Source of the DNA: a virus
Lineage: Duplodnaviria; Heunggongvirae; Uroviricota; Caudoviricetes
Reading direction: 5' to 3' (one strand)
Length of the DNA stretch: 36,745 nucleotides
Virus record (IMG/VR): IMGVR_UViG_2585427964_000003
Shown: in pieces, positions 1 to 36,745 of the stretch
How positions within the stretch are numbered: position 1 is the stretch's first letter
How the letters are laid out: the number at the start of each line of letters is the position of its first letter
The notes under the pieces: model-generated
Told to the model about the DNA's origin: nothing
The model's input: only the letters and a program-made list of their open reading frames with translations
Database searches by the model: none
Translations under genes and position numbers: made by a program

Positions 1-219
1 TTACATCCACATAATTTGCTGCCCTGACGGCAACGGGTGCGGCCTCACGGCGTGGACTTCTCCCGGCTTCACGATGTATCGCTGTACCGACTCATAAGTG
101 ATGAACGTGGCGCTGCAATTCACGTTCTGGCACTGGTGATAACGCTCTTTTGTCGTGTCAGTGATATAGCGGCTTGTACGCGCATGTGCGGCATGCTGGC
201 ATAAAGGACAATGAAACAT
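1..219 (-). CDS. ogr: Late transcription activator Ogr (zinc-finger)
   Basis: ORF 1..282 contains MFHCPLCQHAAHARTSRYITDTTKERYHQCQNVNCSATF..., recognised as P2 Ogr (72 aa, C4 zinc finger). Internal ATG at 217-219 gives 72 aa and has an upstream GGAAGAGG Shine-Dalgarno; the longer ORF-track start is probably not used. Confidence 0.9.
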   Translation of the reverse strand: MFHCPLCQHAAHARTSRYITDTTKERYHQCQNVNCSATFITYESVQRYIVKPGEVHAVRPHPLPSGQQIMWM

Positions 220-300
220 CGCGAGCACCTCTTCCGGTTTTGTTGATGGTGCCATTTTAGTTAATTTATCCTTATAAAACAAACAGATAAAATAAAAACA

Positions 301-1464
301 TCACTCATTATCTTCTGTTTCGTACTCCACATCAGAAAGCCTGACCTCAAGCTCCAAGGACGTCGTGAAGCCGCTATTATTCAGAAAATGTGTCACCTTA
401 GTGATTGTCCAGTCCTGCTCGTCTATGACGCGCTTAAAGCCTGACACTTTAACCGGTGTTTCCGTGTAAATATCTGCCCGACCGGTAGCCAGGCTGATGG
501 AGAACTCCGCTACGCCCCGTTGCAGTTTATCCCACTTCGCCTGAGCGGCGCGCATGGCCTGCGCTTTCGTGGCATATACCGTAGTCAGGGCAAAAACGTT
601 ATCAGCCTCACCGGCCATGTATTCACCTTCGCGCGCTTCCGGTACTTTAGGCGCTTTCTTCTGCGTGACTGGTTTCGCTTTCGGGTGCTCCAGTGCGCGC
701 AGGTGTTTCTCTTTCTTTTTGCGTTTCAGTTTTACCTTCTGCTTTTGCGGCTTCGGGTCTTTGGTGTGAAGCCACTTTGCCGTTACGCCGGTATAGGCTC
801 CACGGTCAGCAATCGCAAAATGATGACGGTCGCCGTCGCTGCGGGTGATGGTAATCTGCGGGATTTTTTTACCGCTGGCCGTCACCCCCTGCCCCGCTTT
901 GAGAAACAACAGTTTTCCCATTTTTACCGACACCTCACCGCCGTTGCGTTCAGCAAGGCGGGTCAGGAATTTTGCATCAGACTCCTGCGACTGGTCGATG
1001 TGCGGGATTTTAATTCCGGCCAGTGACGGAGCGACACTGGCTTCCAGCCTGTTACGGGAGGCTATCGCCTCAACAATCGCACCGAGCGTGGTGTCATGCC
1101 AGGAGCCTTCACGGCGGGAATTGAGCGTCCCGCGAAAATCTGCACTCCGGGCGCGGATGGTGACCACATCCGGTGCGCCCCGGTGTTCAACCTCATCAAC
1201 GGTAAATTTCCCTTTGCATACCAGGGCAAAACCTTTCCAGCCGATATACACCGTCAGGACAGCGCCACGAACCGGCAGCCCGACCTGCCCGTCGGCATCG
1301 TTCAGTTCAATATCAAGCTGGTCAGCCTCAAAGCCCCGGTTATCCGTCAGGGTCATGCTCATCAGACGGTCGCTGATATTGCCGGTAATATCCCTGCTGT
1401 CGAGCATCAGCATGTAATCCGGCGTCAGCGTACTGCCTGCATCAAATGTCAGCGCATCCAGCAT
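301..1464 (-). CDS. D: Tail protein gpD (late control gene D)
   Basis: 387-aa ORF, same length as P2 gpD from memory; lies between U and ogr as in P2. Confidence 0.9.
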   Translation of the reverse strand: MLDALTFDAGSTLTPDYMLMLDSRDITGNISDRLMSMTLTDNRGFEADQLDIELNDADGQVGLPVRGAVLTVYIGWKGFALVCKGKFTVDEVEHRGAPDVVTIRARSADFRGTLNSRREGSWHDTTLGAIVEAIASRNRLEASVAPSLAGIKIPHIDQSQESDAKFLTRLAERNGGEVSVKMGKLLFLKAGQGVTASGKKIPQITITRSDGDRHHFAIADRGAYTGVTAKWLHTKDPKPQKQKVKLKRKKKEKHLRALEHPKAKPVTQKKAPKVPEAREGEYMAGEADNVFALTTVYATKAQAMRAAQAKWDKLQRGVAEFSISLATGRADIYTETPVKVSGFKRVIDEQDWTITKVTHFLNNSGFTTSLELEVRLSDVEYETEDNE

Positions 1465-1943
1465 TATCCCGCCCCCGTCATACCCGTGAATTTAGTCGCC
1501 ATACTGCCAGCCTTACCGATGAGCGATTCCGCCTGTTTACCGATATCGCCATAAAGCGCGGCCAGTGATTCATCAACGCGGGTGAGCGACAGCGTAAAAT
1601 CAATTTTTCGGGGTGTGCCATCTGCAAAGAAAATACTCCCTGTTTCACTCACCCTGCTGATGACATACATGCCGTAAATCATGCCGGTGCCATCCAGCAA
1701 CGGCCACGCCCGGCCTTCCTCTGCCATCAGCCTGAGCGTGGTCATCGTCAGCTTCCCGCCGGTCAGTTCGGGATAAAGCACGCCGGCAAGTGTGATGTTT
1801 TCCTCGCCAACACCGAGAAACTGAAAGGCATCCCGTTTACCGATACGGGAATTTGACGGCCAGCGATAATCTGATTCACGCTGCATGGTCTGGTGTGGCA
1901 GCGTCTGGCGCATAAAAACAAACATACCTAACGCGAGCATCAT
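1464..1943 (-). CDS. U: Tail protein gpU
   Basis: 159-aa ORF, size and position match P2 gpU; stop overlaps D start. Confidence 0.9.
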   Translation of the reverse strand: MMLALGMFVFMRQTLPHQTMQRESDYRWPSNSRIGKRDAFQFLGVGEENITLAGVLYPELTGGKLTMTTLRLMAEEGRAWPLLDGTGMIYGMYVISRVSETGSIFFADGTPRKIDFTLSLTRVDESLAALYGDIGKQAESLIGKAGSMATKFTGMTGAG

Positions 1944-1957
1944 TTTTCGTCACCTCC

Positions 1958-4405
1958 TTAACCGTCATGCATCATGCTGGCACGGGCGCGCGCACGTTTA
2001 TCCCGCTCGTATTTTTCGAGCGCATCCTGTAACTGGCGGTCAAGCTGTGTCCCCGGCGCAGTACCACCCGTCAGGCTGATGTGATATTCGTTTTTACTCT
2101 GGTCCACATAAGAGCGGCCAGCCGGTGCCGTAACCGGCTGATAAGCCTGATAGCCTGCATAAGAGCTGGTCGCCGGAATATAACCACCGCTGCCATACGT
2201 GGCGGCTTGAGTTCTGGCGGCGGTCTGGTCAAGTGTGTCTGACTCTTTGTTGATAACACCGAGTTTTTCCAGTACCCAGTCAATTCCGCTGCGCAGTTTG
2301 TTGAACGCATTAAGCGGCAGCATCAGCGCGTCAGCCAGTGCCTGCCCGAACATGACGCCAGTATCACGGCAACGGTTCAGGGTGTCCTGGGTGGCTTTGA
2401 CCGGGGCAATCAGGTTTTTAAACCACTGCCACGCGGCCTGTAACTTTTCGCCCAGCCAGTCAAACACCGGCTTAAGTGGCGTGAACAGTTCCCCCACCGG
2501 CGCAAATGCCGCTTTCAGCCCTTCCATCACACCGCCAAAGAATGCGCTGACAGGCTCCCAGTATTTACGGATAAGCAACGCCCCGGCGACAATGGCGGCC
2601 ACCACGGCCACAACCGGCCAGCTAATCGCCCCGATGGCGGTCATAACAGCACTGCCAACCGTCGTGAAGATTGCCCCCATTGCGCCTGCTGCCGCGATGA
2701 TGGCATTGATGCCGGTGATAACCGGCCAGGCTACAAGACCAATGGCACCGATGATGCCAGTAAGCGCCAGCGCGCCACCGGCAATTAGGCCAATGGTTGA
2801 CGCCAGTGATTTGTTTTTCTGGATCCAGCCGTCGAGTTTTAACACATACTTTGTGGCCGTCTGCGTGAGCTTACGCAGTGCGCCTTCCTGCTGGTCAAAC
2901 AGGTCAGTCCCCACCGCTTCATAAGCGGACTGAAACTCCTTAAAGTCACCGCCGAGGTTGTCCTGCATGATTTTAACCAGCTCTTCCGTTTTACCGTCTG
3001 AGGCTTTCAGTGTGGCGGTCAGCTTATCCAGTTTTCCGCTTGCAGCCGCTGCCAGTAAAACGTTCGCTGATTTCAGGGCTTCCTCACCAAAAATGGTTTT
3101 AAGGTATTCCCCCTTCTGAGACGTTCCCAGCTTGTGTTTATCAAAGCTGGCCTGAATCTCTTTCAGAATGGTGAACAACGGACGCATATTTCCCTTTTTG
3201 TCCGAGGTTTTAACGCCAAGCTCTTTGAGTGCATCCCATGCTTTTCCAGTCGGTGCCTGTAATCGGGTGACAACGGCACTGCCACCCGTACCCGCCATTG
3301 ACCCCCTGATGTTATTGTCATGCAGCACACCTGTCATGGCCGCTGCCTGTTCAAGACTTACACCTGCCGTCCTCGCAACCGGACCGAGGTAAGTCAGTGC
3401 ATCACTGAGTCCCTGAAAATCAGCCGCCGACTTATTCATCGTTGCCGACAACACGTCGCCCACATGGCTGACATCATCATTTGACAGTTGAAAGGATGCC
3501 TTAGTCCCCAGCAACAGTTGCGCGTTTTCTTCCATCGACCGCTGATTCGCCAGTGCCATATTCAGCGTGACCGGCGTTGCCGCCTGAATAGCCGCAGCAT
3601 CTCCACCCGCTTTCGCAATGATAATCTGCGCACCGGCCGCATCATCCGCTGAGGCGGCGGTATTGTCGCCGAGCTGGCGCGCCTGTTTGCGGAGCGCGGC
3701 CATTTCGGCGGAATCTTTTGCCACACCGAGCACGGCCTGCAATTCTGAGTTTTTCTGCGCAAACTCATAACCGGGCATCAGCAGCTTAACTCCGGCCATC
3801 GTTCCCGCCGCCGCAATCCCCACACCGGCAGCGCCCACTGAGGCCATATTTCCGGCAAGTTCTTTTCCTGCCTGATAACGCTGTTTGACTGCGTTAAGTT
3901 TTGCCTGTTGTGCACTGACACGCGCCAGCGCGTCACGCTGCCGGTTAAGCTGTGCGGTGGTTTCACTGATACGGTTTTTCAGCCCCTGCTCATCATGTGC
4001 AAGATTGCGGGTATTAATTCCCACAGCGGCCAGTTCCCGCTGCTGGCGTTTAACGGAATCCGTCAGGCGGTTATATTTCGCCTGTAAGTCCTCCGCCGCA
4101 CGCTTTGCGGATTCCAGCACTTTCGCCTGAGCACGGGTCGGACGTTCAGTGTTTTTAAACTGTGTGGCAAGGGCTTCGGCCTCCTGCCGTGCCTTTTCAA
4201 GTGCATGACCAGTCACGGCGAGCTGTGCGCTGGTCTTGCGAAATCCCTCAATACGGGATGCGTGACCGTTCAGCTCGCGCAGTGATTTTTGTGTTTCCCG
4301 GATATCCCCCGACAGCGACTTGCTCGCTGTGCGGATGGATTTAAACGGGCGGGATGCCTGGTCAACAGCCCTGAGCAATACCTGTAATTTTACATTGTTA
4401 CTCAT
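1958..4405 (-). CDS. T: Tail tape measure protein gpT
   Basis: 815-aa ORF (P2 T is 815 aa); alanine/glycine-rich hydrophobic central segment and coiled-coil-like N-terminus typical of tape measure proteins; sits between E/E' and U. Confidence 0.92.
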   Translation of the reverse strand: MSNNVKLQVLLRAVDQASRPFKSIRTASKSLSGDIRETQKSLRELNGHASRIEGFRKTSAQLAVTGHALEKARQEAEALATQFKNTERPTRAQAKVLESAKRAAEDLQAKYNRLTDSVKRQQRELAAVGINTRNLAHDEQGLKNRISETTAQLNRQRDALARVSAQQAKLNAVKQRYQAGKELAGNMASVGAAGVGIAAAGTMAGVKLLMPGYEFAQKNSELQAVLGVAKDSAEMAALRKQARQLGDNTAASADDAAGAQIIIAKAGGDAAAIQAATPVTLNMALANQRSMEENAQLLLGTKASFQLSNDDVSHVGDVLSATMNKSAADFQGLSDALTYLGPVARTAGVSLEQAAAMTGVLHDNNIRGSMAGTGGSAVVTRLQAPTGKAWDALKELGVKTSDKKGNMRPLFTILKEIQASFDKHKLGTSQKGEYLKTIFGEEALKSANVLLAAAASGKLDKLTATLKASDGKTEELVKIMQDNLGGDFKEFQSAYEAVGTDLFDQQEGALRKLTQTATKYVLKLDGWIQKNKSLASTIGLIAGGALALTGIIGAIGLVAWPVITGINAIIAAAGAMGAIFTTVGSAVMTAIGAISWPVVAVVAAIVAGALLIRKYWEPVSAFFGGVMEGLKAAFAPVGELFTPLKPVFDWLGEKLQAAWQWFKNLIAPVKATQDTLNRCRDTGVMFGQALADALMLPLNAFNKLRSGIDWVLEKLGVINKESDTLDQTAARTQAATYGSGGYIPATSSYAGYQAYQPVTAPAGRSYVDQSKNEYHISLTGGTAPGTQLDRQLQDALEKYERDKRARARASMMHDG

Positions 4406-4825
4406 TCGTGTTTCCGCTTCGCCGGAGCGCCTTTTCGCGCCATGTGATGAGTTCGGTCAGGCTCATGGGATACAGTTCTGATGGCGGCCAGTGAAATATC
4501 ACTGCCACATCCGCCATCAGGTCATCGACCGACAGATTTTTCGGGAACGTCACTGCACCGAGTTCGGCGACAAAAAACCGACCACCTTACCGGCCAGCGC
4601 CACAAGGTCAGGCAGTTCCAGCGCGGCGACTTCCTGCTCGGTCAGCATCGGTGCCGTCATGCGCGGCAGCACCTTAATCAGTGCATCGACTTCTGAGTTT
4701 GCGACCGCAGCCAGACTGACACCGCGCAGCGTCCCCGCACTGGGTTTCATCAGCGTGACCTGTTCGATAACCTGCTCACCACGCCTGACCGGATTGTCCA
4801 GGGTAATCACATTTTCTTTGTTCAT
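4398..4825 (-). CDS. E: Tail assembly chaperone gpE+E' (programmed -1 frameshift product)
   Basis: Manual translation: after a -1 slip at the T6G slippery heptamer (minus strand, plus coordinates 4572-4578) the reading frame stays open to a TAA at 4400-4398, giving 142 aa, the length recalled for P2 E+E'. The stop overlaps the T start region. Confidence 0.75.
4550..4825 (-). CDS. E: Tail assembly chaperone gpE
   Basis: 91-aa ORF MNKENVITLDNPVRRGEQVIEQVTL..., size and position match P2 gpE. Confidence 0.88.
   Translation of the reverse strand: MNKENVITLDNPVRRGEQVIEQVTLMKPSAGTLRGVSLAAVANSEVDALIKVLPRMTAPMLTEQEVAALELPDLVALAGKVVGFLSPNSVQ
4572..4578 (-). other. Slippery heptamer TTTTTTG for the E/E' -1 programmed ribosomal frameshift
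   Basis: Plus strand AAAAAAC at 4572-4578 (CAAAAAAC 4571-4578) is TTTTTTG on the coding strand, in-frame as GGT TTT TTG within gpE, 9 codons before the gpE stop. Confidence 0.75.
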
Positions 4826-4881
4826 GGTTTTCTCACTTCTGAATCGGGGTTAACCGGTCAGCCAGGCTGACCGGATGAAAA

Positions 4882-5400
4882 TTACAGGCCGATATTGCGG
4901 CGGTGTTGCTCCAGCCGGTCGACGCCATTCACCTTCTCAATCATGTTGATGGTGTCGATTTCGACCAGTTCCTTACCGTCCATCGTCAGCCGGAAATAGG
5001 TGCAGACCACGGAGATTTTCGACTCGGTGTCTTCTCCCTGTTTCCCCTCGCCGGTGTCGATTTCTTTCTGACGTCCACGCATGACCACCTCGACGGCCAC
5101 AGTTTCGCCGGTATCGTCGCGCTGGTAAGAGCCTGCAAAACGAATCGGCACAGCATCCACACCGATTGCGGCGTAAAGCTCCCAGATAACCGAATCCGGG
5201 AAGCCCCCGAGCGACCACTCCATTGACAGTGCATCGTCATCAAGGCCGAGGTCTACCGGTGCGCTGCCGTTCATCCCCGCACCGCGATAGTTTTCGAGCT
5301 TACGGGTCAGTTTTGGCAGCGTGACGGACTTTGCAACGCCCTGATAGCTGTAGCCGTTCAGAAAGACGTTCATTAACTTGAGTTTGCGCGGCATTGCCAT
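4882..5400 (-). CDS. FII: Tail tube protein gpFII
   Basis: 172-aa ORF, size and position match P2 FII. Confidence 0.9.
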   Translation of the reverse strand: MAMPRKLKLMNVFLNGYSYQGVAKSVTLPKLTRKLENYRGAGMNGSAPVDLGLDDDALSMEWSLGGFPDSVIWELYAAIGVDAVPIRFAGSYQRDDTGETVAVEVVMRGRQKEIDTGEGKQGEDTESKISVVCTYFRLTMDGKELVEIDTINMIEKVNGVDRLEQHRRNIGL

Positions 5401-5412
5401 CGGTCAGGCTCC

Positions 5413-6603
5413 TTAATTGCTGTTAACCGAGGTGACCAGATTTGCCAGGTATTTATCGGTAATACGCTGGCGCAGGGTCAGGTTTTCGAGAGGAGGCACC
5501 GGGGTATAGTCGTAGTCGATATACAGTTTTCCGGCCTTGAGGGTTTCCGCATCGTTGGATTCTTCGCTGAACCAGCAGGTCGCATCCACGATATAGCCGT
5601 TTGTTTTCAGCTCACGGAATTTGGCATTGATGCCGTCAACGATGTCGCGAATCAGCGTTGCGGTGATGGGCTTGTCCACCGCCCACATGTGCGCCTCAGC
5701 CATCGTGTCGGCCAGCACCTGCGCGGTGCGGGTGTAGTTTTCAAAGAGGAACAGCGGGTCATCGGAGCAGGTACGGTTACCCCAGAAGCGGAAACCGTCG
5801 CGGCGAATCAGCGTTGTGACGCCTGACTCGTTAAGCAGGTCAGCATCGGTGCCGGACTCCTGCAAATCCCAGAATACAGATGCGCTGATGCCGGTAACAC
5901 CGTTCACCCCGACATTGGACAGCGTTTTATGCCAGCCCTGCTCCTGGTCGATTTTAGCGCGCAGACCCAGCGCACGGGCGGTGGCATACGCGGTGGCAGT
6001 GGTACTGGTGACCGTATCCCATGCGAGGAAATCCGGCCAGATGACCATCAGCTCACGCTGGCTGAAATTCTGACGGTAGGCTTTCACCTCGGAAATAGTT
6101 TTACAGCCCCATGCGCTGATATACCCGAAAGCGCGCAGCTTCTGACAGACTGATGCCAGTGCAACAGCCACCTCTTTGGTGTCCAGTCCCGGCACGCCGA
6201 GAATACGCGGTTTAACACCAGTTACCGACTCCGCCGCCAGCAGGGCTTTCAGTCCGGTGTACTGACCGTTTTCGTCGGTGGTGCCGATGATATTGGAAAC
6301 GGTCTGCGCGAGTTTCGTTTCTTCGTCGTCGCCGGTGCCGTCTTCCACACGCACGACAACGGTGACCGGTTTTGACTGGTCGGCGATGGCCTGCAACGAT
6401 GCCGCCAGCGTGCCTTTTTTACCGGCCTTTGCAATTGCGCTCTGCACATTGGTAATCAGCACAGGTTTATTGAGGGGGAAGGTTTCCGCATCCGCATCGC
6501 TGGCCGTGCAAACCATGCCGACAATGGCAGTGGATACAGTGGAAATGACGCGGGTGCCATCGTTAATCTCCAGCACCTGCACGCCATGATGATAGTCACT
6601 CAT
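5413..6603 (-). CDS. FI: Contractile tail sheath protein gpFI
   Basis: 396-aa ORF, size and position match P2 FI. Confidence 0.92.
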   Translation of the reverse strand: MSDYHHGVQVLEINDGTRVISTVSTAIVGMVCTASDADAETFPLNKPVLITNVQSAIAKAGKKGTLAASLQAIADQSKPVTVVVRVEDGTGDDEETKLAQTVSNIIGTTDENGQYTGLKALLAAESVTGVKPRILGVPGLDTKEVAVALASVCQKLRAFGYISAWGCKTISEVKAYRQNFSQRELMVIWPDFLAWDTVTSTTATAYATARALGLRAKIDQEQGWHKTLSNVGVNGVTGISASVFWDLQESGTDADLLNESGVTTLIRRDGFRFWGNRTCSDDPLFLFENYTRTAQVLADTMAEAHMWAVDKPITATLIRDIVDGINAKFRELKTNGYIVDATCWFSEESNDAETLKAGKLYIDYDYTPVPPLENLTLRQRITDKYLANLVTSVNSN

Positions 6604-6780
6604 CCGTTTAACTCCGTGGTTAATGGGTGCAACTATTTTCTGTTGGGCAGTGCATGAGACGCTATTTGACCTGGCTGGTCAGTGGATGAAACAACAGATA
6701 AAGAAAAGGCGGGCAATCAGCTTGCCTGCCTTGATTTGTACTCTCTCTGTTTCCAACTGACAAATTACGTAACCAAAATT

Positions 6781-6796
6781 CTGTCAAATCTGACAG
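6781..6796 (-). terminator. Hairpin CTGTCA-AATC-TGACAG, followed on the minus strand by AATTTTGG; putative terminator of the 6864..7556 cargo gene
   Basis: Perfect 6-bp inverted repeat with 4-nt loop about 70 nt downstream of the minus-strand stop at 6864; short stem and short U tract, so weak. Confidence 0.3.
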
Positions 6797-6863
6797 CCTG
6801 TTTTGAGCGAAGAGCGGACCTGAGATTGTGGTATGCTAATTTATGGGGAGCAGGTCAATTGTA

Positions 6864-7556
6864 TTAGTTATCTTTTTGCTTTTCTTTATCCCATTTCTTT
6901 GCAGTGGTCTGATACCACTCTTCACGTGCTCGTTGTTCCTCGGCTCTGTCACTTGAATTATAGTTGTCTGTTTTAATTTTTTTGCTTCCCTGGGAAATCG
7001 GCCTCCAGTCTTCTCTAATCTTTTTCATCTGCTCAGCTATCTGTGTCATTGGACTCCTTGCACCTAAGTAGCTAACCCCCTCGAAAGAAGCCATATCATA
7101 AGAATACTCATTCCGCTCTCTTTCAGTTGAGCCCGGCTGTTTAGACCAGCTAATACTAACAGAATAAACTTGATCTTTAATCTGGTCATACTTACAAAGA
7201 CTGCTGTTGAGGGAATGGCCGTTTTTCAATACGCTAACCTTGCTAAATGGTATACCTTTATTTTTTCTATGTTCTGCATTAACCAGTGGGGGATTAAATC
7301 CGACTTCAATATCATAGGCTGGGGCATTTCCGGTATTAGCAATATTGATATCAAAATAAAAAGCAGCCCAAGAATTTGGTTCAAGAGTCACAACGACATG
7401 AGGTTGAACTGATGCGTCAACCATCCTTTTTGTCTCGTCTGCTAATAGCCTTGTTACTCTCCACAAGAAAAATGTAGCAACTGCTGTTAGCAATGCTGCC
7501 AAAGCGGAGATAAGTGTACTTACTGTGTTTATATGCTCTGCGATAAATTCGATCAT
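6864..7556 (-). CDS. Hypothetical membrane-anchored protein (cargo in Z/fun-equivalent variable locus)
   Basis: 230-aa ORF with AAGGA Shine-Dalgarno 7 nt upstream of ATG; one N-terminal hydrophobic helix (VSTLISALAALLTAVATFFLW), then a soluble domain and a lysine/glutamate-rich C-terminus. Visibly AT-rich compared with flanking P2 genes. No family recognised by eye. Confidence 0.6.
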   Translation of the reverse strand: MIEFIAEHINTVSTLISALAALLTAVATFFLWRVTRLLADETKRMVDASVQPHVVVTLEPNSWAAFYFDINIANTGNAPAYDIEVGFNPPLVNAEHRKNKGIPFSKVSVLKNGHSLNSSLCKYDQIKDQVYSVSISWSKQPGSTERERNEYSYDMASFEGVSYLGARSPMTQIAEQMKKIREDWRPISQGSKKIKTDNYNSSDRAEEQRAREEWYQTTAKKWDKEKQKDN

Positions 7557-8047
7557 GAGTTGTCCTTGGGGGCGTACTAATTGTTTTCAATACTAAAATA
7601 GCGCCGAGCTTGAAAAATTGCACACTTATAGTTCGATTTACCTCAACAGTTAAGGCTTCAACTTCCCCCATGCACCTCACCCAGCCCAAGACTGTATGAG
7701 GTCTGACAAAGAACTTCCTGACACTTGAAAACGAGGCAACGGCTAGGGTTTCTCGTAGGGCAAGGATTGAATACGAAGCCTGTATATTGCTCCGCGAACA
7801 CTGCTGAGGGCAGTTTAAATGTTGGGCGTTTATGTAGCCTTTCACTCACCAGCATGAGTTCAATGTCTGTGAGTTACCGACAACAATATAAAGGGGGTGG
7901 CATCATCATATATCCAAGCTAGAGTCAAATCCTCTAACTGGTTTTATGATCAGTGTCAATTGTTTGATTATTAAACGTTTACGAAGCAGCACGGGAGCCA
8001 TATAACTAATGGGCAGGTATAAGCCTGTATCACGAGGAATCAGTAAA

Positions 8048-8227
8048 ATGGCTGATGATAAGACCAAAATCGGTACCCCTGACAATGATTTAATAAGTAT
8101 CAAACAGGATTACGAGAGACGTGATTGGGCTGAAAAGTTTGGAGTTAGCGAGGCCAAACTTGTTCAAGCCGTACAGGCTGTAGGTCATTCGGCTAAGAAA
8201 GTACAGGCATGGCTTAAAGACCATTAA
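8048..8227 (+). CDS. Small DUF3606-like protein
   Basis: MADDKTKIGTPDNDLISIKQDYERRDWAEKFGVSEAKLVQAVQAVGHSAKKVQAWLKDH; the pattern (basic N-term, Y-E-x-x-W-x-x-KFGVS, AVxxVGxSA) matches my recollection of DUF3606 proteins. ATG at 8048 has an AGGAA Shine-Dalgarno; the ORF-track start at 8009 is probably upstream of the real start. Confidence 0.55.
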   Translation: MADDKTKIGTPDNDLISIKQDYERRDWAEKFGVSEAKLVQAVQAVGHSAKKVQAWLKDH

Positions 8228-8233
8228 TATATG

Positions 8234-8259
8234 AGCGCCTTTCTAGGCGCTTTTTTCTT
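8234..8259 (+). terminator. Rho-independent terminator after the DUF3606-like gene
   Basis: AGCGCCT-TTCT-AGGCGCT stem-loop (7-bp stem) immediately followed by TTTTTTCTT, 7 nt after the stop codon. Confidence 0.6.
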
Positions 8260-8332
8260 TGTCCTTTGGGAGATGATTTATGGCTAATAATGTATTACTT
8301 ACGACCTCATTAAAACGAAAGATTATGCGGCT

Positions 8333-8554
8333 GTGTATGATGCAATTAAATCTTTAGGAAATTGGGCTTTAACAACTGAATCGAACTGGTATGTTAACTG
8401 TAGTTACTCTGCCGAGGATGCAGCCAAAATTGTGAGGGCGGTCATGGATAGTGATGATAAGCTTATTGTTGTAGACGCAACCAATAACTCAGCTTATTGG
8501 TACAATCTCTCAGATGAAGTTAGTAACCAAATTCTGACTGAGTGGAACAAGTAA
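8333..8554 (+). CDS. Hypothetical small protein (GTG start in ORF track; possibly frameshifted)
   Basis: 73-aa ORF beginning with GTG and no Shine-Dalgarno. A 25-codon ORF with a strong GGGAGA Shine-Dalgarno starts at ATG 8280 in another frame and overlaps it. AT-rich. Confidence 0.35.
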   Translation: MYDAIKSLGNWALTTESNWYVNCSYSAEDAAKIVRAVMDSDDKLIVVDATNNSAYWYNLSDEVSNQILTEWNK

Positions 8555-8583
8555 TTAAAGGGGGTGGGTACCCCCCCCTTTAA
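8555..8583. terminator. GC-rich hairpin (AAAGGGGG-loop-CCCCCTTT), likely bidirectional terminator
   Basis: Begins 1 nt after the stop at 8554; lies between the plus-strand cargo genes and the converging minus-strand G gene. Confidence 0.5.
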
Positions 8584-8776
8584 TTCAGAAACTATCATGA
8601 TTGAAACATTAAATATACTGGGTTAATTCTTTCATCCTTGCTCCCTTGCTATATGTCCTGAAAGCGTCCTTTTTAGCCTTCTGCTCAGTATGTCCGGTAA
8701 TGGCACAGAGCGGACTGTCAGATTAGGCTTTACTCTGTGCCATAGATATGTAAGCTCCCACCAGAGCTCATACAAC

Positions 8777-9304
8777 TTATTGCGGCATTTCCGGCCATTC
8801 AGGATTTGCAGGATCCACACGACTGACCAGAACGCTGTAGCGTTCCCAAGACTCCAGCCGTGTGCGCTCCTCCTCTGTTGCCATGTTCAGTCTGACCGCG
8901 CGCTCCAGCGGCAAAATCACGGATTCAGCATCTGCAAGAAGTCTGGCTTTCCGAATTTCTGCCTGCTGCTGCAATTCCTCTGCCGTATAAATGCGTTTAA
9001 TCACTTTGCCGTCCTTAAACATCCAGTTCCCTGAAATGTCCGCCCGTCGGTTAGCAGTAATATCCGCCACTTCAACAACACTTAATCCATCCGGTCTGAT
9101 AGCTGTCACATCCTTTTCCACATAGCGGATGATATTATCTTTGTCGTACGCTATTTTTATCGTGTCATCAGCAAAATACTTTTGTTGTTCGTACCAGTTC
9201 TTACCATCTTCTGAAAAAAACCAGACAACATCAAAGTCCTTTGTCAATTGATATTGTTCAACCGTTTTTGGATTACCCGCCTTAATATTTTTTAAATGCT
9301 GCAT
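8777..9304 (-). CDS. G: Tail fibre assembly protein gpG
   Basis: 175-aa ORF (P2 G is 175 aa) immediately downstream of H. Confidence 0.85.
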
Positions 9305-9307
9305 AAA

Positions 9308-11554
9308 TTATACCTGCGCCACGTTATACCATGTCCCGTTAATGTATTTCTGCACCGGTCTGTAATATACGCCACCAATGTTATCGGCAGAGTTTGAGCC
9401 GGTATCCTGAACAATAATGCCGGTATATACGCAACCTGACGGAGCCTGATGCGTCCATGTAGTACCATTATTTGCTGGTTTATATGTAGATGCACCGCCC
9501 AGCCGCATGTCTCTCACATAACGTGAATCTGACTCAGCTTTGGTGTATGCACCAACATCTCCCGCTGAGGGTTTTCGTGTTGTGGTATAGAAATCAGACC
9601 AGCCAGATTCAAAACCATAACCATCACGGGCTGACCTGTAAGATATACCGCCATTTTTATAATTCACACGAAACTGTACAGCCGGGCAGCTACCAGCATT
9701 TATATTAAAGTGAAGAATTAATGCAGATGCTCCCCCAATCAGAGCGTTGTATGCGCCACTGTCCCAATTCCATCCAACGGCTGTATCACCATTAACCGTA
9801 TTACCTGTCTGCCGAAGTGCAAATGCACCGACATTTCTGGCATTAAGGGTAATATCTCCAGAACCATCAAAGGCAACACCTGCTATTTTCCTCGGTGTTT
9901 CGAGTTTTGAGGCTGTTGCAGCATTTCCTGAAAGGTTGGAAATAAATGGATGTGAGCAGTAATAACCGCGCCCATTTTTAAAATCCAGAATAGCCTGTGC
10001 GTTCGTGCTTTCTGTAGCGGGATTAGTTGCCCCCCACTTATATGTCGTTTGACCGACGACATAATCCTCTGTCGGAACAATAACCGTTAGCCCTTCCTCT
10101 GCAAGAATTTGCACAGGGAAAGCTCTGGCTTCAACATAAAAAACACTACATACATCATCATCTTTCAGGCTTGTAACAATGGAATGGATTGAACGCTCAT
10201 TGGTCTGATACGTCCAGAAATAACCTGCCGCATATGAACCACGATCAGTCCATCCTCCGGGCATAACCATGCCATTAAACTCGCAGTTATTCATTACATA
10301 ATCGCCGTTATAACAACCAGTGGAAATAACGACGCGGGATGCCATTTCTCCTGAAAGGCTGGCAGCACGGCGAAAGATAACGGGATACCACTTCCCGGCA
10401 ACGACATTTGCAGGGGCTGCAAACGAATACTTTCGCATTCCCTTTTTCTTATCCACTTCACCTTTGCTGTAAACATTAATGTTACTCAGGAAGCGTTCTT
10501 TATCAGGAATATCCGCACCGTTCTGATCTTTCTGAAGACGTTTTTCAGCATTGTCATTGGCAGACTTCACCGCTTTTGGTGTTGCGGCCAGCGTTTCAGA
10601 ATCACTGTTGGTGGCGCTACTTAGCTGGACAAGACCTTTTCGCGCTGTGGTGGCATCCTGTGCAGTGTATTTCCCGTTAGCAAGGTCATACGCTGTCTTA
10701 ACCGCCTTTGGCGTTGCGGCCAGCGTTTCAGAATCGCTGTTGGTGGCACTACTGAGCTGAACAAGGCCTTTTCGCGCGGTGGTGGCGTCCTGCGCGGTGT
10801 ATTTGCCATTAGCAAGGTCATATGCTGTCTTAACTGCCTTCGGCGTTGCTGCGAGCGTCTCAGATTCGCTGTTGATGGCACTACTTAGCTGAACAAGACC
10901 TTTTCGCCCCGTGCTGGCGTCCTGAGCGGTATATTTTCCGTTAGCAAGGTCATACGCTGCCTTAACCGCTTTCGGCGTTGCAGCCAGCGTTTCAGATTCA
11001 CTATTGGTCGCGCTGCTTAACTGAGTAAAACCTTTTGCAGTCAGTGAGGCGTCCGGGTGGCGTCGTGACTGTTCGTGTTCTGCAATTTTGTCATCAACGT
11101 AATCCTGCGTCGCCATCACCGTTGTGGTGTCAATGGTCAGATCCACTGAGGCCACACTGCTGACGATAATGACCATGCGGCAGGTCTGCGAACGTCCTGA
11201 GCCTTCGGCAAGGGCTGGCTTATAACTTTCGGCCATGTTCGCCACGGCAATTAACGTTCCCGCATCATCGTACAGGCCAAGCTCACGCATCCAGAAACCG
11301 CCCACCTCCGGCGGAATAACCAGCTCTGCGATAATATAATTACTGTTTCGTTTGTCCTGGCTGATTTTGTTCAGCGCATGTCGCCAGACTTCGTGGATAA
11401 GCCCGGTCTGTCCGGCATCCGGGACAGGCAATTTACCACCGCCATCCCCGACGGCCATCGTGGTAATGTTGACCTTCCGCCCTCCCGGCGCGGTTGCCGC
11501 TGCCAGCTTTGCTGCACCGGCAGTGGTGATAACGGTTTTGAATTTTGTGCTCAT
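9308..11554 (-). CDS. H: Tail fibre protein gpH
   Basis: 748-aa ORF; N-terminus MSTKFKTVITTAGAAKLAAA... typical of P2-like H; contains tandem phage tail-fibre repeats (SETLAATPKAVK.AYDLANGKYTAQDA). Confidence 0.9.
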   Translation of the reverse strand: MSTKFKTVITTAGAAKLAAATAPGGRKVNITTMAVGDGGGKLPVPDAGQTGLIHEVWRHALNKISQDKRNSNYIIAELVIPPEVGGFWMRELGLYDDAGTLIAVANMAESYKPALAEGSGRSQTCRMVIIVSSVASVDLTIDTTTVMATQDYVDDKIAEHEQSRRHPDASLTAKGFTQLSSATNSESETLAATPKAVKAAYDLANGKYTAQDASTGRKGLVQLSSAINSESETLAATPKAVKTAYDLANGKYTAQDATTARKGLVQLSSATNSDSETLAATPKAVKTAYDLANGKYTAQDATTARKGLVQLSSATNSDSETLAATPKAVKSANDNAEKRLQKDQNGADIPDKERFLSNINVYSKGEVDKKKGMRKYSFAAPANVVAGKWYPVIFRRAASLSGEMASRVVISTGCYNGDYVMNNCEFNGMVMPGGWTDRGSYAAGYFWTYQTNERSIHSIVTSLKDDDVCSVFYVEARAFPVQILAEEGLTVIVPTEDYVVGQTTYKWGATNPATESTNAQAILDFKNGRGYYCSHPFISNLSGNAATASKLETPRKIAGVAFDGSGDITLNARNVGAFALRQTGNTVNGDTAVGWNWDSGAYNALIGGASALILHFNINAGSCPAVQFRVNYKNGGISYRSARDGYGFESGWSDFYTTTRKPSAGDVGAYTKAESDSRYVRDMRLGGASTYKPANNGTTWTHQAPSGCVYTGIIVQDTGSNSADNIGGVYYRPVQKYINGTWYNVAQV
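10560..11035 (-). repeat. Tandem repeat, period 132 bp (44 aa), about 3.6 copies, inside gene H
   Basis: The GCGTTTCAGA motif recurs at 10591, 10723, 10855 and 10987 (spacing exactly 132 bp); the protein shows four near-identical 44-aa units. Confidence 0.85.
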
Positions 11555-11564
11555 TATTCCTCAC

Positions 11565-12095
11565 TTATCCGGGGTAAACCGTAATTACATCGCCGTCATA
11601 AGCCACACCACCGGCAAACAGGTAGCCGGGAATGTCCCGGGTAATGTTCAGACCAATAAGGTGGCGGCTTGCAGGTTTGGCATCAGCAATCAGCCGTTCC
11701 ATTTCCTGATACATTGCCTCTGTGATGCCGCTTTCCAGTACACCAATATCAAGCCGGAAGGTGCCGGGCGGGTCACTGTTTTCCCACCACTCCGTCACGT
11801 TGATGAGATAGCCGAGCGGCTCCACCACACGCCGGATTGCACCTATTGTGCCTTTATGACAGTGGATGAAATACGCATCGCGGATAACGGCGCGTTTTGT
11901 CGCTTCCGGCCACTTTTCATCCCACCTGTCGACCGAAAACGCCCACGCCAGCCACGGCAGCAGATTTGCCGGACAGGTATCCGGGTTCCACAGCTCACGA
12001 ATACTGACCGGCGTTTTTTCAATTTCCGCACAGGCTTTTGCGGCAGCAACTTCAAGCGGTGATGAGCCGGTCGGCAGCAGTCGCGAATCACTCAT
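11565..12095 (-). CDS. I: Baseplate assembly protein gpI
   Basis: 176-aa ORF, size and position match P2 gpI. Confidence 0.88.
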   Translation of the reverse strand: MSDSRLLPTGSSPLEVAAAKACAEIEKTPVSIRELWNPDTCPANLLPWLAWAFSVDRWDEKWPEATKRAVIRDAYFIHCHKGTIGAIRRVVEPLGYLINVTEWWENSDPPGTFRLDIGVLESGITEAMYQEMERLIADAKPASRHLIGLNITRDIPGYLFAGGVAYDGDVITVYPG

Positions 12096-12996
12096 CCGAG
12101 CCTCCGGTCACGACGCGGTATTCGGTACAGAAAGACGCCTGCGTACTGTTGAGCACGATGTCAGCCAGTGGTGCAGTCAGTTCGACACGCTGCACGCCTT
12201 CCACATGCAAAGCGGCATAAATGGCAGACAGACGGATGTCGCGCCCCAGCCGGTGCTGTGCCGTGATATACGCTTCCAGTTTTTTTACTGCGGCCGCGCG
12301 GATGGGTTCGCTTTCGGGACCAGGGTAAAGGTAAAGCGTGGCGTTTATCTGGTATTCAACGATGGCGGCAGACTGCACGGTCACGCGGTCGGCCACCGGC
12401 CTGACGTCCTCGCCATTAACGGCGTTACGCACCACAGCCAGCAGGTCTTCGGATGCGACGCCGTTATTTTCACGTGACAGCACAGAGATGGTGACACAGG
12501 CAGGAGACGGACTGGTGACAGAAATATCCGCGACACGCCCGTCAGCACTGCGACCATGATACTGATAGGCTCCCACTGACCCGGCGACGCTTAAGCCCTC
12601 AAAAGCCTGCTGAATACGCAGACGATAATCGGTGTCAGATTCCATCACTGCCGGTGTCGGCGGAATGGTCGAATCATCTGCCGGGGTGATAGTCAGGCGC
12701 GTGGTGTTGTAATTGGCACCAATCACATCAAGGTCATTACCGGCGGCACAGGCCAGCATCACCGCCCGTGCGGCCTCATTCACACGCTGACGCCAGATAA
12801 GCTCACGATAAGCATTTTCTTCCAGCAGTTTGACGAGAGGCTCAGATTCCAGTGTCAGGGTACGGGCGACCGCCTCCTGCTGATCTTCCGGGTAAAGGGA
12901 AATCAGTGTCGCCTTGCGTTCAGCGAGAATGCTTTCAAAGTCCAGCTCCTCGACCACATCTGGTGCGGGTAGCTGGTTCAGGTCGATAATCGGCAT
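12088..12996 (-). CDS. J: Baseplate protein gpJ
   Basis: 302-aa ORF, size and position match P2 gpJ; overlaps I by 8 nt. Confidence 0.88.
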   Translation of the reverse strand: MPIIDLNQLPAPDVVEELDFESILAERKATLISLYPEDQQEAVARTLTLESEPLVKLLEENAYRELIWRQRVNEAARAVMLACAAGNDLDVIGANYNTTRLTITPADDSTIPPTPAVMESDTDYRLRIQQAFEGLSVAGSVGAYQYHGRSADGRVADISVTSPSPACVTISVLSRENNGVASEDLLAVVRNAVNGEDVRPVADRVTVQSAAIVEYQINATLYLYPGPESEPIRAAAVKKLEAYITAQHRLGRDIRLSAIYAALHVEGVQRVELTAPLADIVLNSTQASFCTEYRVVTGGSDE

Positions 12997-13000
12997 GGTT

Positions 13001-13348
13001 TCAACTCACAGGGATGGTTAATGAAAGTGGCTGGCCGGTGTCGTTGTGCTGGCCGGTTAACGTGACCGTCATTCGCCCGTCAAAACGGCGCTCAGTGGTG
13101 ACGGATGACAGGGTGACGCGGGGTTCCCATTTCAGCACCGCCATGTAACAGGCGACCTTAATCTGCAACTCAAGCGCCGGGGTCTGCGGCTGGTCAATCA
13201 TTGATGCCAGCAACGAGCCGTAATCACGACGCATCACCCGTGAGCCGACCGGTGTGCGCAGGATATCGCCGATACTCTGGCTGATATGCTCAAGGTCAGT
13301 GACAGTCAGGCCATCACTGCGATTCATTCCGAGATAACGCGCTGTCAT
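13001..13348 (-). CDS. W: Baseplate wedge protein gpW (gp25-like)
   Basis: 115-aa ORF, size and position match P2 gpW. Confidence 0.88.
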   Translation of the reverse strand: MTARYLGMNRSDGLTVTDLEHISQSIGDILRTPVGSRVMRRDYGSLLASMIDQPQTPALELQIKVACYMAVLKWEPRVTLSSVTTERRFDGRMTVTLTGQHNDTGQPLSLTIPVS

Positions 13349-13980
13349 AAAGGGCTCCCGGTTGTGCCGCCACTGTCGCCGGGGTGTTTATGGGTATGCA
13401 GTACCTTACCGTTTGATGAGAGTTCACCGCCGGTGTGTTCAATGTTGCCGCGCATCGTCCCGCCCTTCTGCACTTCCAGCGTGCCGGTAATCAGCCTGTT
13501 GGTGCAGACCACCTCCGGGGTGTCCAGGGTGACGCGGGTTGATGCTTTCACCATGACCACCGGCACCGTGGCAGTAACAGAATCAGAAGCCGTCACGCTG
13601 GCCGTTTTAATTCCGCTTACCGTGAGTGCACTGGTTTCGGGTTCATATTCAATCACCGCCCCGTCAGGGAAACGGATATGCAGGGCATCCGCCGACACAG
13701 ACGGCGAGGGGTTATCGCCGGAATACATCCCCGGCAGAACGAACGCCGTGTCGAGTTCACCACCCACGGCCAGAATCAGCACCTGTTCCCCCACGGAAGG
13801 TGCCCACCATGTGCGCGAACGTCCTGCGCGATGGGTCAGCCACTGAAGCCAGTCGGTGCACATGCCGCCGGTCTGCACGCGGCAGCGACCGGCGTTAAGG
13901 TCGGTTTCGACGATAATGCCGGTGCGAATCATGTTGCGCAGTGCGCGCGCGAGTTCCTGAATATTTGCGAGAGTGTTCAT
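13345..13980 (-). CDS. V: Baseplate spike/hub protein gpV
   Basis: ATG at 13980 gives 211 aa (MNTLANIQ...), the length recalled for P2 V. The ORF-track start at 13998 is a TTG. Confidence 0.85.
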   Translation of the reverse strand: MNTLANIQELARALRNMIRTGIIVETDLNAGRCRVQTGGMCTDWLQWLTHRAGRSRTWWAPSVGEQVLILAVGGELDTAFVLPGMYSGDNPSPSVSADALHIRFPDGAVIEYEPETSALTVSGIKTASVTASDSVTATVPVVMVKASTRVTLDTPEVVCTNRLITGTLEVQKGGTMRGNIEHTGGELSSNGKVLHTHKHPGDSGGTTGSPL

Positions 13981-14063
13981 GCGTGTGAGATTGCACAATA
14001 TATAAAAGTTATGCTATCTGGATTCATTTGTAGAACGACCATACAACATTCGAGGAGAGCGTA

Positions 14064-14849
14064 ATGTTCAGTGATAATGTGACTAATGCGTGGTGGTTTA
14101 TCTCTTTGTATCTATTTTTATTAATAGCATTAACATTTGTTACCTTTGGTAAAAGTAATCTTATGAGGTTTATTGCACATCATTTCAATCTTGAGTATTC
14201 AGACAGAAAGTTAAAAATGCTCGACAAAAAATGGCGCGACATTCAACTATTTAAAATAATTAACGGAATCAATGTATCAGGCATCGAAGATGTGAGAATG
14301 ATACAGCAGGGGCTGATTGATGGAAAACTAAAAACATCGTATTTTTTCCTTACTCGCTTCTGGGGTGACATAACAAAACCACCACACATAATTAAAACAA
14401 TAATTGTAATTCTGGCCAGTATTATTTATATTCTCTTCGCATGTTATATACACAACAAACAATCCGCTATAGTAAGAGATGCCATAGGCATACCATATAA
14501 AAATATGATGTACTATGTTTATAGTGACAAAGTTCTTTTATCCTTCAAAAATAAAGCAGTTGAATTTAATAAAACTTATAGCCTTGCCGATTGCAAGAGA
14601 CTGCAAAACGTATTTATAAAAGACACACTTCCTGAAATCGCCTGCAATAAGCTCTTACAGCTAAACGAGGAGGACTCGGAATGGTTAAGTCAGGAGATTA
14701 AAGATAATAACAGCCAAAAAAAAGCATTATTAATAATATCCCTCATCTATTTCATTTCAGGTCTGGTTATATTCCTGTCATATACAAAATTCCTTTACGC
14801 CAATAAGAAGGTTGTAGAATACAAAGCATCAAATAAAAATCACTCATAA
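14064..14849 (+). CDS. Hypothetical integral membrane protein, three predicted TM helices (cargo in orf30-equivalent locus between V and S)
   Basis: 261-aa ORF on the opposite strand to the late operons; GAGGAGAG Shine-Dalgarno 4 nt before ATG; hydrophobic segments WWFISLYLFLLIALTFVTF, IIKTIIVILASIIYILFACYI and ALLIISLIYFISGLVIFLSY; strongly AT-rich with Lys/Asn/Ile-rich codon usage. Confidence 0.65.
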   Translation: MFSDNVTNAWWFISLYLFLLIALTFVTFGKSNLMRFIAHHFNLEYSDRKLKMLDKKWRDIQLFKIINGINVSGIEDVRMIQQGLIDGKLKTSYFFLTRFWGDITKPPHIIKTIIVILASIIYILFACYIHNKQSAIVRDAIGIPYKNMMYYVYSDKVLLSFKNKAVEFNKTYSLADCKRLQNVFIKDTLPEIACNKLLQLNEEDSEWLSQEIKDNNSQKKALLIISLIYFISGLVIFLSYTKFLYANKKVVEYKASNKNHS

Positions 14850-14855
14850 ACCTCT

Positions 14856-14890
14856 AAACATTGAGCGACCAGCATGGCCGCTCAATGTTT
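14856..14890. terminator. Perfect 12-bp inverted repeat hairpin (AAACATTGAGCG - 11 nt loop - CGCTCAATGTTT) between convergent genes
   Basis: Lies 7 nt after the stop of the 14064..14849 gene and 31 nt after the stop of minus-strand S; A/T runs form the stem ends. Confidence 0.5.
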
Positions 14891-14920
14891 AATTGCGCAT
14901 CAGCCTCTGCCTGGATAAAA

Positions 14921-15373
14921 CTAACGCTCAAGGTGAGCCAGGATAATCTCTTCAATCATCTGCACATCCTCACCGGTAAAGCCGAGCAGAGGACGCGCCG
15001 GATAATCAATTTTCTTACCGTCTTTCCGGTTTTCTTCCGACAGACCGAACTGATGCACGCTGGCGATTTTCGGTGACTTCCCGCCGTAAAACTCCATTGA
15101 TGCCTGTTCCGGGCTGGCGCGGATATGCAAAAAACGACTGGTGATAAGTTTCGCAAACATTTTTCGCTTAACACGACCAGTCTTTTTTCTGGCGCTCTGC
15201 TGCTGGCGTGGCACGTAGGGTGTGCCGTCCGGGGCTTTCTGTGCCATCACCCGACGCTGCTGACTCTGCCGCAGACGTTTCGCCAGTTCGGCACTCAGTC
15301 GTCGACGCCCTGACGGTGACAGCGACTCAATCAGTCCGGTCAGCCGGTCTTCAAAACGCTTAAACTCATTCAT
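14921..15373 (-). CDS. S: Tail completion / virion morphogenesis protein gpS
   Basis: 150-aa ORF, size and position match P2 S. Confidence 0.88.
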   Translation of the reverse strand: MNEFKRFEDRLTGLIESLSPSGRRRLSAELAKRLRQSQQRRVMAQKAPDGTPYVPRQQQSARKKTGRVKRKMFAKLITSRFLHIRASPEQASMEFYGGKSPKIASVHQFGLSEENRKDGKKIDYPARPLLGFTGEDVQMIEEIILAHLER

Positions 15374-15833
15374 CCCACTTGCTCACCAGTTCGCCATTGA
15401 TATAAAGCTCCATCGGGCGGGTGACCGGCTCCGGCGGCGTGGGTTCCGGGATATTCTTCACATGCAGCGCGCCGTCCACCTCACTGACCAGCGTGCGCTC
15501 GGTCAGCATCAGGCTGATGCTGATATCAAAGCTGCTGTCATTGTTGATGTCTGCATAAAACGTGAAGCCCTTTTTCTGACCTTCGTAAGTGGTCATGATG
15601 TCGGGCTGATTTTCCCGCAGCCACGCCAGCACCGGCACGATGAGCAGGTCAAAATCACCGGTAAAGTCGGTCACAATCACATTGAGCGTGTAACGCTTTT
15701 CGAACGACAGCGACGTCGCCAGCGTGGAGGCAATACTCCCGTTATCCACGAATATCCGAAGCATCTCTGGACTGGTTTTCAGCACCGTGACGGCATCAGT
15801 CAGCGCCCTGCGCAGGCTGTCGGGTTTGAGCAT
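15366..15833 (-). CDS. R: Tail completion protein gpR
   Basis: 155-aa ORF, size and position match P2 R. Confidence 0.88.
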   Translation of the reverse strand: MLKPDSLRRALTDAVTVLKTSPEMLRIFVDNGSIASTLATSLSFEKRYTLNVIVTDFTGDFDLLIVPVLAWLRENQPDIMTTYEGQKKGFTFYADINNDSSFDISISLMLTERTLVSEVDGALHVKNIPEPTPPEPVTRPMELYINGELVSKWDE

Positions 15834-16086
15834 CGTTTTCGTCCTGACAGTGTTTAATCATTTTTACCTGGCTGGCACAGCGTGCCAGCGCGTTCTCAAG
15901 CTGCCGGATATCAGCACTTAAATCGCCGTTCGTCTCCGGGTCACTGCCCGGCATCGGGCAAAGGCTCACTTTCGGGCAGGCGTTGGCGACAATCACTGGC
16001 GTCGGTGCAGGCCGGGCGCTGGTGCAACCGGCGCACAGCATCAGGCAGGTCAGCACCGTACCAGCGGCGAAAATCTTCGTTTTCAT
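15796..16086 (-). CDS. lysC: Outer-membrane spanin lipoprotein LysC (Rz1-like)
   Basis: 96-aa ORF with signal peptide and lipobox (LMLCAGC), proline-rich; sits in an alternate frame overlapping the 3' end of lysB and the 5' end of R. Confidence 0.8.
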   Translation of the reverse strand: MKTKIFAAGTVLTCLMLCAGCTSARPAPTPVIVANACPKVSLCPMPGSDPETNGDLSADIRQLENALARCASQVKMIKHCQDENDAQTRQPAQGAD

Positions 16087-16366
16087 TCAGTAACCTCGTG
16101 ATGGTTTTCTCGCGCTGTGCTTCACGCTTCGCGGCGTTTTCCAGCTCCTGACGCAGTGCCACCTGCGCCAGCTCGTTTTTGTCTGCCCTGGTGAGGGCAA
16201 CATGAAGCTGATTTTTCAGCATGGTGATGGTCGTCTGCTGCCCGCTGGCGACGTTATTCGCCCTGTCCAGCGAGGCGCGCAGGCTGGCATTTTTGTGTTT
16301 CACCAGAAACAGACCGGACACCGCCAGCGATAACAACACGACCAGCACAATCATCAGCTTTGACAT
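15941..16366 (-). CDS. lysB: Inner-membrane spanin LysB (Rz-like)
   Basis: 141-aa ORF with N-terminal TM helix (LMIVLVVLLSLAVSGLFLV) and coiled-coil periplasmic region; P2 LysB is 141 aa. Confidence 0.85.
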   Translation of the reverse strand: MSKLMIVLVVLLSLAVSGLFLVKHKNASLRASLDRANNVASGQQTTITMLKNQLHVALTRADKNELAQVALRQELENAAKREAQREKTITRLLNENEDFRRWYGADLPDAVRRLHQRPACTDASDCRQRLPESEPLPDAGQ

Positions 16367-16779
16367 GGTTCCCGCCCCTCAAAACGCTGACGGCAGGCCG
16401 TGCGTATCAGCCGGAAGAACAGTGACGCCACGAGATAAATCAGCGCGGTAAAAATCCATCCGGCGGCGACCAGCGAGATAAATGTCGCCACCATCACCAC
16501 CAGAGCCGCCGCCCGTCTGCGCCACGGCACCGGCTGCAAAAACAGCGACGTGACAATCTTCACGGCCAGCGATTCCGGCGGCAGCTCCCGCCCGTAGCGT
16601 TCCAGCACATACTCCGTGGCATACACGCCGACACCACCGGCAACCACACAGATAACCGTCGCCAGAATCGCCCAGGCAGCGACAAAACTGACGGCCACGC
16701 TCTGCGGGTAAATCAGGGACAGTGCCAGCATCAGCGCCAGCGACACGTTCAGCATCAGTGAAAGGGATAATTTCTTCAT
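16354..16779 (-). CDS. lysA: Lysis regulatory membrane protein LysA
   Basis: 141-aa ORF with multiple TM segments, between K and lysB; P2 LysA is 141 aa. Confidence 0.82.
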   Translation of the reverse strand: MKKLSLSLMLNVSLALMLALSLIYPQSVAVSFVAAWAILATVICVVAGGVGVYATEYVLERYGRELPPESLAVKIVTSLFLQPVPWRRRAAALVVMVATFISLVAAGWIFTALIYLVASLFFRLIRTACRQRFEGREPCQS

Positions 16780-16793
16780 GGTGTTTACTCCGT

Positions 16794-17291
16794 TTAAGCC
16801 GGTACGCCGCCAGCGGTACGCCAGACGGTGACCAGTTTTTCCAGTGAATGCTCACGCTGACCGTAACCGGCACCCGGCAGGGACGCCCAGATATTGCGAC
16901 AGCGTGAAATGGCGCGCTCAATGCGTCCCGCCCGGATGTCATCCAGTGCACCGCGTTCGCGGATCAACTGAATGGCGAGTCTGTCCTGTGACAACGGACT
17001 GAAATCCGGCAGGGCAAGCTGTTTGCGGTAATGCGGCCAGAACAGGTAAAGCTGCTGATAGCGACCGGAGGCCGTGGATTTTTCACCGCGACGGTTAAAC
17101 ACCTTCGCCGGTCGGCCATGCGCGAACGGGTGGTCACTGTAGTCAGTGAAAATTTCCGGCTTCCCGTCCAGTCCGGTGACTATCACGTCATAGCCCCGGT
17201 TTTTCGTCAGCGGATGATTCGCCGTCCCTTCGGACACGGCCAGCATGTCGAGAAAGGCCGCGATATTCTGATGCGTGTTAATTACCGGCAT
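16794..17291 (-). CDS. K: Endolysin (lysozyme) gpK
   Basis: 165-aa ORF MPVINTHQNIAAFLDMLAVSEGT... (lysozyme-like catalytic E in SEGT context); size matches P2 K. Confidence 0.9.
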   Translation of the reverse strand: MPVINTHQNIAAFLDMLAVSEGTANHPLTKNRGYDVIVTGLDGKPEIFTDYSDHPFAHGRPAKVFNRRGEKSTASGRYQQLYLFWPHYRKQLALPDFSPLSQDRLAIQLIRERGALDDIRAGRIERAISRCRNIWASLPGAGYGQREHSLEKLVTVWRTAGGVPA

Positions 17292-17572
17292 TACGGTTTC
17301 CCCCTGCCCTTAAAGCGGCGCTGAATGGCAATCTCAATCACCTGATAACCGGCGATACCCAGCATGGAGCCGATGCCGCACACCGCAGGCAGTGACAGGT
17401 CAGGAAACTGCACCAGAACAACACCGGCAACCATCGAGACAAAACCACCGAGCAACATGCGCCCGATAAACAGACGCGGGGTGATGGGTTCACCACCGGC
17501 AAGCACCTTGCCGACAACAATCAGCACCCCAATCATGAAAAGCGACAGGACGCTTTTTTCTTCTGCTGTCAT
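17291..17572 (-). CDS. Y: Holin gpY
   Basis: 93-aa ORF with TM helices; size and position match P2 Y. Confidence 0.85.
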   Translation of the reverse strand: MTAEEKSVLSLFMIGVLIVVGKVLAGGEPITPRLFIGRMLLGGFVSMVAGVVLVQFPDLSLPAVCGIGSMLGIAGYQVIEIAIQRRFKGRGKP

Positions 17573-17575
17573 GCG

Positions 17576-17779
17576 TTACTCCCACAGATTGACAGTTTCA
17601 GCCACGGGCGCGGTCTGAACGTCGGGCAGTTCGACAGCGGTGCCGTGTGGCAGCACCGCACCCAGTTCAGCCAGTCCCGGATTTGCGGCGAGCACGGTCT
17701 CAACCACGCCCTCAGTGCGCCCGTAATACCGGACACAGATGGCGTCGAGCGTGTCGCTCTGTAGCGCAAAGGTCTTCAT
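17576..17779 (-). CDS. X: Tail protein gpX
   Basis: ATG at 17777-17779 (MKTFALQSD...) gives 67 aa as in P2 X; the start overlaps the L stop as ATGA. The ORF-track start at 17848 is upstream of this. Confidence 0.85.
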   Translation of the reverse strand: MKTFALQSDTLDAICVRYYGRTEGVVETVLAANPGLAELGAVLPHGTAVELPDVQTAPVAETVNLWE

Positions 17780-18288
17780 CAGATTTGACTCACGATGCAG
17801 CGCGGCTTGTCCTGGATACGCGCCACCGCCCAGCGCATATCCCGCCACAGTTCATCAATGGTGCTGTCAATGCTGTCAGCCTTCTTGTCACCTTTCGCAC
17901 TGGCATCCACGCCGCGATAACGCTCATAAAGCGACGCGGTCGCCATCGCACACACGGCGCGCTCGTAGTAAAAAACTTTGATGCTTTCACCGTCGATGTC
18001 GTCCGCCGGGACGTCCGCCAGACGCGTAAAACCGGCAGCAATTTTCTGTTCGCGGTACTCGTACAGCTCCGCATTCGTTTCAGCCATGCCTGACTTGATG
18101 GCCTCACGCAGACGGGCGGGGGCGACGGTCTGCTCAAGGCGCATACGTTCCCGGACGCGCTTCGGATCGATATCGGGAAAAAAGAACGTGTTTTTAATCA
18201 CCGGCTCGTCGCCTGCCGGTTGCGGGATGACCACCGTACCCTCACCGGACACGGGAGCCTCCTTTCGCGGAATAATCAGCGTCATCAT
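17779..18288 (-). CDS. L: Head completion protein gpL
   Basis: ATG-ATG at 18283-18288 (MMTLIIPRKE...) with a GAGGTAG Shine-Dalgarno gives 169 aa as in P2 L; the ORF-track start at 18348 is probably too far upstream. Confidence 0.85.
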   Translation of the reverse strand: MMTLIIPRKEAPVSGEGTVVIPQPAGDEPVIKNTFFFPDIDPKRVRERMRLEQTVAPARLREAIKSGMAETNAELYEYREQKIAAGFTRLADVPADDIDGESIKVFYYERAVCAMATASLYERYRGVDASAKGDKKADSIDSTIDELWRDMRWAVARIQDKPRCIVSQI

Positions 18289-18387
18289 GACTACCTCTGA
18301 AAAGTCGGGCGGTGGACGCCGGTGCAGTGTCAGGTGATTCACCCTCACTGACCGGCGTGCCGCCCTGGCGCGGGGCGCATTCGGTTG

Positions 18388-18465
18388 TTAACTGGCTTTC
18401 TTTTTCGGGCGTCCACGTTTTGCCGGTGTCACGCTCCGGGTCTTACGTGGGGCGCGGGTGGCCGC
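18388..18465 (-). pseudogene. M: Orphaned 3' end of terminase gene M, separated from its 5' part by the IS insertion
   Basis: Manual translation of the minus strand from the left target-site duplication reads in-frame AATRAPRKTRSVTPAKRGRPKKKAS-stop (TAA at 18390-18388), continuing the M frame interrupted at 21047. Confidence 0.7.
18461..18465. repeat. Target-site duplication GCCGC (left copy) of the IS21-family element
   Basis: GCCGC directly abuts the left IS terminus TGCGTATT...; an identical GCCGC at 21047-21051 abuts the right terminus. Confidence 0.7.
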
Positions 18466-18658
18466 TGCGTATTTTCATGAAAGGAGATCACTCAATAACT
18501 TCCATCGAGATCGGGTAATAACATTTGAACAGATCGCTGAATAACATCGATGGAGATCACTTTTGACTCATTTTGTTATTCAGTGATCTCCATCAATGTT
18601 ATTGGAACTTCACAGGTGTGTTGATCTGTATCTTTTGCCATTCCGGTAAAGGATACCT

Positions 18659-20200
18659 ATGCCAACAGTTCCAATTTCTATGAGAAAACTTAAAGAAATT
18701 CTTAGGCTTAAATACGGTGTTGGACTCAGCCATCGACAAATTGGTCGTAGTCTTGCAATCTCCCCTTCCGTTGTATCCAGATATGCTAATCGGGCGGCTC
18801 AACTTGGCATAAAGCAGTGGCCCTTACCTACAGGATGGGATGATACAAAACTAAAACATGCGTTCCTTCAGACCCAGGTTAAGATGAAGAAGCACTCTCT
18901 GCCTGACTGGGCTACAGTACACCGGGAACTGCGTAATAAATGCGTGACGCTGCAGCTACTCTGGGAAGAATACTGTGAGCGTAATCCAGGCGGTTTTTAC
19001 AGCTATAACCATTACTGCCGGATGTACCGTGAATGGCTCAAAACCACTTCACCATCAATGCGTCAGGTACATAAAGCTGGCGAAAAACTTTTCGTTGATT
19101 ACTGTGGACCTACCGTTGGCGTTACCGACCCTGAGACCGGAGAAATAAGAACTGCTCAGGTCATCGTAGCTGTTCTCGGGGCATCAAGTTACACATGGGC
19201 AGAGGCCACCTGGTCTCAGCAGCTTGAAGACTGGGTGATGAGTCATGTTCGCTGCTTCCAGTGGTTGGGTGGCGTTCCTGAACTTGTTGTTCCGGACAAT
19301 CTGAAAAGCGCCACATCCAGGGCATGTAAGTATGATCCTGACGTTAACCCTACCTACCAGCAGATGCTTGAGCATTATAATGTCGCAGTTTTGCCTGCGC
19401 GGCCACGTAAACCGAAAGATAAAGCCAAAGCTGAAGTTGGCGTTCAGGTTGTTGAACGCTGGATCATGGCCCGAATCAGGCATGAGATCTTCTACAGCCT
19501 TGCATCGCTTAATCAGCGCATTCGGGAGTTGCTGGAAAGACTGAATAACAAAATAATGCAGAAGTTGGGTTATTCACGTGCAGAACTCTTCATCCAGCTT
19601 GATAAACCCGCACTGAAGCCTCTTCCTGAAGCCAGTTACAGTTACACCCTGGTGAAGAAAGTCAGAGTTCATGCCGATTACCACGTGGAAATCGACAAAC
19701 ATTACTACTCGGTTCCATGTTCGCTGTTAGGCCAGCAACTGGAAGCATGGATCTCCGGAGAACTGGTAAGACTCTTCAATCAGGGGCAGGAGGTTGCTGT
19801 GCACCCGCGCAAGCGTACTTATGGCTACAGTACCCGCAACGAGCACATGCCTGAAGCTCATCGACAGCATGCCACCTGGACGCCAGAGCGTCTTCTGGAA
19901 TGGGCGGGGCACATAGGCAGTGAAACTCATAGTTATGTGCTTCATATACTGAACTCTCGTCCACATCCGGAACAAAGCTATCGCTTCTGCCTTGGACTCC
20001 TGAACCTTCATAAAAAATACAGTAAAGCCAGACTTAATGCAGCATGTGCAAGAGCTCTGAAAACAAAGGTATGGCGTCTGTCAGGTATTAAATCGATCCT
20101 GGAAAAAGGTCTGGATAAACAACCTGTTCAGGATCCAAAACCAGATCTGTTATCCACGATGGAACACGAAAACGTACGCGGCAGTGAGTATTACCACTGA
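18659..20200 (+). CDS. istA: IS21-family transposase IstA
   Basis: 513-aa ORF with N-terminal helix-turn-helix (LSHRQIGRSLAISPSVVSRY) and a DDE-type integrase core; AAGGA Shine-Dalgarno before the ATG. Confidence 0.85.
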   Translation: MPTVPISMRKLKEILRLKYGVGLSHRQIGRSLAISPSVVSRYANRAAQLGIKQWPLPTGWDDTKLKHAFLQTQVKMKKHSLPDWATVHRELRNKCVTLQLLWEEYCERNPGGFYSYNHYCRMYREWLKTTSPSMRQVHKAGEKLFVDYCGPTVGVTDPETGEIRTAQVIVAVLGASSYTWAEATWSQQLEDWVMSHVRCFQWLGGVPELVVPDNLKSATSRACKYDPDVNPTYQQMLEHYNVAVLPARPRKPKDKAKAEVGVQVVERWIMARIRHEIFYSLASLNQRIRELLERLNNKIMQKLGYSRAELFIQLDKPALKPLPEASYSYTLVKKVRVHADYHVEIDKHYYSVPCSLLGQQLEAWISGELVRLFNQGQEVAVHPRKRTYGYSTRNEHMPEAHRQHATWTPERLLEWAGHIGSETHSYVLHILNSRPHPEQSYRFCLGLLNLHKKYSKARLNAACARALKTKVWRLSGIKSILEKGLDKQPVQDPKPDLLSTMEHENVRGSEYYH

Positions 20201-20211
20201 TACGGGATCCA

Positions 20212-20961
20212 ATGATGAATCATCTTTACGAACAACTGACCGCACTTAAACTCACCGGCTTCCGTGATGCGCTTAAAAAGCAACTTGCTCAGCCGGGCAC
20301 ATACCAGGAGCTGGGCTTCGAAGAACGCCTGTCATTACTGACAGCAGAAGAACTAACCTGCCGTGAAAACAGGAAGGCAGAGCGTCTGATCAAACATGCA
20401 CGGTTCAGACTTAATGCTGAGTTATCAAAGCTGGATTATCGTAACAATAGAGGGCTGGACAGGGCCCTCATCCGTTCACTCAGTCAGGGAAACTGGTTAA
20501 CCCTGAAACAAAATATTTTACTGACCGGGGCCACCGGCAGCGGTAAAACGTTCCTGGCATGTGCACTTGGTCATAATGCCTGCCGACAGGGATACAAGGT
20601 CTACTATTATCGCCTTAAAGCGCTGATGGAACAGTGCTATCAGGGGCATGCTGATGGAAGATACAGCAAACTTTTGACCAGGCTGAATAATAGCGATCTG
20701 CTGCTTCTGGATGACTGGGGGCTGGAACCTCTCTCATCAGAACAGCGTAGCGACCTGCTGGAAATAGTGGATCTGATGTACCAACGAGGCTCAATCATCG
20801 TAGTGAGCCAGTTGCCGGTGGAAAACTGGTACAAAATGATCGGAGACTCCACACATGCGGATGCCATCCTAGATCGACTGGTTCATGGCAGTATCAAGAT
20901 CGAACTTAAAGGAGAATCAATGCGGAAAATACAATCTCCGTTGACCGAAGGAGATCAGTGA
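20212..20961 (+). CDS. istB: IS21-family ATP-binding helper protein IstB
   Basis: 249-aa ORF with Walker A (GATGSGKT) and Walker B (LLLLDDWG), the typical IstB AAA+ architecture, immediately downstream of istA. Confidence 0.88.
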   Translation: MMNHLYEQLTALKLTGFRDALKKQLAQPGTYQELGFEERLSLLTAEELTCRENRKAERLIKHARFRLNAELSKLDYRNNRGLDRALIRSLSQGNWLTLKQNILLTGATGSGKTFLACALGHNACRQGYKVYYYRLKALMEQCYQGHADGRYSKLLTRLNNSDLLLLDDWGLEPLSSEQRSDLLEIVDLMYQRGSIIVVSQLPVENWYKMIGDSTHADAILDRLVHGSIKIELKGESMRKIQSPLTEGDQ

Positions 20962-21018
20962 AGGTAATTTAAAAACGGTTCTGTGAAAGTGACACGAACC
21001 GATCTCCATCGATGTTAC

Positions 21019-21711
21019 TCACCGATCTCCTTCACGGTAATACGCAGCCGCTTTGGGCTGCGGCTTCGGTTTCAGCTCCCGCTCCAGTCGTTCAATCTCT
21101 TTTTTGACGCCTGCCTGACAGTCGAGCTGTGTCGCACGTTGCAGGTGCGCCAGCGCCCCTGCGGCATCACCAGCGTCACGCAGAAACAGACCGGTGATTT
21201 TGTGCAGCTTTGCGCGCACTTCATCAGGCATGTCTGCCGTGGCGGTAAGTTCAAGGGTGTCCGTCAGCAGGCGGGTATCCACGGATTCACCGGCAGCGTG
21301 AGCGCGCATGGCCGCGAGTGCCACTTCCTCGGTGAACATGTACGGCGGGGTGCGGCGGTGTTTACCCGGCATGGTCAGACCGTACTTCAGGGCATAACGG
21401 GCAATCTCCAGCGCACCGGCAATATCGCCGGTATCCAGACGCCACAGCATGACCGTCATCAGAATGTCATCCTGTGCACCTTTGCCCTGCTCCAGCACGC
21501 CGTTCACCCACGGCAACCAGAACGGCAGCAGTTCGCGTTTTTTCGCGGCCTTCAGCTCTTTTGAATAAATCGCTTTCAGTGTGCGCTGGTCTGCGGCGAG
21601 CTTAACCAGCATCTGCTCATAGACAGTTGCATGTCGCAGCGGGGCGGCTTCCCGCTGCGCGGTCATCGCTGCCGAGACCCGCATCATGTGGCGCTGTGCG
21701 GGACTCGTCAT
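21019..21711 (-). pseudogene. M: Terminase small (endonuclease) subunit gpM, 3' end interrupted by IS insertion
   Basis: 230-aa ORF MTSPAQRHMMRVSAAMTAQ...; its last 8 codons (AYYREGDR-stop) are encoded by the IS right terminus. Native sequence runs up to the GCCGC duplication at 21047-21051. Confidence 0.8.
21047..21051. repeat. Target-site duplication GCCGC (right copy)
   Basis: Identical 5-mer to 18461-18465, directly flanking the right IS terminus. Confidence 0.7.
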
Positions 21712-21714
21712 CGG

Positions 21715-22788
21715 TTACGCTCCCGGCTCTGCGGTCGCCCTGGCCGGTGTGGAGAAATCACCGACCTTAATTTTTTCCACCAGACAACCGGCGGCGTAGT
21801 CTTCCACCACGTAATCAATGTTCATTGACTCGTAGTTCTCCACGCGGTCGAGTTTCGGGTTTTCCACAATCACGCGGCGATGGCTGTCATCCATGTAGTA
21901 GATGGACAGGTTTTCCAGCTTCGTGATGAGCATCGCATCCGCCGGGAAGTACGGGACGCGTACCGCCGGCAGGTTACCGATGCGTTTCTGGCTGATGATG
22001 ACGTCAGCGGCCAGCATTTCGCTGTTGTCCTGCTCCTTGTTGACGATGGGGAAATACTTGTCCGCCAGTAGCTGACGTCCCACAATCACCACAAGGTCAG
22101 GGTCTTCCTGATACCACGGCTCAATCAGGTTGTTGGTCGCATCCATCACCAGTGCATCGAGGCTGGCATAATCACCGCCCTTACCCACGCGGATGACCTC
22201 AGAGGTCGTGTGACCTTCCTCGTCAGTGACCTTGCTCATCACGCGCGCCGGGGCTTCATTGCGGTATTTCTGCAGCCAGCCGACCGCCACATCCTGCAGC
22301 ATCGGATTGCTGCTGCGGTCAGAGGTTTCGGCACGCTTCACGCCGTTAAAACCGGCCATGATGAAATCAAGGGACTGGCGTTTGATAATGGCGTTACGGA
22401 TACGGAGCTGGAAATCCTGATAACGCGCCCACAGGTCAAGCGTTTTGTAGCGGATATAAAAATCGAAGTTAATCTGGTCGCATTCGTACTTGTTTGACGC
22501 CAGCTTCGAGAAGTCCTTCGGCTGACGCTCGGTGCCACCGGCGGTGTCGGTGGTGCTGGCGATGGAGCCGGTGACACCAATACCAATTTTTTCCCCTTTC
22601 ATTTCGCTGACCGGCACAATGTTGATGCGGGTCAGAAAGTCAGAGGACTCCTGCATGGTGTTCATCAGGGTCTGGGTGACCGACGGTTCAACGGTGAATT
22701 TTTTCGACACATCACCGGCGTCGATGCCGTTCAGTTCGGCAACACGGGACAGGTAAGCATTAAATTTAAAGCGGGTTTCCTGGCGCAT
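21715..22788 (-). CDS. N: Major capsid protein gpN
   Basis: 357-aa ORF, size and position match P2 N. Confidence 0.92.
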   Translation of the reverse strand: MRQETRFKFNAYLSRVAELNGIDAGDVSKKFTVEPSVTQTLMNTMQESSDFLTRINIVPVSEMKGEKIGIGVTGSIASTTDTAGGTERQPKDFSKLASNKYECDQINFDFYIRYKTLDLWARYQDFQLRIRNAIIKRQSLDFIMAGFNGVKRAETSDRSSNPMLQDVAVGWLQKYRNEAPARVMSKVTDEEGHTTSEVIRVGKGGDYASLDALVMDATNNLIEPWYQEDPDLVVIVGRQLLADKYFPIVNKEQDNSEMLAADVIISQKRIGNLPAVRVPYFPADAMLITKLENLSIYYMDDSHRRVIVENPKLDRVENYESMNIDYVVEDYAAGCLVEKIKVGDFSTPARATAEPGA

Positions 22789-22846
22789 AGTTTTTCCTGA
22801 AATTAAGGGTTAATCGTGAAGGTTTTCCCGGACTGACTGACACCGG

Positions 22847-23701
22847 TCAGCAGTTCGTCATCAGGGCGTCACCGCCACCACCGGTGGCCTTGCTGCGGCG
22901 CTGCTGGGTCAGACTTTCGGTGTGGTCGAGACTGTTTTTCAGGCGGGTGAATGCCTGGCTGGTTTCATCCGCCCTGTCAGTCACCTCCTGCTTAAGTGCG
23001 GAAAAGGCGTTTTCCATCTCAGCGAGGCGCTGCTCAGTGGCGCTCAGTTTTTCCTGCACATGTTCAGCAACAGCGGTCACCGCTTCATGCACGTCATTCA
23101 GACGGGCGTCATCGCTGGCCTGTTTACGGCCAAAAATGGATTTCACCTTTTCGGTCAGGGCGGTGAACACGGTTTCAGGCAGGTCTTCAAATTCCAGCTC
23201 AACGGGCGTTGCCACTGAAATCAGGTTTTCAGGGCTTAATTTGAAGCGGTTCAGAGGGTTGTGTTTTGCCGTGCGGCAGAATTCCAGGTATTCCGTACCG
23301 AGGCTTGCCGGGTCATCGGTGACGGCCAGACCCACCAGATAACATTTGCCTGTGTTGGCAAAGTTCGGCTGAATTTCCATTGAGGTATAGACCTTCTGCG
23401 CGGCCTTGTTCATCGCGATAAGGTCATCGGTCGGGGTGATTTTCGCAAACAGCGCCCATTTGCCTTTCAGCGCCGAATCATCGTCAATCTTTTCGGCCTT
23501 CAGTTCGACCACATCGCCATAACGCTTAAAAATGCCGTCAGGCAGGATGCCGCGCAGATGTTCCAGGTTAATGCGGCAACCATAGACACGCGGGTCAAAG
23601 GTTTCGGCCATTTCCTGAATATCCTGCGCACTGATGACACGCCCGTCACAGGTGTCACCCTCAACGCCGATACGAAAGAATTTTGAGACTTTTTTTGCCA
23701 T
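22847..23701 (-). CDS. O: Capsid scaffolding protein gpO
   Basis: ATG at 23699-23701 (MAKKVSKFFRIG...) gives 284 aa as in P2 O; the ORF-track start at 23767 is further upstream. Confidence 0.88.
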   Translation of the reverse strand: MAKKVSKFFRIGVEGDTCDGRVISAQDIQEMAETFDPRVYGCRINLEHLRGILPDGIFKRYGDVVELKAEKIDDDSALKGKWALFAKITPTDDLIAMNKAAQKVYTSMEIQPNFANTGKCYLVGLAVTDDPASLGTEYLEFCRTAKHNPLNRFKLSPENLISVATPVELEFEDLPETVFTALTEKVKSIFGRKQASDDARLNDVHEAVTAVAEHVQEKLSATEQRLAEMENAFSALKQEVTDRADETSQAFTRLKNSLDHTESLTQQRRSKATGGGGDALMTNC

Positions 23702-23874
23702 TGTCAGGAGTCCTGAATAGTGATTAGAGGAGTCACATGTCGGCATCAGTTTCCCGACGATGCGCATCCTCCGCCATCAGTCCCGGATGGCTTATCACTG
23801 ACACAACAGCACCTTAGCGAATCGCAGGGCGCGACTCAGTAGCCTTGCCGTGTATTCATCACGGCGAGGTATTC

Positions 23875-25647
23875 ATGACCATCACCACAGACACCACTCT
23901 TTTACACGACCCGCGTCGTCAGGCGGCGCTGCTGTACTGGCAGGGGTTTTCCGTGCCGCAGATTGCCGCCATGTTGCAGATGAAACGCCCGACGGTGCAG
24001 AGCTGGAAACAGCGCGACGGCTGGGACAGCGTTGCCCCCATCAGCCGTGTCGAAATGAGTCTGGAAGCGCGGCTGACCCAGCTCATCATCAAACCGCAGA
24101 AAACCGGCGGTGACTTCAAGGAAATTGACCTGCTGGGACGCCAGATTGAACGACTGGCACGGGTAAACCGTTACAGTCAGACCGGCAACGAGGCAGACCT
24201 TAATCCGAACGTCGCTAACCGCAACAAAGGCGGGCGGCGCAAACCGAAAAAGAATTTTTTCAGTGACGAGGCCATCGAAAAGCTGGAGCAGATTTTCTTT
24301 GAGCAGTCTTTCGACTATCAGTTGCACTGGTATCGCGCCGGGCTTGAGCACCGCATCCGCGATATCCTGAAATCCCGCCAGATTGGCGCGACGTTTTATT
24401 TTTCCCGCGAGGCGCTGCTGCGCGCCCTGAAAACCGGCCATAACCAGATTTTTCTGTCGGCCAGTAAAACGCAGGCGTATGTGTTCCGCGAATACATCAT
24501 CGCCTTTGCCCGTCTGGTTGACGTTGACCTGACCGGTGACCCGATTGTCCTGGGCAATAACGGTGCAAAACTGATTTTTCTCGGCACCAACTCCAACACC
24601 GCACAGAGCCATAACGGCGACCTGTACGTCGATGAGATTTTCTGGATCCCGAATTTTCAGGTACTGCGTAAGGTGGCATCAGGTATGGCCTCACAGAGTC
24701 ACCTGCGCTCGACCTATTTCTCCACCCCGTCCACGCTGGCGCACGACGCCTACCCGTTCTGGTCGGGTGAACTGTTCAACCGGGGACGCGCCAGCGCCGC
24801 CGAACGCGTGGAAATCGACGTCAGTCATAACGCCCTTGCCAGCGGGCTTCTCTGTGCGGACGGCCAGTGGCGGCAGATTGTCACCATTGAGGACGCCCTG
24901 AAAGGCGGCTGCACGCTGTTCGACATTGAGCAGCTCAAACGCGAAAACAGCGCCGACGATTTTAAAAACCTGTTCATGTGTGAATTTGTTGACGACAAGG
25001 CGTCGGTGTTCCCGTTCGAGGAGCTGCAACGCTGTATGGTCGACACGCTGGAAGAATGGGAAGACTATGCGCCGTTTGCCGCCAATCCGTTCGGCTCACG
25101 TCCGGTATGGATTGGTTACGACCCGTCACACCGTGGCGACAGCGCCGGATGCGTGGTACTGGCACCGCCGGTGGTGGCCGGTGGCAAATTCAGAATACTT
25201 GAGCGTCACCAGTGGAAAGGCATGGACTTTGCCACCCAGGCTGAATCCATCCGCAAACTCACCGAAAAATATAACGTCGAATACATCGGTATTGATGCCA
25301 CCGGCCTCGGTGTCGGCGTGTTCCAGCTCGTGCGCTCGTTCTATCCCGCCGCGCGCGATATCCGCTACACGCCGGAAATGAAAACCGCAATGGTGCTCAA
25401 GGCAAAAGACGTTATCCGCCGTGGCTGTCTGGAATATGACGTCAGCGCCACCGACATCACCAGCTCGTTTATGGCTATCCGCAAGACCATGACCAGCAGC
25501 GGACGCAGCGCCACCTATGAGGCCAGTCGCAGCGAGGAAGCCAGCCACGCCGACCTCGCCTGGGCGACCATGCACGCCCTGTTAAATGAGCCACTCACCG
25601 CCGGTATCAGCACCCCGCTGACATCCACCATTCTGGAGTTTTACTGA
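23875..25647 (+). CDS. P: Terminase large (ATPase) subunit gpP
   Basis: ATG at 23875 with a GAGG Shine-Dalgarno gives 590 aa (MTITTDTTLLHD...) as in P2 P; divergent from O. Confidence 0.9.
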   Translation: MTITTDTTLLHDPRRQAALLYWQGFSVPQIAAMLQMKRPTVQSWKQRDGWDSVAPISRVEMSLEARLTQLIIKPQKTGGDFKEIDLLGRQIERLARVNRYSQTGNEADLNPNVANRNKGGRRKPKKNFFSDEAIEKLEQIFFEQSFDYQLHWYRAGLEHRIRDILKSRQIGATFYFSREALLRALKTGHNQIFLSASKTQAYVFREYIIAFARLVDVDLTGDPIVLGNNGAKLIFLGTNSNTAQSHNGDLYVDEIFWIPNFQVLRKVASGMASQSHLRSTYFSTPSTLAHDAYPFWSGELFNRGRASAAERVEIDVSHNALASGLLCADGQWRQIVTIEDALKGGCTLFDIEQLKRENSADDFKNLFMCEFVDDKASVFPFEELQRCMVDTLEEWEDYAPFAANPFGSRPVWIGYDPSHRGDSAGCVVLAPPVVAGGKFRILERHQWKGMDFATQAESIRKLTEKYNVEYIGIDATGLGVGVFQLVRSFYPAARDIRYTPEMKTAMVLKAKDVIRRGCLEYDVSATDITSSFMAIRKTMTSSGRSATYEASRSEEASHADLAWATMHALLNEPLTAGISTPLTSTILEFY

Positions 25648-26681
25648 TGAGCAAGAAAAAAGGGAAAACACCGCAACCTGCGGCAAAAACAATCACCGCC
25701 AGCGCTCCGAAAATGGAGGCATTCACCTTTGGTGAGCCGGTGCCGGTACTCGACCGCCGTGACATTCTGGATTACGTCGAGTGCATCAGTAACGGCAGAT
25801 GGTATGAGCCACCGGTCAGCTTTACCGGTCTGGCAAAAAGCCTGCGTGCTGCCGTGCATCACAGCTCACCGATTTACGTCAAACGCAATATTCTGGCTTC
25901 AACGTTTATCCCGCACCCGTGGCTGTCCCAGCAGGATTTCAGCCGCTTTGTGCTGGATTTTCTGGTGTTCGGTAATGCGTTTCTGGAAAAGCGTTACAGC
26001 ACCACCGGTAAGGTCATCAGACTGGAAACCTCACCGGCAAAATATACCCGCCGTGGCGTGGAAGAGGATGTTTACTGGTGGGTGCCGTCCTTCAACGAGC
26101 CGACAGCCTTCGCGCCCGGCTCCGTGTTTCACCTGCTGGAGCCGGATATTAATCAGGAGCTGTACGGCCTGCCGGAATATCTCAGCGCCCTTAACTCTGC
26201 CTGGCTGAATGAGTCGGCCACGCTGTTCCGCCGCAAGTACTACGAAAACGGCGCACATGCCGGATACATCATTTACGTCACTGATGCCGTGCAGGATCGC
26301 AATGATATCGAAATGCTCCGCGAAAACATGGTGAAGTCGAAAGGCCGCAACAACTTTAAAAATCTGTTTCTCTATGCCCCACAGGGGAAAGCCGACGGCA
26401 TTAAAATTATCCCGCTCAGTGAAGTGGCGACGAAGGATGATTTTTTTAATATCAAAAAAGCCAGCGCCGCAGACCTGCTGGACGCGCACCGCATCCCCTT
26501 TCAGTTGATGGGCGGCAAGCCGGAGAACGTCGGGTCGCTGGGTGATATTGAGAAAGTGGCAAAGGTCTTTGTCCGCAATGAGCTTATCCCGTTACAGGAC
26601 AGGATCCGCGAGATAAACGGCTGGCTCGGTCAGGAGGTCATCCGATTTAAAAACTACTCACTGGACACTGACAACGGCTGA
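25647..26681 (+). CDS. Q: Portal protein gpQ
   Basis: 344-aa ORF, size and position match P2 Q; start overlaps the P stop (TGATG). Confidence 0.92.
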   Translation: MSKKKGKTPQPAAKTITASAPKMEAFTFGEPVPVLDRRDILDYVECISNGRWYEPPVSFTGLAKSLRAAVHHSSPIYVKRNILASTFIPHPWLSQQDFSRFVLDFLVFGNAFLEKRYSTTGKVIRLETSPAKYTRRGVEEDVYWWVPSFNEPTAFAPGSVFHLLEPDINQELYGLPEYLSALNSAWLNESATLFRRKYYENGAHAGYIIYVTDAVQDRNDIEMLRENMVKSKGRNNFKNLFLYAPQGKADGIKIIPLSEVATKDDFFNIKKASAADLLDAHRIPFQLMGGKPENVGSLGDIEKVAKVFVRNELIPLQDRIREINGWLGQEVIRFKNYSLDTDNG

Positions 26682-26686
26682 ACATC

Positions 26687-26708
26687 GCCGCCTGCGGGCG
26701 GCTTTTTT
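26687..26708 (+). terminator. Rho-independent terminator downstream of Q
   Basis: GCCGCC-TGCG-GGCGGC stem-loop followed by TTTTTT, 6 nt after the Q stop. Confidence 0.75.
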
Positions 26709-26850
26709 ACACCCCGTCATCACGCCCTCACACGCTCACCACCGCACAAAACAGCCCGCAGGCAAACCAACGCCCCGGCTAACAATCTAAACACCATCAT
26801 GACGCGCTCAGACGCTGAAAAAATAAAATCAGCACCACCGCCAGCGCGCA

Positions 26851-26869
26851 GTGCTTTCCCCGCCTCGCC
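26851..26869. other. cos cohesive-end site (P2-type 19-nt sequence)
   Basis: GTGCTTTCCCCGCCTCGCC is the reverse complement of GGCGAGGCGGGGAAAGCAC, which I recall as the P2 19-nt cohesive end; it lies between Q and the cargo/A region as expected. Confidence 0.8.
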
Positions 26870-27016
26870 CGCCCGCTTCATGCAGGGCTTTAAATGCAGT
26901 GCAGCAGTAATGGTTAGAATGCGCCAGCACTGATGTTAGATACCAGAACTGGCATTTAAAAATGAATGCAAATAAATGCACCAAACTAATTACTTACTGA
27001 CAAAAAATAAGTAAAA

Positions 27017-27901
27017 TCAGGCGCAAGTTGGCATTGAGACCCCTTTCAGGGTATTAGGAATAATTATTTCAGGAGAAAAAATCATCACTTCCTCTCCAGA
27101 TTTTTTGAGATGTGCTGTATATTGCAATGAATACTCAACTTGCGGAAATCCATTATAAATATCTTTAATTTCCTTAGCGTTATCATAAGAAACAAGCCAA
27201 TTTGGGAAATTAATTTCTGTGAGTTTCTTCATAACCAATACATGGTCATCATGCTCATAAAAATTCCTGTAAAGCCCTTGCCCTTTAATATAGTAAGGAG
27301 GATCCAAATACAAAAGAATTTTATTTTTATCCACCTTTCCCATATTATCCATAAAATTCAAGGCATCAAGAAAATCCAAAGCATCCAGATTAGTTACTAC
27401 TATTCTTTGATTATAATTTGCTATCTTCTCAATTCTTGAAATTAAATCCGCCCTGTTAAAGCGAACATCCATTTTCCATTTTCCATTTTGTGATTTCCCG
27501 CCTATAACCCCCGCCTTGAGAATACCTGAACGATTTGTTCTATTTAAGAAAAACGCAGCAAAGCCAACCTCAAGCTTAGTAAACTCAGAAGGATTCGAAA
27601 TAACATAGCGATGAAAAGACCATTCATCCATATCTATCTTTGCTCGGCTAATAAGTCGGCAAAGCTCATCAGTATCACTAACAACAGATGACCAAAAAGA
27701 ATAAACAGCAAAATCTGCATCATTTATATAGATTTTACGGACATACTCTTCCAATAATAATTCTAAAGCCACCCCTGCACCACCAGCGTAAGGTTCTGCA
27801 TATGCTCCATCATTCAACGAGTTTTTTTCAATAACATCTTTTAAAAAGTAAGATAACTTACCTTTCCCGCCGGGGTATCTTAATGGAGTATAAAATTTCA
27901 T
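27017..27901 (-). CDS. Dam-class (D12 family) N6-adenine DNA methyltransferase
   Basis: 294-aa ORF with GAGGG Shine-Dalgarno; motifs YPGGKGKL near the N-terminus, PYAGGAG (SAM-binding FxGxG-like) and LDPPYY (catalytic DPPY). Strongly AT-rich; lies in the tin/old-equivalent position. Confidence 0.8.
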   Translation of the reverse strand: MKFYTPLRYPGGKGKLSYFLKDVIEKNSLNDGAYAEPYAGGAGVALELLLEEYVRKIYINDADFAVYSFWSSVVSDTDELCRLISRAKIDMDEWSFHRYVISNPSEFTKLEVGFAAFFLNRTNRSGILKAGVIGGKSQNGKWKMDVRFNRADLISRIEKIANYNQRIVVTNLDALDFLDALNFMDNMGKVDKNKILLYLDPPYYIKGQGLYRNFYEHDDHVLVMKKLTEINFPNWLVSYDNAKEIKDIYNGFPQVEYSLQYTAHLKKSGEEVMIFSPEIIIPNTLKGVSMPTCA

Positions 27902-27938
27902 AAATCCCTCTCATTCCTGATTTTGTAGTTTATCAGTT

Positions 27939-27958
27939 TCTGGACATCCATGTCCAGA
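27939..27958. promoter_or_regulatory. Perfect palindrome TCTGGACA-TCCA-TGTCCAGA upstream of the methyltransferase gene (candidate operator)
   Basis: 8-bp perfect inverted repeat with 4-nt spacer in the 69-bp gap between the two cargo genes, 38-57 nt upstream of the methyltransferase ATG. Confidence 0.4.
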
Positions 27959-27970
27959 TGTAGACAAATC

Positions 27971-29476
27971 TCACTCACTCCAAATAAGGCTTAATAACAA
28001 CTCAAAGTTATCCCACTCAGTGTTGACAGCCTCTTTTGAGGGAATTAAGTGTGGGTTATGTACATACTGCTGCAATGAACCATCATGTTTAGTTATTTGG
28101 CTCGAGAAAGTTATTACAGCCGTACATTGACTCCCCGTCATCTTTTTATTTTCCCGAAGGAAATTAGCACACATTTTAACCTTATCATGAAGCCCTGGAG
28201 TTCTATGTGGTTCCTTAAATTGTAACTTGTTTTCTTCAACAAAAGTGCTTACAGAGAGATCTATAAATATTCTCAACAATATTGAGATAGCATTAGGGGT
28301 GTTATCAAATGTCAGATGCGACTTAAGCTCATTAAATATTCTAGAGCATTTCTTATGCCCTCTAAAATTAAATTTCACATAAGATGGCACCAACACATTA
28401 CGATCTACTTTAGGAGGAGTTTTTCCCTTGTTTTTATTCTGTTCCGTGCCCGAAACTTTAGATTTACTCTCTTCTGTGCCTACATGTCTAGAATAATCAT
28501 CTTCCTGTTTATCCACACCTGTATTCTTTAAGGCATCACCTTCTGAAAGACCTACTTTCTTTACACTCACAGATGCATCATTTTTGTCAATAGAATCATG
28601 TTTTTTCTCTGTAAGAAAAGATTTAGGCTCCAGTAAACTCCACGGCTTATCTAAAAGAGATTCTGAAGGTTTTATTTTTTGTTCAATAATAAATGTAACC
28701 CTGTCATCTTGGCTACGAATCCTATTAACAGTAAAACAAGCCTTACCTTTATCATCCTCTTCAATCATTACATCTAAAATATTTTTTAATTGTGCACAAA
28801 AACGTTCATAAGGCTGATATGAGTATAGAACTCCATTAATGCTTTTTAAATTAAAATAATCCCTCACCTTTAAATCACCAAAAAGACGCGTGATGTTTGT
28901 GATTTTTAAAAGTCTTTTTTTAGCAATTATCTCTTTATATAAATCAGTATTGAACTCTATAAATGTAAGTATTTGATTACCAAATGACTGCTTACCCATC
29001 CTAGCCAGATGTCGTGCTTTTTCTGTTGCAGTCCATTCAACTCTTCCAACTCCAGCATTTTGACCAGTATGCTTTAAATTGACCCAATGCTCATATTCAT
29101 CATCGTCAAAAAGAACGCAGTTATCTATAACATTAATATCTTTAAGCTGAGTAATCTTAAGTTTTTCAAAAGCTTTCCGTGCTTTTTCTGTTGGTGCAAG
29201 TCTAGGAGAGTGTAAAAGTTTAAGGGCTGTAACTCGACGATTACCTTCAGCAACGACGAAAAAGCCAGATTCCTCTTCACTAGGATAAACTAATATGTTT
29301 TCAGACGGATCTAAACCTTTCGAAGCAATATCTTTAGCCAAGCGATAAATGCGGTCGTACTGCAAGTCAAGCATCTTGGCAATAGCATCACGCTGATTTT
29401 CTGCTGACGTCGGGAAACGAGGGTTATCAACATCCAAAAGTAACTTATTGATATTCATTGATTTTAGTTGATTCAT
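27971..29476 (-). CDS. ParB/Srx-fold nuclease-domain protein with long C-terminal extension (cargo gene)
   Basis: N-terminal region LLLDVDNPRF ... ILVYPSEEESGFFVVAEGNRRVTALKLL carries the ParB N-terminal domain signature (GxRR). A Lys/Glu/Ser-rich low-complexity linker is followed by a roughly 150-aa C-terminal domain of unrecognised type. Start chosen at ATG 29474-29476 (AGAGGA Shine-Dalgarno 8 nt upstream, 501 aa); the ORF track extends to 29545 (524 aa). AT-rich. Confidence 0.7.
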   Translation of the reverse strand: MNQLKSMNINKLLLDVDNPRFPTSAENQRDAIAKMLDLQYDRIYRLAKDIASKGLDPSENILVYPSEEESGFFVVAEGNRRVTALKLLHSPRLAPTEKARKAFEKLKITQLKDINVIDNCVLFDDDEYEHWVNLKHTGQNAGVGRVEWTATEKARHLARMGKQSFGNQILTFIEFNTDLYKEIIAKKRLLKITNITRLFGDLKVRDYFNLKSINGVLYSYQPYERFCAQLKNILDVMIEEDDKGKACFTVNRIRSQDDRVTFIIEQKIKPSESLLDKPWSLLEPKSFLTEKKHDSIDKNDASVSVKKVGLSEGDALKNTGVDKQEDDYSRHVGTEESKSKVSGTEQNKNKGKTPPKVDRNVLVPSYVKFNFRGHKKCSRIFNELKSHLTFDNTPNAISILLRIFIDLSVSTFVEENKLQFKEPHRTPGLHDKVKMCANFLRENKKMTGSQCTAVITFSSQITKHDGSLQQYVHNPHLIPSKEAVNTEWDNFELLLSLIWSE

Positions 29477-29832
29477 CAACATATCCTCTGTTGAATCTTT
29501 ATGATAAAAATTAATTATTTTTATCATAAATGATAGCGTAAACATAGTCTTATGAACGACATCAGCCCTGAAGCTTCAAAACTATCATTTACGTTTGCGA
29601 GGCACCATCTATCACATTGATTTATAATAAGTATCTTTATCTTCACTGCATTGCTCTCAAAAAATCACATAGATGGAAATTCCCCGTTGACACACTCCCA
29701 AGTGATGCAGATACATTTCAAGTGCTTCATACACATGATAACGGCTATCCCCCTAAATTCTGTGCGTTTCTTTTCCCTCCAGCACAAGGTTGAAATATCT
29801 TGCGTGCAGCTTTACTTTGTGAATCTTTGTCA

Positions 29833-32124
29833 TTATATCCGCGCCATTACTGTTGAGAATCCCGGCCACTCATCAGCGACCGGATACGTGAATTTTTTCC
29901 CGTCATAATTTACGGTCGCGCCACGCGCCAGCACCTCAAGCTCCCATCGTTGCGGCCTGATACCGTTCTGAGCGAGGTCAACGCGGATACGGGTAATTTG
30001 CAATCGTTCCGACCGGGTCAGTCTGGCCGACGGTGCTATTTCATGCGGTTTTAACGGGCTTCCGGCTCTTTGCTGACGATTTGGTGTTCTCAGTCCGTGT
30101 TTTAATGCGCCCCTGAGCGCCCTCACGACCTCCGGGTCATTCCATTCGATAACACCGTCATCAACCAGATTAAGCACTGCTGCGACGTGCTCAGAAGGTG
30201 TGGGAGCCGGTAACGAAGTATCACCACTGGTGAGCTTTCCACAGTTATTGACAGGACTCCGAGGCGCGGCGATGCCGCTTTTTAAAGTCAAAGGCTCAAC
30301 GACCGGAACTTTCAGCACAATGCGCCAGTCCGTCGTTCTGGTGATATGAATATGACGCGCGCCGAGATGCGGCGCGTAAATGCCGACCACTCTCTCGACT
30401 TCTTCCTCATACTCGTTAACGTCATCTGACGGGCTACGGGCGACCCTGACAGTCTGACAATCGCGCGGGACATTTGCCCCACCCTGCGCGCTGATATACA
30501 ACGCAAAATCACCACTGTCTGCGGCGGCGCGTGCAGCCTCGACGCGTTCGTCAAACTCATCAGCAATGCTGACGCCGCGAGGCAATTTGCGTAGCTCACG
30601 GTAAGCCCCCATTGTCGGCAGGCCAACCGTTTTAAATTGCGGGATGCGCCACGTTGACGCCCATGCGGTAACAGCCGCGGCAGTATCTTTAAGCGGCTTA
30701 CCGGTATCGTTATCGAGCTGACCATCCAGTGCATAGCCGTCGATATTTTTTGAAATGTATTTCGCGATATATCCCGCAGCACCGCCCCGGTTAAGGTGTT
30801 TTGCCTGAAAACGGTTTCGCGCAGCGCCTCTTTCGTCACCATCCTCTTTGAGCGCATAGCGACGCATGATTTCGATAATCTGGTTACGCTGGCGTGGATT
30901 ACAAAAAAGCATCATATGCCAGTGCGGCGTTCCGTCGTGGTGTGGCTCGACGACACGCAAACCGTAGACCTGTAAATCATTATCCTTGAATGCCGTGCGC
31001 ATCAGGCTCCAGATACGGCAGAGATAACGCTGCGCATCCTTTGGATTAAATGCCTCATCGTTCCAGCCGTGATTAAGCTGAACGGTTTTACTTTCGCCTT
31101 TTCCGACCTGACGTGTCGGGTGATACTTTGACGGCGCGGTCAGCGTGATAAACATCCCCACATCACCCTCTGCGGCGGCGTAACGCTCAATACCGGCAAT
31201 GGTGTTCATCAGCTCCATCCGGCGAATTTCAGGATTAGAAATACTGCCCATCACCTTACTGATAAGGTCGATGCGCTCGCCGGTTTCCCTGTTTTCAAGG
31301 TCACACGATTTAAGAAATTCCAGATTTGCCTGGCGGCGCGCACGCACATCACGAATGGCATGTTTACTGGCATAAGGAGAACGGTCTTTATTGACCTCCC
31401 CGACAGCTATCAGTAAAGCTTCATGCCAGCGCATACGCTGGCCTTTAAGCTGATGAGTCCACCACTCATCGTTAAACAGGCGGGCAATGGCAGAATATGC
31501 CTGCCTCGTGGTTATCTGTCCTTTACGGTATTTTTTCCAGTAGAGCGGGGAAATATTGAAAGCACGTGCAGCGCCAGCAACATGACCATACAGATGATCC
31601 TGCGCCTCATCCGTAAACAGTGATTCTTTTTCGCCATGCGCATCCACCCAGGCATCGCAGAGTTCCTCATACATCATGAAAAGCTGCGATGAAATACGGG
31701 CGGCAAACTTTTTCAGCTCCTTGTCATTCATCCCCGGCAGACGCGCATAGTGGTCACGCTCAGCCAGAAACAGCAACGACGCGTCGGTGTTCATTTCATG
31801 GCGCTGATTCACGCGCTCAATGCGCGGCCATAAACGACGCTGAAAAGTGGATGTGAGGAAATAAAACCCGTGTACCGGGCTTTTATTGCGCCGGATGTAG
31901 TCATAGCGTGAAGTAAACAGCGAGCGCAAAAAGTAAGGCAGGCGGTTAATCGTGGATAAAACCCCTTGCACCTGACGCATCTCGTCACGTGTAAGGGGTC
32001 TTTCGCGCCCGACGGCCTCGCGTGGCGCGTTCCATGCATAAGCACCGGTAAACGTCTTACCGGTGCCTGCAGCAAATGCTGACGTAGTTACGCAGGTGTA
32101 TTGCTCCTGGAAAGAATGACTCAT
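29833..32124 (-). CDS. A: Replication initiation endonuclease gpA (rolling-circle)
   Basis: 763-aa ORF MSHSFQEQYTCVTTSAFAAGTGKTFTGAYAWNAP...; size and position match P2 A (about 761 aa from memory). Confidence 0.92.
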   Translation of the reverse strand: MSHSFQEQYTCVTTSAFAAGTGKTFTGAYAWNAPREAVGRERPLTRDEMRQVQGVLSTINRLPYFLRSLFTSRYDYIRRNKSPVHGFYFLTSTFQRRLWPRIERVNQRHEMNTDASLLFLAERDHYARLPGMNDKELKKFAARISSQLFMMYEELCDAWVDAHGEKESLFTDEAQDHLYGHVAGAARAFNISPLYWKKYRKGQITTRQAYSAIARLFNDEWWTHQLKGQRMRWHEALLIAVGEVNKDRSPYASKHAIRDVRARRQANLEFLKSCDLENRETGERIDLISKVMGSISNPEIRRMELMNTIAGIERYAAAEGDVGMFITLTAPSKYHPTRQVGKGESKTVQLNHGWNDEAFNPKDAQRYLCRIWSLMRTAFKDNDLQVYGLRVVEPHHDGTPHWHMMLFCNPRQRNQIIEIMRRYALKEDGDERGAARNRFQAKHLNRGGAAGYIAKYISKNIDGYALDGQLDNDTGKPLKDTAAAVTAWASTWRIPQFKTVGLPTMGAYRELRKLPRGVSIADEFDERVEAARAAADSGDFALYISAQGGANVPRDCQTVRVARSPSDDVNEYEEEVERVVGIYAPHLGARHIHITRTTDWRIVLKVPVVEPLTLKSGIAAPRSPVNNCGKLTSGDTSLPAPTPSEHVAAVLNLVDDGVIEWNDPEVVRALRGALKHGLRTPNRQQRAGSPLKPHEIAPSARLTRSERLQITRIRVDLAQNGIRPQRWELEVLARGATVNYDGKKFTYPVADEWPGFSTVMARI

Positions 32125-33128
32125 TCACATACACCGGCATAGACACTACTGCAAACGGCTTTATCATTCGCCGAAGCCAGTAAATCAAACTGAGTACCCC
32201 CACGCGTTGTCATTGTCCAGTCATGGTAGGTTTCTATTCCGTATGCCTCGACTGTTACAATCTCAATACGACGTTCTGCGCGTAGCGGATCATGTGTGGA
32301 TGGGAAAAAAGTGGAATTTCCCCGACGGGAGCACGACGCAACCAGTCGTTCCCATTCAGCAACCCGTTTTATTTCCTCCGGCCACCGGCGAAAAATTTCT
32401 GCCAGTTCAGATTTACGGACATGAATACATGGCATACAACCAACACGGCCACACCCCTGCTGATATAACGGATTTGGCTTAATGTCATGTCTTCTGGCTA
32501 TTGCAAATACATCTTCATGCTTCCAGTGCAAAATCGGGCGATATACATGCAATCCGGGGGTGTTGTCTGCATCCTCTTCCCAGACAGGTAAAGCAGCGCG
32601 TGATGGCGATTCCTGAGCACGCACTCCCTGCCAGCTAATCACTTCCTCAAATTCATTGAGTAAAGGCAATATTACCTGAGAACGCACGGGCTCATGTTTC
32701 AGTTCAAATGTGCAAAATCTGGCTTTGGTTGATGGGAAACGCCCCTTCCACAGACACAAATCAAGAAACGGGATACCCGTTGGTTTGAGAATTTCCAGCG
32801 CACAACTGATGCGCTGGTGCGCTTCTTCTTCCGACATTCCACAATCGTTAACCAACAAATCAGGCCATTTGGTCTGGATAAACTTGCGCTTTGATTCAAT
32901 CCGGCAGGAAAAATCAGCTCTGACTCTTTTAATTGGGCCAAGCCGTTTTTCCAGATAATCCAGATATTTCATTGTCTGTGGATGTTCATGTCCCGTATCA
33001 GCAAAAACCGGCAATATGGGTACATTTTCTTCAATAGCGACAAGCCACTGAGCAAGGCTGTCCTTTCCACCTGAAACAAAAATAACATTGATGGTATTTT
33101 CAGTATGGCAACGAGCATCAGTAATCAT
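32121..33128 (-). CDS. PAPS reductase / DndC-like PP-loop ATP pyrophosphatase family protein
   Basis: 335-aa ORF with N-terminal PP-loop VIFVSGGKDS and a C-terminal cysteine cluster (GCGRVGCMPC). Start overlaps the orf83-like stop and its stop overlaps the A start (ATGA at both junctions). Confidence 0.75.
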   Translation of the reverse strand: MITDARCHTENTINVIFVSGGKDSLAQWLVAIEENVPILPVFADTGHEHPQTMKYLDYLEKRLGPIKRVRADFSCRIESKRKFIQTKWPDLLVNDCGMSEEEAHQRISCALEILKPTGIPFLDLCLWKGRFPSTKARFCTFELKHEPVRSQVILPLLNEFEEVISWQGVRAQESPSRAALPVWEEDADNTPGLHVYRPILHWKHEDVFAIARRHDIKPNPLYQQGCGRVGCMPCIHVRKSELAEIFRRWPEEIKRVAEWERLVASCSRRGNSTFFPSTHDPLRAERRIEIVTVEAYGIETYHDWTMTTRGGTQFDLLASANDKAVCSSVYAGVCE

Positions 33129-33403
33129 TCAGACGCTCCTCTGGAGAACGCCTCTGAACAACGCTTGCTGAGTTGCTCAACCTGCGCGTTTAAATCAGCA
33201 AAAGACTTTGCGCTTCCGGTCAGAATATCGTGATGCATCAGGCCGGAAACGAGCTGGCTTAATTTCGGGTAATAACCAACCACCGCCAGCCATTCCTGAC
33301 CGGCGTTTTTACCGCTTTCCGCTCTCTTTTTCTCGTGGAGAATAAACTGAAAGCTGTCACTGGTAACGACATAACGTTCGCCAATTTCGATACGAATACT
33401 CAT
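33125..33403 (-). CDS. P2 orf83-like early protein
   Basis: 92-aa ORF in the position of P2 orf83; coupled to neighbours by overlapping stop/start. Confidence 0.6.
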   Translation of the reverse strand: MSIRIEIGERYVVTSDSFQFILHEKKRAESGKNAGQEWLAVVGYYPKLSQLVSGLMHHDILTGSAKSFADLNAQVEQLSKRCSEAFSRGASE

Positions 33404-33624
33404 GCCATTCTCCGGTAATGCTTGTTTTTTGCTTCAAAGACTGACTGGCAGGAAACACAACGCGTGGCTGACGGATAAGCTGCACGACGGGCAGCAGGTA
33501 TTGGCGCGTCACACTCTTCGCAAACCAGCGCAGAAGCACCGCAATGTTTTACCCTTGCCGCGTTAATCTGGCGCTCCAGTAATTCAGCCTGTTGTTCCTG
33601 AATAAAATCTACGTTGTCCGGCAT
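33400..33624 (-). CDS. P2 orf82-like TraR/DksA-type zinc-finger protein
   Basis: 74-aa ORF with C4 pattern CGASALVCEEC ... CVSC typical of the TraR/DksA family; position matches P2 orf82. Confidence 0.7.
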   Translation of the reverse strand: MPDNVDFIQEQQAELLERQINAARVKHCGASALVCEECDAPIPAARRAAYPSATRCVSCQSVFEAKNKHYRRMA

Positions 33625-33929
33625 TACCAGCTCCTTTTATCGTTAAGTTTCCTGGACACATCAGCGCAATAACTGACGAGTTCTGTCGTTAATTTTGTCA
33701 GTTCATCCACTGAGGAGATTTGCTTGTGGAATACAGCGCGTTTAACAAGTAAATTGACCACATCAGACAGGAGGTTTAATTCATTCTGATAAATCGCGAT
33801 AACAGATTCAGTTATGTCGCGTTTTTCTTTATCAAGACAAAGTTGAATAAGAGACAAATCGCCATTTTCCATAACAGCGATTTTTAAGGCGTTATTCAGT
33901 AATACAACTGAATGAGAACAGGACATCAA
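33624..33929 (-). CDS. P2 orf81-like early protein
   Basis: 101-aa ORF; start overlaps the upstream stop (ATGA). True start could be an internal Met. Confidence 0.55.
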
Positions 33930-34150
33930 AGTACCTCCCCGCGAGACAATCCGATATTGTGAAATTTTTCCGACTCCTGACTGAGCAGCTCGACTATCTC
34001 CACACGGGATAACTCCGCCTTTGTGATGTGGCGAATCATGGCGTCAAGATGAGAAGAAAAACGCGTCGCAGCGTCGGCCTGTGCTTCGGTCCTGGCCTGT
34101 TGCAGCAGTAATGCGTATTTACCGCACTGATTTTCAGAAACTGTATGCAT
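33926..34150 (-). CDS. P2 orf80-like early protein
   Basis: ATG at 34148-34150 (MHTVSENQ...) has a GGAG Shine-Dalgarno 7 nt upstream; the ORF-track start at 34183 lacks one. Confidence 0.55.
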
Positions 34151-34213
34151 GACTTTCTCCAGGCAAAAAGAAGCCCCGCACAATTAAGTGCGTTAAAAAC
34201 TCTGGTTAATTAC

Positions 34214-34714
34214 TTAATGCAGATATTGCTCTGGTTTTACCGACGTCAGAATTGTCGGTGCATACTCAAACAGGCTGAATAATTCACGTAATGCACGGAA
34301 TAAAGCATCACGCCAGTAACATGACTCTTCATTAATTCGCCAGTATGGCTGGTTAAATTCTTTTTCTGTCAGTCGTGCGTGCATAAATAAAGTACGACGC
34401 TGACTGACGGTTAAAAAACTAATATATGCATACTCACTTGCGCCAACCTGACGGCGTTTTGAGAATGCCCCACGCAATTCATCAATTGCACATACCAGTC
34501 GTTCACGTTCGACGTCGTTCATTTCTTCAAAACGCATCGTTGCGTGACGCTGTTTTAACTGTGCATGAAAGCAAACCGTTAGCCGTTCGCGCTCCATCAT
34601 CTGATTATAATAATCACATGTCTCCTGCCAGCGAGGGACGGCCAGATGCTTACCAATTATCCGGCGCATAGTTGCTGGCTGTTTTTCAACGAGATTGAGC
34701 GTCATCACTGTCAT
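34214..34714 (-). CDS. B: Replication protein gpB (helicase-loader-like)
   Basis: MTVMTLNLVEKQPATMRRIIGKHLAVPRWQETCDYYNQMMERERL... closely matches my recollection of P2 gpB; 166 aa from the ATG at 34714, which overlaps the upstream stop as ATGA. Confidence 0.9.
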   Translation of the reverse strand: MTVMTLNLVEKQPATMRRIIGKHLAVPRWQETCDYYNQMMERERLTVCFHAQLKQRHATMRFEEMNDVERERLVCAIDELRGAFSKRRQVGASEYAYISFLTVSQRRTLFMHARLTEKEFNQPYWRINEESCYWRDALFRALRELFSLFEYAPTILTSVKPEQYLH

Positions 34715-34947
34715 TTCCATACCCTCCGGCTTTTCAGAAAGGTCAGAGCCTTTTTTAACGGACTCTGTTTTTTGGTGCGGATAATGATTCCCTTGCGTCC
34801 CTTCCCGTGGGTGATGGTGAAGTCAATCGCCCTGGGGCTTTCGTTACGCAGTAACTGAGCAATACAACGAGGCTCGTTCATCCTTTCCACCTTAAGCCGC
34901 ACGGCCATGTCTTGATTTGCTGTAACTAATGCGATTTTTCCAGTCAT
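34711..34947 (-). CDS. P2 orf78-like small basic protein (start uncertain)
   Basis: ORF 34711..35001; the internal start MTGKIALVTANQDMAVRLKVE... would give 78 aa. The stop overlaps the B start. Start not resolved (candidates at 35001, 34968, 34947, 34908). Confidence 0.4.
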   Translation of the reverse strand: MTGKIALVTANQDMAVRLKVERMNEPRCIAQLLRNESPRAIDFTITHGKGRKGIIIRTKKQSPLKKALTFLKSRRVWK

Positions 34948-35263
34948 GCCATTCTGTCGGAGCTTCATCAACCAGTTGGGCTGCGTACTTGTCCCACTCA
35001 CGGCGATTAATCCATAATTCAGCTTTCCCTCTTGGTTTTAATGGGTCTGTCATGTAGAAGGCTGGCAGCTTTCCTGCTTTAGCCATTTCAGCCACCGCGC
35101 GTGGTGTCTTACCGATGTAAAGAGCAAAACCTTCTTTCGACAGCAAATCAGATGGGCGCTCTGAAATCTGAATGCTTTTACGTTTGGCTTCATTTTCGAA
35201 ACTTGCCTCATCGCTAGTTGGACAAGAAATTTCTACATTTGTCGTCACTTTGCTATCCTCCAT
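34892..35263 (-). CDS. cox: Cox-like excisionase / transcriptional regulator with N-terminal extension
   Basis: C-terminal two thirds (FALYIGKTPRAVAEMAKAGKLPAFYMTDPLKPRGKAELWINRREW) fit the pattern recalled from P2 Cox. The 123-aa ORF is about 30-45 aa longer at the N-terminus than P2 Cox (91 aa), so the true start may be downstream or non-ATG. Confidence 0.6.
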   Translation of the reverse strand: MEDSKVTTNVEISCPTSDEASFENEAKRKSIQISERPSDLLSKEGFALYIGKTPRAVAEMAKAGKLPAFYMTDPLKPRGKAELWINRREWDKYAAQLVDEAPTEWHDWKNRISYSKSRHGRAA

Positions 35264-35266
35264 AAG

Positions 35267-35319
35267 ATTTGCGATTCACCAACTGGAGCCATCTAGAGCC
35301 TTTTTGAGTGAATCGCAAA
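35267..35319. promoter_or_regulatory. Perfect 13-bp inverted repeat ATTTGCGATTCAC (27 bp spacer) GTGAATCGCAAAT in the cox-C divergent control region; candidate operator
   Basis: Read directly from the sequence; spans the intergenic region between the divergent cox-like and C genes. Confidence 0.5.
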
Positions 35320-35333
35320 TTGCCAAGTAACAA

Positions 35334-35339
35334 TATAAT
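35334..35339 (+). promoter_or_regulatory. Candidate -10 hexamer TATAAT for the repressor promoter (Pc)
   Basis: Perfect TATAAT 18 nt upstream of the C ATG; no convincing -35 at 17 bp spacing (AATCGC), so weak. Confidence 0.3.
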
Positions 35340-35356
35340 TGGAGATTAGCAAAATT

Positions 35357-35656
35357 ATGTCAAGTAAACAAAGTGAGAAACTAAAGCTCATCCGTGAATC
35401 CGAACGCCTTAAAACTAAGGAACTTGCTGAATTAATTGGAATTAATTACTACACATATCATGGATATGAATCAGGAAAATCAAAAATGCCTATGGAAGCA
35501 GGTATGAAGCTGTTTAAGCATCCACGCTTTCGCAAGTATCGTGACTGGTTCATGTTTGATGAAACAGATCCAGCAGCTGGACAAATAGCCCCGGCTCTCG
35601 CACACATTGGGCAAGACTCAACAACCTTGCACCACTCAGACCAGAAGACTGGCTGA
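35357..35656 (+). CDS. C: Immunity repressor C
   Basis: ATG at 35357 with a GGAG Shine-Dalgarno gives 99 aa (the P2 C length); helix-turn-helix region LKTKELAELIGINYYTYHGYESGKS and C-terminus GQIAPALAH.GQ...QKTG resemble P2 C from memory. The ORF-track start at 35339 is a TTG. Confidence 0.85.
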   Translation: MSSKQSEKLKLIRESERLKTKELAELIGINYYTYHGYESGKSKMPMEAGMKLFKHPRFRKYRDWFMFDETDPAAGQIAPALAHIGQDSTTLHHSDQKTG

Positions 35657-35749
35657 CGATTTATTCAGCATATGTGTGTAGTAAATGTACGAAAGAAAAT
35701 TGCATTAATTTTCAAGTAGTAGAAGTAAACAGCGTCATCGGAGGGCTTT

Positions 35750-36745
35750 ATGTCTATTAAAAAGCTCGATGATGGTCGTTATGAAGTGGACGTCAGACCG
35801 CAGGGTGCAGATGGAAAACGTATCAGGCGGAAATTTAAAACTAAAGGTGAAGCTCAAGCATTCGAACGTCATGTACTGGTTAACTACCACAACAAAGAGT
35901 GGTTGGAGAAACCAGCCGACCGCCGAACTCTTACAGAGTTGTTAGGCAGATGGTGGATATATCACGGAAAATCACATGAGCGTGGAGATATTGAACGGGG
36001 GCGTTTAACGACAATAATCGCCAAATTTGCAGAAATGGGAGTGTCCAGAGCTGACCAGCTAACAAAGAAAACGATAACTGATTATCGCGTTGTAATGATG
36101 AACGATGGTCTAAAACCAGCCAGCGTAAATCGACATCTGGCAATAATGAGTGGGATGTTCACCAAGTTAATTGACGCCGGTGAATACCACTCTCACAACC
36201 CGTTCCGTGAGATTAAACGGTTACGTGAAGCTGTTACGGAAATGGCTTTTTTGTCCAGTGAAGAGATTACGCGGCTGTTATCCATGCTCGATGGTGATGA
36301 ATTAAATGCAACTCTGGTCTGCCTTTCTACTGGTGGACGCTGGAGTGAAGTGTCTAATTTAAAAGCTGAACACATCATTAACCAGATGGTTACGTTTATG
36401 AAAACTAAAAACGGAAAACGCAGGACAATTCCCGTTTCGCAGGACCTGATTAAACGGATCAAGACCAAAAATTCAGGCAGGCTTTTTAATGCCAGTTACT
36501 ACAAAGTGCGTAACGCTCTCAGGGAAGTAAAACCCGATTTACCTGACGGACAAGCAGTACATGTTTTGAGGCATACATTTGCCACACATTTTATAATGAA
36601 TGGAGGTAACATAATCACATTGCAGCGCATCCTGGGTCATTCTAACATTCAGCAAACTATGACCTACGCACACTTTGCACCGGATTTCTTACAAGATGCT
36701 GTGACTCTTAACCCGGTGTCAGGAATGTCCATAATGCGTCCATAA
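35750..36745 (+). CDS. int: Tyrosine integrase
   Basis: 331-aa ORF with GGAGGG Shine-Dalgarno; C-terminal catalytic motifs (R...HVLRHTFATHF...LGHSNIQQTMTYAHF) typical of phage tyrosine recombinases; the stop codon is the last 3 nt of the window. Confidence 0.92.
   Translation: MSIKKLDDGRYEVDVRPQGADGKRIRRKFKTKGEAQAFERHVLVNYHNKEWLEKPADRRTLTELLGRWWIYHGKSHERGDIERGRLTTIIAKFAEMGVSRADQLTKKTITDYRVVMMNDGLKPASVNRHLAIMSGMFTKLIDAGEYHSHNPFREIKRLREAVTEMAFLSSEEITRLLSMLDGDELNATLVCLSTGGRWSEVSNLKAEHIINQMVTFMKTKNGKRRTIPVSQDLIKRIKTKNSGRLFNASYYKVRNALREVKPDLPDGQAVHVLRHTFATHFIMNGGNIITLQRILGHSNIQQTMTYAHFAPDFLQDAVTLNPVSGMSIMRP

Follow-up and report, generated by a model that had tools for sequence, protein, structure and literature searches.

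The question raised by this locus is what a perfect 20-bp palindrome is doing in the short untranslated gap between the two genes of a prophage defence system. The DNA analysed, referred to below as the window, is the whole 36,745-nucleotide stretch of IMG/VR virus record IMGVR_UViG_2585427964_000003. The window is an E. coli P2-like prophage in which the two genes of the PD-lambda-5 system are the only genes between gpA and cos. The neighbouring genes are those for the Phage_GPA replication protein (29833-32124, minus strand), the portal protein (25647-26681, plus strand) and the large terminase (23845-25647, plus strand). The two PD-lambda-5 genes are as follows.

27971..29476, minus strand: PD-lambda-5 gene A, 501 aa from an invariant Met, with a ParB/Srx-like N-domain and a HEPN-like C-domain.
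27017..27901, minus strand: PD-lambda-5 gene B, a D12/Dam-class N6-adenine DNA methyltransferase of 294 aa.

The gene A ORF is open back to 29545 (27971-29545, 524 aa). A sequence-only reading of the window had called the cargo genes ParB-like and methyltransferase, and PADLOC, Pfam and fold searches agree with it. PADLOC identified the upstream protein as PD-Lambda-5_A (E 6e-168) and the downstream protein as PD-Lambda-5_B (E 1e-121), the latter also matching Pfam MethyltransfD12. Sequence searches with the A protein against PDB, Pfam and NCBIfam gave no usable match, and its ParB/Srx and HEPN domains were identified by fold search only; in the fold comparison with KorB, which bears on whether A has an HTH domain, only 126 of 201 KorB residues were aligned. 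In the B protein the D12 domain begins at residue 9 of 294, with no further domain and no N-terminal HTH extension.

PD-lambda-5 was described by Vassallo et al. 2022 (PMC9519451): it consists of these two genes and occupies this P2 hotspot, which lies between gene A of the phage and cos/portal. In the passages of that paper that treat the system, it is termed a compacted prophage RM+Abi system, a label with which the ParB/Srx and HEPN fold seen here agrees. Those same passages mention neither an intergenic element nor an internal promoter nor CsrA, and a literature search found no mention of the two protein accessions. PD-lambda-5 ranks among the broadest-acting systems of an E. coli pangenome screen. 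The system as such is known. The literature searched, which for PMC9519451 comprised the PD-lambda-5 passages, gave nothing on the element between the genes, on an internal promoter or on a possible link to CsrA, all of which are described below. Each component belongs to a familiar kind, whether extended -10 promoter, intercistronic hairpin or CsrA-type site. With a methylase and a toxic partner, the two proteins must stay balanced.

Between the stop of the ParB-like ORF at 27971 and the methylase ATG at 27901 is a gap of 69 bp. The palindrome had been placed in this gap at 27939-27958, and both the coordinates and the sequence, TCTGGACATCCATGTCCAGA on the plus strand, proved exact. In DNA form the palindrome is TCTGGACAT-CC-ATGTCCAGA, a 9-2-9 arrangement; in hairpin form it is 8-4-8. 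Because both flanking genes are on the minus strand, the minus strand is the sense reading, and the sense RNA of the palindrome is TCTGGACA-UGGA-UGUCCAGA. The gap, written as sense RNA, and its parts are these.

Gap, sense: UGA g auuugucuac A UCUGGACA UGGA UGUCCAGA aa CUGAU aaacuacaaa AUCAG gaau GAGAGGGA uuu AUG.
27939..27958, minus strand: inverted repeat, hairpin 1, UCUGGACA-UGGA-UGUCCAGA, with an 8-bp stem and a 4-nt loop, -11.4 kcal/mol.
27944..27953, minus strand: CsrA/RsmE-type motif ACAUGGAUGU, 10/10 against (A/U)CANGGANG(U/A), with the loop GGA at 27949..27947.
27951..27956, minus strand: -35-like hexamer TGGACA, within the 5' arm of hairpin 1; TnGACA is invariant in relatives.
27927..27935, minus strand: extended -10 TGaTAAACT, lying 18 bp downstream from the -35, with TG, TA and the last T unchanged in all 20 relatives.
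27917..27936, minus strand: inverted repeat, hairpin 2, CUGAU-N10-AUCAG, bracketing the -10 hexamer; its outer pair occurs as UA, UG or CG.
27915..27917, minus strand: the GGA of CAGGAAU, at -16 counted from the methylase ATG; in relatives a GGA is found at -16 or -22.
27905..27912, minus strand: methylase Shine-Dalgarno (SD) sequence GAGAGGGA, which includes a GGA at -6.

Set against chance within the window, the palindrome is only moderately unusual. The 20-mer occurs once in the window, even when 3 mismatches are allowed; the window holds 6 perfect inverted repeats whose arms reach 9 nt or more, compared with 1.4 +/- 1.1 in dinucleotide shuffles, and the probability that a shuffled 69-nt gap contains one with arms of 8 nt or more is 0.006. 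The decisive argument against chance, drawn from sequence comparison, is that 20 distinct homologous loci conserve the repeat and show compensatory changes in it. A search of Rfam with region 27700-28200 gave nothing meaningful. Several other candidate identities were considered and rejected. As a dispersed repeat, TRGACATGGATGTCYA matched 72 viral contigs, of which just 10 are PD-lambda-5 loci; by a rough estimate the other matches are at about the level that chance gives for a 16-mer in such a collection. A small ORF across the gap runs for 17 codons from the loop AUG in the window and is stopped after 3 codons in locus L009. The Ogr/delta late-promoter dyad TGT-N12-ACA and the LexA, CRP and FNR boxes, compared by eye, have the wrong spacing or orientation.

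To follow the gap through evolution, 175 loci with A homologues were assembled from viral, metagenomic and genomic collections. The core set consists of loci in which the A protein is 66-100% identical to that of the window; it comes from Escherichia, Enterobacter, Klebsiella, Salmonella, Cronobacter, Edaphovirga and metagenomes and contributes 20 distinct gap sequences, nearly all of 69-70 nt. Complete E. coli genomes carry one allele only of the segment (22 of 5426 genomes, at 99.6% identity or more) and for that reason are uninformative on variation. The Genome_contigs collection supplied a single locus, L001, and neither the GenBank phages nor the PLSDB plasmids contained a relative with an A protein more than 34% identical. 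The order of the genes, A then B, is well kept: among the first 161 loci fetched of the 175, a B homologue was present in the same locus in 145, downstream and on the same strand in nearly all. The size of the gap is more variable outside the core set, with A and B abutting or overlapping in many distant lineages (gap of -16 to 10 nt) and separated by 50-90 nt in others.

An inverted repeat was found at the same site in 20/20 distinct relatives, so that the conservation check proposed with the sequence-only reading came out in favour of the palindrome. Within the core set the L011/L086 clade has arms lengthened to 12 bp, AAACAUAGACAU gg AUGUCUAUGUUU. In other lineages the same place is occupied by unrelated hairpins of different geometry, with arms of 7-18 nt and spacers of 2-20 nt. 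Examples, given as arm-spacer-arm, are 10-8-10 (L015), 11-4-11 (L173), 10-3-10 (L090), 18-12-18 (L024), 8-12-8 (L036) and 11-20-11 (L033); L087 has a 12-bp stem with four G.U pairs. Such varied arm and spacer geometry across lineages is typical of RNA hairpins and is not like the sites of one family of dimeric binders.

The palindrome had also been tentatively assigned to the control region of the methyltransferase, and this assignment was supported by its 5' arm, which is the -35 of a conserved, predicted extended -10 promoter. In the 20 relatives the invariant columns of the gap are T-GACA, G-A in the loop, GTC, TG-TA---T and the Shine-Dalgarno purines. The extended -10 occurs as TGaTAAACT, TGaTATACT, TGgTACAAT, TGaTATGAT and other variants, and 18 bp upstream of it is T-GACA, as either TGGACA or TAGACA; the pair in the window was also called by a consensus scan. 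When all 46 distinct gaps of at least 45 nt were examined, TGnTAnnnT was present on the sense strand in 35, as against 6.5 in shuffles (maximum 14) and 3 on the antisense strand. The accompanying -35-like hexamers were TGGACA, TAGACA, TGGCCA or TGGAAA. So lineages with a gap have a predicted internal methylase promoter, P_B, of the sigma-70 extended -10 type. In the window the 3' arm of the palindrome forms the start of the P_B spacer. A candidate promoter for gene A, with a conserved TATGAT as its -10, was found upstream of 29476. We also considered whether a half-site of the palindrome is repeated at the A promoter; this idea was rejected, the 8-mer ATGTCTAG being common to L009 and L163 only, with no covariation in other clades.

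RNAalifold, run on the alignment of the 20 relatives only, predicted the 8-bp stem with its 4-nt loop and a second, 5-bp stem, CUGAU...AUCAG, around the -10. In the 16-pair model of both stems, 88.4% of cells are paired, compared with 30-51% if the 3' partners are shifted by 1-3 columns. The covariation score was 0.220, the shuffle mean was 0.160, and 0 of 500 shuffles reached either the observed pairing or the observed score. The outer pairs of the stem show compensatory change, C-G to A-T and T-A to C-G or G-C. By alignment column, pair 33/50 is CG in 10 relatives and AU in 6; pair 32/51 is UA in 11, UG in 4, CG in 2 and GC in 1; and pair 35/48 is GU in 9, AU in 6 and GC in 5, and is never unpaired on the sense strand. 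Each relative can fold locally (20/20, at -4.3 to -12.8 kcal/mol), and 19 of the 20 leave the GGA free of pairing in the loop. Read as DNA, the palindrome does not hold its ninth "pair": opposite an invariant A, the position just 5' of GG is U in 14 relatives, G in 3, A in 2 and C in 1.

The direction of the mismatches was also informative. Changes were inferred by Fitch parsimony at 13 predicted pairs, on a neighbour-joining tree built from flanking coding DNA. For both hairpins on the sense strand there were 13 changes from Watson-Crick to G.U, 2 from Watson-Crick to A.C, 8 to other mismatches and 3 double changes. Third codon positions of the same loci served as a control and showed no bias, with 501 transitions of the G.U type and 550 of the A.C type. 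The G.U versus A.C asymmetry is significant for both hairpins together (p=0.003); for hairpin 1 alone the ratio is 6:2 (p=0.16). A tolerance for G.U on the sense strand fits RNA, because a double-stranded site has no reason for strand-specific wobble tolerance. Folding z-scores of sense and antisense strands, compared over all lineages, showed no consistent bias. Taken together, the evolutionary pattern suits a sense-RNA structure better than a DNA operator bound by a symmetric dimer, and we consider that the palindrome is probably a selected RNA structure of one kind or another. The Enterobacterales clade of PD-lambda-5 would then combine a predicted internal methylase promoter with a selected intergenic RNA hairpin.

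What might such a hairpin be for? The SELEX consensus for CsrA is RUACARGGAUGU, in which ACA and GGA are 100% conserved, with the GGA preferentially in a hairpin loop (PMC4347634, PMC2896534), and the structural optimum for RsmE is (A/U)CANGGANG(U/A) (PMC6849547, PMC5864733). The sequence ACAUGGAUGU, which spans the loop of hairpin 1, agrees with the RsmE optimum at 10 of 10 positions and with the SELEX consensus at 10 of 12, including the conserved ACA and GGA; the two 5' positions of the consensus (RU) read GG or AG here. The resemblance to CsrA and RsmE ligands is at the level of the motif only, and the stem, at 8-12 bp, is longer than in typical CsrB-type sites. Among the relatives the motif can be written ACA-N-GGA-N-GU, and only the two N positions vary, the first as U14/G3/A2/C1 and the second as U18/C1/G1. 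The apparent broken pairs beside the loop (A.C in L016, A.G in L167) both fall on the second N. The loop GGA is present in 20/20 relatives, with a one-base shift in L170, and is closed by ACA and (U)GU.

The distribution of the motif was examined more widely. On the sense strand WCANGGANGW was found in 20 of 54 distinct gaps, namely those of 19 of the 20 close relatives (all except L170) and that of L172; there were 0 on the antisense strand and 0.15 in shuffles. Across the window the motif occurs 4 times where 3.6 are expected, i.e., it is not rare by itself. Where A identity falls below 60%, the hairpins lack the motif. In L172 the ACAUGGAUGU sequence is retained while the outer stem is lost, and the motif is displaced by about 8 nt relative to the -10. 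Because L172 retains ACAUGGAUGU at a changed distance from the -10, -35 function alone fails to explain the motif. The gaps of the clade are also rich in GGA, with 3.4 per gap against 1.54 in shuffles (maximum 2.25); TCC stands at 0.30. These GGAs have fixed positions in the clade: -48 (the loop), -22 or -16, and -6 (the SD). In the window the GGAs at -16 and -6 lie 32 and 42 nt from the loop GGA. CsrA bridges sites 10-63 nt apart. At the SD, 5 of the 20 relatives (L011, L012, L086, L013 and L001) have AGGU instead of GGA.

From these sequence features we tentatively propose, as the best single reading though at somewhat less than even odds, that the gap holds an intercistronic RNA stem-loop with a CsrA-type site, overlapping the methylase promoter. 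The weak point of the CsrA reading is that the ACA is explicable by the -35 and the GUC by pairing to the -35, and that the loop GGA amounts to three columns. The specific case for CsrA rests on the loop GGA, the pattern at the N positions, L172 and the density of GGA in the aligned gaps. Formation of the RNA in vivo, binding of CsrA and the direction of the effect are what we infer from these. In the proposed scheme, transcripts from the A promoter would read through the gap, and the stem-loop would form on the read-through RNA, exposing a high-affinity CsrA-type site with its GGA in the loop. A CsrA dimer could then bridge the loop GGA to the GGA at -16 or at the SD, and bridging would tune methylase translation and possibly stabilise the A message or protect its 3' part. 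P_B would supply a second, hairpin-free methylase transcript: predicted P_B starts downstream of the hairpin, so its transcript would be without the loop site and any effect would be confined to read-through RNA. Were P_B the source of most methylase mRNA, the hairpin would matter just for the read-through fraction. If the CsrA site is real, a prophage defence and modification module would be tied to a global growth-phase regulator of the host.

The nearest known parallel to such a CsrA-controlled gap is the T1 stem-loop of the ColE7 cei-cel operon, where CsrA has been shown experimentally to bind both GGA sites and to repress translation of the downstream gene (for the consensus sequences, the loop requirement and this precedent together: PMC4347634, PMC2896534, PMC6849547, PMC5864733). 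Both loci are on mobile elements, with an untranslated gap of about 60-70 nt between two genes of an operon; in both a stem-loop right behind the upstream gene has GGA in its loop, and a second GGA overlaps the SD of the downstream gene. By this analogy, the layout of the gap is the architecture of a CsrA-controlled leader. There are differences. T1 is also a working terminator, whereas the hairpin of the window is without a U tract; unlike in ColE7, the downstream gene here has a predicted promoter within and behind the hairpin; and the gene that CsrA would regulate here is the DNA methylase of a defence system, as against a lysis gene in ColE7.

A second account keeps the RNA structure and dispenses with a protein partner: the element would be a plain structural hairpin, i.e., a leaky attenuator, a 3'-end stabiliser or a processing site closing the A message. 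The two genes would then be partly uncoupled, with the methylase made from its own promoter. All of the covariation and G.U evidence applies to such a hairpin. Unrelated hairpins at the same position in L015, L173, L090, L024 and L087 are also in keeping with it, some of them being GC-rich and followed by short T runs (L173, L015), and 4-6 U follow the stem in several close relatives of the window (L012, L001, L174, L011). Further, an internal promoter directly behind a hairpin is the normal partner of a terminator. In the window allele, however, intrinsic termination should be weak, since AAACUGAU follows the stem on the sense strand; on the antisense strand the sequence is UGUAGACA. The sequence-only reading had noted that no U tract follows and that the palindrome looks less like a terminator than an operator; that it is not a canonical terminator was confirmed: there is no T/U run on either strand, and when the palindrome was considered as a Rho-independent terminator the stem had 4 GC among its 8 pairs and the terminator scan made no call. 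With just 8 bp and -11 kcal/mol the stem is modest, and a structural role alone leaves unexplained both the invariant loop GGA and the retention of ACAUGGAUGU in L172 despite loss of the outer stem. A plain hairpin is a possibility that we hold to be on the unlikely side.

In place of RNA, the palindrome might act as DNA, as an operator or a parS/OB-like site that overlies the methylase promoter and to which a dimeric protein binds. Within the locus the sole candidate binder is the ParB/KorB-like A protein, and the methylase would be autoregulated relative to the effector. This is what the sequence-only reading had proposed, minus the C protein, and several points are in its favour: the repeat sits on a conserved promoter, across its -35 and spacer, which is the classic position for a repressor, and no U tract follows it. 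Both arms keep the inner half-site T(G/A)GACA, and lineage-specific palindromes could reflect co-evolution of protein and site. Against it is the nature of the selection, which fits RNA better. The outer positions covary while the protein is little changed; G.U is tolerated and A.C is not, yet strand has no meaning for a double-stranded site; at the ninth pair of the DNA palindrome the T is free to vary opposite an invariant A; spacing of 2 to 20 nt between the arms, along with the range of arm lengths, is unusual for one dimeric family; and there is no second copy of the site, e.g., at the A promoter. We regard a DNA operator of this sort as unlikely.

The likeness to known operators was considered in two forms. 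The sequence-only reading had invoked controller-regulated R-M systems, and with the C-protein operators of type II systems, e.g., Kpn2I (PMC6237814), the locus shares a palindrome in the control region of an R-M-like pair, where such an operator is expected to balance the methylase against a toxic partner. The analogy fails on inspection. The cargo region contains no C-protein gene or small HTH ORF, and the small ORFs of the flanking regions have no HTH or Pfam match; there is one palindrome and not tandem C-boxes; the site is upstream of the methylase and not of C or R genes; and the evolutionary pattern points to RNA. Autoregulation by the methylase itself, of the SsoII/EcoRII type, requires an N-terminal HTH extension, and B lacks one. 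With KorB OB and ParB parS sites the resemblance is in the ParB/KorB-like N-terminal fold of the upstream protein and, for OB, in a 20-bp palindrome beside a gene and adjoining a -35, like class I OB sites. Against these, the spacing of half-sites is not conserved among the homologues, the centre of the palindrome is asymmetric and invariant in sequence, strand-specific G.U tolerance is unexpected for a double-stranded site, and the A protein has a HEPN C-domain in place of the ParB dimerisation domain.

In its most specific form the operator idea makes the palindrome a loading or operator site of A itself, whose ParB/KorB-like and possibly CTP-dependent N-domain would clamp DNA over the methylase promoter; this we consider improbable. 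On this idea a ParB-type switch would both autoregulate the modification gene and give a HEPN-armed defence protein its DNA-sensing module, the differing palindromes of the lineages would be co-evolved cognate sites, and the site would offer an entry point to the mechanism of PD-lambda-5. Whether the element is a CsrA site or a site of the A protein, it should be left intact when PD-lambda-5 is cloned or re-engineered.

Two last proposals are very improbable. One is a methylation-sensitive promoter, in which the palindrome holds the recognition site of B (e.g., GGATG) and methylation of the -35 and spacer feeds back on transcription. The D12 class takes in FokI-type GGATG methylases, GGATG is nearly invariant in the core (17/20 relatives) and the element overlaps the promoter, but L016, L167, L170 and the 44% group have no GGATG, and the proposal leaves the stem covariation and the strand asymmetry unexplained. 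The other, that the palindrome has no function of its own and is a by-product of a -35 hexamer and chance symmetry, can draw on the roughly 1.4 perfect repeats with arms of 9 nt or more that chance alone would put into the window and on the -35 as the explanation for left-arm conservation, but conservation in the right arm, a part of the promoter spacer, equals that in the left, and the arms covary to a degree reached by none of the shuffles.

The 69-bp gap between gene A and gene B (the methylase gene) of the PD-lambda-5 system holds a second small inverted repeat, and the -10 hexamer lies between its arms.

27917-27936, minus strand: inverted repeat CUGAU-N10-AUCAG

Its outer pair occurs in the states UA, UG and CG, and locus L171 has a compensatory G-C at an inner pair. 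Formation of this hairpin is possible only in read-through RNA, i.e., the transcript that runs from the gene A promoter across the gap. In the gaps of distant lineages, with A proteins 26-45% identical (L017, L031, L033, L036, L037, L045, L046, L088, L121 and L141), a nearly invariant TGGCCA(A) precedes a -10-like hexamer by about 17 bp. TGGCCA(A) constitutes a palindromic -35-like hexamer, and its conservation far exceeds that of the surrounding sequence. In L019, L020, L022 and L027 (A about 44% identical), CACA-(U/G)GGA(U/A)-UGUG directly adjoins an extended -10, with an additional AUGGA upstream. This mini-hairpin carries GGA in its loop and exceeds the CsrA optimum in length by one base; homology with the window's element at 27939-27958 and convergence on it are the two alternatives for its origin.

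Two features lie upstream of the gene A start at 29476.

29498-29530, minus-strand context: perfect AT-rich inverted repeat with 14-nt arms, TTTATGATAAAAAT-aatta-ATTTTTATCATAAA
29479-29491, minus strand: gene A translation-initiation region, ACAGAGGAUAUGU

The repeat overlaps a promoter-like site, TTTACG-17-AATAAT. From this region relatives retain only TTATG...CATAA and a conserved -10-like TATGAT(A); therefore the repeat with 14-nt arms is specific to the window's allele. The initiation region reads ACAGAGGAUGUG in nearly all relatives. The sequence overlapping the SD resembles the CsrA consensus ACA-R-GGA-UGU but has one base extra, and gene A might be subject to the same post-transcriptional control as that proposed for the methylase.

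The gene A product has a predicted two-domain architecture.

27971-29476, minus strand: PD-lambda-5 A protein, with a ParB/Srx (KorB-like) N-domain and a C-terminal HEPN domain in the predicted model

In the same model a disordered linker, residues ~314-376 of the 524-aa ORF, joins the domains. Pfam, NCBIfam and PDB sequence searches detected neither the ParB/Srx nor the HEPN domain of A.

The methylase and portal genes are separated by a stretch that contains GGCGAGGCGGGGAAAGCAC (26851-26869, minus strand), which we take to be the 19-nt P2 cohesive-end (cos) sequence; by this position the cargo occupies the known P2 hotspot adjoining cos. Directly 3' of the portal gene is a terminator.

26685-26702, plus strand: strong terminator of the canonical type, GCCGCCTGCGGGCGGC and then TTTTTT

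Its TTTTTT run contrasts with the hairpin at 27939-27958, which has no U tract. At the other end of the cargo, between the replication gene and gene A, the segment 29752-29833 (minus strand) has as its counterpart in E. coli strain 3359 (NZ_CP103739.1), whose segment is a near-identical copy of the window's (99.5% identical), a frameshifted DUF3850 pseudogene fragment by RefSeq annotation. An earlier cargo probably left this fragment behind.

Follow-up and report, generated by a model that had tools for sequence, protein, structure and literature searches.

A PD-lambda-5 operon in a P2-like prophage combines a ParB-like protein bearing a C-terminal HEPN fold with a predicted adenine methyltransferase

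What does a ParB-like protein do in a P2-like prophage? The gene that raises this question (gene A, 27971..29476, minus strand, 501 aa) lies in a window of 36,745 nucleotides, the whole stretch of DNA analysed here, which corresponds to the virus record IMGVR_UViG_2585427964_000003. Together with a second gene (gene B, see below) it occupies a low-GC cargo island (26900..29700; GC 0.30–0.41 vs. ~0.52–0.58 in the flanks) that sits at the P2 hotspot flanked by the portal gene (25647–26681) and the gpA-like replication gene (29833–32124), with an integrase at 35750–36745. The open reading frame is intact between 27971 and 29545 (minus strand) and would code for 524 aa from its first ATG or 501 aa from the ATG at 29476. 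An earlier note on this DNA had considered the start ambiguous, only the ATG at 29476 having a well-spaced Shine-Dalgarno, and this start is now supported. The motif AGAGGA (29484..29489, minus strand) is found 7 nt before this ATG and only 1 nt from the one at 29482, while the sequence contains no Shine-Dalgarno for those at 29545 and 29527. The N-termini of all the aligned homologues (48 of 48) coincide with 29476, and RefSeq/PGAP gives an identical 1506-nt CDS, with the same limits (stop codon at 27971–27973).

The identity of the locus came from comparison with the PADLOC profiles. Gene A matched PD-Lambda-5_A (PDLC03998) with an E value of 5.4e-168, residues 1–500 covering positions 1–465 of the 466 in the profile, and gene B (27017..27901, minus strand) matched PD-Lambda-5_B (PDLC04018) with an E value of 1.4e-121. 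The two genes are almost certainly PD-lambda-5, a two-gene anti-phage operon, here carried by a P2-like prophage. The validated proteins are those of E. coli ECOR7, RCQ13837.1 and RCQ13838.1 (Vassallo et al., 2022, Nat Microbiol; PMC9519451), tagged as “ParB/HEPN, methyltransferase” in Table S1 of that work and belonging to a system of 2461 nt (PMC9519451); our locus agrees with the published length and with the HHsearch residue ranges. Gene B shares 292 of 294 residues with the member of its cluster that bears the ECOR7 PD-lambda-5B accession, RCQ13838.1. Gene A shares 500 of 501 residues with the gene upstream of the RCQ13838.1-type B allele, the reference being in this case the neighbor of that ECOR7-type allele, located via the allele itself. 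The neighborhood of the ECOR7-type allele has the same gpA/portal/terminase setting as the window, and the ECOR7 system has the same operon order and length and occupies the same P2 hotspot, with gpA on one side and the portal gene on the other. Gene A differs by V308A in the linker and gene B by two substitutions, none of them functionally notable. PD-lambda-5 is thus already known, and a near-identical copy of a published and validated system, with the same domain labels, has little weight as a discovery. [quoted passage not shown]

The gene A protein can be divided into four parts, a ParB/Srx module, a helical middle, a disordered linker and an all-helical C-terminal domain. The unusual multi-part architecture behind a ParB-type N-terminus, first proposed from the sequence, holds both in the AlphaFold2 model and in the conservation among 124 homologues. 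In the full-length model (mean pLDDT 78.7, pTM 0.43) the mutual arrangement of the domains is undefined. The N-terminal module (~aa 1–150; 29027..29476, minus strand) has the ParB/Srx alpha/beta fold on structural comparison, and its top structural matches were KorB and chromosomal ParB. By sequence, Pfam ParBc (PF02195) did not match gene A at E values up to 1, nor any of 48 homologues at E values up to 0.1, and was reached by profile–profile HHsearch only (96.4%); the Pfam and NCBIfam scans of gene A returned nothing but noise (DUF3364, E value 0.17; RepB, E value 0.021). The module contains a Box I-like N18-P-R20-F, a conserved loop W131..H136-T-G-x-N-x-G-x-G..W148 and the motif E77-G78-N79-R80-R81 (codons at 29234..29248, minus strand), counterpart of the ParB Box II (GERR) that binds nucleotide phosphates. 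This last motif, with its GxRR arginine pair, was kept in 99–100% of the 124 homologues. The nucleotides taken by ParB-CTPase folds are CTP, ATP or GTP. The ParB domain had been described as ~200 aa followed by a linker; the ParB/Srx core covers only ~125–150 aa, and the description was imprecise because another conserved folded domain (~150–290) precedes the linker.

Is gene A then a conventional ParB/KorB-type protein, devoted to partition or transcription silencing in the prophage? The resemblance to the canonical ParB/KorB CTPase clamps is real as regards the N-terminal fold, the Box II-like arginine pair and the Box I-like NPR, but several observations speak against this role, which we consider extremely unlikely. 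P2-like prophages integrate and need no partition system. The ParA-type Walker A motif KGGxGK[ST] is absent from every frame of the window, in accordance with the earlier remark that no parA partner lies nearby, and the sole P-loop in a real ORF of the window is that of the IS21 IstB. The search for a parS-like or operator element brought up one palindrome (see below) and no clear parS site. Across loci gene A is accompanied by a methylase and not by ParA, and its defense activity has been validated (PMC9519451). The C-terminal dimerization domain of ParB is missing as well, and the structure has a HEPN fold in its place. The view of gene A as a multi-domain effector, not a partition protein, is accordingly upheld by its assignment as component A of PD-lambda-5, the lack of a ParA Walker A, the HEPN C-terminus and the methylase found in 73 of 80 loci.

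Residues 1–290 are folded in the AlphaFold2 model. The middle domain (~aa 151–290; 28607..29026, minus strand) is family-specific and mostly helical, with a pLDDT of 82–93 over most of its length and a mean identity of 35% among homologues; R197 and V250 are invariant and R259 is 98% conserved. No separate significant structural match was obtained for it, and it is at most a candidate counterpart of the ParB HTH domain. The linker that follows (aa 291–354, 64 residues; 28415..28606, minus strand) includes most of the K/E/S/D-rich stretch pointed out previously (aa 298–360), and its disordered, polar and variable character is shown by a pLDDT below 50, by a composition rich in K/S/N/G/D/E (hydrophobic residues 19% vs. 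40.5% in the remaining protein) and by an identity of 6% vs. 35–50% in the folded parts among the 124 homologues. When only homologues with an overall identity of 60% or more are considered, the linker retained 17% identity vs. 74–88% in the folded parts. Its length varies as well, with 44 to 107 residues separating R259 from R359.

The last 147 residues (aa 355–501; 27974..28414, minus strand) form six helices, and structural comparison of the AlphaFold2 model showed a four-helix up-down bundle like that of solved HEPN domains. This C-terminal domain of ~150 aa had been left as unrecognized, which is correct for the standard sequence libraries: it has no Pfam or NCBIfam family, profile searches of PDB sequences with the full-length and C-terminal alignments gave no meaningful match, and the Pfam scan of 48 homologues produced scattered weak matches to DUF5677, DUF4145 and Csm6-HEPN. 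By structure, the fold is recognizable as HEPN. The catalytic motif of these domains is Rx4-6H, whose location is given in PMC3710099. At the corresponding site, the end of the penultimate helix, we found Y471-V-H473-N474 (codons at 28055..28066, minus strand), with H473 conserved in 99% of the sequences, Y471 in 90% and N474 in 88%. There is no arginine at positions −4 to −6 of H473 (end of helix 3); position −5 is L, F or I, never R, and −4 is N, Q or H. On the other hand, helix 2 carries R402-x3-D406 (28259..28273, minus strand), in which the arginine is 100% conserved and position 406, one turn past it, is D or E in 124 of 124 sequences. R402 probably stands in for the missing motif arginine. 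A variant motif of the same sort has been described in the Parep1/8 HEPN family (PMC3710099). As judged from the alignments, the retention of the HEPN histidine while the canonical arginine has become Leu/Phe appears to be a new feature of the gene A family. Altogether, the conserved candidate catalytic or binding residues of gene A are N18, R20, E77–R81, H136, G138, G142, R359, E383, R402, D/E406 and H473.

Gene B (294 aa) belongs to the D12 class of N6-adenine DNA methyltransferases (Pfam PF02086, E value 3.6e-16) and is predicted to be active from this match and its PYAGGAG and DPPY motifs. The use of an mrr-deletion host for cloning PD-lambda-5 (PMC9519451) suggests also that the methylase modifies DNA in vivo. 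It is located downstream of gene A on the same strand, after a gap of 69 nt, and is its functional partner. Among 80 loci, drawn from many phyla, 73 have a B homologue directly downstream of A on the same strand, and this conservation of the A-then-B pairing across phyla, as far as gene order can tell, is also new. Four of the seven loci without an adjoining B are contig ends; the other three (L009, L030 and L055) have A without B, indicating that A deprived of the methylase is not lethal in every case, or does not depend on it in every case. Across loci B was more conserved (39–71% identity) than A (26–68%), a pattern typical of a methylase with respect to its restriction partner. No third gene was conserved among the 80 loci. 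An OLD-like AAA_15/AAA_21 ATPase was considered for this place and discarded, being present in only 12 of 80 and at varying positions.

The strict linkage of the methylase to A and its better conservation are what would be expected if the operon were a compact restriction-modification system acting on DNA, in which the ParB/Srx domain cut or nicked unmethylated DNA and the HEPN domain was non-catalytic (involved in dimerization or regulation) or a back-up. Some members of the ParB/Srx superfamily do act as DNA nickases, ATP serving as the negative switch (cited in PMC12839542), the broad protection fits a generic sensing of non-self DNA, and the absence of the canonical HEPN arginine means that the domain could be non-catalytic. 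Yet the polar residue set of the HEPN domain is fully conserved, including the histidine at the catalytic position, which would be unexpected in a passive domain. No restriction endonuclease fold (PD-(D/E)xK, HNH, GIY-YIG, PLD) was recognized by sequence or structure. Besides, classical restriction-modification yields modified escapers whereas no escape plaques are listed for this clone, and the phages hit hardest were the T-even, with hypermodified DNA. We regard cleavage at the DNA level as unlikely. Hypermodified T-even DNA withstands most restriction enzymes.

Another way to account for the two genes is an abortive infection or toxin–antitoxin-like module, in which A would be a toxic RNase restrained either by B itself or through B-dependent methylation at its own promoter or operator, and freed by some phage-induced event instead of by a reading of the methylation state of the incoming DNA. 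HEPN toxins are frequent in both types of systems and the wording “RM+Abi” points in the same direction (PMC9519451). There is also a perfect palindrome of 33 bp (14+5+14; 29498..29530) upstream of gene A that overlaps a promoter-like −10 element and is a possible operator. However, the palindrome is not kept at distant loci, and the promoter scan was at chance level (12 sites vs. 10.1 expected). A specific phage trigger is hard to reconcile with protection against nine of 10 unrelated phages, and the three orphan A genes without B also speak against this arrangement. It seems to us quite improbable.

The best explanation overall, to which we give slightly better than even credence, is that the locus is PD-lambda-5 and that it works through a methylation-sensing HEPN effector. 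The mechanism itself, a methylase that marks self and a ParB-fold switch that senses unmarked DNA and activates a tethered HEPN RNase, is plausible but falls somewhat short of even. Gene B would mark the host chromosome by N6-adenine methylation, and gene A would combine sensing and effector functions in a single polypeptide. The ParB/Srx module of A, with its invariant EGNRR, would act as an NTP-dependent switch engaging DNA and discriminating the unmethylated foreign molecule from methylated self; no fold has been assigned to the middle domain, which leaves the DNA-reading element hypothetical. Engagement would bring together two copies of A, as NTP does with ParB N-domains, and the flexible tethers of 15–80 residues would allow the two C-terminal HEPN domains to pair into an active RNase, whose cleavage of RNA would bring the infection to a halt. 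The HEPN site is non-canonical, with His473 kept, the motif arginine replaced by Leu/Phe and R402 of helix 2 as the probable substitute. Taken in full, i.e., an RM-like system with an RNase as restriction arm, a ParB-fold NTP switch reading the missing N6-adenine mark, dimerization through the tether and the HEPN arginine supplied from helix 2, this scheme is only tentative.

There is precedent for a ParB-like NTPase domain that gates a fused nuclease after reading DNA modification. SspE, GmrSD and BrxU (DUF262 ParB-like NTPase plus DUF1524 HNH) also join a ParB/Srx nucleotide-binding N-terminus to a C-terminal nuclease effector, and SspE cooperates with a separate DNA-modification module and senses the state of the modification via its NTPase domain. 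However, their P-motif is DGQQR instead of EGNRR and their effector is HNH instead of the RNase-type HEPN fold, and PD-lambda-5 A has a long disordered tether between sensor and effector; the modification is phosphorothioation in the case of SspE and single-enzyme N6-adenine methylation in PD-lambda-5. Neither DUF262 nor DUF1524 gave a Pfam match in gene A. ParB–HEPN fusions and ParB/HEPN/DNA-methylase operons were catalogued computationally by Anantharaman et al. (2013) (PMC3710099). The Saro_3948-type fusion and the MAE_28990 family have the same domain combination and association with a methylase (PMC3710099) but, comparing by their published description, they keep Rx4-6H (“yes” or “mostly active”) whereas the gene A family lacks the motif arginine.

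The literature searched contains no biochemical or genetic tests of whether gene A binds NTP, senses methylation or acts as an RNase, and no mechanism for PD-lambda-5 has been published in the searchable literature, so that the remaining value of the locus is mechanistic. The residues R80/R81, the H136-T-G-x-N-x-G-x-G loop, R359, E383, R402, D406 and H473, together with linker length, provide a map for mutagenesis. Should the HEPN domain prove to be the effector, the operon would be a clean minimal model of epigenetic discrimination between self and non-self tied to RNA-level immunity. A-then-B is an ancient and widespread two-gene module: the searches gave 6032 clusters at 50% identity (E value up to 0.001) and relatives in 349 species genomes of many phyla, and the best 150 representative matches listed were all full-length relatives.

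The stretch is a P2-like prophage, in which the terminase (23845-25647), the portal gene (25647-26681), a gpA-type replication nickase (29833-32124) and an integrase (35750-36745) can be located. Between the portal gene and gpA, across roughly 26900-29700, the GC content falls from about 0.55 to 0.30-0.41. This low-GC cargo island contains two co-directional genes, the ParB-like gene (27971-29476, minus strand; gene A, product protein A) and, 69 nt downstream on the same strand, gene B (27017-27901), which codes for a 294-aa D12-class N6-adenine DNA methyltransferase (Pfam PF02086, 3.6e-16) with its methyltransferase motifs intact. The portal-gpA interval is the P2 defence hotspot of Vassallo et al. 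(2022). PADLOC identified gene A over its full length as PD-Lambda-5_A (E 5.4e-168) and the methylase as PD-Lambda-5_B (E 1.4e-121), i.e., the two components of a validated system that came from E. coli ECOR7 (RCQ13837.1 / RCQ13838.1) and was labelled "ParB/HEPN, methyltransferase" in Table S1 of its description (PMC9519451). The window methylase and the cluster member with accession RCQ13838.1 were identical at 292/294 residues. On the contigs with the allele carrying this accession, the upstream 501-aa gene was 500/501 identical to protein A (the single difference, V308A, falls in the linker) and the gpA, portal and terminase flanks were the same. The window locus also agrees with the published system in its length (2461 nt) and in the HHsearch residue ranges (PMC9519451), and 22 out of 5426 complete E. 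coli genomes carry the region at ≥99% identity. The locus is an already known system with domain labels published in 2022, and ParB-HEPN fusions and ParB/HEPN/DNA-methylase operons were catalogued in 2013 (Anantharaman et al., PMC3710099). What we add is the structural confirmation of the HEPN domain, its rewired motif, a map of the conserved residues, the properties of the linker and the breadth of the two-gene module.

The gene A ORF (27971..29545, minus strand) is intact and has four in-frame candidate ATG starts. As the earlier note had pointed out, only ATG 29476 has a well-spaced Shine-Dalgarno, the element AGAGGA (29489-29484) being located 7 nt 5' of it; the same element is 1 nt from ATG 29482, and the ATGs at 29545 and 29527 have none. 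The N-termini of the aligned homologues (48/48) coincide with ATG 29476, and the same 1506-nt CDS appears in the RefSeq/PGAP annotation of identical E. coli loci, under the names "hypothetical protein" or "ParB N-terminal domain-containing protein". Because the Shine-Dalgarno, the homologue N-termini and the RefSeq CDS all point to this codon, the product has 501 aa. A perfect palindrome (29498-29530; 14+5+14, TTTATGATAAAAAT-AATTA-ATTTTTATCATAAA) lies 22-54 nt 5' of the start, overlaps a promoter-like -10 element and includes ATG 29527, one of the candidate starts; it was not kept upstream of distant gene A homologues.

In the AlphaFold2 model of the full-length protein (mean pLDDT 78.7), residues 1-290 are folded, 291-354 have pLDDT <50 and 355-501 are all helical. 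The N-terminal module is of the ParB/Srx fold with an intact phosphate-binding motif, and its top Foldseek matches in the PDB were KorB and a C-terminally truncated Caulobacter ParB (probability 0.99-1.0). Pfam ParBc matched none of 48 family members; the published HHsearch probability for the ParBc region is 96.4% (aa 6-89; PMC9519451). Over an alignment of 124 sequences (26-100% identity), the Box I-like N18/R20, the Box II-like E77-G-N-R-R81 and the loop W131..H136-T-G-x-N140-x-G142-x-G144..W148 were 94-100% conserved. The middle domain (about aa 150-290) is conserved, mostly helical and confidently modelled, with R197 and V250 invariant and R259 at 98%. The charged low-complexity linker described from the sequence corresponds to the 64 residues of low pLDDT (19% hydrophobic vs 40.5% elsewhere). 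Its identity is 6% across homologues, and among close homologues 17% vs 74-88% in the folded parts. R259 and R359 are separated by either 44-62 or 74-107 residues, a bimodal distribution. The linker is a genuine tether, disordered and selected only for polarity and flexibility.

For the C-terminal domain the published sequence hints are weak (DUF4145 35.6%, RiboL-PSP 8%; PMC9519451). Modelled alone it reached pLDDT 91.7 and pTM 0.87, and this model makes the assignment to the HEPN fold firm. The earlier note had left the domain unrecognised, which holds for sequence comparison but not for structure, and at the place where a canonical ParB would have its dimerisation domain there is a HEPN fold instead. 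HEPN domains carry the Rx4-6H motif where helix 3 ends (PMC3710099). The corresponding His473 of protein A (99% conserved) is at the end of the penultimate helix, and position -4 is N/Q/H, in keeping with the polar residue that normally follows the Arg, but position -5 was never Arg in the 124-sequence alignment, L/F/I being found instead. Judged from the alignment, the HEPN site is non-canonical. The conserved polar cluster of the domain includes an invariant R402-x3-[D/E]406 in helix 2, together with R359 (100%), E383 (98%), K432 (93%) and D489 (91%). Protein A resembles in this the Parep1/8 HEPN family, which also retains the His and has lost the motif Arg, and where other conserved basic residues may compensate (Anantharaman et al., PMC3710099). 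By analogy, we infer that R402 could substitute for the lost Arg.

A search of 1.84 billion cluster representatives with the protein A profile gave 6032 relatives at E ≤0.001 and 1783 at E ≤1e-30, and the best 150 all had the full architecture. When one genome per species was scanned with a pattern, relatives turned up in 349 species, from phyla including Proteobacteria, Bacillota, Bacteroidota, Actinomycetota, Chloroflexota and Patescibacteria, plus one Micrarchaeota MAG. The Micrarchaeota case (locus L062, 5986-7326) is a full-length homologue at 28% identity on a contig that ends before any methylase position could show, and is explained either by rare presence in archaea or by faulty binning of the contig. 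The two genes are genomically coupled: in 73 of the 80 homologue loci fetched a D12 methylase homologue is directly downstream on the same strand, with an intergenic distance between -20 and +92 nt for every pair except one. Of the other seven loci, four stop at a contig edge and three are true orphans. One orphan, in Pseudoalteromonas rubra (locus L009, 2411-7476), lies inside a Tn7-like element and looks like transposon cargo, since TnsD- and TnsE-like genes precede it. The methylase ranges from 39 to 71% identity vs 26-68% for A; a methylase better conserved than its restriction partner is the usual pattern. No third conserved gene appeared in the 80 loci. In 12 of them (among these 8765-10453 of locus L002, 4307-5986 of L004 and 8445-10133 of L011) the pair has as a neighbour, either 5' of A or 3' of B, a gene for an ABC-type ATPase of about 560 aa that is OLD-like (AAA_15/AAA_21). 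The window lacks this gene, which might be a further defence gene residing at the same site or an optional third component of the system. Integrases were present in 11/80 loci.

A role of protein A in partition is excluded because there is no ParA in the window, the C-terminus has a HEPN fold and the linkage to the methylase extends across phyla. With the PD-lambda-5 match, these results bear out the earlier reading of an effector. PD-lambda-5 protects most strongly against T-even phages, and Table S1 gives no escape plaques for it (PMC9519451); later papers restate the description and add no mechanism. The cloning host was an mrr-deletion strain (PMC9519451), and therefore we infer that B methylates DNA in vivo. 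An RNA-level or abortive effector would explain the broad protection, the strong T-even activity and the lack of escape plaques better than classical DNA restriction would, although none of the three is decisive. In the most likely mechanism, B would mark the DNA of the host as self, A would read that mark through its N-terminal module, an NTP-dependent DNA sensor, and the tethered HEPN domains would be switched on by induced pairing and cleave RNA. In the main rival, the ParB-fold domain itself would nick unmethylated DNA and the HEPN domain would be regulatory. Several precedents support the first of these: in SspE, GmrSD and BrxU a ParB-like DUF262 NTPase domain reads DNA modification and then gates the nuclease fused to it, ParB-CTPase folds bind CTP, ATP or GTP, ParB N-domains self-engage upon nucleotide binding, and HEPN RNases work as dimers.

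Other features of the prophage were also observed. An IS21-family insertion sequence (18659-20961), with an IstA-like transposase (18659-20200; rve and Mu-transpos_C_2) and IstB (20212-20961; PF01695, 2e-67), is located within the late-gene region beside the small terminase gene, and the prophage carrying it may be defective. At the second P2 cargo hotspot position (Z/fun; 6864-7845, minus strand) there are two ORFs of 230 aa (6864-7556) and 142 aa (7417-7845), neither with Pfam or PADLOC matches, that may be uncharacterised cargo. A PAPS-reductase-like gene of 335 aa (32121-33128), with weak PADLOC matches to SspD, DndC and BrxP and a match to phrog_424, abuts the start of the gpA-like gene. 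Between gpA and gene A, the RefSeq annotation of identical loci shows what is left of a DUF3850-domain gene, with a frameshift (about 29752-29833); it was probably part of cargo that occupied the hotspot before. In prophages, ParB-CTPase folds are frequently fused to DUF3850.

Follow-up and report, generated by a model that had tools for sequence, protein, structure and literature searches.

A stretch of 36,745 nucleotides from a virus of the Caudoviricetes (IMG/VR record IMGVR_UViG_2585427964_000003), analysed here as a whole and referred to as the window, carries a PP-loop gene in its early region directly upstream of the replication gene A, a position that is empty in phage P2. The locus raises the question of what this gene encodes, where it comes from and what an enzyme of its kind would do beside a rolling-circle replication protein. 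The features that define the locus are as follows.

32121 to 33128, minus strand: PAPS-reductase-like PP-loop gene, homolog of phage 186 orf84, stop codon included (ORF list, Pfam, phrog_424 and synteny)
33125 to 33403, minus strand: orf83-like DUF5405 gene, 92 aa, the coupled upstream neighbour (Pfam PF17399, E=5e-14)
29833 to 32124, minus strand: gene A, rolling-circle replication endonuclease, 763 aa, the coupled downstream neighbour (Pfam Phage_GPA, E=1e-123)
33125 to 33128, minus strand: upstream ATGA overlap of the orf83-like TGA and the ATG of the orf84 homolog (coding-strand sequence)
32121 to 32124, minus strand: downstream ATGA overlap of the TGA of the orf84 homolog and the ATG of A (coding-strand sequence)
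33136 to 33141, minus strand: Shine-Dalgarno GAGGAG, 7 nt 5´ of the ATG of the orf84 homolog (sequence)

The 335-aa reading frame runs from 33128 to 32121 on the minus strand, with the ATG at 33128..33126 and the TGA at 32123..32121 (window ORF list); its SGGKDS motif and the ATGA overlaps at both ends, reported in a preliminary description of this DNA, are borne out. The junction with A reads GCCGGTGTATGTGAATGA and has the same letters in the window, in Yersinia phage P37 and in phage 186. Inspection of the window sequence revealed no good Shine-Dalgarno ahead of the A ATG. A DUF5405 gene, a DksA/TraR zinc-finger protein and A are the neighbours of the gene, whose GC content (46.4%) matches that of the small early genes (46.0%) and not that of the hotspot cargo (35%), in agreement with the backbone-like composition proposed earlier. 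No promoter or terminator of its own could be assigned, since consensus matches did not exceed the shuffled expectation and none lies upstream on the strand of the gene. Lying in the early operon and coupled on both sides, the gene is therefore expected to be made early, together with the nickase A; the early-operon place and the translational coupling to A, also proposed before, accord with the ATGA geometry and with the record of phage 186.

At the level of the gene, its place and the coupling to A nothing is new, since all three are textbook knowledge for phage 186. 186 Orf84 (CP84; NP_052288.1) has the same length and position and shares 76% amino acid identity over residues 2–335; the P37 homolog, in the same position, shares 82%. 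The protein matches PHROG 424 (phrog_424, E=7e-86), and a 100% identical protein from E. coli RS571 is already annotated (RefSeq WP_001600141.1). As in 186, P37 and many Enterobacterales prophages, the gene is placed between an orf83-like DUF5405 gene and A with the same ATGA coupling. According to the 186 record, translation of A appears to need translation through the end of orf84, and the terminator tM1 sits early in A. The preliminary description did not recognize the gene as the long-known orf84 of phage 186.

In contrast to 186, the window copy sits in a Wphi/P2-type early region, with flanks 97–100% identical to Wphi, and is joined to a P37-type A N-terminus. Wphi-type phages lack the gene, and comparison of the junctions delimits the exchanged segment.

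32088 to 33149, minus strand: segment standing in place of 42 bp of Wphi, comprising the last ~6 orf83 codons, all of the gene and ~12 codons at the start of A (blastn and junction comparison)

The first ~12 A codons of this segment encode the P37-type N-terminus (MSHSFQEQYTCV). The absence from P2 claimed earlier holds for P2-type phages, as 71 P2-like phage records match the flanks only and not the gene. Within E. coli the gene is rare and accessory, being present in 44 genomes compared with 1625 that carry this A allele. Among the 80 most similar viral loci, 63 show a gene A homolog directly downstream, and family members also occur in phages without A; the family is widespread, with 5826 proteins from the homolog search and 308 clusters at 50% identity. 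A PD-Lambda-5 pair is also found in the window, about 300 bp past gene A. E. coli RS571 carries the identical gene next to different hotspot cargo, and a functional tie between the pair and the orf84 homolog was rejected on that ground.

The fold of the protein is assigned by Pfam PF01507 (PAPS_reduct), which matches residues 15–236 over model positions 3–174 of 175 with E=5e-35 and 121.4 bits against a gathering threshold of 22.5, as the preliminary description had anticipated. Together with a dN/dS of about 0.05–0.08 against the P37 and 186 alleles, which indicates strong purifying selection, this match rules out a chance ORF. The catalytic motifs are kept across the 308 clusters. Four elements of the protein were mapped.

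33057 to 33074, minus strand: PP-loop SGGKDS, residues 19–24, the ATP-pyrophosphatase signature (conservation of 90% or more at every position among 73 family members)
32712 to 32714, minus strand: invariant Cys139 (RFCT), at the CC-pair position of APS reductases (100% conserved)
32427 to 32438, minus strand: Cys231-Met-Pro-Cys234 (GCMPC), by alignment the counterpart of the Fe-S CxxC in APS reductases
32124 to 32153, minus strand: flexible C-terminal tail with Cys326 and invariant Cys334, ending ..CSSVYAGVCE (conservation and pLDDT)

We read the sequence as that of a catalytically intact ATP pyrophosphatase with a PP-loop and the PAPS-reductase fold. Conservation among the cysteines is found at C139, C231, C234, C326 and C334. 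C231 (100%) and C234 (98%) align with GCAPC of 7lhr and GCEPC of 2goy. C139 is a single Cys where APS reductases of the Fe-S type have the CC pair of their CC...CxxC ligands for a 4Fe-4S cluster; we read it as the putative counterpart of that pair from the surroundings of the 7lhr phmmer alignment rather than from a direct alignment. C125, a candidate fourth ligand, is 80% conserved. The C-terminal Cys cluster described earlier is accurate in part only: the CxxC lies mid-protein, and C226, which makes the motif cluster-like in the window protein, is Met in most relatives. An extra conserved C-terminal region of ~95 aa has no counterpart in CysH. pLDDT drops to 59–73 in the tail alone; the tail sequence is kept in every P2/186-type allele examined, and ..YGLCE closes the family consensus. 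Judged from APS reductase and DndC, C139 and C231xxC234 probably hold an Fe-S cluster, with a reactive C334 on the flexible tail.

Among PADLOC models, which carry no curated cut-off, SspD gives the best match (2.7e-21), followed by BrxP (8e-13) and DndC (1e-7); the best SspD stretch is partial, covering model positions 73–216 of 277. These ATP pyrophosphatases of DNA phosphorothioation systems share with the window protein the superfamily, the SGGKDS PP-loop and cysteines compatible with an Fe-S cluster, whereas the window protein is phage-encoded and stands alone. BrxP of BREX type 4, whose PAPS-reductase domain comes fused to a DUF4007/BrxA-like part and is encoded in a BREX operon, was rejected: its 45 bits cover model positions 212–336 of 779, DUF4007 is missing, and PglZ, BrxC and BrxL are not found nearby. 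The term DndC-like, used in the preliminary description, stands for resemblance only, because the DndC equivalog TIGR03183 scores 21.3 bits against 290.4, over residues 132–209 only, and DndD/E partners are missing; the SGGKDS motif is also found in DndC (PMC6435447). No DndD/DndE, SspB/SspC, DUF4007 protein or cysteine desulfurase is linked to the window gene. Across 53 loci with 103 neighbours, ABC-ATPase or DndE families do not recur and SspB/C-like neighbours are not found.

The relatives outside the P2/186 backbone may point to DNA. In unrelated temperate phages the family gene adjoins DNA methyltransferases, Mom or ParB-like genes, and its neighbours are enriched for these and for replication and recombination genes, not for translation genes; the methyltransferase linkage, which argues by association only, is absent from the P2/186 backbone. 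The distant viral loci were gathered with an alignment in which a distant member came first, single-protein queries having returned few loci. Methyltransferases were scored by Pfam on pooled neighbour sets because phmmer with four methyltransferase seeds (8 hits versus 17 by Pfam) was too insensitive. The control methyltransferase count, which comes from the best 25 of 73 families, is a lower bound; with four more methyltransferases hidden in the rest, p would be 0.008. IbrA, which we take to be a PAPS_reduct plus DUF3440 protein with a ParB-like partner, IbrB, in E. coli prophage-like elements, offers a partial parallel: in non-P2 backbones a ParB-HTH gene lies ahead of close relatives and overlaps them, whereas the P2/186 arrangement has no ParB-like partner, and in the window protein DUF3440 is not detected at E<=1, nor does a ParB-like gene adjoin in the window. 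In a Vibrio crassostreae podovirus, a fusion of a PAPS domain with Dam (p0018), together with an adjacent co-transferred gene, allows the phage to evade Dnd (Piel et al., bioRxiv 10.1101/2021.05.05.442762). There too a PAPS-reductase-fold phage domain is tied to a DNA methyltransferase, as the orf84 family often adjoins methyltransferases elsewhere; however, the PAPS domain of the fusion is short (aa 4–175), compared with a stand-alone protein of 335 aa with a conserved C-terminal region.

The conserved catalytic motifs, the SspD-like match, the methyltransferase, Mom and ParB-like linkage and the anti-Dnd PAPS precedent indirectly favour a role in DNA or nucleotide modification or in anti-defence. 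Our leading reading, tentative and somewhat short of even chances, is that the orf84 homolog is an early-made adenylating enzyme of the DndC/SspD kind, probably dependent on Fe-S, whose action on phage DNA would counter host defence. The early lytic operon cox-B-orf80..83-orf84 homolog-A would be transcribed as a unit. On replicating phage DNA the enzyme, like DndC and SspD, would adenylate a target. Sulfur would then be passed on, with host IscS as the likely donor, so that phage DNA is marked or the phosphorothioate- or modification-dependent restriction of the host is subverted. Such an enzyme would be dispensable and would matter only on hosts with the matching defence. To our knowledge, the DNA of 186 and of P2-like phages is not on record as modified. 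Dispensability had been named in the preliminary description as a sign against a role of this kind, and this sign is already half present, since the 186 record states that orf84 is non-essential and that 186 grows without it, which concerns laboratory growth only. A lone enzyme would need its own DNA recognition, because DndD/DndE or SspB/SspC are not nearby and most hosts lack them; the Pfam search, however, detected no DNA-binding domain. In a bolder form of the DNA-directed reading, which we consider a long shot, the protein would be a self-sufficient sulfur-modifying enzyme, phosphorothioating or base-thiolating, whose substrate is the rolling-circle intermediate that A leaves nicked or single-stranded, with A in the role that the SspB nickase has for SspD. 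The coupling, conserved at the nucleotide level across A proteins of 28–60% identity, would then mark a functional pair, and the P2/186-type virion DNA of carriers would be modified in a way that has escaped notice and that overcomes restriction, phosphorothioate-sensing or other.

A PP-loop adenylating enzyme could also have a target that is not DNA. It might thiolate a base in tRNA or rRNA, in the manner of TtuA, ThiI or MnmA, or act on a protein, a free nucleotide or a signalling molecule of immunity, with the phage gaining from retuned translation or a blunted nucleotide-based defence. After CysH and APS reductases, the nearest solved structures, the structural neighbours are FAD synthase, TtuA (an Fe-S tRNA thiolase), CysD, GMP synthase, TilS, NcsA and Cap9 (CBASS-associated), in favour of such a target. 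A Pfam search detected no DNA-binding domain in the window protein, and the lack of Dnd/Ssp partners fits as well. The profile matches nevertheless favour the DNA-modifying branch (SspD, BrxP, DndC), and the neighbours elsewhere are enriched for DNA methyltransferases, Mom, ParB-like and replication or recombination genes rather than for translation genes; we regard a non-DNA target as unlikely, if far from negligible. Longer family members bring no informative fusion, as they contain PAPS_reduct only; the single exception, a fusion with VRR-NUC, may be an artefact of ORF calling.

That the prophage uses the gene to shield its lysogen, through defence or superinfection exclusion and for instance within a phosphorothioate-type module on host DNA, is quite improbable. 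The similarity of the protein to the defence components SspD, BrxP and DndC, the known carriage of defence cargo by P2-like prophages and the nearness of PD-Lambda-5 to gene A would suit this role, but the gene lies inside the early lytic operon and not in the hotspot, has backbone-like GC and no promoter above chance, and is linked to no restriction or ATPase partner across loci.

An auxiliary metabolic gene, that is, a true assimilatory PAPS/APS reductase raising sulfite and cysteine during infection or lysogeny, has a very slim chance. In enzymes of the CysH type the PP motif is degenerate and the ligand is (P)APS, and ECG[LI]H is the C-terminal catalytic motif of CysH and APS reductase. 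The window protein differs in its ATP-type PP-loop and its extra C-terminal region, lacks ECG[LI]H at its C-terminus and falls below every curated cut-off. Membership of CysH (NF002537, 67.4 against 154; TIGR00434, 46.7 against 165.1; TIGR02057, 39.9 against 254.2), of APS reductase (TIGR02055, 53.1 against 235.3) and of DndC was rejected because all NCBIfam scores are far under the cut-offs. The gene also lies in a repressed early lytic operon without its own promoter, and E. coli already has cysH. In favour of the assimilatory role are the nearest solved structures, which are CysH and APS reductases, several database records with the name cysH or PAPS reductase, and the idea of a sulfate assimilation moron (PMC2920897, PMC9144972).

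Least probable of all is that the reading frame serves mainly to be translated, so that ribosomes reach A, whose own initiation is poor, and premature termination is prevented, with enzyme activity incidental: the 186 record on A translation and tM1, the weak Shine-Dalgarno before A and the nucleotide-identical ATGA overlap would fit, but Wphi-type phages couple A with orf83 alone, and the dN/dS, the motifs kept in 308 clusters and the family members in phages without A argue against it.

Databases routinely mislabel this widespread phage PAPS-reductase-like family as cysH or sulfate assimilation, but the evidence from motifs, selection and neighbourhoods speaks against such naming and in favour of a role directed at DNA and probably serving counter-defence. 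Few systems make the function of the family as easy to test as the genetics of P2/186 in E. coli. If the DNA-directed reading is true, the family would represent a new class of phage DNA-modification or anti-phosphorothioate-defence enzyme, and many annotations would be corrected.

The 335-aa ORF with the PP-loop SGGKDS (residues 19–24) and the ATGA overlaps at both of its ends, which were reported in the preliminary description, are confirmed, with the gene running on the minus strand from 33128 to 32121:

33128-32121, minus strand: PAPS-like gene, 335 aa (ATG at 33128, TGA ending at 32121; ORF list)
33125-33128, minus strand: ATGA overlap of the PAPS-like gene start with the orf83-like stop (coding-strand sequence)
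32121-32124, minus strand: ATGA overlap of the PAPS-like gene stop with the gene A start (coding-strand sequence)

The coupled neighbours are a 92-aa DUF5405 (orf83-like) gene upstream and the 763-aa gene A (Pfam Phage_GPA, E=1e-123) downstream. A GAGGAG Shine-Dalgarno lies 7 nt 5´ of the PAPS-like gene start, and no comparable Shine-Dalgarno precedes the gene A start. The gene belongs to the early operon, from which no promoter- or terminator-like sites above shuffled expectation separate it. Its GC content (46.4%) resembles that of the small early genes (46.0%) rather than that of the hotspot cargo (35%), which bears out the backbone-like composition noted previously. The orf81-like (33624–33929, minus) and orf83-like (33125–33403, minus) proteins both match Pfam DUF5405 (E=8e-30 and 5e-14, respectively), so the operon contains two small paralogs, which flank a DksA/TraR zinc-finger gene.

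The protein matches Pfam PAPS_reduct over the entire domain (E=5e-35), in agreement with the fold assigned in the preliminary description, which had suggested this profile search, and PHROG 424 (E=7e-86). A tblastn search of deposited phages revealed homologs at the same position, with amino acid identities of 82% for Yersinia phage P37 and for a 'Peduovirus P2' record, and of 76% over residues 2–335 for phage 186; an annotated copy in E. coli RS571, WP_001600141.1, is 100% identical. The curated 186 record names the gene orf84 ('unknown function; not essential'), states that A protein translation 'appears' to need translation to the end of orf84, and places terminator tM1 early in gene A. Neither the gene itself nor its position or coupling to A is therefore new, and the gene is a member of an annotated family.

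Surveying P2-like genomes, as had also been suggested, shows that the PAPS-like gene is accessory: 71 records of P2-like phages, among them Wphi, L-413C and fiAA91-ss, match the flanks only. The gene A allele of the window occurs in 1625 of 5426 complete E. coli genomes (with 80% or more of the query matched) and the PAPS-like gene in only 44, adjoining the replication endonuclease every time. Window positions 33149..32088 stand in place of 42 bp of Wphi, which alters about six last codons of orf83 and about 12 first codons of A, the latter giving a P37-type N-terminus. Since the junction GCCGGTGTATGTGAATGA is identical across the window, P37 and 186, sequence comparison indicates that the gene moves between P2/186-type phages as a cassette bringing its own coupled junctions. 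About 300 bp 3´ of gene A, the hotspot carries as its cargo a gene pair of 35% GC that matches the PD-Lambda-5 defence system:

within 27017-29545, minus strand: PD-Lambda-5_A, 524 aa, E=6e-168, no Pfam domain
within 27017-29545, minus strand: PD-Lambda-5_B, D12-class adenine methyltransferase, 294 aa, E=1e-121

When the RS571 hotspot (NZ_CP034389, 14649–17713) is compared with window 27000–29800, the identical PAPS-like gene lies beside different cargo (one gene for an Old-like ATP-dependent nuclease, one hypothetical gene and one DUF3850 pseudogene), which indicates that hotspot turnover is independent of orf84.

A word-indexed search found 5826 homologs, and an exhaustive search of 50%-identity representatives found 308 clusters at E<1e-30, mostly aligned end to end. 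In alignments of 73–120 diverse members, no PP-loop position falls below 90% conservation. Of the cysteines, C139, C231 and C334 are invariant, and conservation is 98% for C234, 80–90% for C326 and 80% for C125, while position C226 is mostly Met in relatives. Comparing the alleles of the window, P37 and 186 gives dN/dS values of 0.045–0.082, which reflect purifying selection. The conserved motifs and low dN/dS thus identify an enzyme under selection that is predicted to be catalytically intact, and argue against both a degenerate PP-loop and a mere translated spacer. Several records label family members 'cysH'. A full-length homolog (31% identical) in Escherichia phage phi458 (OP434518.1, 3534–4694) is labelled 'putative transcriptional regulator', probably a misannotation. 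A 617-aa ORF in another locus (L104, 4659–6512) joins PAPS_reduct to a C-terminal VRR-NUC nuclease domain, which may be a genuine fusion or may result from an overlooked stop codon or a frameshift.

Scores against the curated NCBIfam models all fall far below the cut-offs, for CysH (67 versus 154), APS reductase (53 versus 235) and DndC (21 versus 290). Sulfonucleotide reductases have a degenerate PP motif and a C-terminal ECG[LI]H, whereas the PAPS-like protein has the ATP-type SGGKDS, exactly as in DndC, and terminates in ..YAGVCE. Of the defence-system models, SspD gives the best match (2.7e-21, over part of the model), ahead of BrxP (8e-13) and DndC (1e-7); a Pfam search found no DUF3440 (IbrA) or DUF4007 (BrxP) domain.

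A gene A homolog (28–100% identity) lies immediately 3´ in 63 of the 80 closest IMG/VR loci and is absent within the fetched flank in the other 17, several of which are evidently other phage backbones. On two non-P2 backbones, a ParB-HTH gene precedes the PAPS-like gene: in L025 (5099–6004) it runs 4 nt into a copy with 78% identity, and in L016 (4683–5468) it lies two genes upstream of a 77%-identical copy, pairings that recall DndB-DndC and IbrB-IbrA. Distant loci were added, all loci were collapsed to 53 representatives at 75% identity, and genes were called and the pooled neighbour sets scanned with Pfam. The PAPS-like genes are associated with DNA-modification genes: the 103 same-strand neighbours at ±1–2 genes include 17 DNA methyltransferases (8 C5, 4 D12, 4 N6/N4 and 1 MT-A70) and one Mom, and the ±1 neighbours alone (n=55) include seven methyltransferases and Mom. 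Control genes at ±4–8 (n=130) include at least three methyltransferases (Fisher p=2e-4; p=0.008 if the control held four more among its unlisted singleton families). The Mom-family gene (Pfam E=1e-67) directly adjoins the PAPS-like gene on one viral contig (55 neighbours, alignment A4); this family performs tRNA-dependent adenine hypermodification. Annotations agree with the linkage: in phiE125 the cytosine methylase gp56 overlaps gp57, in Rivra the PAPS-like gene stands between two methyltransferases, and in Parlo a dam gene is two genes away with an ASCH gene close by. In all three, the PAPS-like gene is in the early operon, 3´ of the repressor/cro region. ASCH/PUA-like genes recur nearby: in P37, gene A is followed by an ASCH gene and, after it, a C5 methyltransferase (6793–8005 of its locus), Serratia phage Parlo has ASCH five genes downstream (7673–8101), and the RS571 prophage has its DUF3850 pseudogene 3´ of gene A; the ±4–8 control set holds at least two ASCH matches.

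Older genome papers took such genes for sulfate-assimilation morons (PMC2920897, PMC9144972). Our literature search turned up no experiments on the Orf84 family itself. The transfer of two phage-specific genes, a PAPS-domain::Dam fusion and a gene of unknown function, allowed a related vibriophage to escape host Dnd (Piel et al., bioRxiv 10.1101/2021.05.05.442762), and a 2026 NAR paper that found PAPS reductases in Aca-regulated operons proposed an anti-defence role. The ATP pyrophosphatase activity of DndC depends on its 4Fe-4S cluster (PMC6435447).

By analogy, we tentatively propose an adenylating, Fe-S, sulfur-transferring enzyme that acts on phage DNA and evades restriction. The protein would bind ATP and adenylate its substrate; an Fe-S cluster may sit on C139 and the CxxC, with or without C125, as in APS reductase/DndC, and sulfur, probably supplied by host IscS, would be carried by C334 on a flexible tail. 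Replicating phage DNA would be the substrate, and the benefit would be escape from phosphorothioate-dependent or other modification-dependent restriction. The cautious interpretation in the preliminary description is partly supported, but the dispensability of 186 orf84 and its coupling to A were already on record.

The main rival, identical chemistry on a non-DNA substrate (tRNA, a nucleotide or a signalling molecule), is rather unlikely. That the gene shields the lysogen as a defence is improbable and is contradicted by specific results of the analysis. A CysH-type metabolic enzyme is slightly more doubtful still, given the CysH score, SGGKDS and the ..YAGVCE end. A purely translated leader is the hardest to credit, against the conserved motifs and dN/dS. 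The remaining probability lies outside these readings. The value of the analysis lies in the question of what the 186 orf84 family does, and in the evidence that 'cysH' is a mislabel for it.

Follow-up and report, generated by a model that had tools for sequence, protein, structure and literature searches.

The 13-nt inverted repeat that lies between cox and the repressor gene C in the 36,745-nt Caudoviricetes sequence analysed here (IMG/VR record IMGVR_UViG_2585427964_000003; hereafter, the window) looks like the form that a dyad filling the overlap between the convergent promoters Pc and Pe has taken in this lineage, an unusually long and perfect one. All P2-type switches that we examined, P2 and WPhi included, carry such a dyad. 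The repeat exists, its pairing is conserved as a pattern, and it is independent of the specificity of C and Cox. As an explanation we tentatively favour, with somewhat less than even confidence, selection for base pairing in the overlap dyad, which would place a 5' stem-loop on both the Pc and the Pe transcripts. On the other hand, comparative sequence evidence points away from an inverted-repeat operator for C, a function that we disfavour for the arms.

By gene content and order, the locus is a P2-type C/Cox/Int switch, with a P2 C-like repressor, a divergently oriented Cox and int past C (Table 1). The deduced C protein aligns without gaps to P2 C (PDB 2XCJ/2L49) over residues 1-99 (E = 1e-25), matches PHROG 147 (E = 4e-40) and yields a Pfam HTH_19 match under the cut-off. 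It is 50.5% identical to its P2 counterpart (tblastn), 46% to that of WPhi, 46% to that of the L-413C class and 62-80% to those of several uncharacterised classes. Helix 3, which alanine scanning identified as the recognition helix of P2 C (PMC2995052), reads YYTYHGYES here and YGTLSYYES in P2. Because both C identity and helix 3 differ, heteroimmunity of the phage to P2, to WPhi and to the L-413C class is very probable; the divergent immunity specificity that the original prediction had derived from repeat orientation is thus upheld by the C sequence and not by the inverted arrangement. For cox, aligned relatives indicate GTG at 35248-35246 as the probable start codon, 7 nt past GGAGGA (35261-35256), and the annotated ATG at 35263 (34892-35263) has no Shine-Dalgarno sequence. 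The interval originally highlighted, 35264-35356, corresponds to the stretch from this annotated cox ATG to the C ATG, and the repeat itself occupies 35267-35320. The switch is 99.3-99.7% identical in Peduovirus P24E6b and P24A7b, Escherichia phages D8, 11W, 12W and pro483, and Yersinia phage vB_YpM_46. Of 5426 complete E. coli genomes, 143 carry the pro483/P24E6b/D8 immunity class, to which this prophage belongs; the prophage of E. coli E24377A (NC_009801) has the switch at 98.3% identity. Our literature search, whose reach did not extend to Karlsson et al. 2006, found no experimental work on this class; that study reportedly defined immunity classes and proposed repeats for them.

Table 1. 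Features of the predicted C/Cox/Int switch in the window.
Feature	Coordinates	Strand	Remarks
cox, long 'group 2' form, 118 aa	34892..35248	-	Pfam Phage_Cox E = 3e-29; PHROG 1831 E = 4e-66
Predicted Pc, extended -10 TGCTATCCT	35251..35259	+	start predicted at 35265-35267
Predicted Pc/Pe convergent overlap, ~62 nt	35266..35328	.	long imperfect hairpin on either strand
Left (Pe-distal) arm ATTTGCGATTCAC	35267..35279	.	predicted Pc +1..+13
Two tandem 10-bp repeats, CAACTGGAGC and CATCTAGAGC	35280..35299	+	loop between the arms; probably Cox boxes
Right (Pe-proximal) arm GTGAATCGCAAAT	35308..35320	.	~Pe +9..+21 from the predicted start
Early promoter Pe	35335..35363	-	-35 TTGACA 35363-35358, 17-bp spacer, -10 AATTAT 35340-35335
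Immunity repressor C, 99 aa, helix-turn-helix	35357..35656	+	P2 C homology
Integrase	35750..36745	+	Pfam Int_N + Phage_integrase; stop codon coincides with window end

A repeat search in the window confirmed that the arms are complementary at 13/13 positions and dyad-symmetric, as initially described, with a spacer of 28 nt instead of the 27 claimed and a centre-to-centre distance of 41 bp. The left arm ends 5 nt ahead of the cox Shine-Dalgarno sequence of the opposite strand. In 300 dinucleotide-preserving shuffles, inverted repeats that pair perfectly over 13 nt or more around a spacer of 3-60 nt averaged 0.03 per window, and 2% of the shuffles held any; the actual window has four such repeats. 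Folded as single-stranded DNA, the region reached -14.6 kcal/mol (z = -4.0), a value equalled by none of 200 shuffles. The 13-nt repeat is therefore real and not a product of chance. A search of the window for the half-site GCGATTCAC with up to one mismatch returned 10 matches against 10.9 expected, that is, no additional sites.

The P2-type switch that had been proposed for this interval is borne out by matches to the C, Cox and Int genes, and its face-to-face promoters are predicted, Pe from a match to the sigma-70 consensus at 10 of 12 positions and Pc from a conserved motif. Transcription from Pe would start near 35328, and its -35 hexamer and the C start codon overlap in precisely the way annotated for P2. 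Pc was predicted from a TGnTAnnnT signature that occurs once, 99-107 nt upstream of the C ATG on the C-sense strand, in 22 of 22 class representatives of the phage's own subfamily, always flanked by the start codon and the Shine-Dalgarno sequence of cox; it recurs at -135 in the more distant L133 and at -130 in WPhi, there inside the Pc promoter annotated by the depositors (AJ245959, 1875..1911). This conservation and the coincidence with the annotated WPhi Pc are the grounds on which we place the Pc start of the window. Since TGCTATCCT overlaps the cox ribosome-binding region of the opposite strand, conservation of the motif is partly ambiguous and could derive in part from translation signals. 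The TATAAT hexamer noticed earlier is indeed present (35334-35339, + strand) and corresponds to the -10 zone of Pe read on the complementary strand. As a -10 element for Pc it was rejected: the sole -35-like sequence, TTGCCA (35320-35325), is 8 bp off, and a start there would delete the Shine-Dalgarno sequence of C. With starts predicted at ~35266 for Pc and ~35328 for Pe, each transcript would hold both arms of the repeat, and the overlap folds at -24.0 kcal/mol in the Pc sense and at -23.5 kcal/mol in the Pe sense, with comparable values in other classes.

Pairing in this interval extends well beyond the present class. In 16 independent heteroimmune classes, the stretch from Pe +1 to the cox Shine-Dalgarno sequence forms a long-range, often near-continuous hairpin, with a mean z-score of about -2.75 with respect to shuffles (most between -2 and -4.4), although the arm sequences are unrelated among heteroimmune classes. 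The predicted Pc/Pe overlap measures 55-63 nt in every class, and in 15 of 18 classes 0-5 nt separate the predicted Pc start from the beginning of the hairpin, whose distance from the Pe start is mostly 7-10 nt. The signal was clearer when folding allowed bulges than in an ungapped inverted-repeat scan, which in the other classes gave individually weak results (p = 0.04-0.8; Fisher combined ~0.07). With a covariance model of this class, the corresponding site of other classes was retrieved only at E = 0.3-1.6, and an Rfam search assigned the element to no credible family. The overlaps of P2 and WPhi behave likewise (fold z = -2.6 to -5.6). The Pc base implied for P2 by published primer extension (PMC1904263), ~50 nt from the cox ATG, is where the dyad TAGTGC/GCACTA ends; in WPhi, which additionally carries TCAAAAGG/CCTTTTGA, the dyad CCAGTCCCT/AGGGACTGG begins 4 nt past the annotated end of the Pc promoter. 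These overlap dyads, located 0-4 nt from the Pc start, are taken to be the same kind of element as the repeat of the window on the evidence of sequence and position, even though their arms are shorter (6-9 bp), their spacers smaller (10-22 nt) and their sequences unrelated. Dyad symmetry of the overlap would thus be general to these switches; in P2 and WPhi, whose operators are direct repeats located elsewhere, it is not the C operator, and the literature searched assigns it no function in either. The regularity proposed has two parts: an overlap that is palindromic from Pc +1 onward, and an extended -10 of Pc concealed within the ribosome-binding site of cox.

Repressors as a rule read palindromes, and the P2-type C proteins are the textbook exception; a true inverted-repeat operator in this family would bear directly on the reading of asymmetric DNA by a symmetric dimer. 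That P2 C binds direct repeats, as the original prediction stated, is documented for proteins of this type (PMC2995052, PMC1904268). The P2 operator O1/O2 consists of GTTTAGAT twice in direct orientation, 22 bp centre to centre and flanking the Pe -10, and that of WPhi of TATTGGTGAC twice, also direct, 34 bp apart and with O1 in the Pe spacer (PMC1904268). Operators of this type are pairs of half-sites of 8-10 bp in direct orientation, set 22-34 bp apart beside the -10 or -35 of Pe. The window resembles P2 in its 99-aa C, the C start codon under the Pe -35, the opposite-strand Cox, the downstream int and a predicted face-to-face pair of Pe and Pc. It departs from P2 in a C with only 50.5% identity and a different helix 3, and the repeat, unlike the P2 operator, is inverted, 13 nt long, spaced 41 bp centre to centre and wholly past the Pe start. 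A likeness to WPhi resides in the Pc TGnTAnnnT near the cox start and in the distance of the right arm from the Pe -35 (44-56, versus 47-56 for WPhi O2); a direct-repeat scan gave no significant match here to an equivalent of WPhi O1. Lysis-lysogeny switches governed by 186 CI or by lambda CI and Cro do rely on inverted-repeat sites, and the promoters of 186 are face to face too (PMC1904263). Neither 186 CI (~196 aa) nor lambda CI is related to P2-type C, and their half-sites are contiguous within operators of 14-17 bp that lie over promoter cores, unlike the arms of the window, which are 28 nt apart and downstream of both predicted starts.

The arms might nonetheless be auxiliary or autoregulatory C sites, each occupied by one dimer, in a direct-repeat arrangement turned inverted; we regard this as unlikely, yet it fares better than the other alternatives. 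On this account, the right arm, at the distance from the Pe -35 just compared with WPhi O2, would block Pe just past its start as O2 does, and the left arm, over the Pc start, would give negative autoregulation. The orientation of the sites might be free, with a symmetric C dimer sitting on each known half-site (PMC2995052). The arms are also the only significant repeat of the region: around the Pe -10 and -35, a scan whose controls recovered O1/O2 of P2 (p = 0.044) and of WPhi (p = 0.002) found no direct repeat of significance in the subfamily (p = 0.73 and 0.98 in the window). Two candidate pairs were rejected as compatible with chance and overlapped by coding or ribosome-binding constraints: one, TTACTTGACA/TTACTTGGCA, lies around Pe at a separation of 37 bp, and the other joins TTTTGCTAATCTC to the right arm over 34 bp. 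TTTTGCTAATCTC, in the Pe spacer, could still be seen as a weak third copy of the arm (9/13 matches; 10/13 in L045), but it is insignificant alone and ~0.4 such matches are expected by chance. Also against C sites, both arms lie clear of the -35 and the -10 of Pe.

Natural recombinant switches weigh against C as the reader of the arms. L013, which has the switch of the present class, and L052 (of the L052/L101 class) coincide at 57/60 of C residues 1-60 and have an identical helix 3 and 88% identity in the Pe core, along with overlaps only 55% identical and cox genes at 68%. Similarly, L066 and L009 match at 53/60 C residues with helix 3 identical, at 100% of the Pe core, 51% of the overlap and 60% of cox. 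The reciprocal combination is found in L047 and L062, with 93% identity in cox, a different helix 3 (50/60 C residues), 67% in the Pe core and 58% in the overlap. Identities of 51-58% make the overlaps, arms included, essentially unrelated; a hairpin nonetheless forms in each. The mixing of these parts in recombinant pairs evidences that the overlap and its arms are exchanged independently of C and of Cox, and a class-specific reading of the arms by C or by Cox is, as far as these sequences go, hard to square with such exchange. L047 and L062, with near-identical Cox, do differ both in their C helices and in their arms, as C recognition would have it, but in the other two pairs the recognition helix and the Pe core are retained beside unrelated arms. 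The P2 and WPhi dyads, which resemble the repeat and are distinct from the mapped operators, speak against C half-sites as well. Retention of the core together with helix 3 suggests instead that the C operator is probably inside the shared Pe core, so that in this common E. coli prophage class (143/5426 genomes) it would be found there and not in the arms.

We considered how the arms vary under a constant repressor, in a sample of ~45 metagenomic and viral contigs plus five E. coli prophages with the same C helix-turn-helix. The perfect repeat is present in 4 of ~41 other contigs with the same C, the remainder matching at 10-12 of 13 positions, and an identity of at least 99% over 35236-35350 is reached by at most 21 of the 143 E. 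coli prophages. The perfect form is thus a minority allele and no fixed trait of the phage type. The 26 arm nucleotides hold 10 of the 15 variable sites of the 135-bp switch. Seven consecutive positions of the right arm (35309-35315) are polymorphic under an invariant C helix-turn-helix, GTGAATCACAAAT and GCGAATCACAAAT being the commonest alleles, which counts against these arms as C half-sites. This clustering of polymorphism could, conversely, reflect diversifying selection on operators. The left arm is nearly invariant within the immunity class (exceptions, L042/L043/E70 and CUVM53). Its inner TTCAC runs on into a block, TCACCAACTGG, that is common to several heteroimmune classes, a further point against specific reading by C, and the right-hand arms of the classes sharing TCACCAACTGG are complementary to differing registers of it. 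A constrained left arm and a drifting right arm are to be expected if the right arm existed only for pairing. So many variable sites in the arms are surprising for a stem under strong selection, unless 13 bp of pairing can absorb single mismatches.

Joint substitutions in the two arms are in keeping with pairing. Position 7 changes from G to A in both arms of L044 and L045/L046 (GCAATTCAC/GTGAATTGC), and position 6 from C to T in both arms of L042/L043/E70, in each case with an identical C helix-turn-helix; in an independent class, a C-G pair is replaced by A-T between L070 and L130. Changes of both arms with C unaltered fit a pairing constraint better than recognition by a protein. Across the alignable family, 89% of cells are paired and two pairs are doubly changed, a modest signal that 34 of 500 shuffles equalled. 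In L044-L046, 17 of 18 positions of the arm core are kept and the inter-arm spacer has diverged at about one third of its positions. Among single-arm changes, 8 of 9 are transitions, with no strand bias in wobbles (five G.U in Pe-sense RNA versus four in Pc-sense RNA). Fold energies and z-scores are likewise similar for both strands; because transcription is predicted on each of them, the strand comparison has less power as a test. The data fit dyad symmetry at the DNA level as well as they fit an RNA structure.

In the reading that we tentatively favour, Pe would transcribe leftward from ~35328 and Pc rightward from ~35266. The C-int mRNA would carry a 13-14 bp stem from its first nucleotide, and the cox mRNA the same stem from ~+9 to 5 nt before its Shine-Dalgarno sequence, with the probable Cox boxes within the loop. 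The arms would be kept for mutual pairing, most likely as a 5' stem-loop with RNA rather than DNA presumed to be the folded molecule, and not for being read by C. 5'-terminal stem-loops stabilise E. coli mRNAs, the ompA 5' UTR being an example. By analogy, the most probable role of the element would be to protect and shape transcript 5' ends, chiefly that of the weakly expressed C-int message, a stabilising effect presumed from the position of the stem relative to the predicted starts. As in ompA-type stem-loops, a stable stem lies within a few nucleotides of the predicted 5' end; unlike them, the element has a mirror image on the opposing transcript. If confirmed, it would add a third, regulator-independent part to the classic two-repressor switch and give studies of transcriptional interference between face-to-face promoters a concrete element.

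The interval between the arms raises the question of Cox. P2 cox-boxes comprise at least six 9-bp copies of TTAAA(G/C)NC(A/C), spaced 10-11 bp and in either orientation, and P2 Cox protects at least 70 bp, repressing Pc and, at high level, also Pe (PMC3936717). The tandem pattern CAACTGGAGC/CATCTAGAGC occurs nowhere else in the window when no mismatch is allowed, and the position and approximate sequence of its units are conserved across classes sharing the Cox winged-helix core. This conservation and a period matching that of P2 suggest that the central repeats are probably Cox boxes. Their sequence departs from the P2 consensus, and Cox here belongs to the longer 'group 2' type. A possible third in-register unit, GGTGAATCGC, lies on the Pe strand and overlaps the left arm. 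The arms themselves might be part of a Cox-bound or architectural region, with Cox nucleating on the central boxes and spreading or wrapping over the arms and Pc, and the arms acting as inverted, weaker Cox boxes or as bending elements. The extent of P2 Cox protection, the tolerance of box orientation (PMC3936717) and the units between and over the arms are in line with this possibility; in addition, the block TCACCAACTGG adjoining the left arm is conserved together with the Cox core, and the overlap moves with cox in L052 and in L066/L009. We nonetheless judge it quite improbable. This class, pro147/L075 and YpM_117/L071 combine an identical winged-helix core with unrelated arms, and the outer 8 nt of each arm show no resemblance to the central boxes or to the P2 consensus. 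L047 and L062 have different arms and a common Cox, N-terminal tail included, a comparison that also rules out this tail as the arm reader.

Alternatively, the repeat may be a functionless quasi-palindrome, maintained and occasionally perfected by template-switch mutation in otherwise free DNA. Template switching yields coordinated changes in both arms, and correction of quasi-palindromes by this route could generate the joint substitutions described above without selection. The concentration of polymorphism in the arms, which are the most variable part of the switch, the minority status of the perfect form and the lack of strand bias all agree with such an origin. We grant it only a slight chance: the dyad recurs with unrelated sequences in ~16 independent classes plus P2 and WPhi, at the same place relative to Pc, and in L044-L046 the arm core has outlasted the divergence of the spacer.

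A bolder proposal, which we rate as a long shot, casts the palindromic overlap as a design principle of P2-type switches that sharpens the mutual exclusion of lytic and lysogenic states, irrespective of the specificity of C and Cox. The nascent hairpin would be complete just when polymerase reaches the opposing promoter, and a hairpin-stabilised pause ~10-12 nt later would park the enzyme on the -10 and start of the rival, near 35256 if it comes from Pe and near 35331 if it comes from Pc. Otherwise, the fully complementary 5' hairpins might pair loop to loop. An intrinsic terminator was discarded because no T-run follows either arm; the arms are 38% G+C around a 28-nt loop, and a terminator scan made no call.

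Elsewhere in these prophages, a motif similar to the tandem units, ACCAGAGTTAACTAGAGCC, is found directly past the int stop at the prophage-pflA junction, in both E. coli and E. albertii (L007, L139). The phage and its genes are otherwise ordinary.

Variation within the switch is unevenly distributed. Among phages of the window's immunity class, 14 of 15 variable sites fall in the two arms of the inverted repeat between cox and the repressor gene C and near the start site of Pe, the early promoter directed toward cox. The loop between the arms, the Pe core and the Pc motif (Pc being the predicted C-int promoter) are invariant in this class. Such clustering in the arms and at the Pe start could stem from diversifying selection or from locally elevated mutation (a hot spot). 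The same region carries a direct repeat, TGCCAAGTAAC and TGTCAAGTAAAC (35321-35331 and 35358-35369, 37 bp apart), with the Pe -35 under one copy and the Pe start under the other. The window and D8, a phage of its immunity class, differ at three positions, two of which (35330 and 35366) lie inside these copies; the one at 35366 is a Glu-to-Lys change at residue 4 of C.

The Pc motif, an extended -10 of the form TGnTAnnnT, sits across from the cox ribosome-binding site, on the other strand, in all class representatives examined but P2 (loci L007-L133); its position in WPhi is that of the Pc promoter given in the annotation. Double use of this stretch, as cox ribosome-binding region and as extended -10, may account for 'TA.CA', whose conservation in the interval from the cox Shine-Dalgarno to the start codon otherwise lacks an explanation. 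Public records place the cox start at an ATG at 35263 (- strand) that is devoid of a Shine-Dalgarno. A GTG at 35248, on the same strand, follows GGAGGA (35261-35256) by 7 nt and lines up with the start codons of relatives (ATG or TTG); because of this spacing and alignment, Cox is probably 118 rather than 123 aa long. Alignment of Cox proteins further uncovered an N-terminal extension of ~30 aa in the window's group (window cox, 34892-35248), composed of an acidic part followed by a basic patch, which is hypervariable across classes, and an almost invariant winged-helix core.

In two loci of classes other than the window's, compact palindromes, ATGTGTGTAGACACAT (L056) and AGACATTAAATGTCT (L057), occupy the Pe start region just 3' of the Pe -10. 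Their size fits one helix-turn-helix dimer, and they may be the C operators of the respective classes. Besides the repeat in the switch, the window harbors three perfect inverted repeats that are 13-14 nt long and have short spacers.

Coordinates of switch features and of additional inverted repeats in the window
Feature	Position	Strand	Remarks
Candidate cox start region	35246-35263	-	Shine-Dalgarno and alignment with relatives
Extended -10 motif TGnTAnnnT	35251-35259	+	In all class representatives examined except P2
Variable stretches in the switch	35309-35315, 35272-35274, 35326-35332		Phages of the same immunity class
Perfect inverted repeat	14855-14891		Spacer 11 nt
Perfect inverted repeat	18549-18594		Spacer 20 nt
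Perfect inverted repeat	29498-29530		Spacer 5-7 nt; A+T-rich

Relatives integrate directly upstream of pflA. Where prophage and pflA meet, immediately after the stop codon of int, two related loci carry the motif ACCAGAGTTAACTAGAGCC (L139, 1806-1824; L007, 2889-2907), which is similar to CTGGAGCCATCTAGAGCC, the tandem repeats that separate the arms, and may be a Cox site at the attachment site. No tRNA gene occurs in the window. Its last bases (36743-36745) are exactly the integrase stop codon, which suggests that the window was trimmed to a prophage boundary set by prediction. Two related contigs appear defective: in L129, the C gene is frameshifted past residue 27, and in L020, the cox reading frame continues into sequence unrelated to cox, the probable cause being a deletion that fuses it to a downstream gene.
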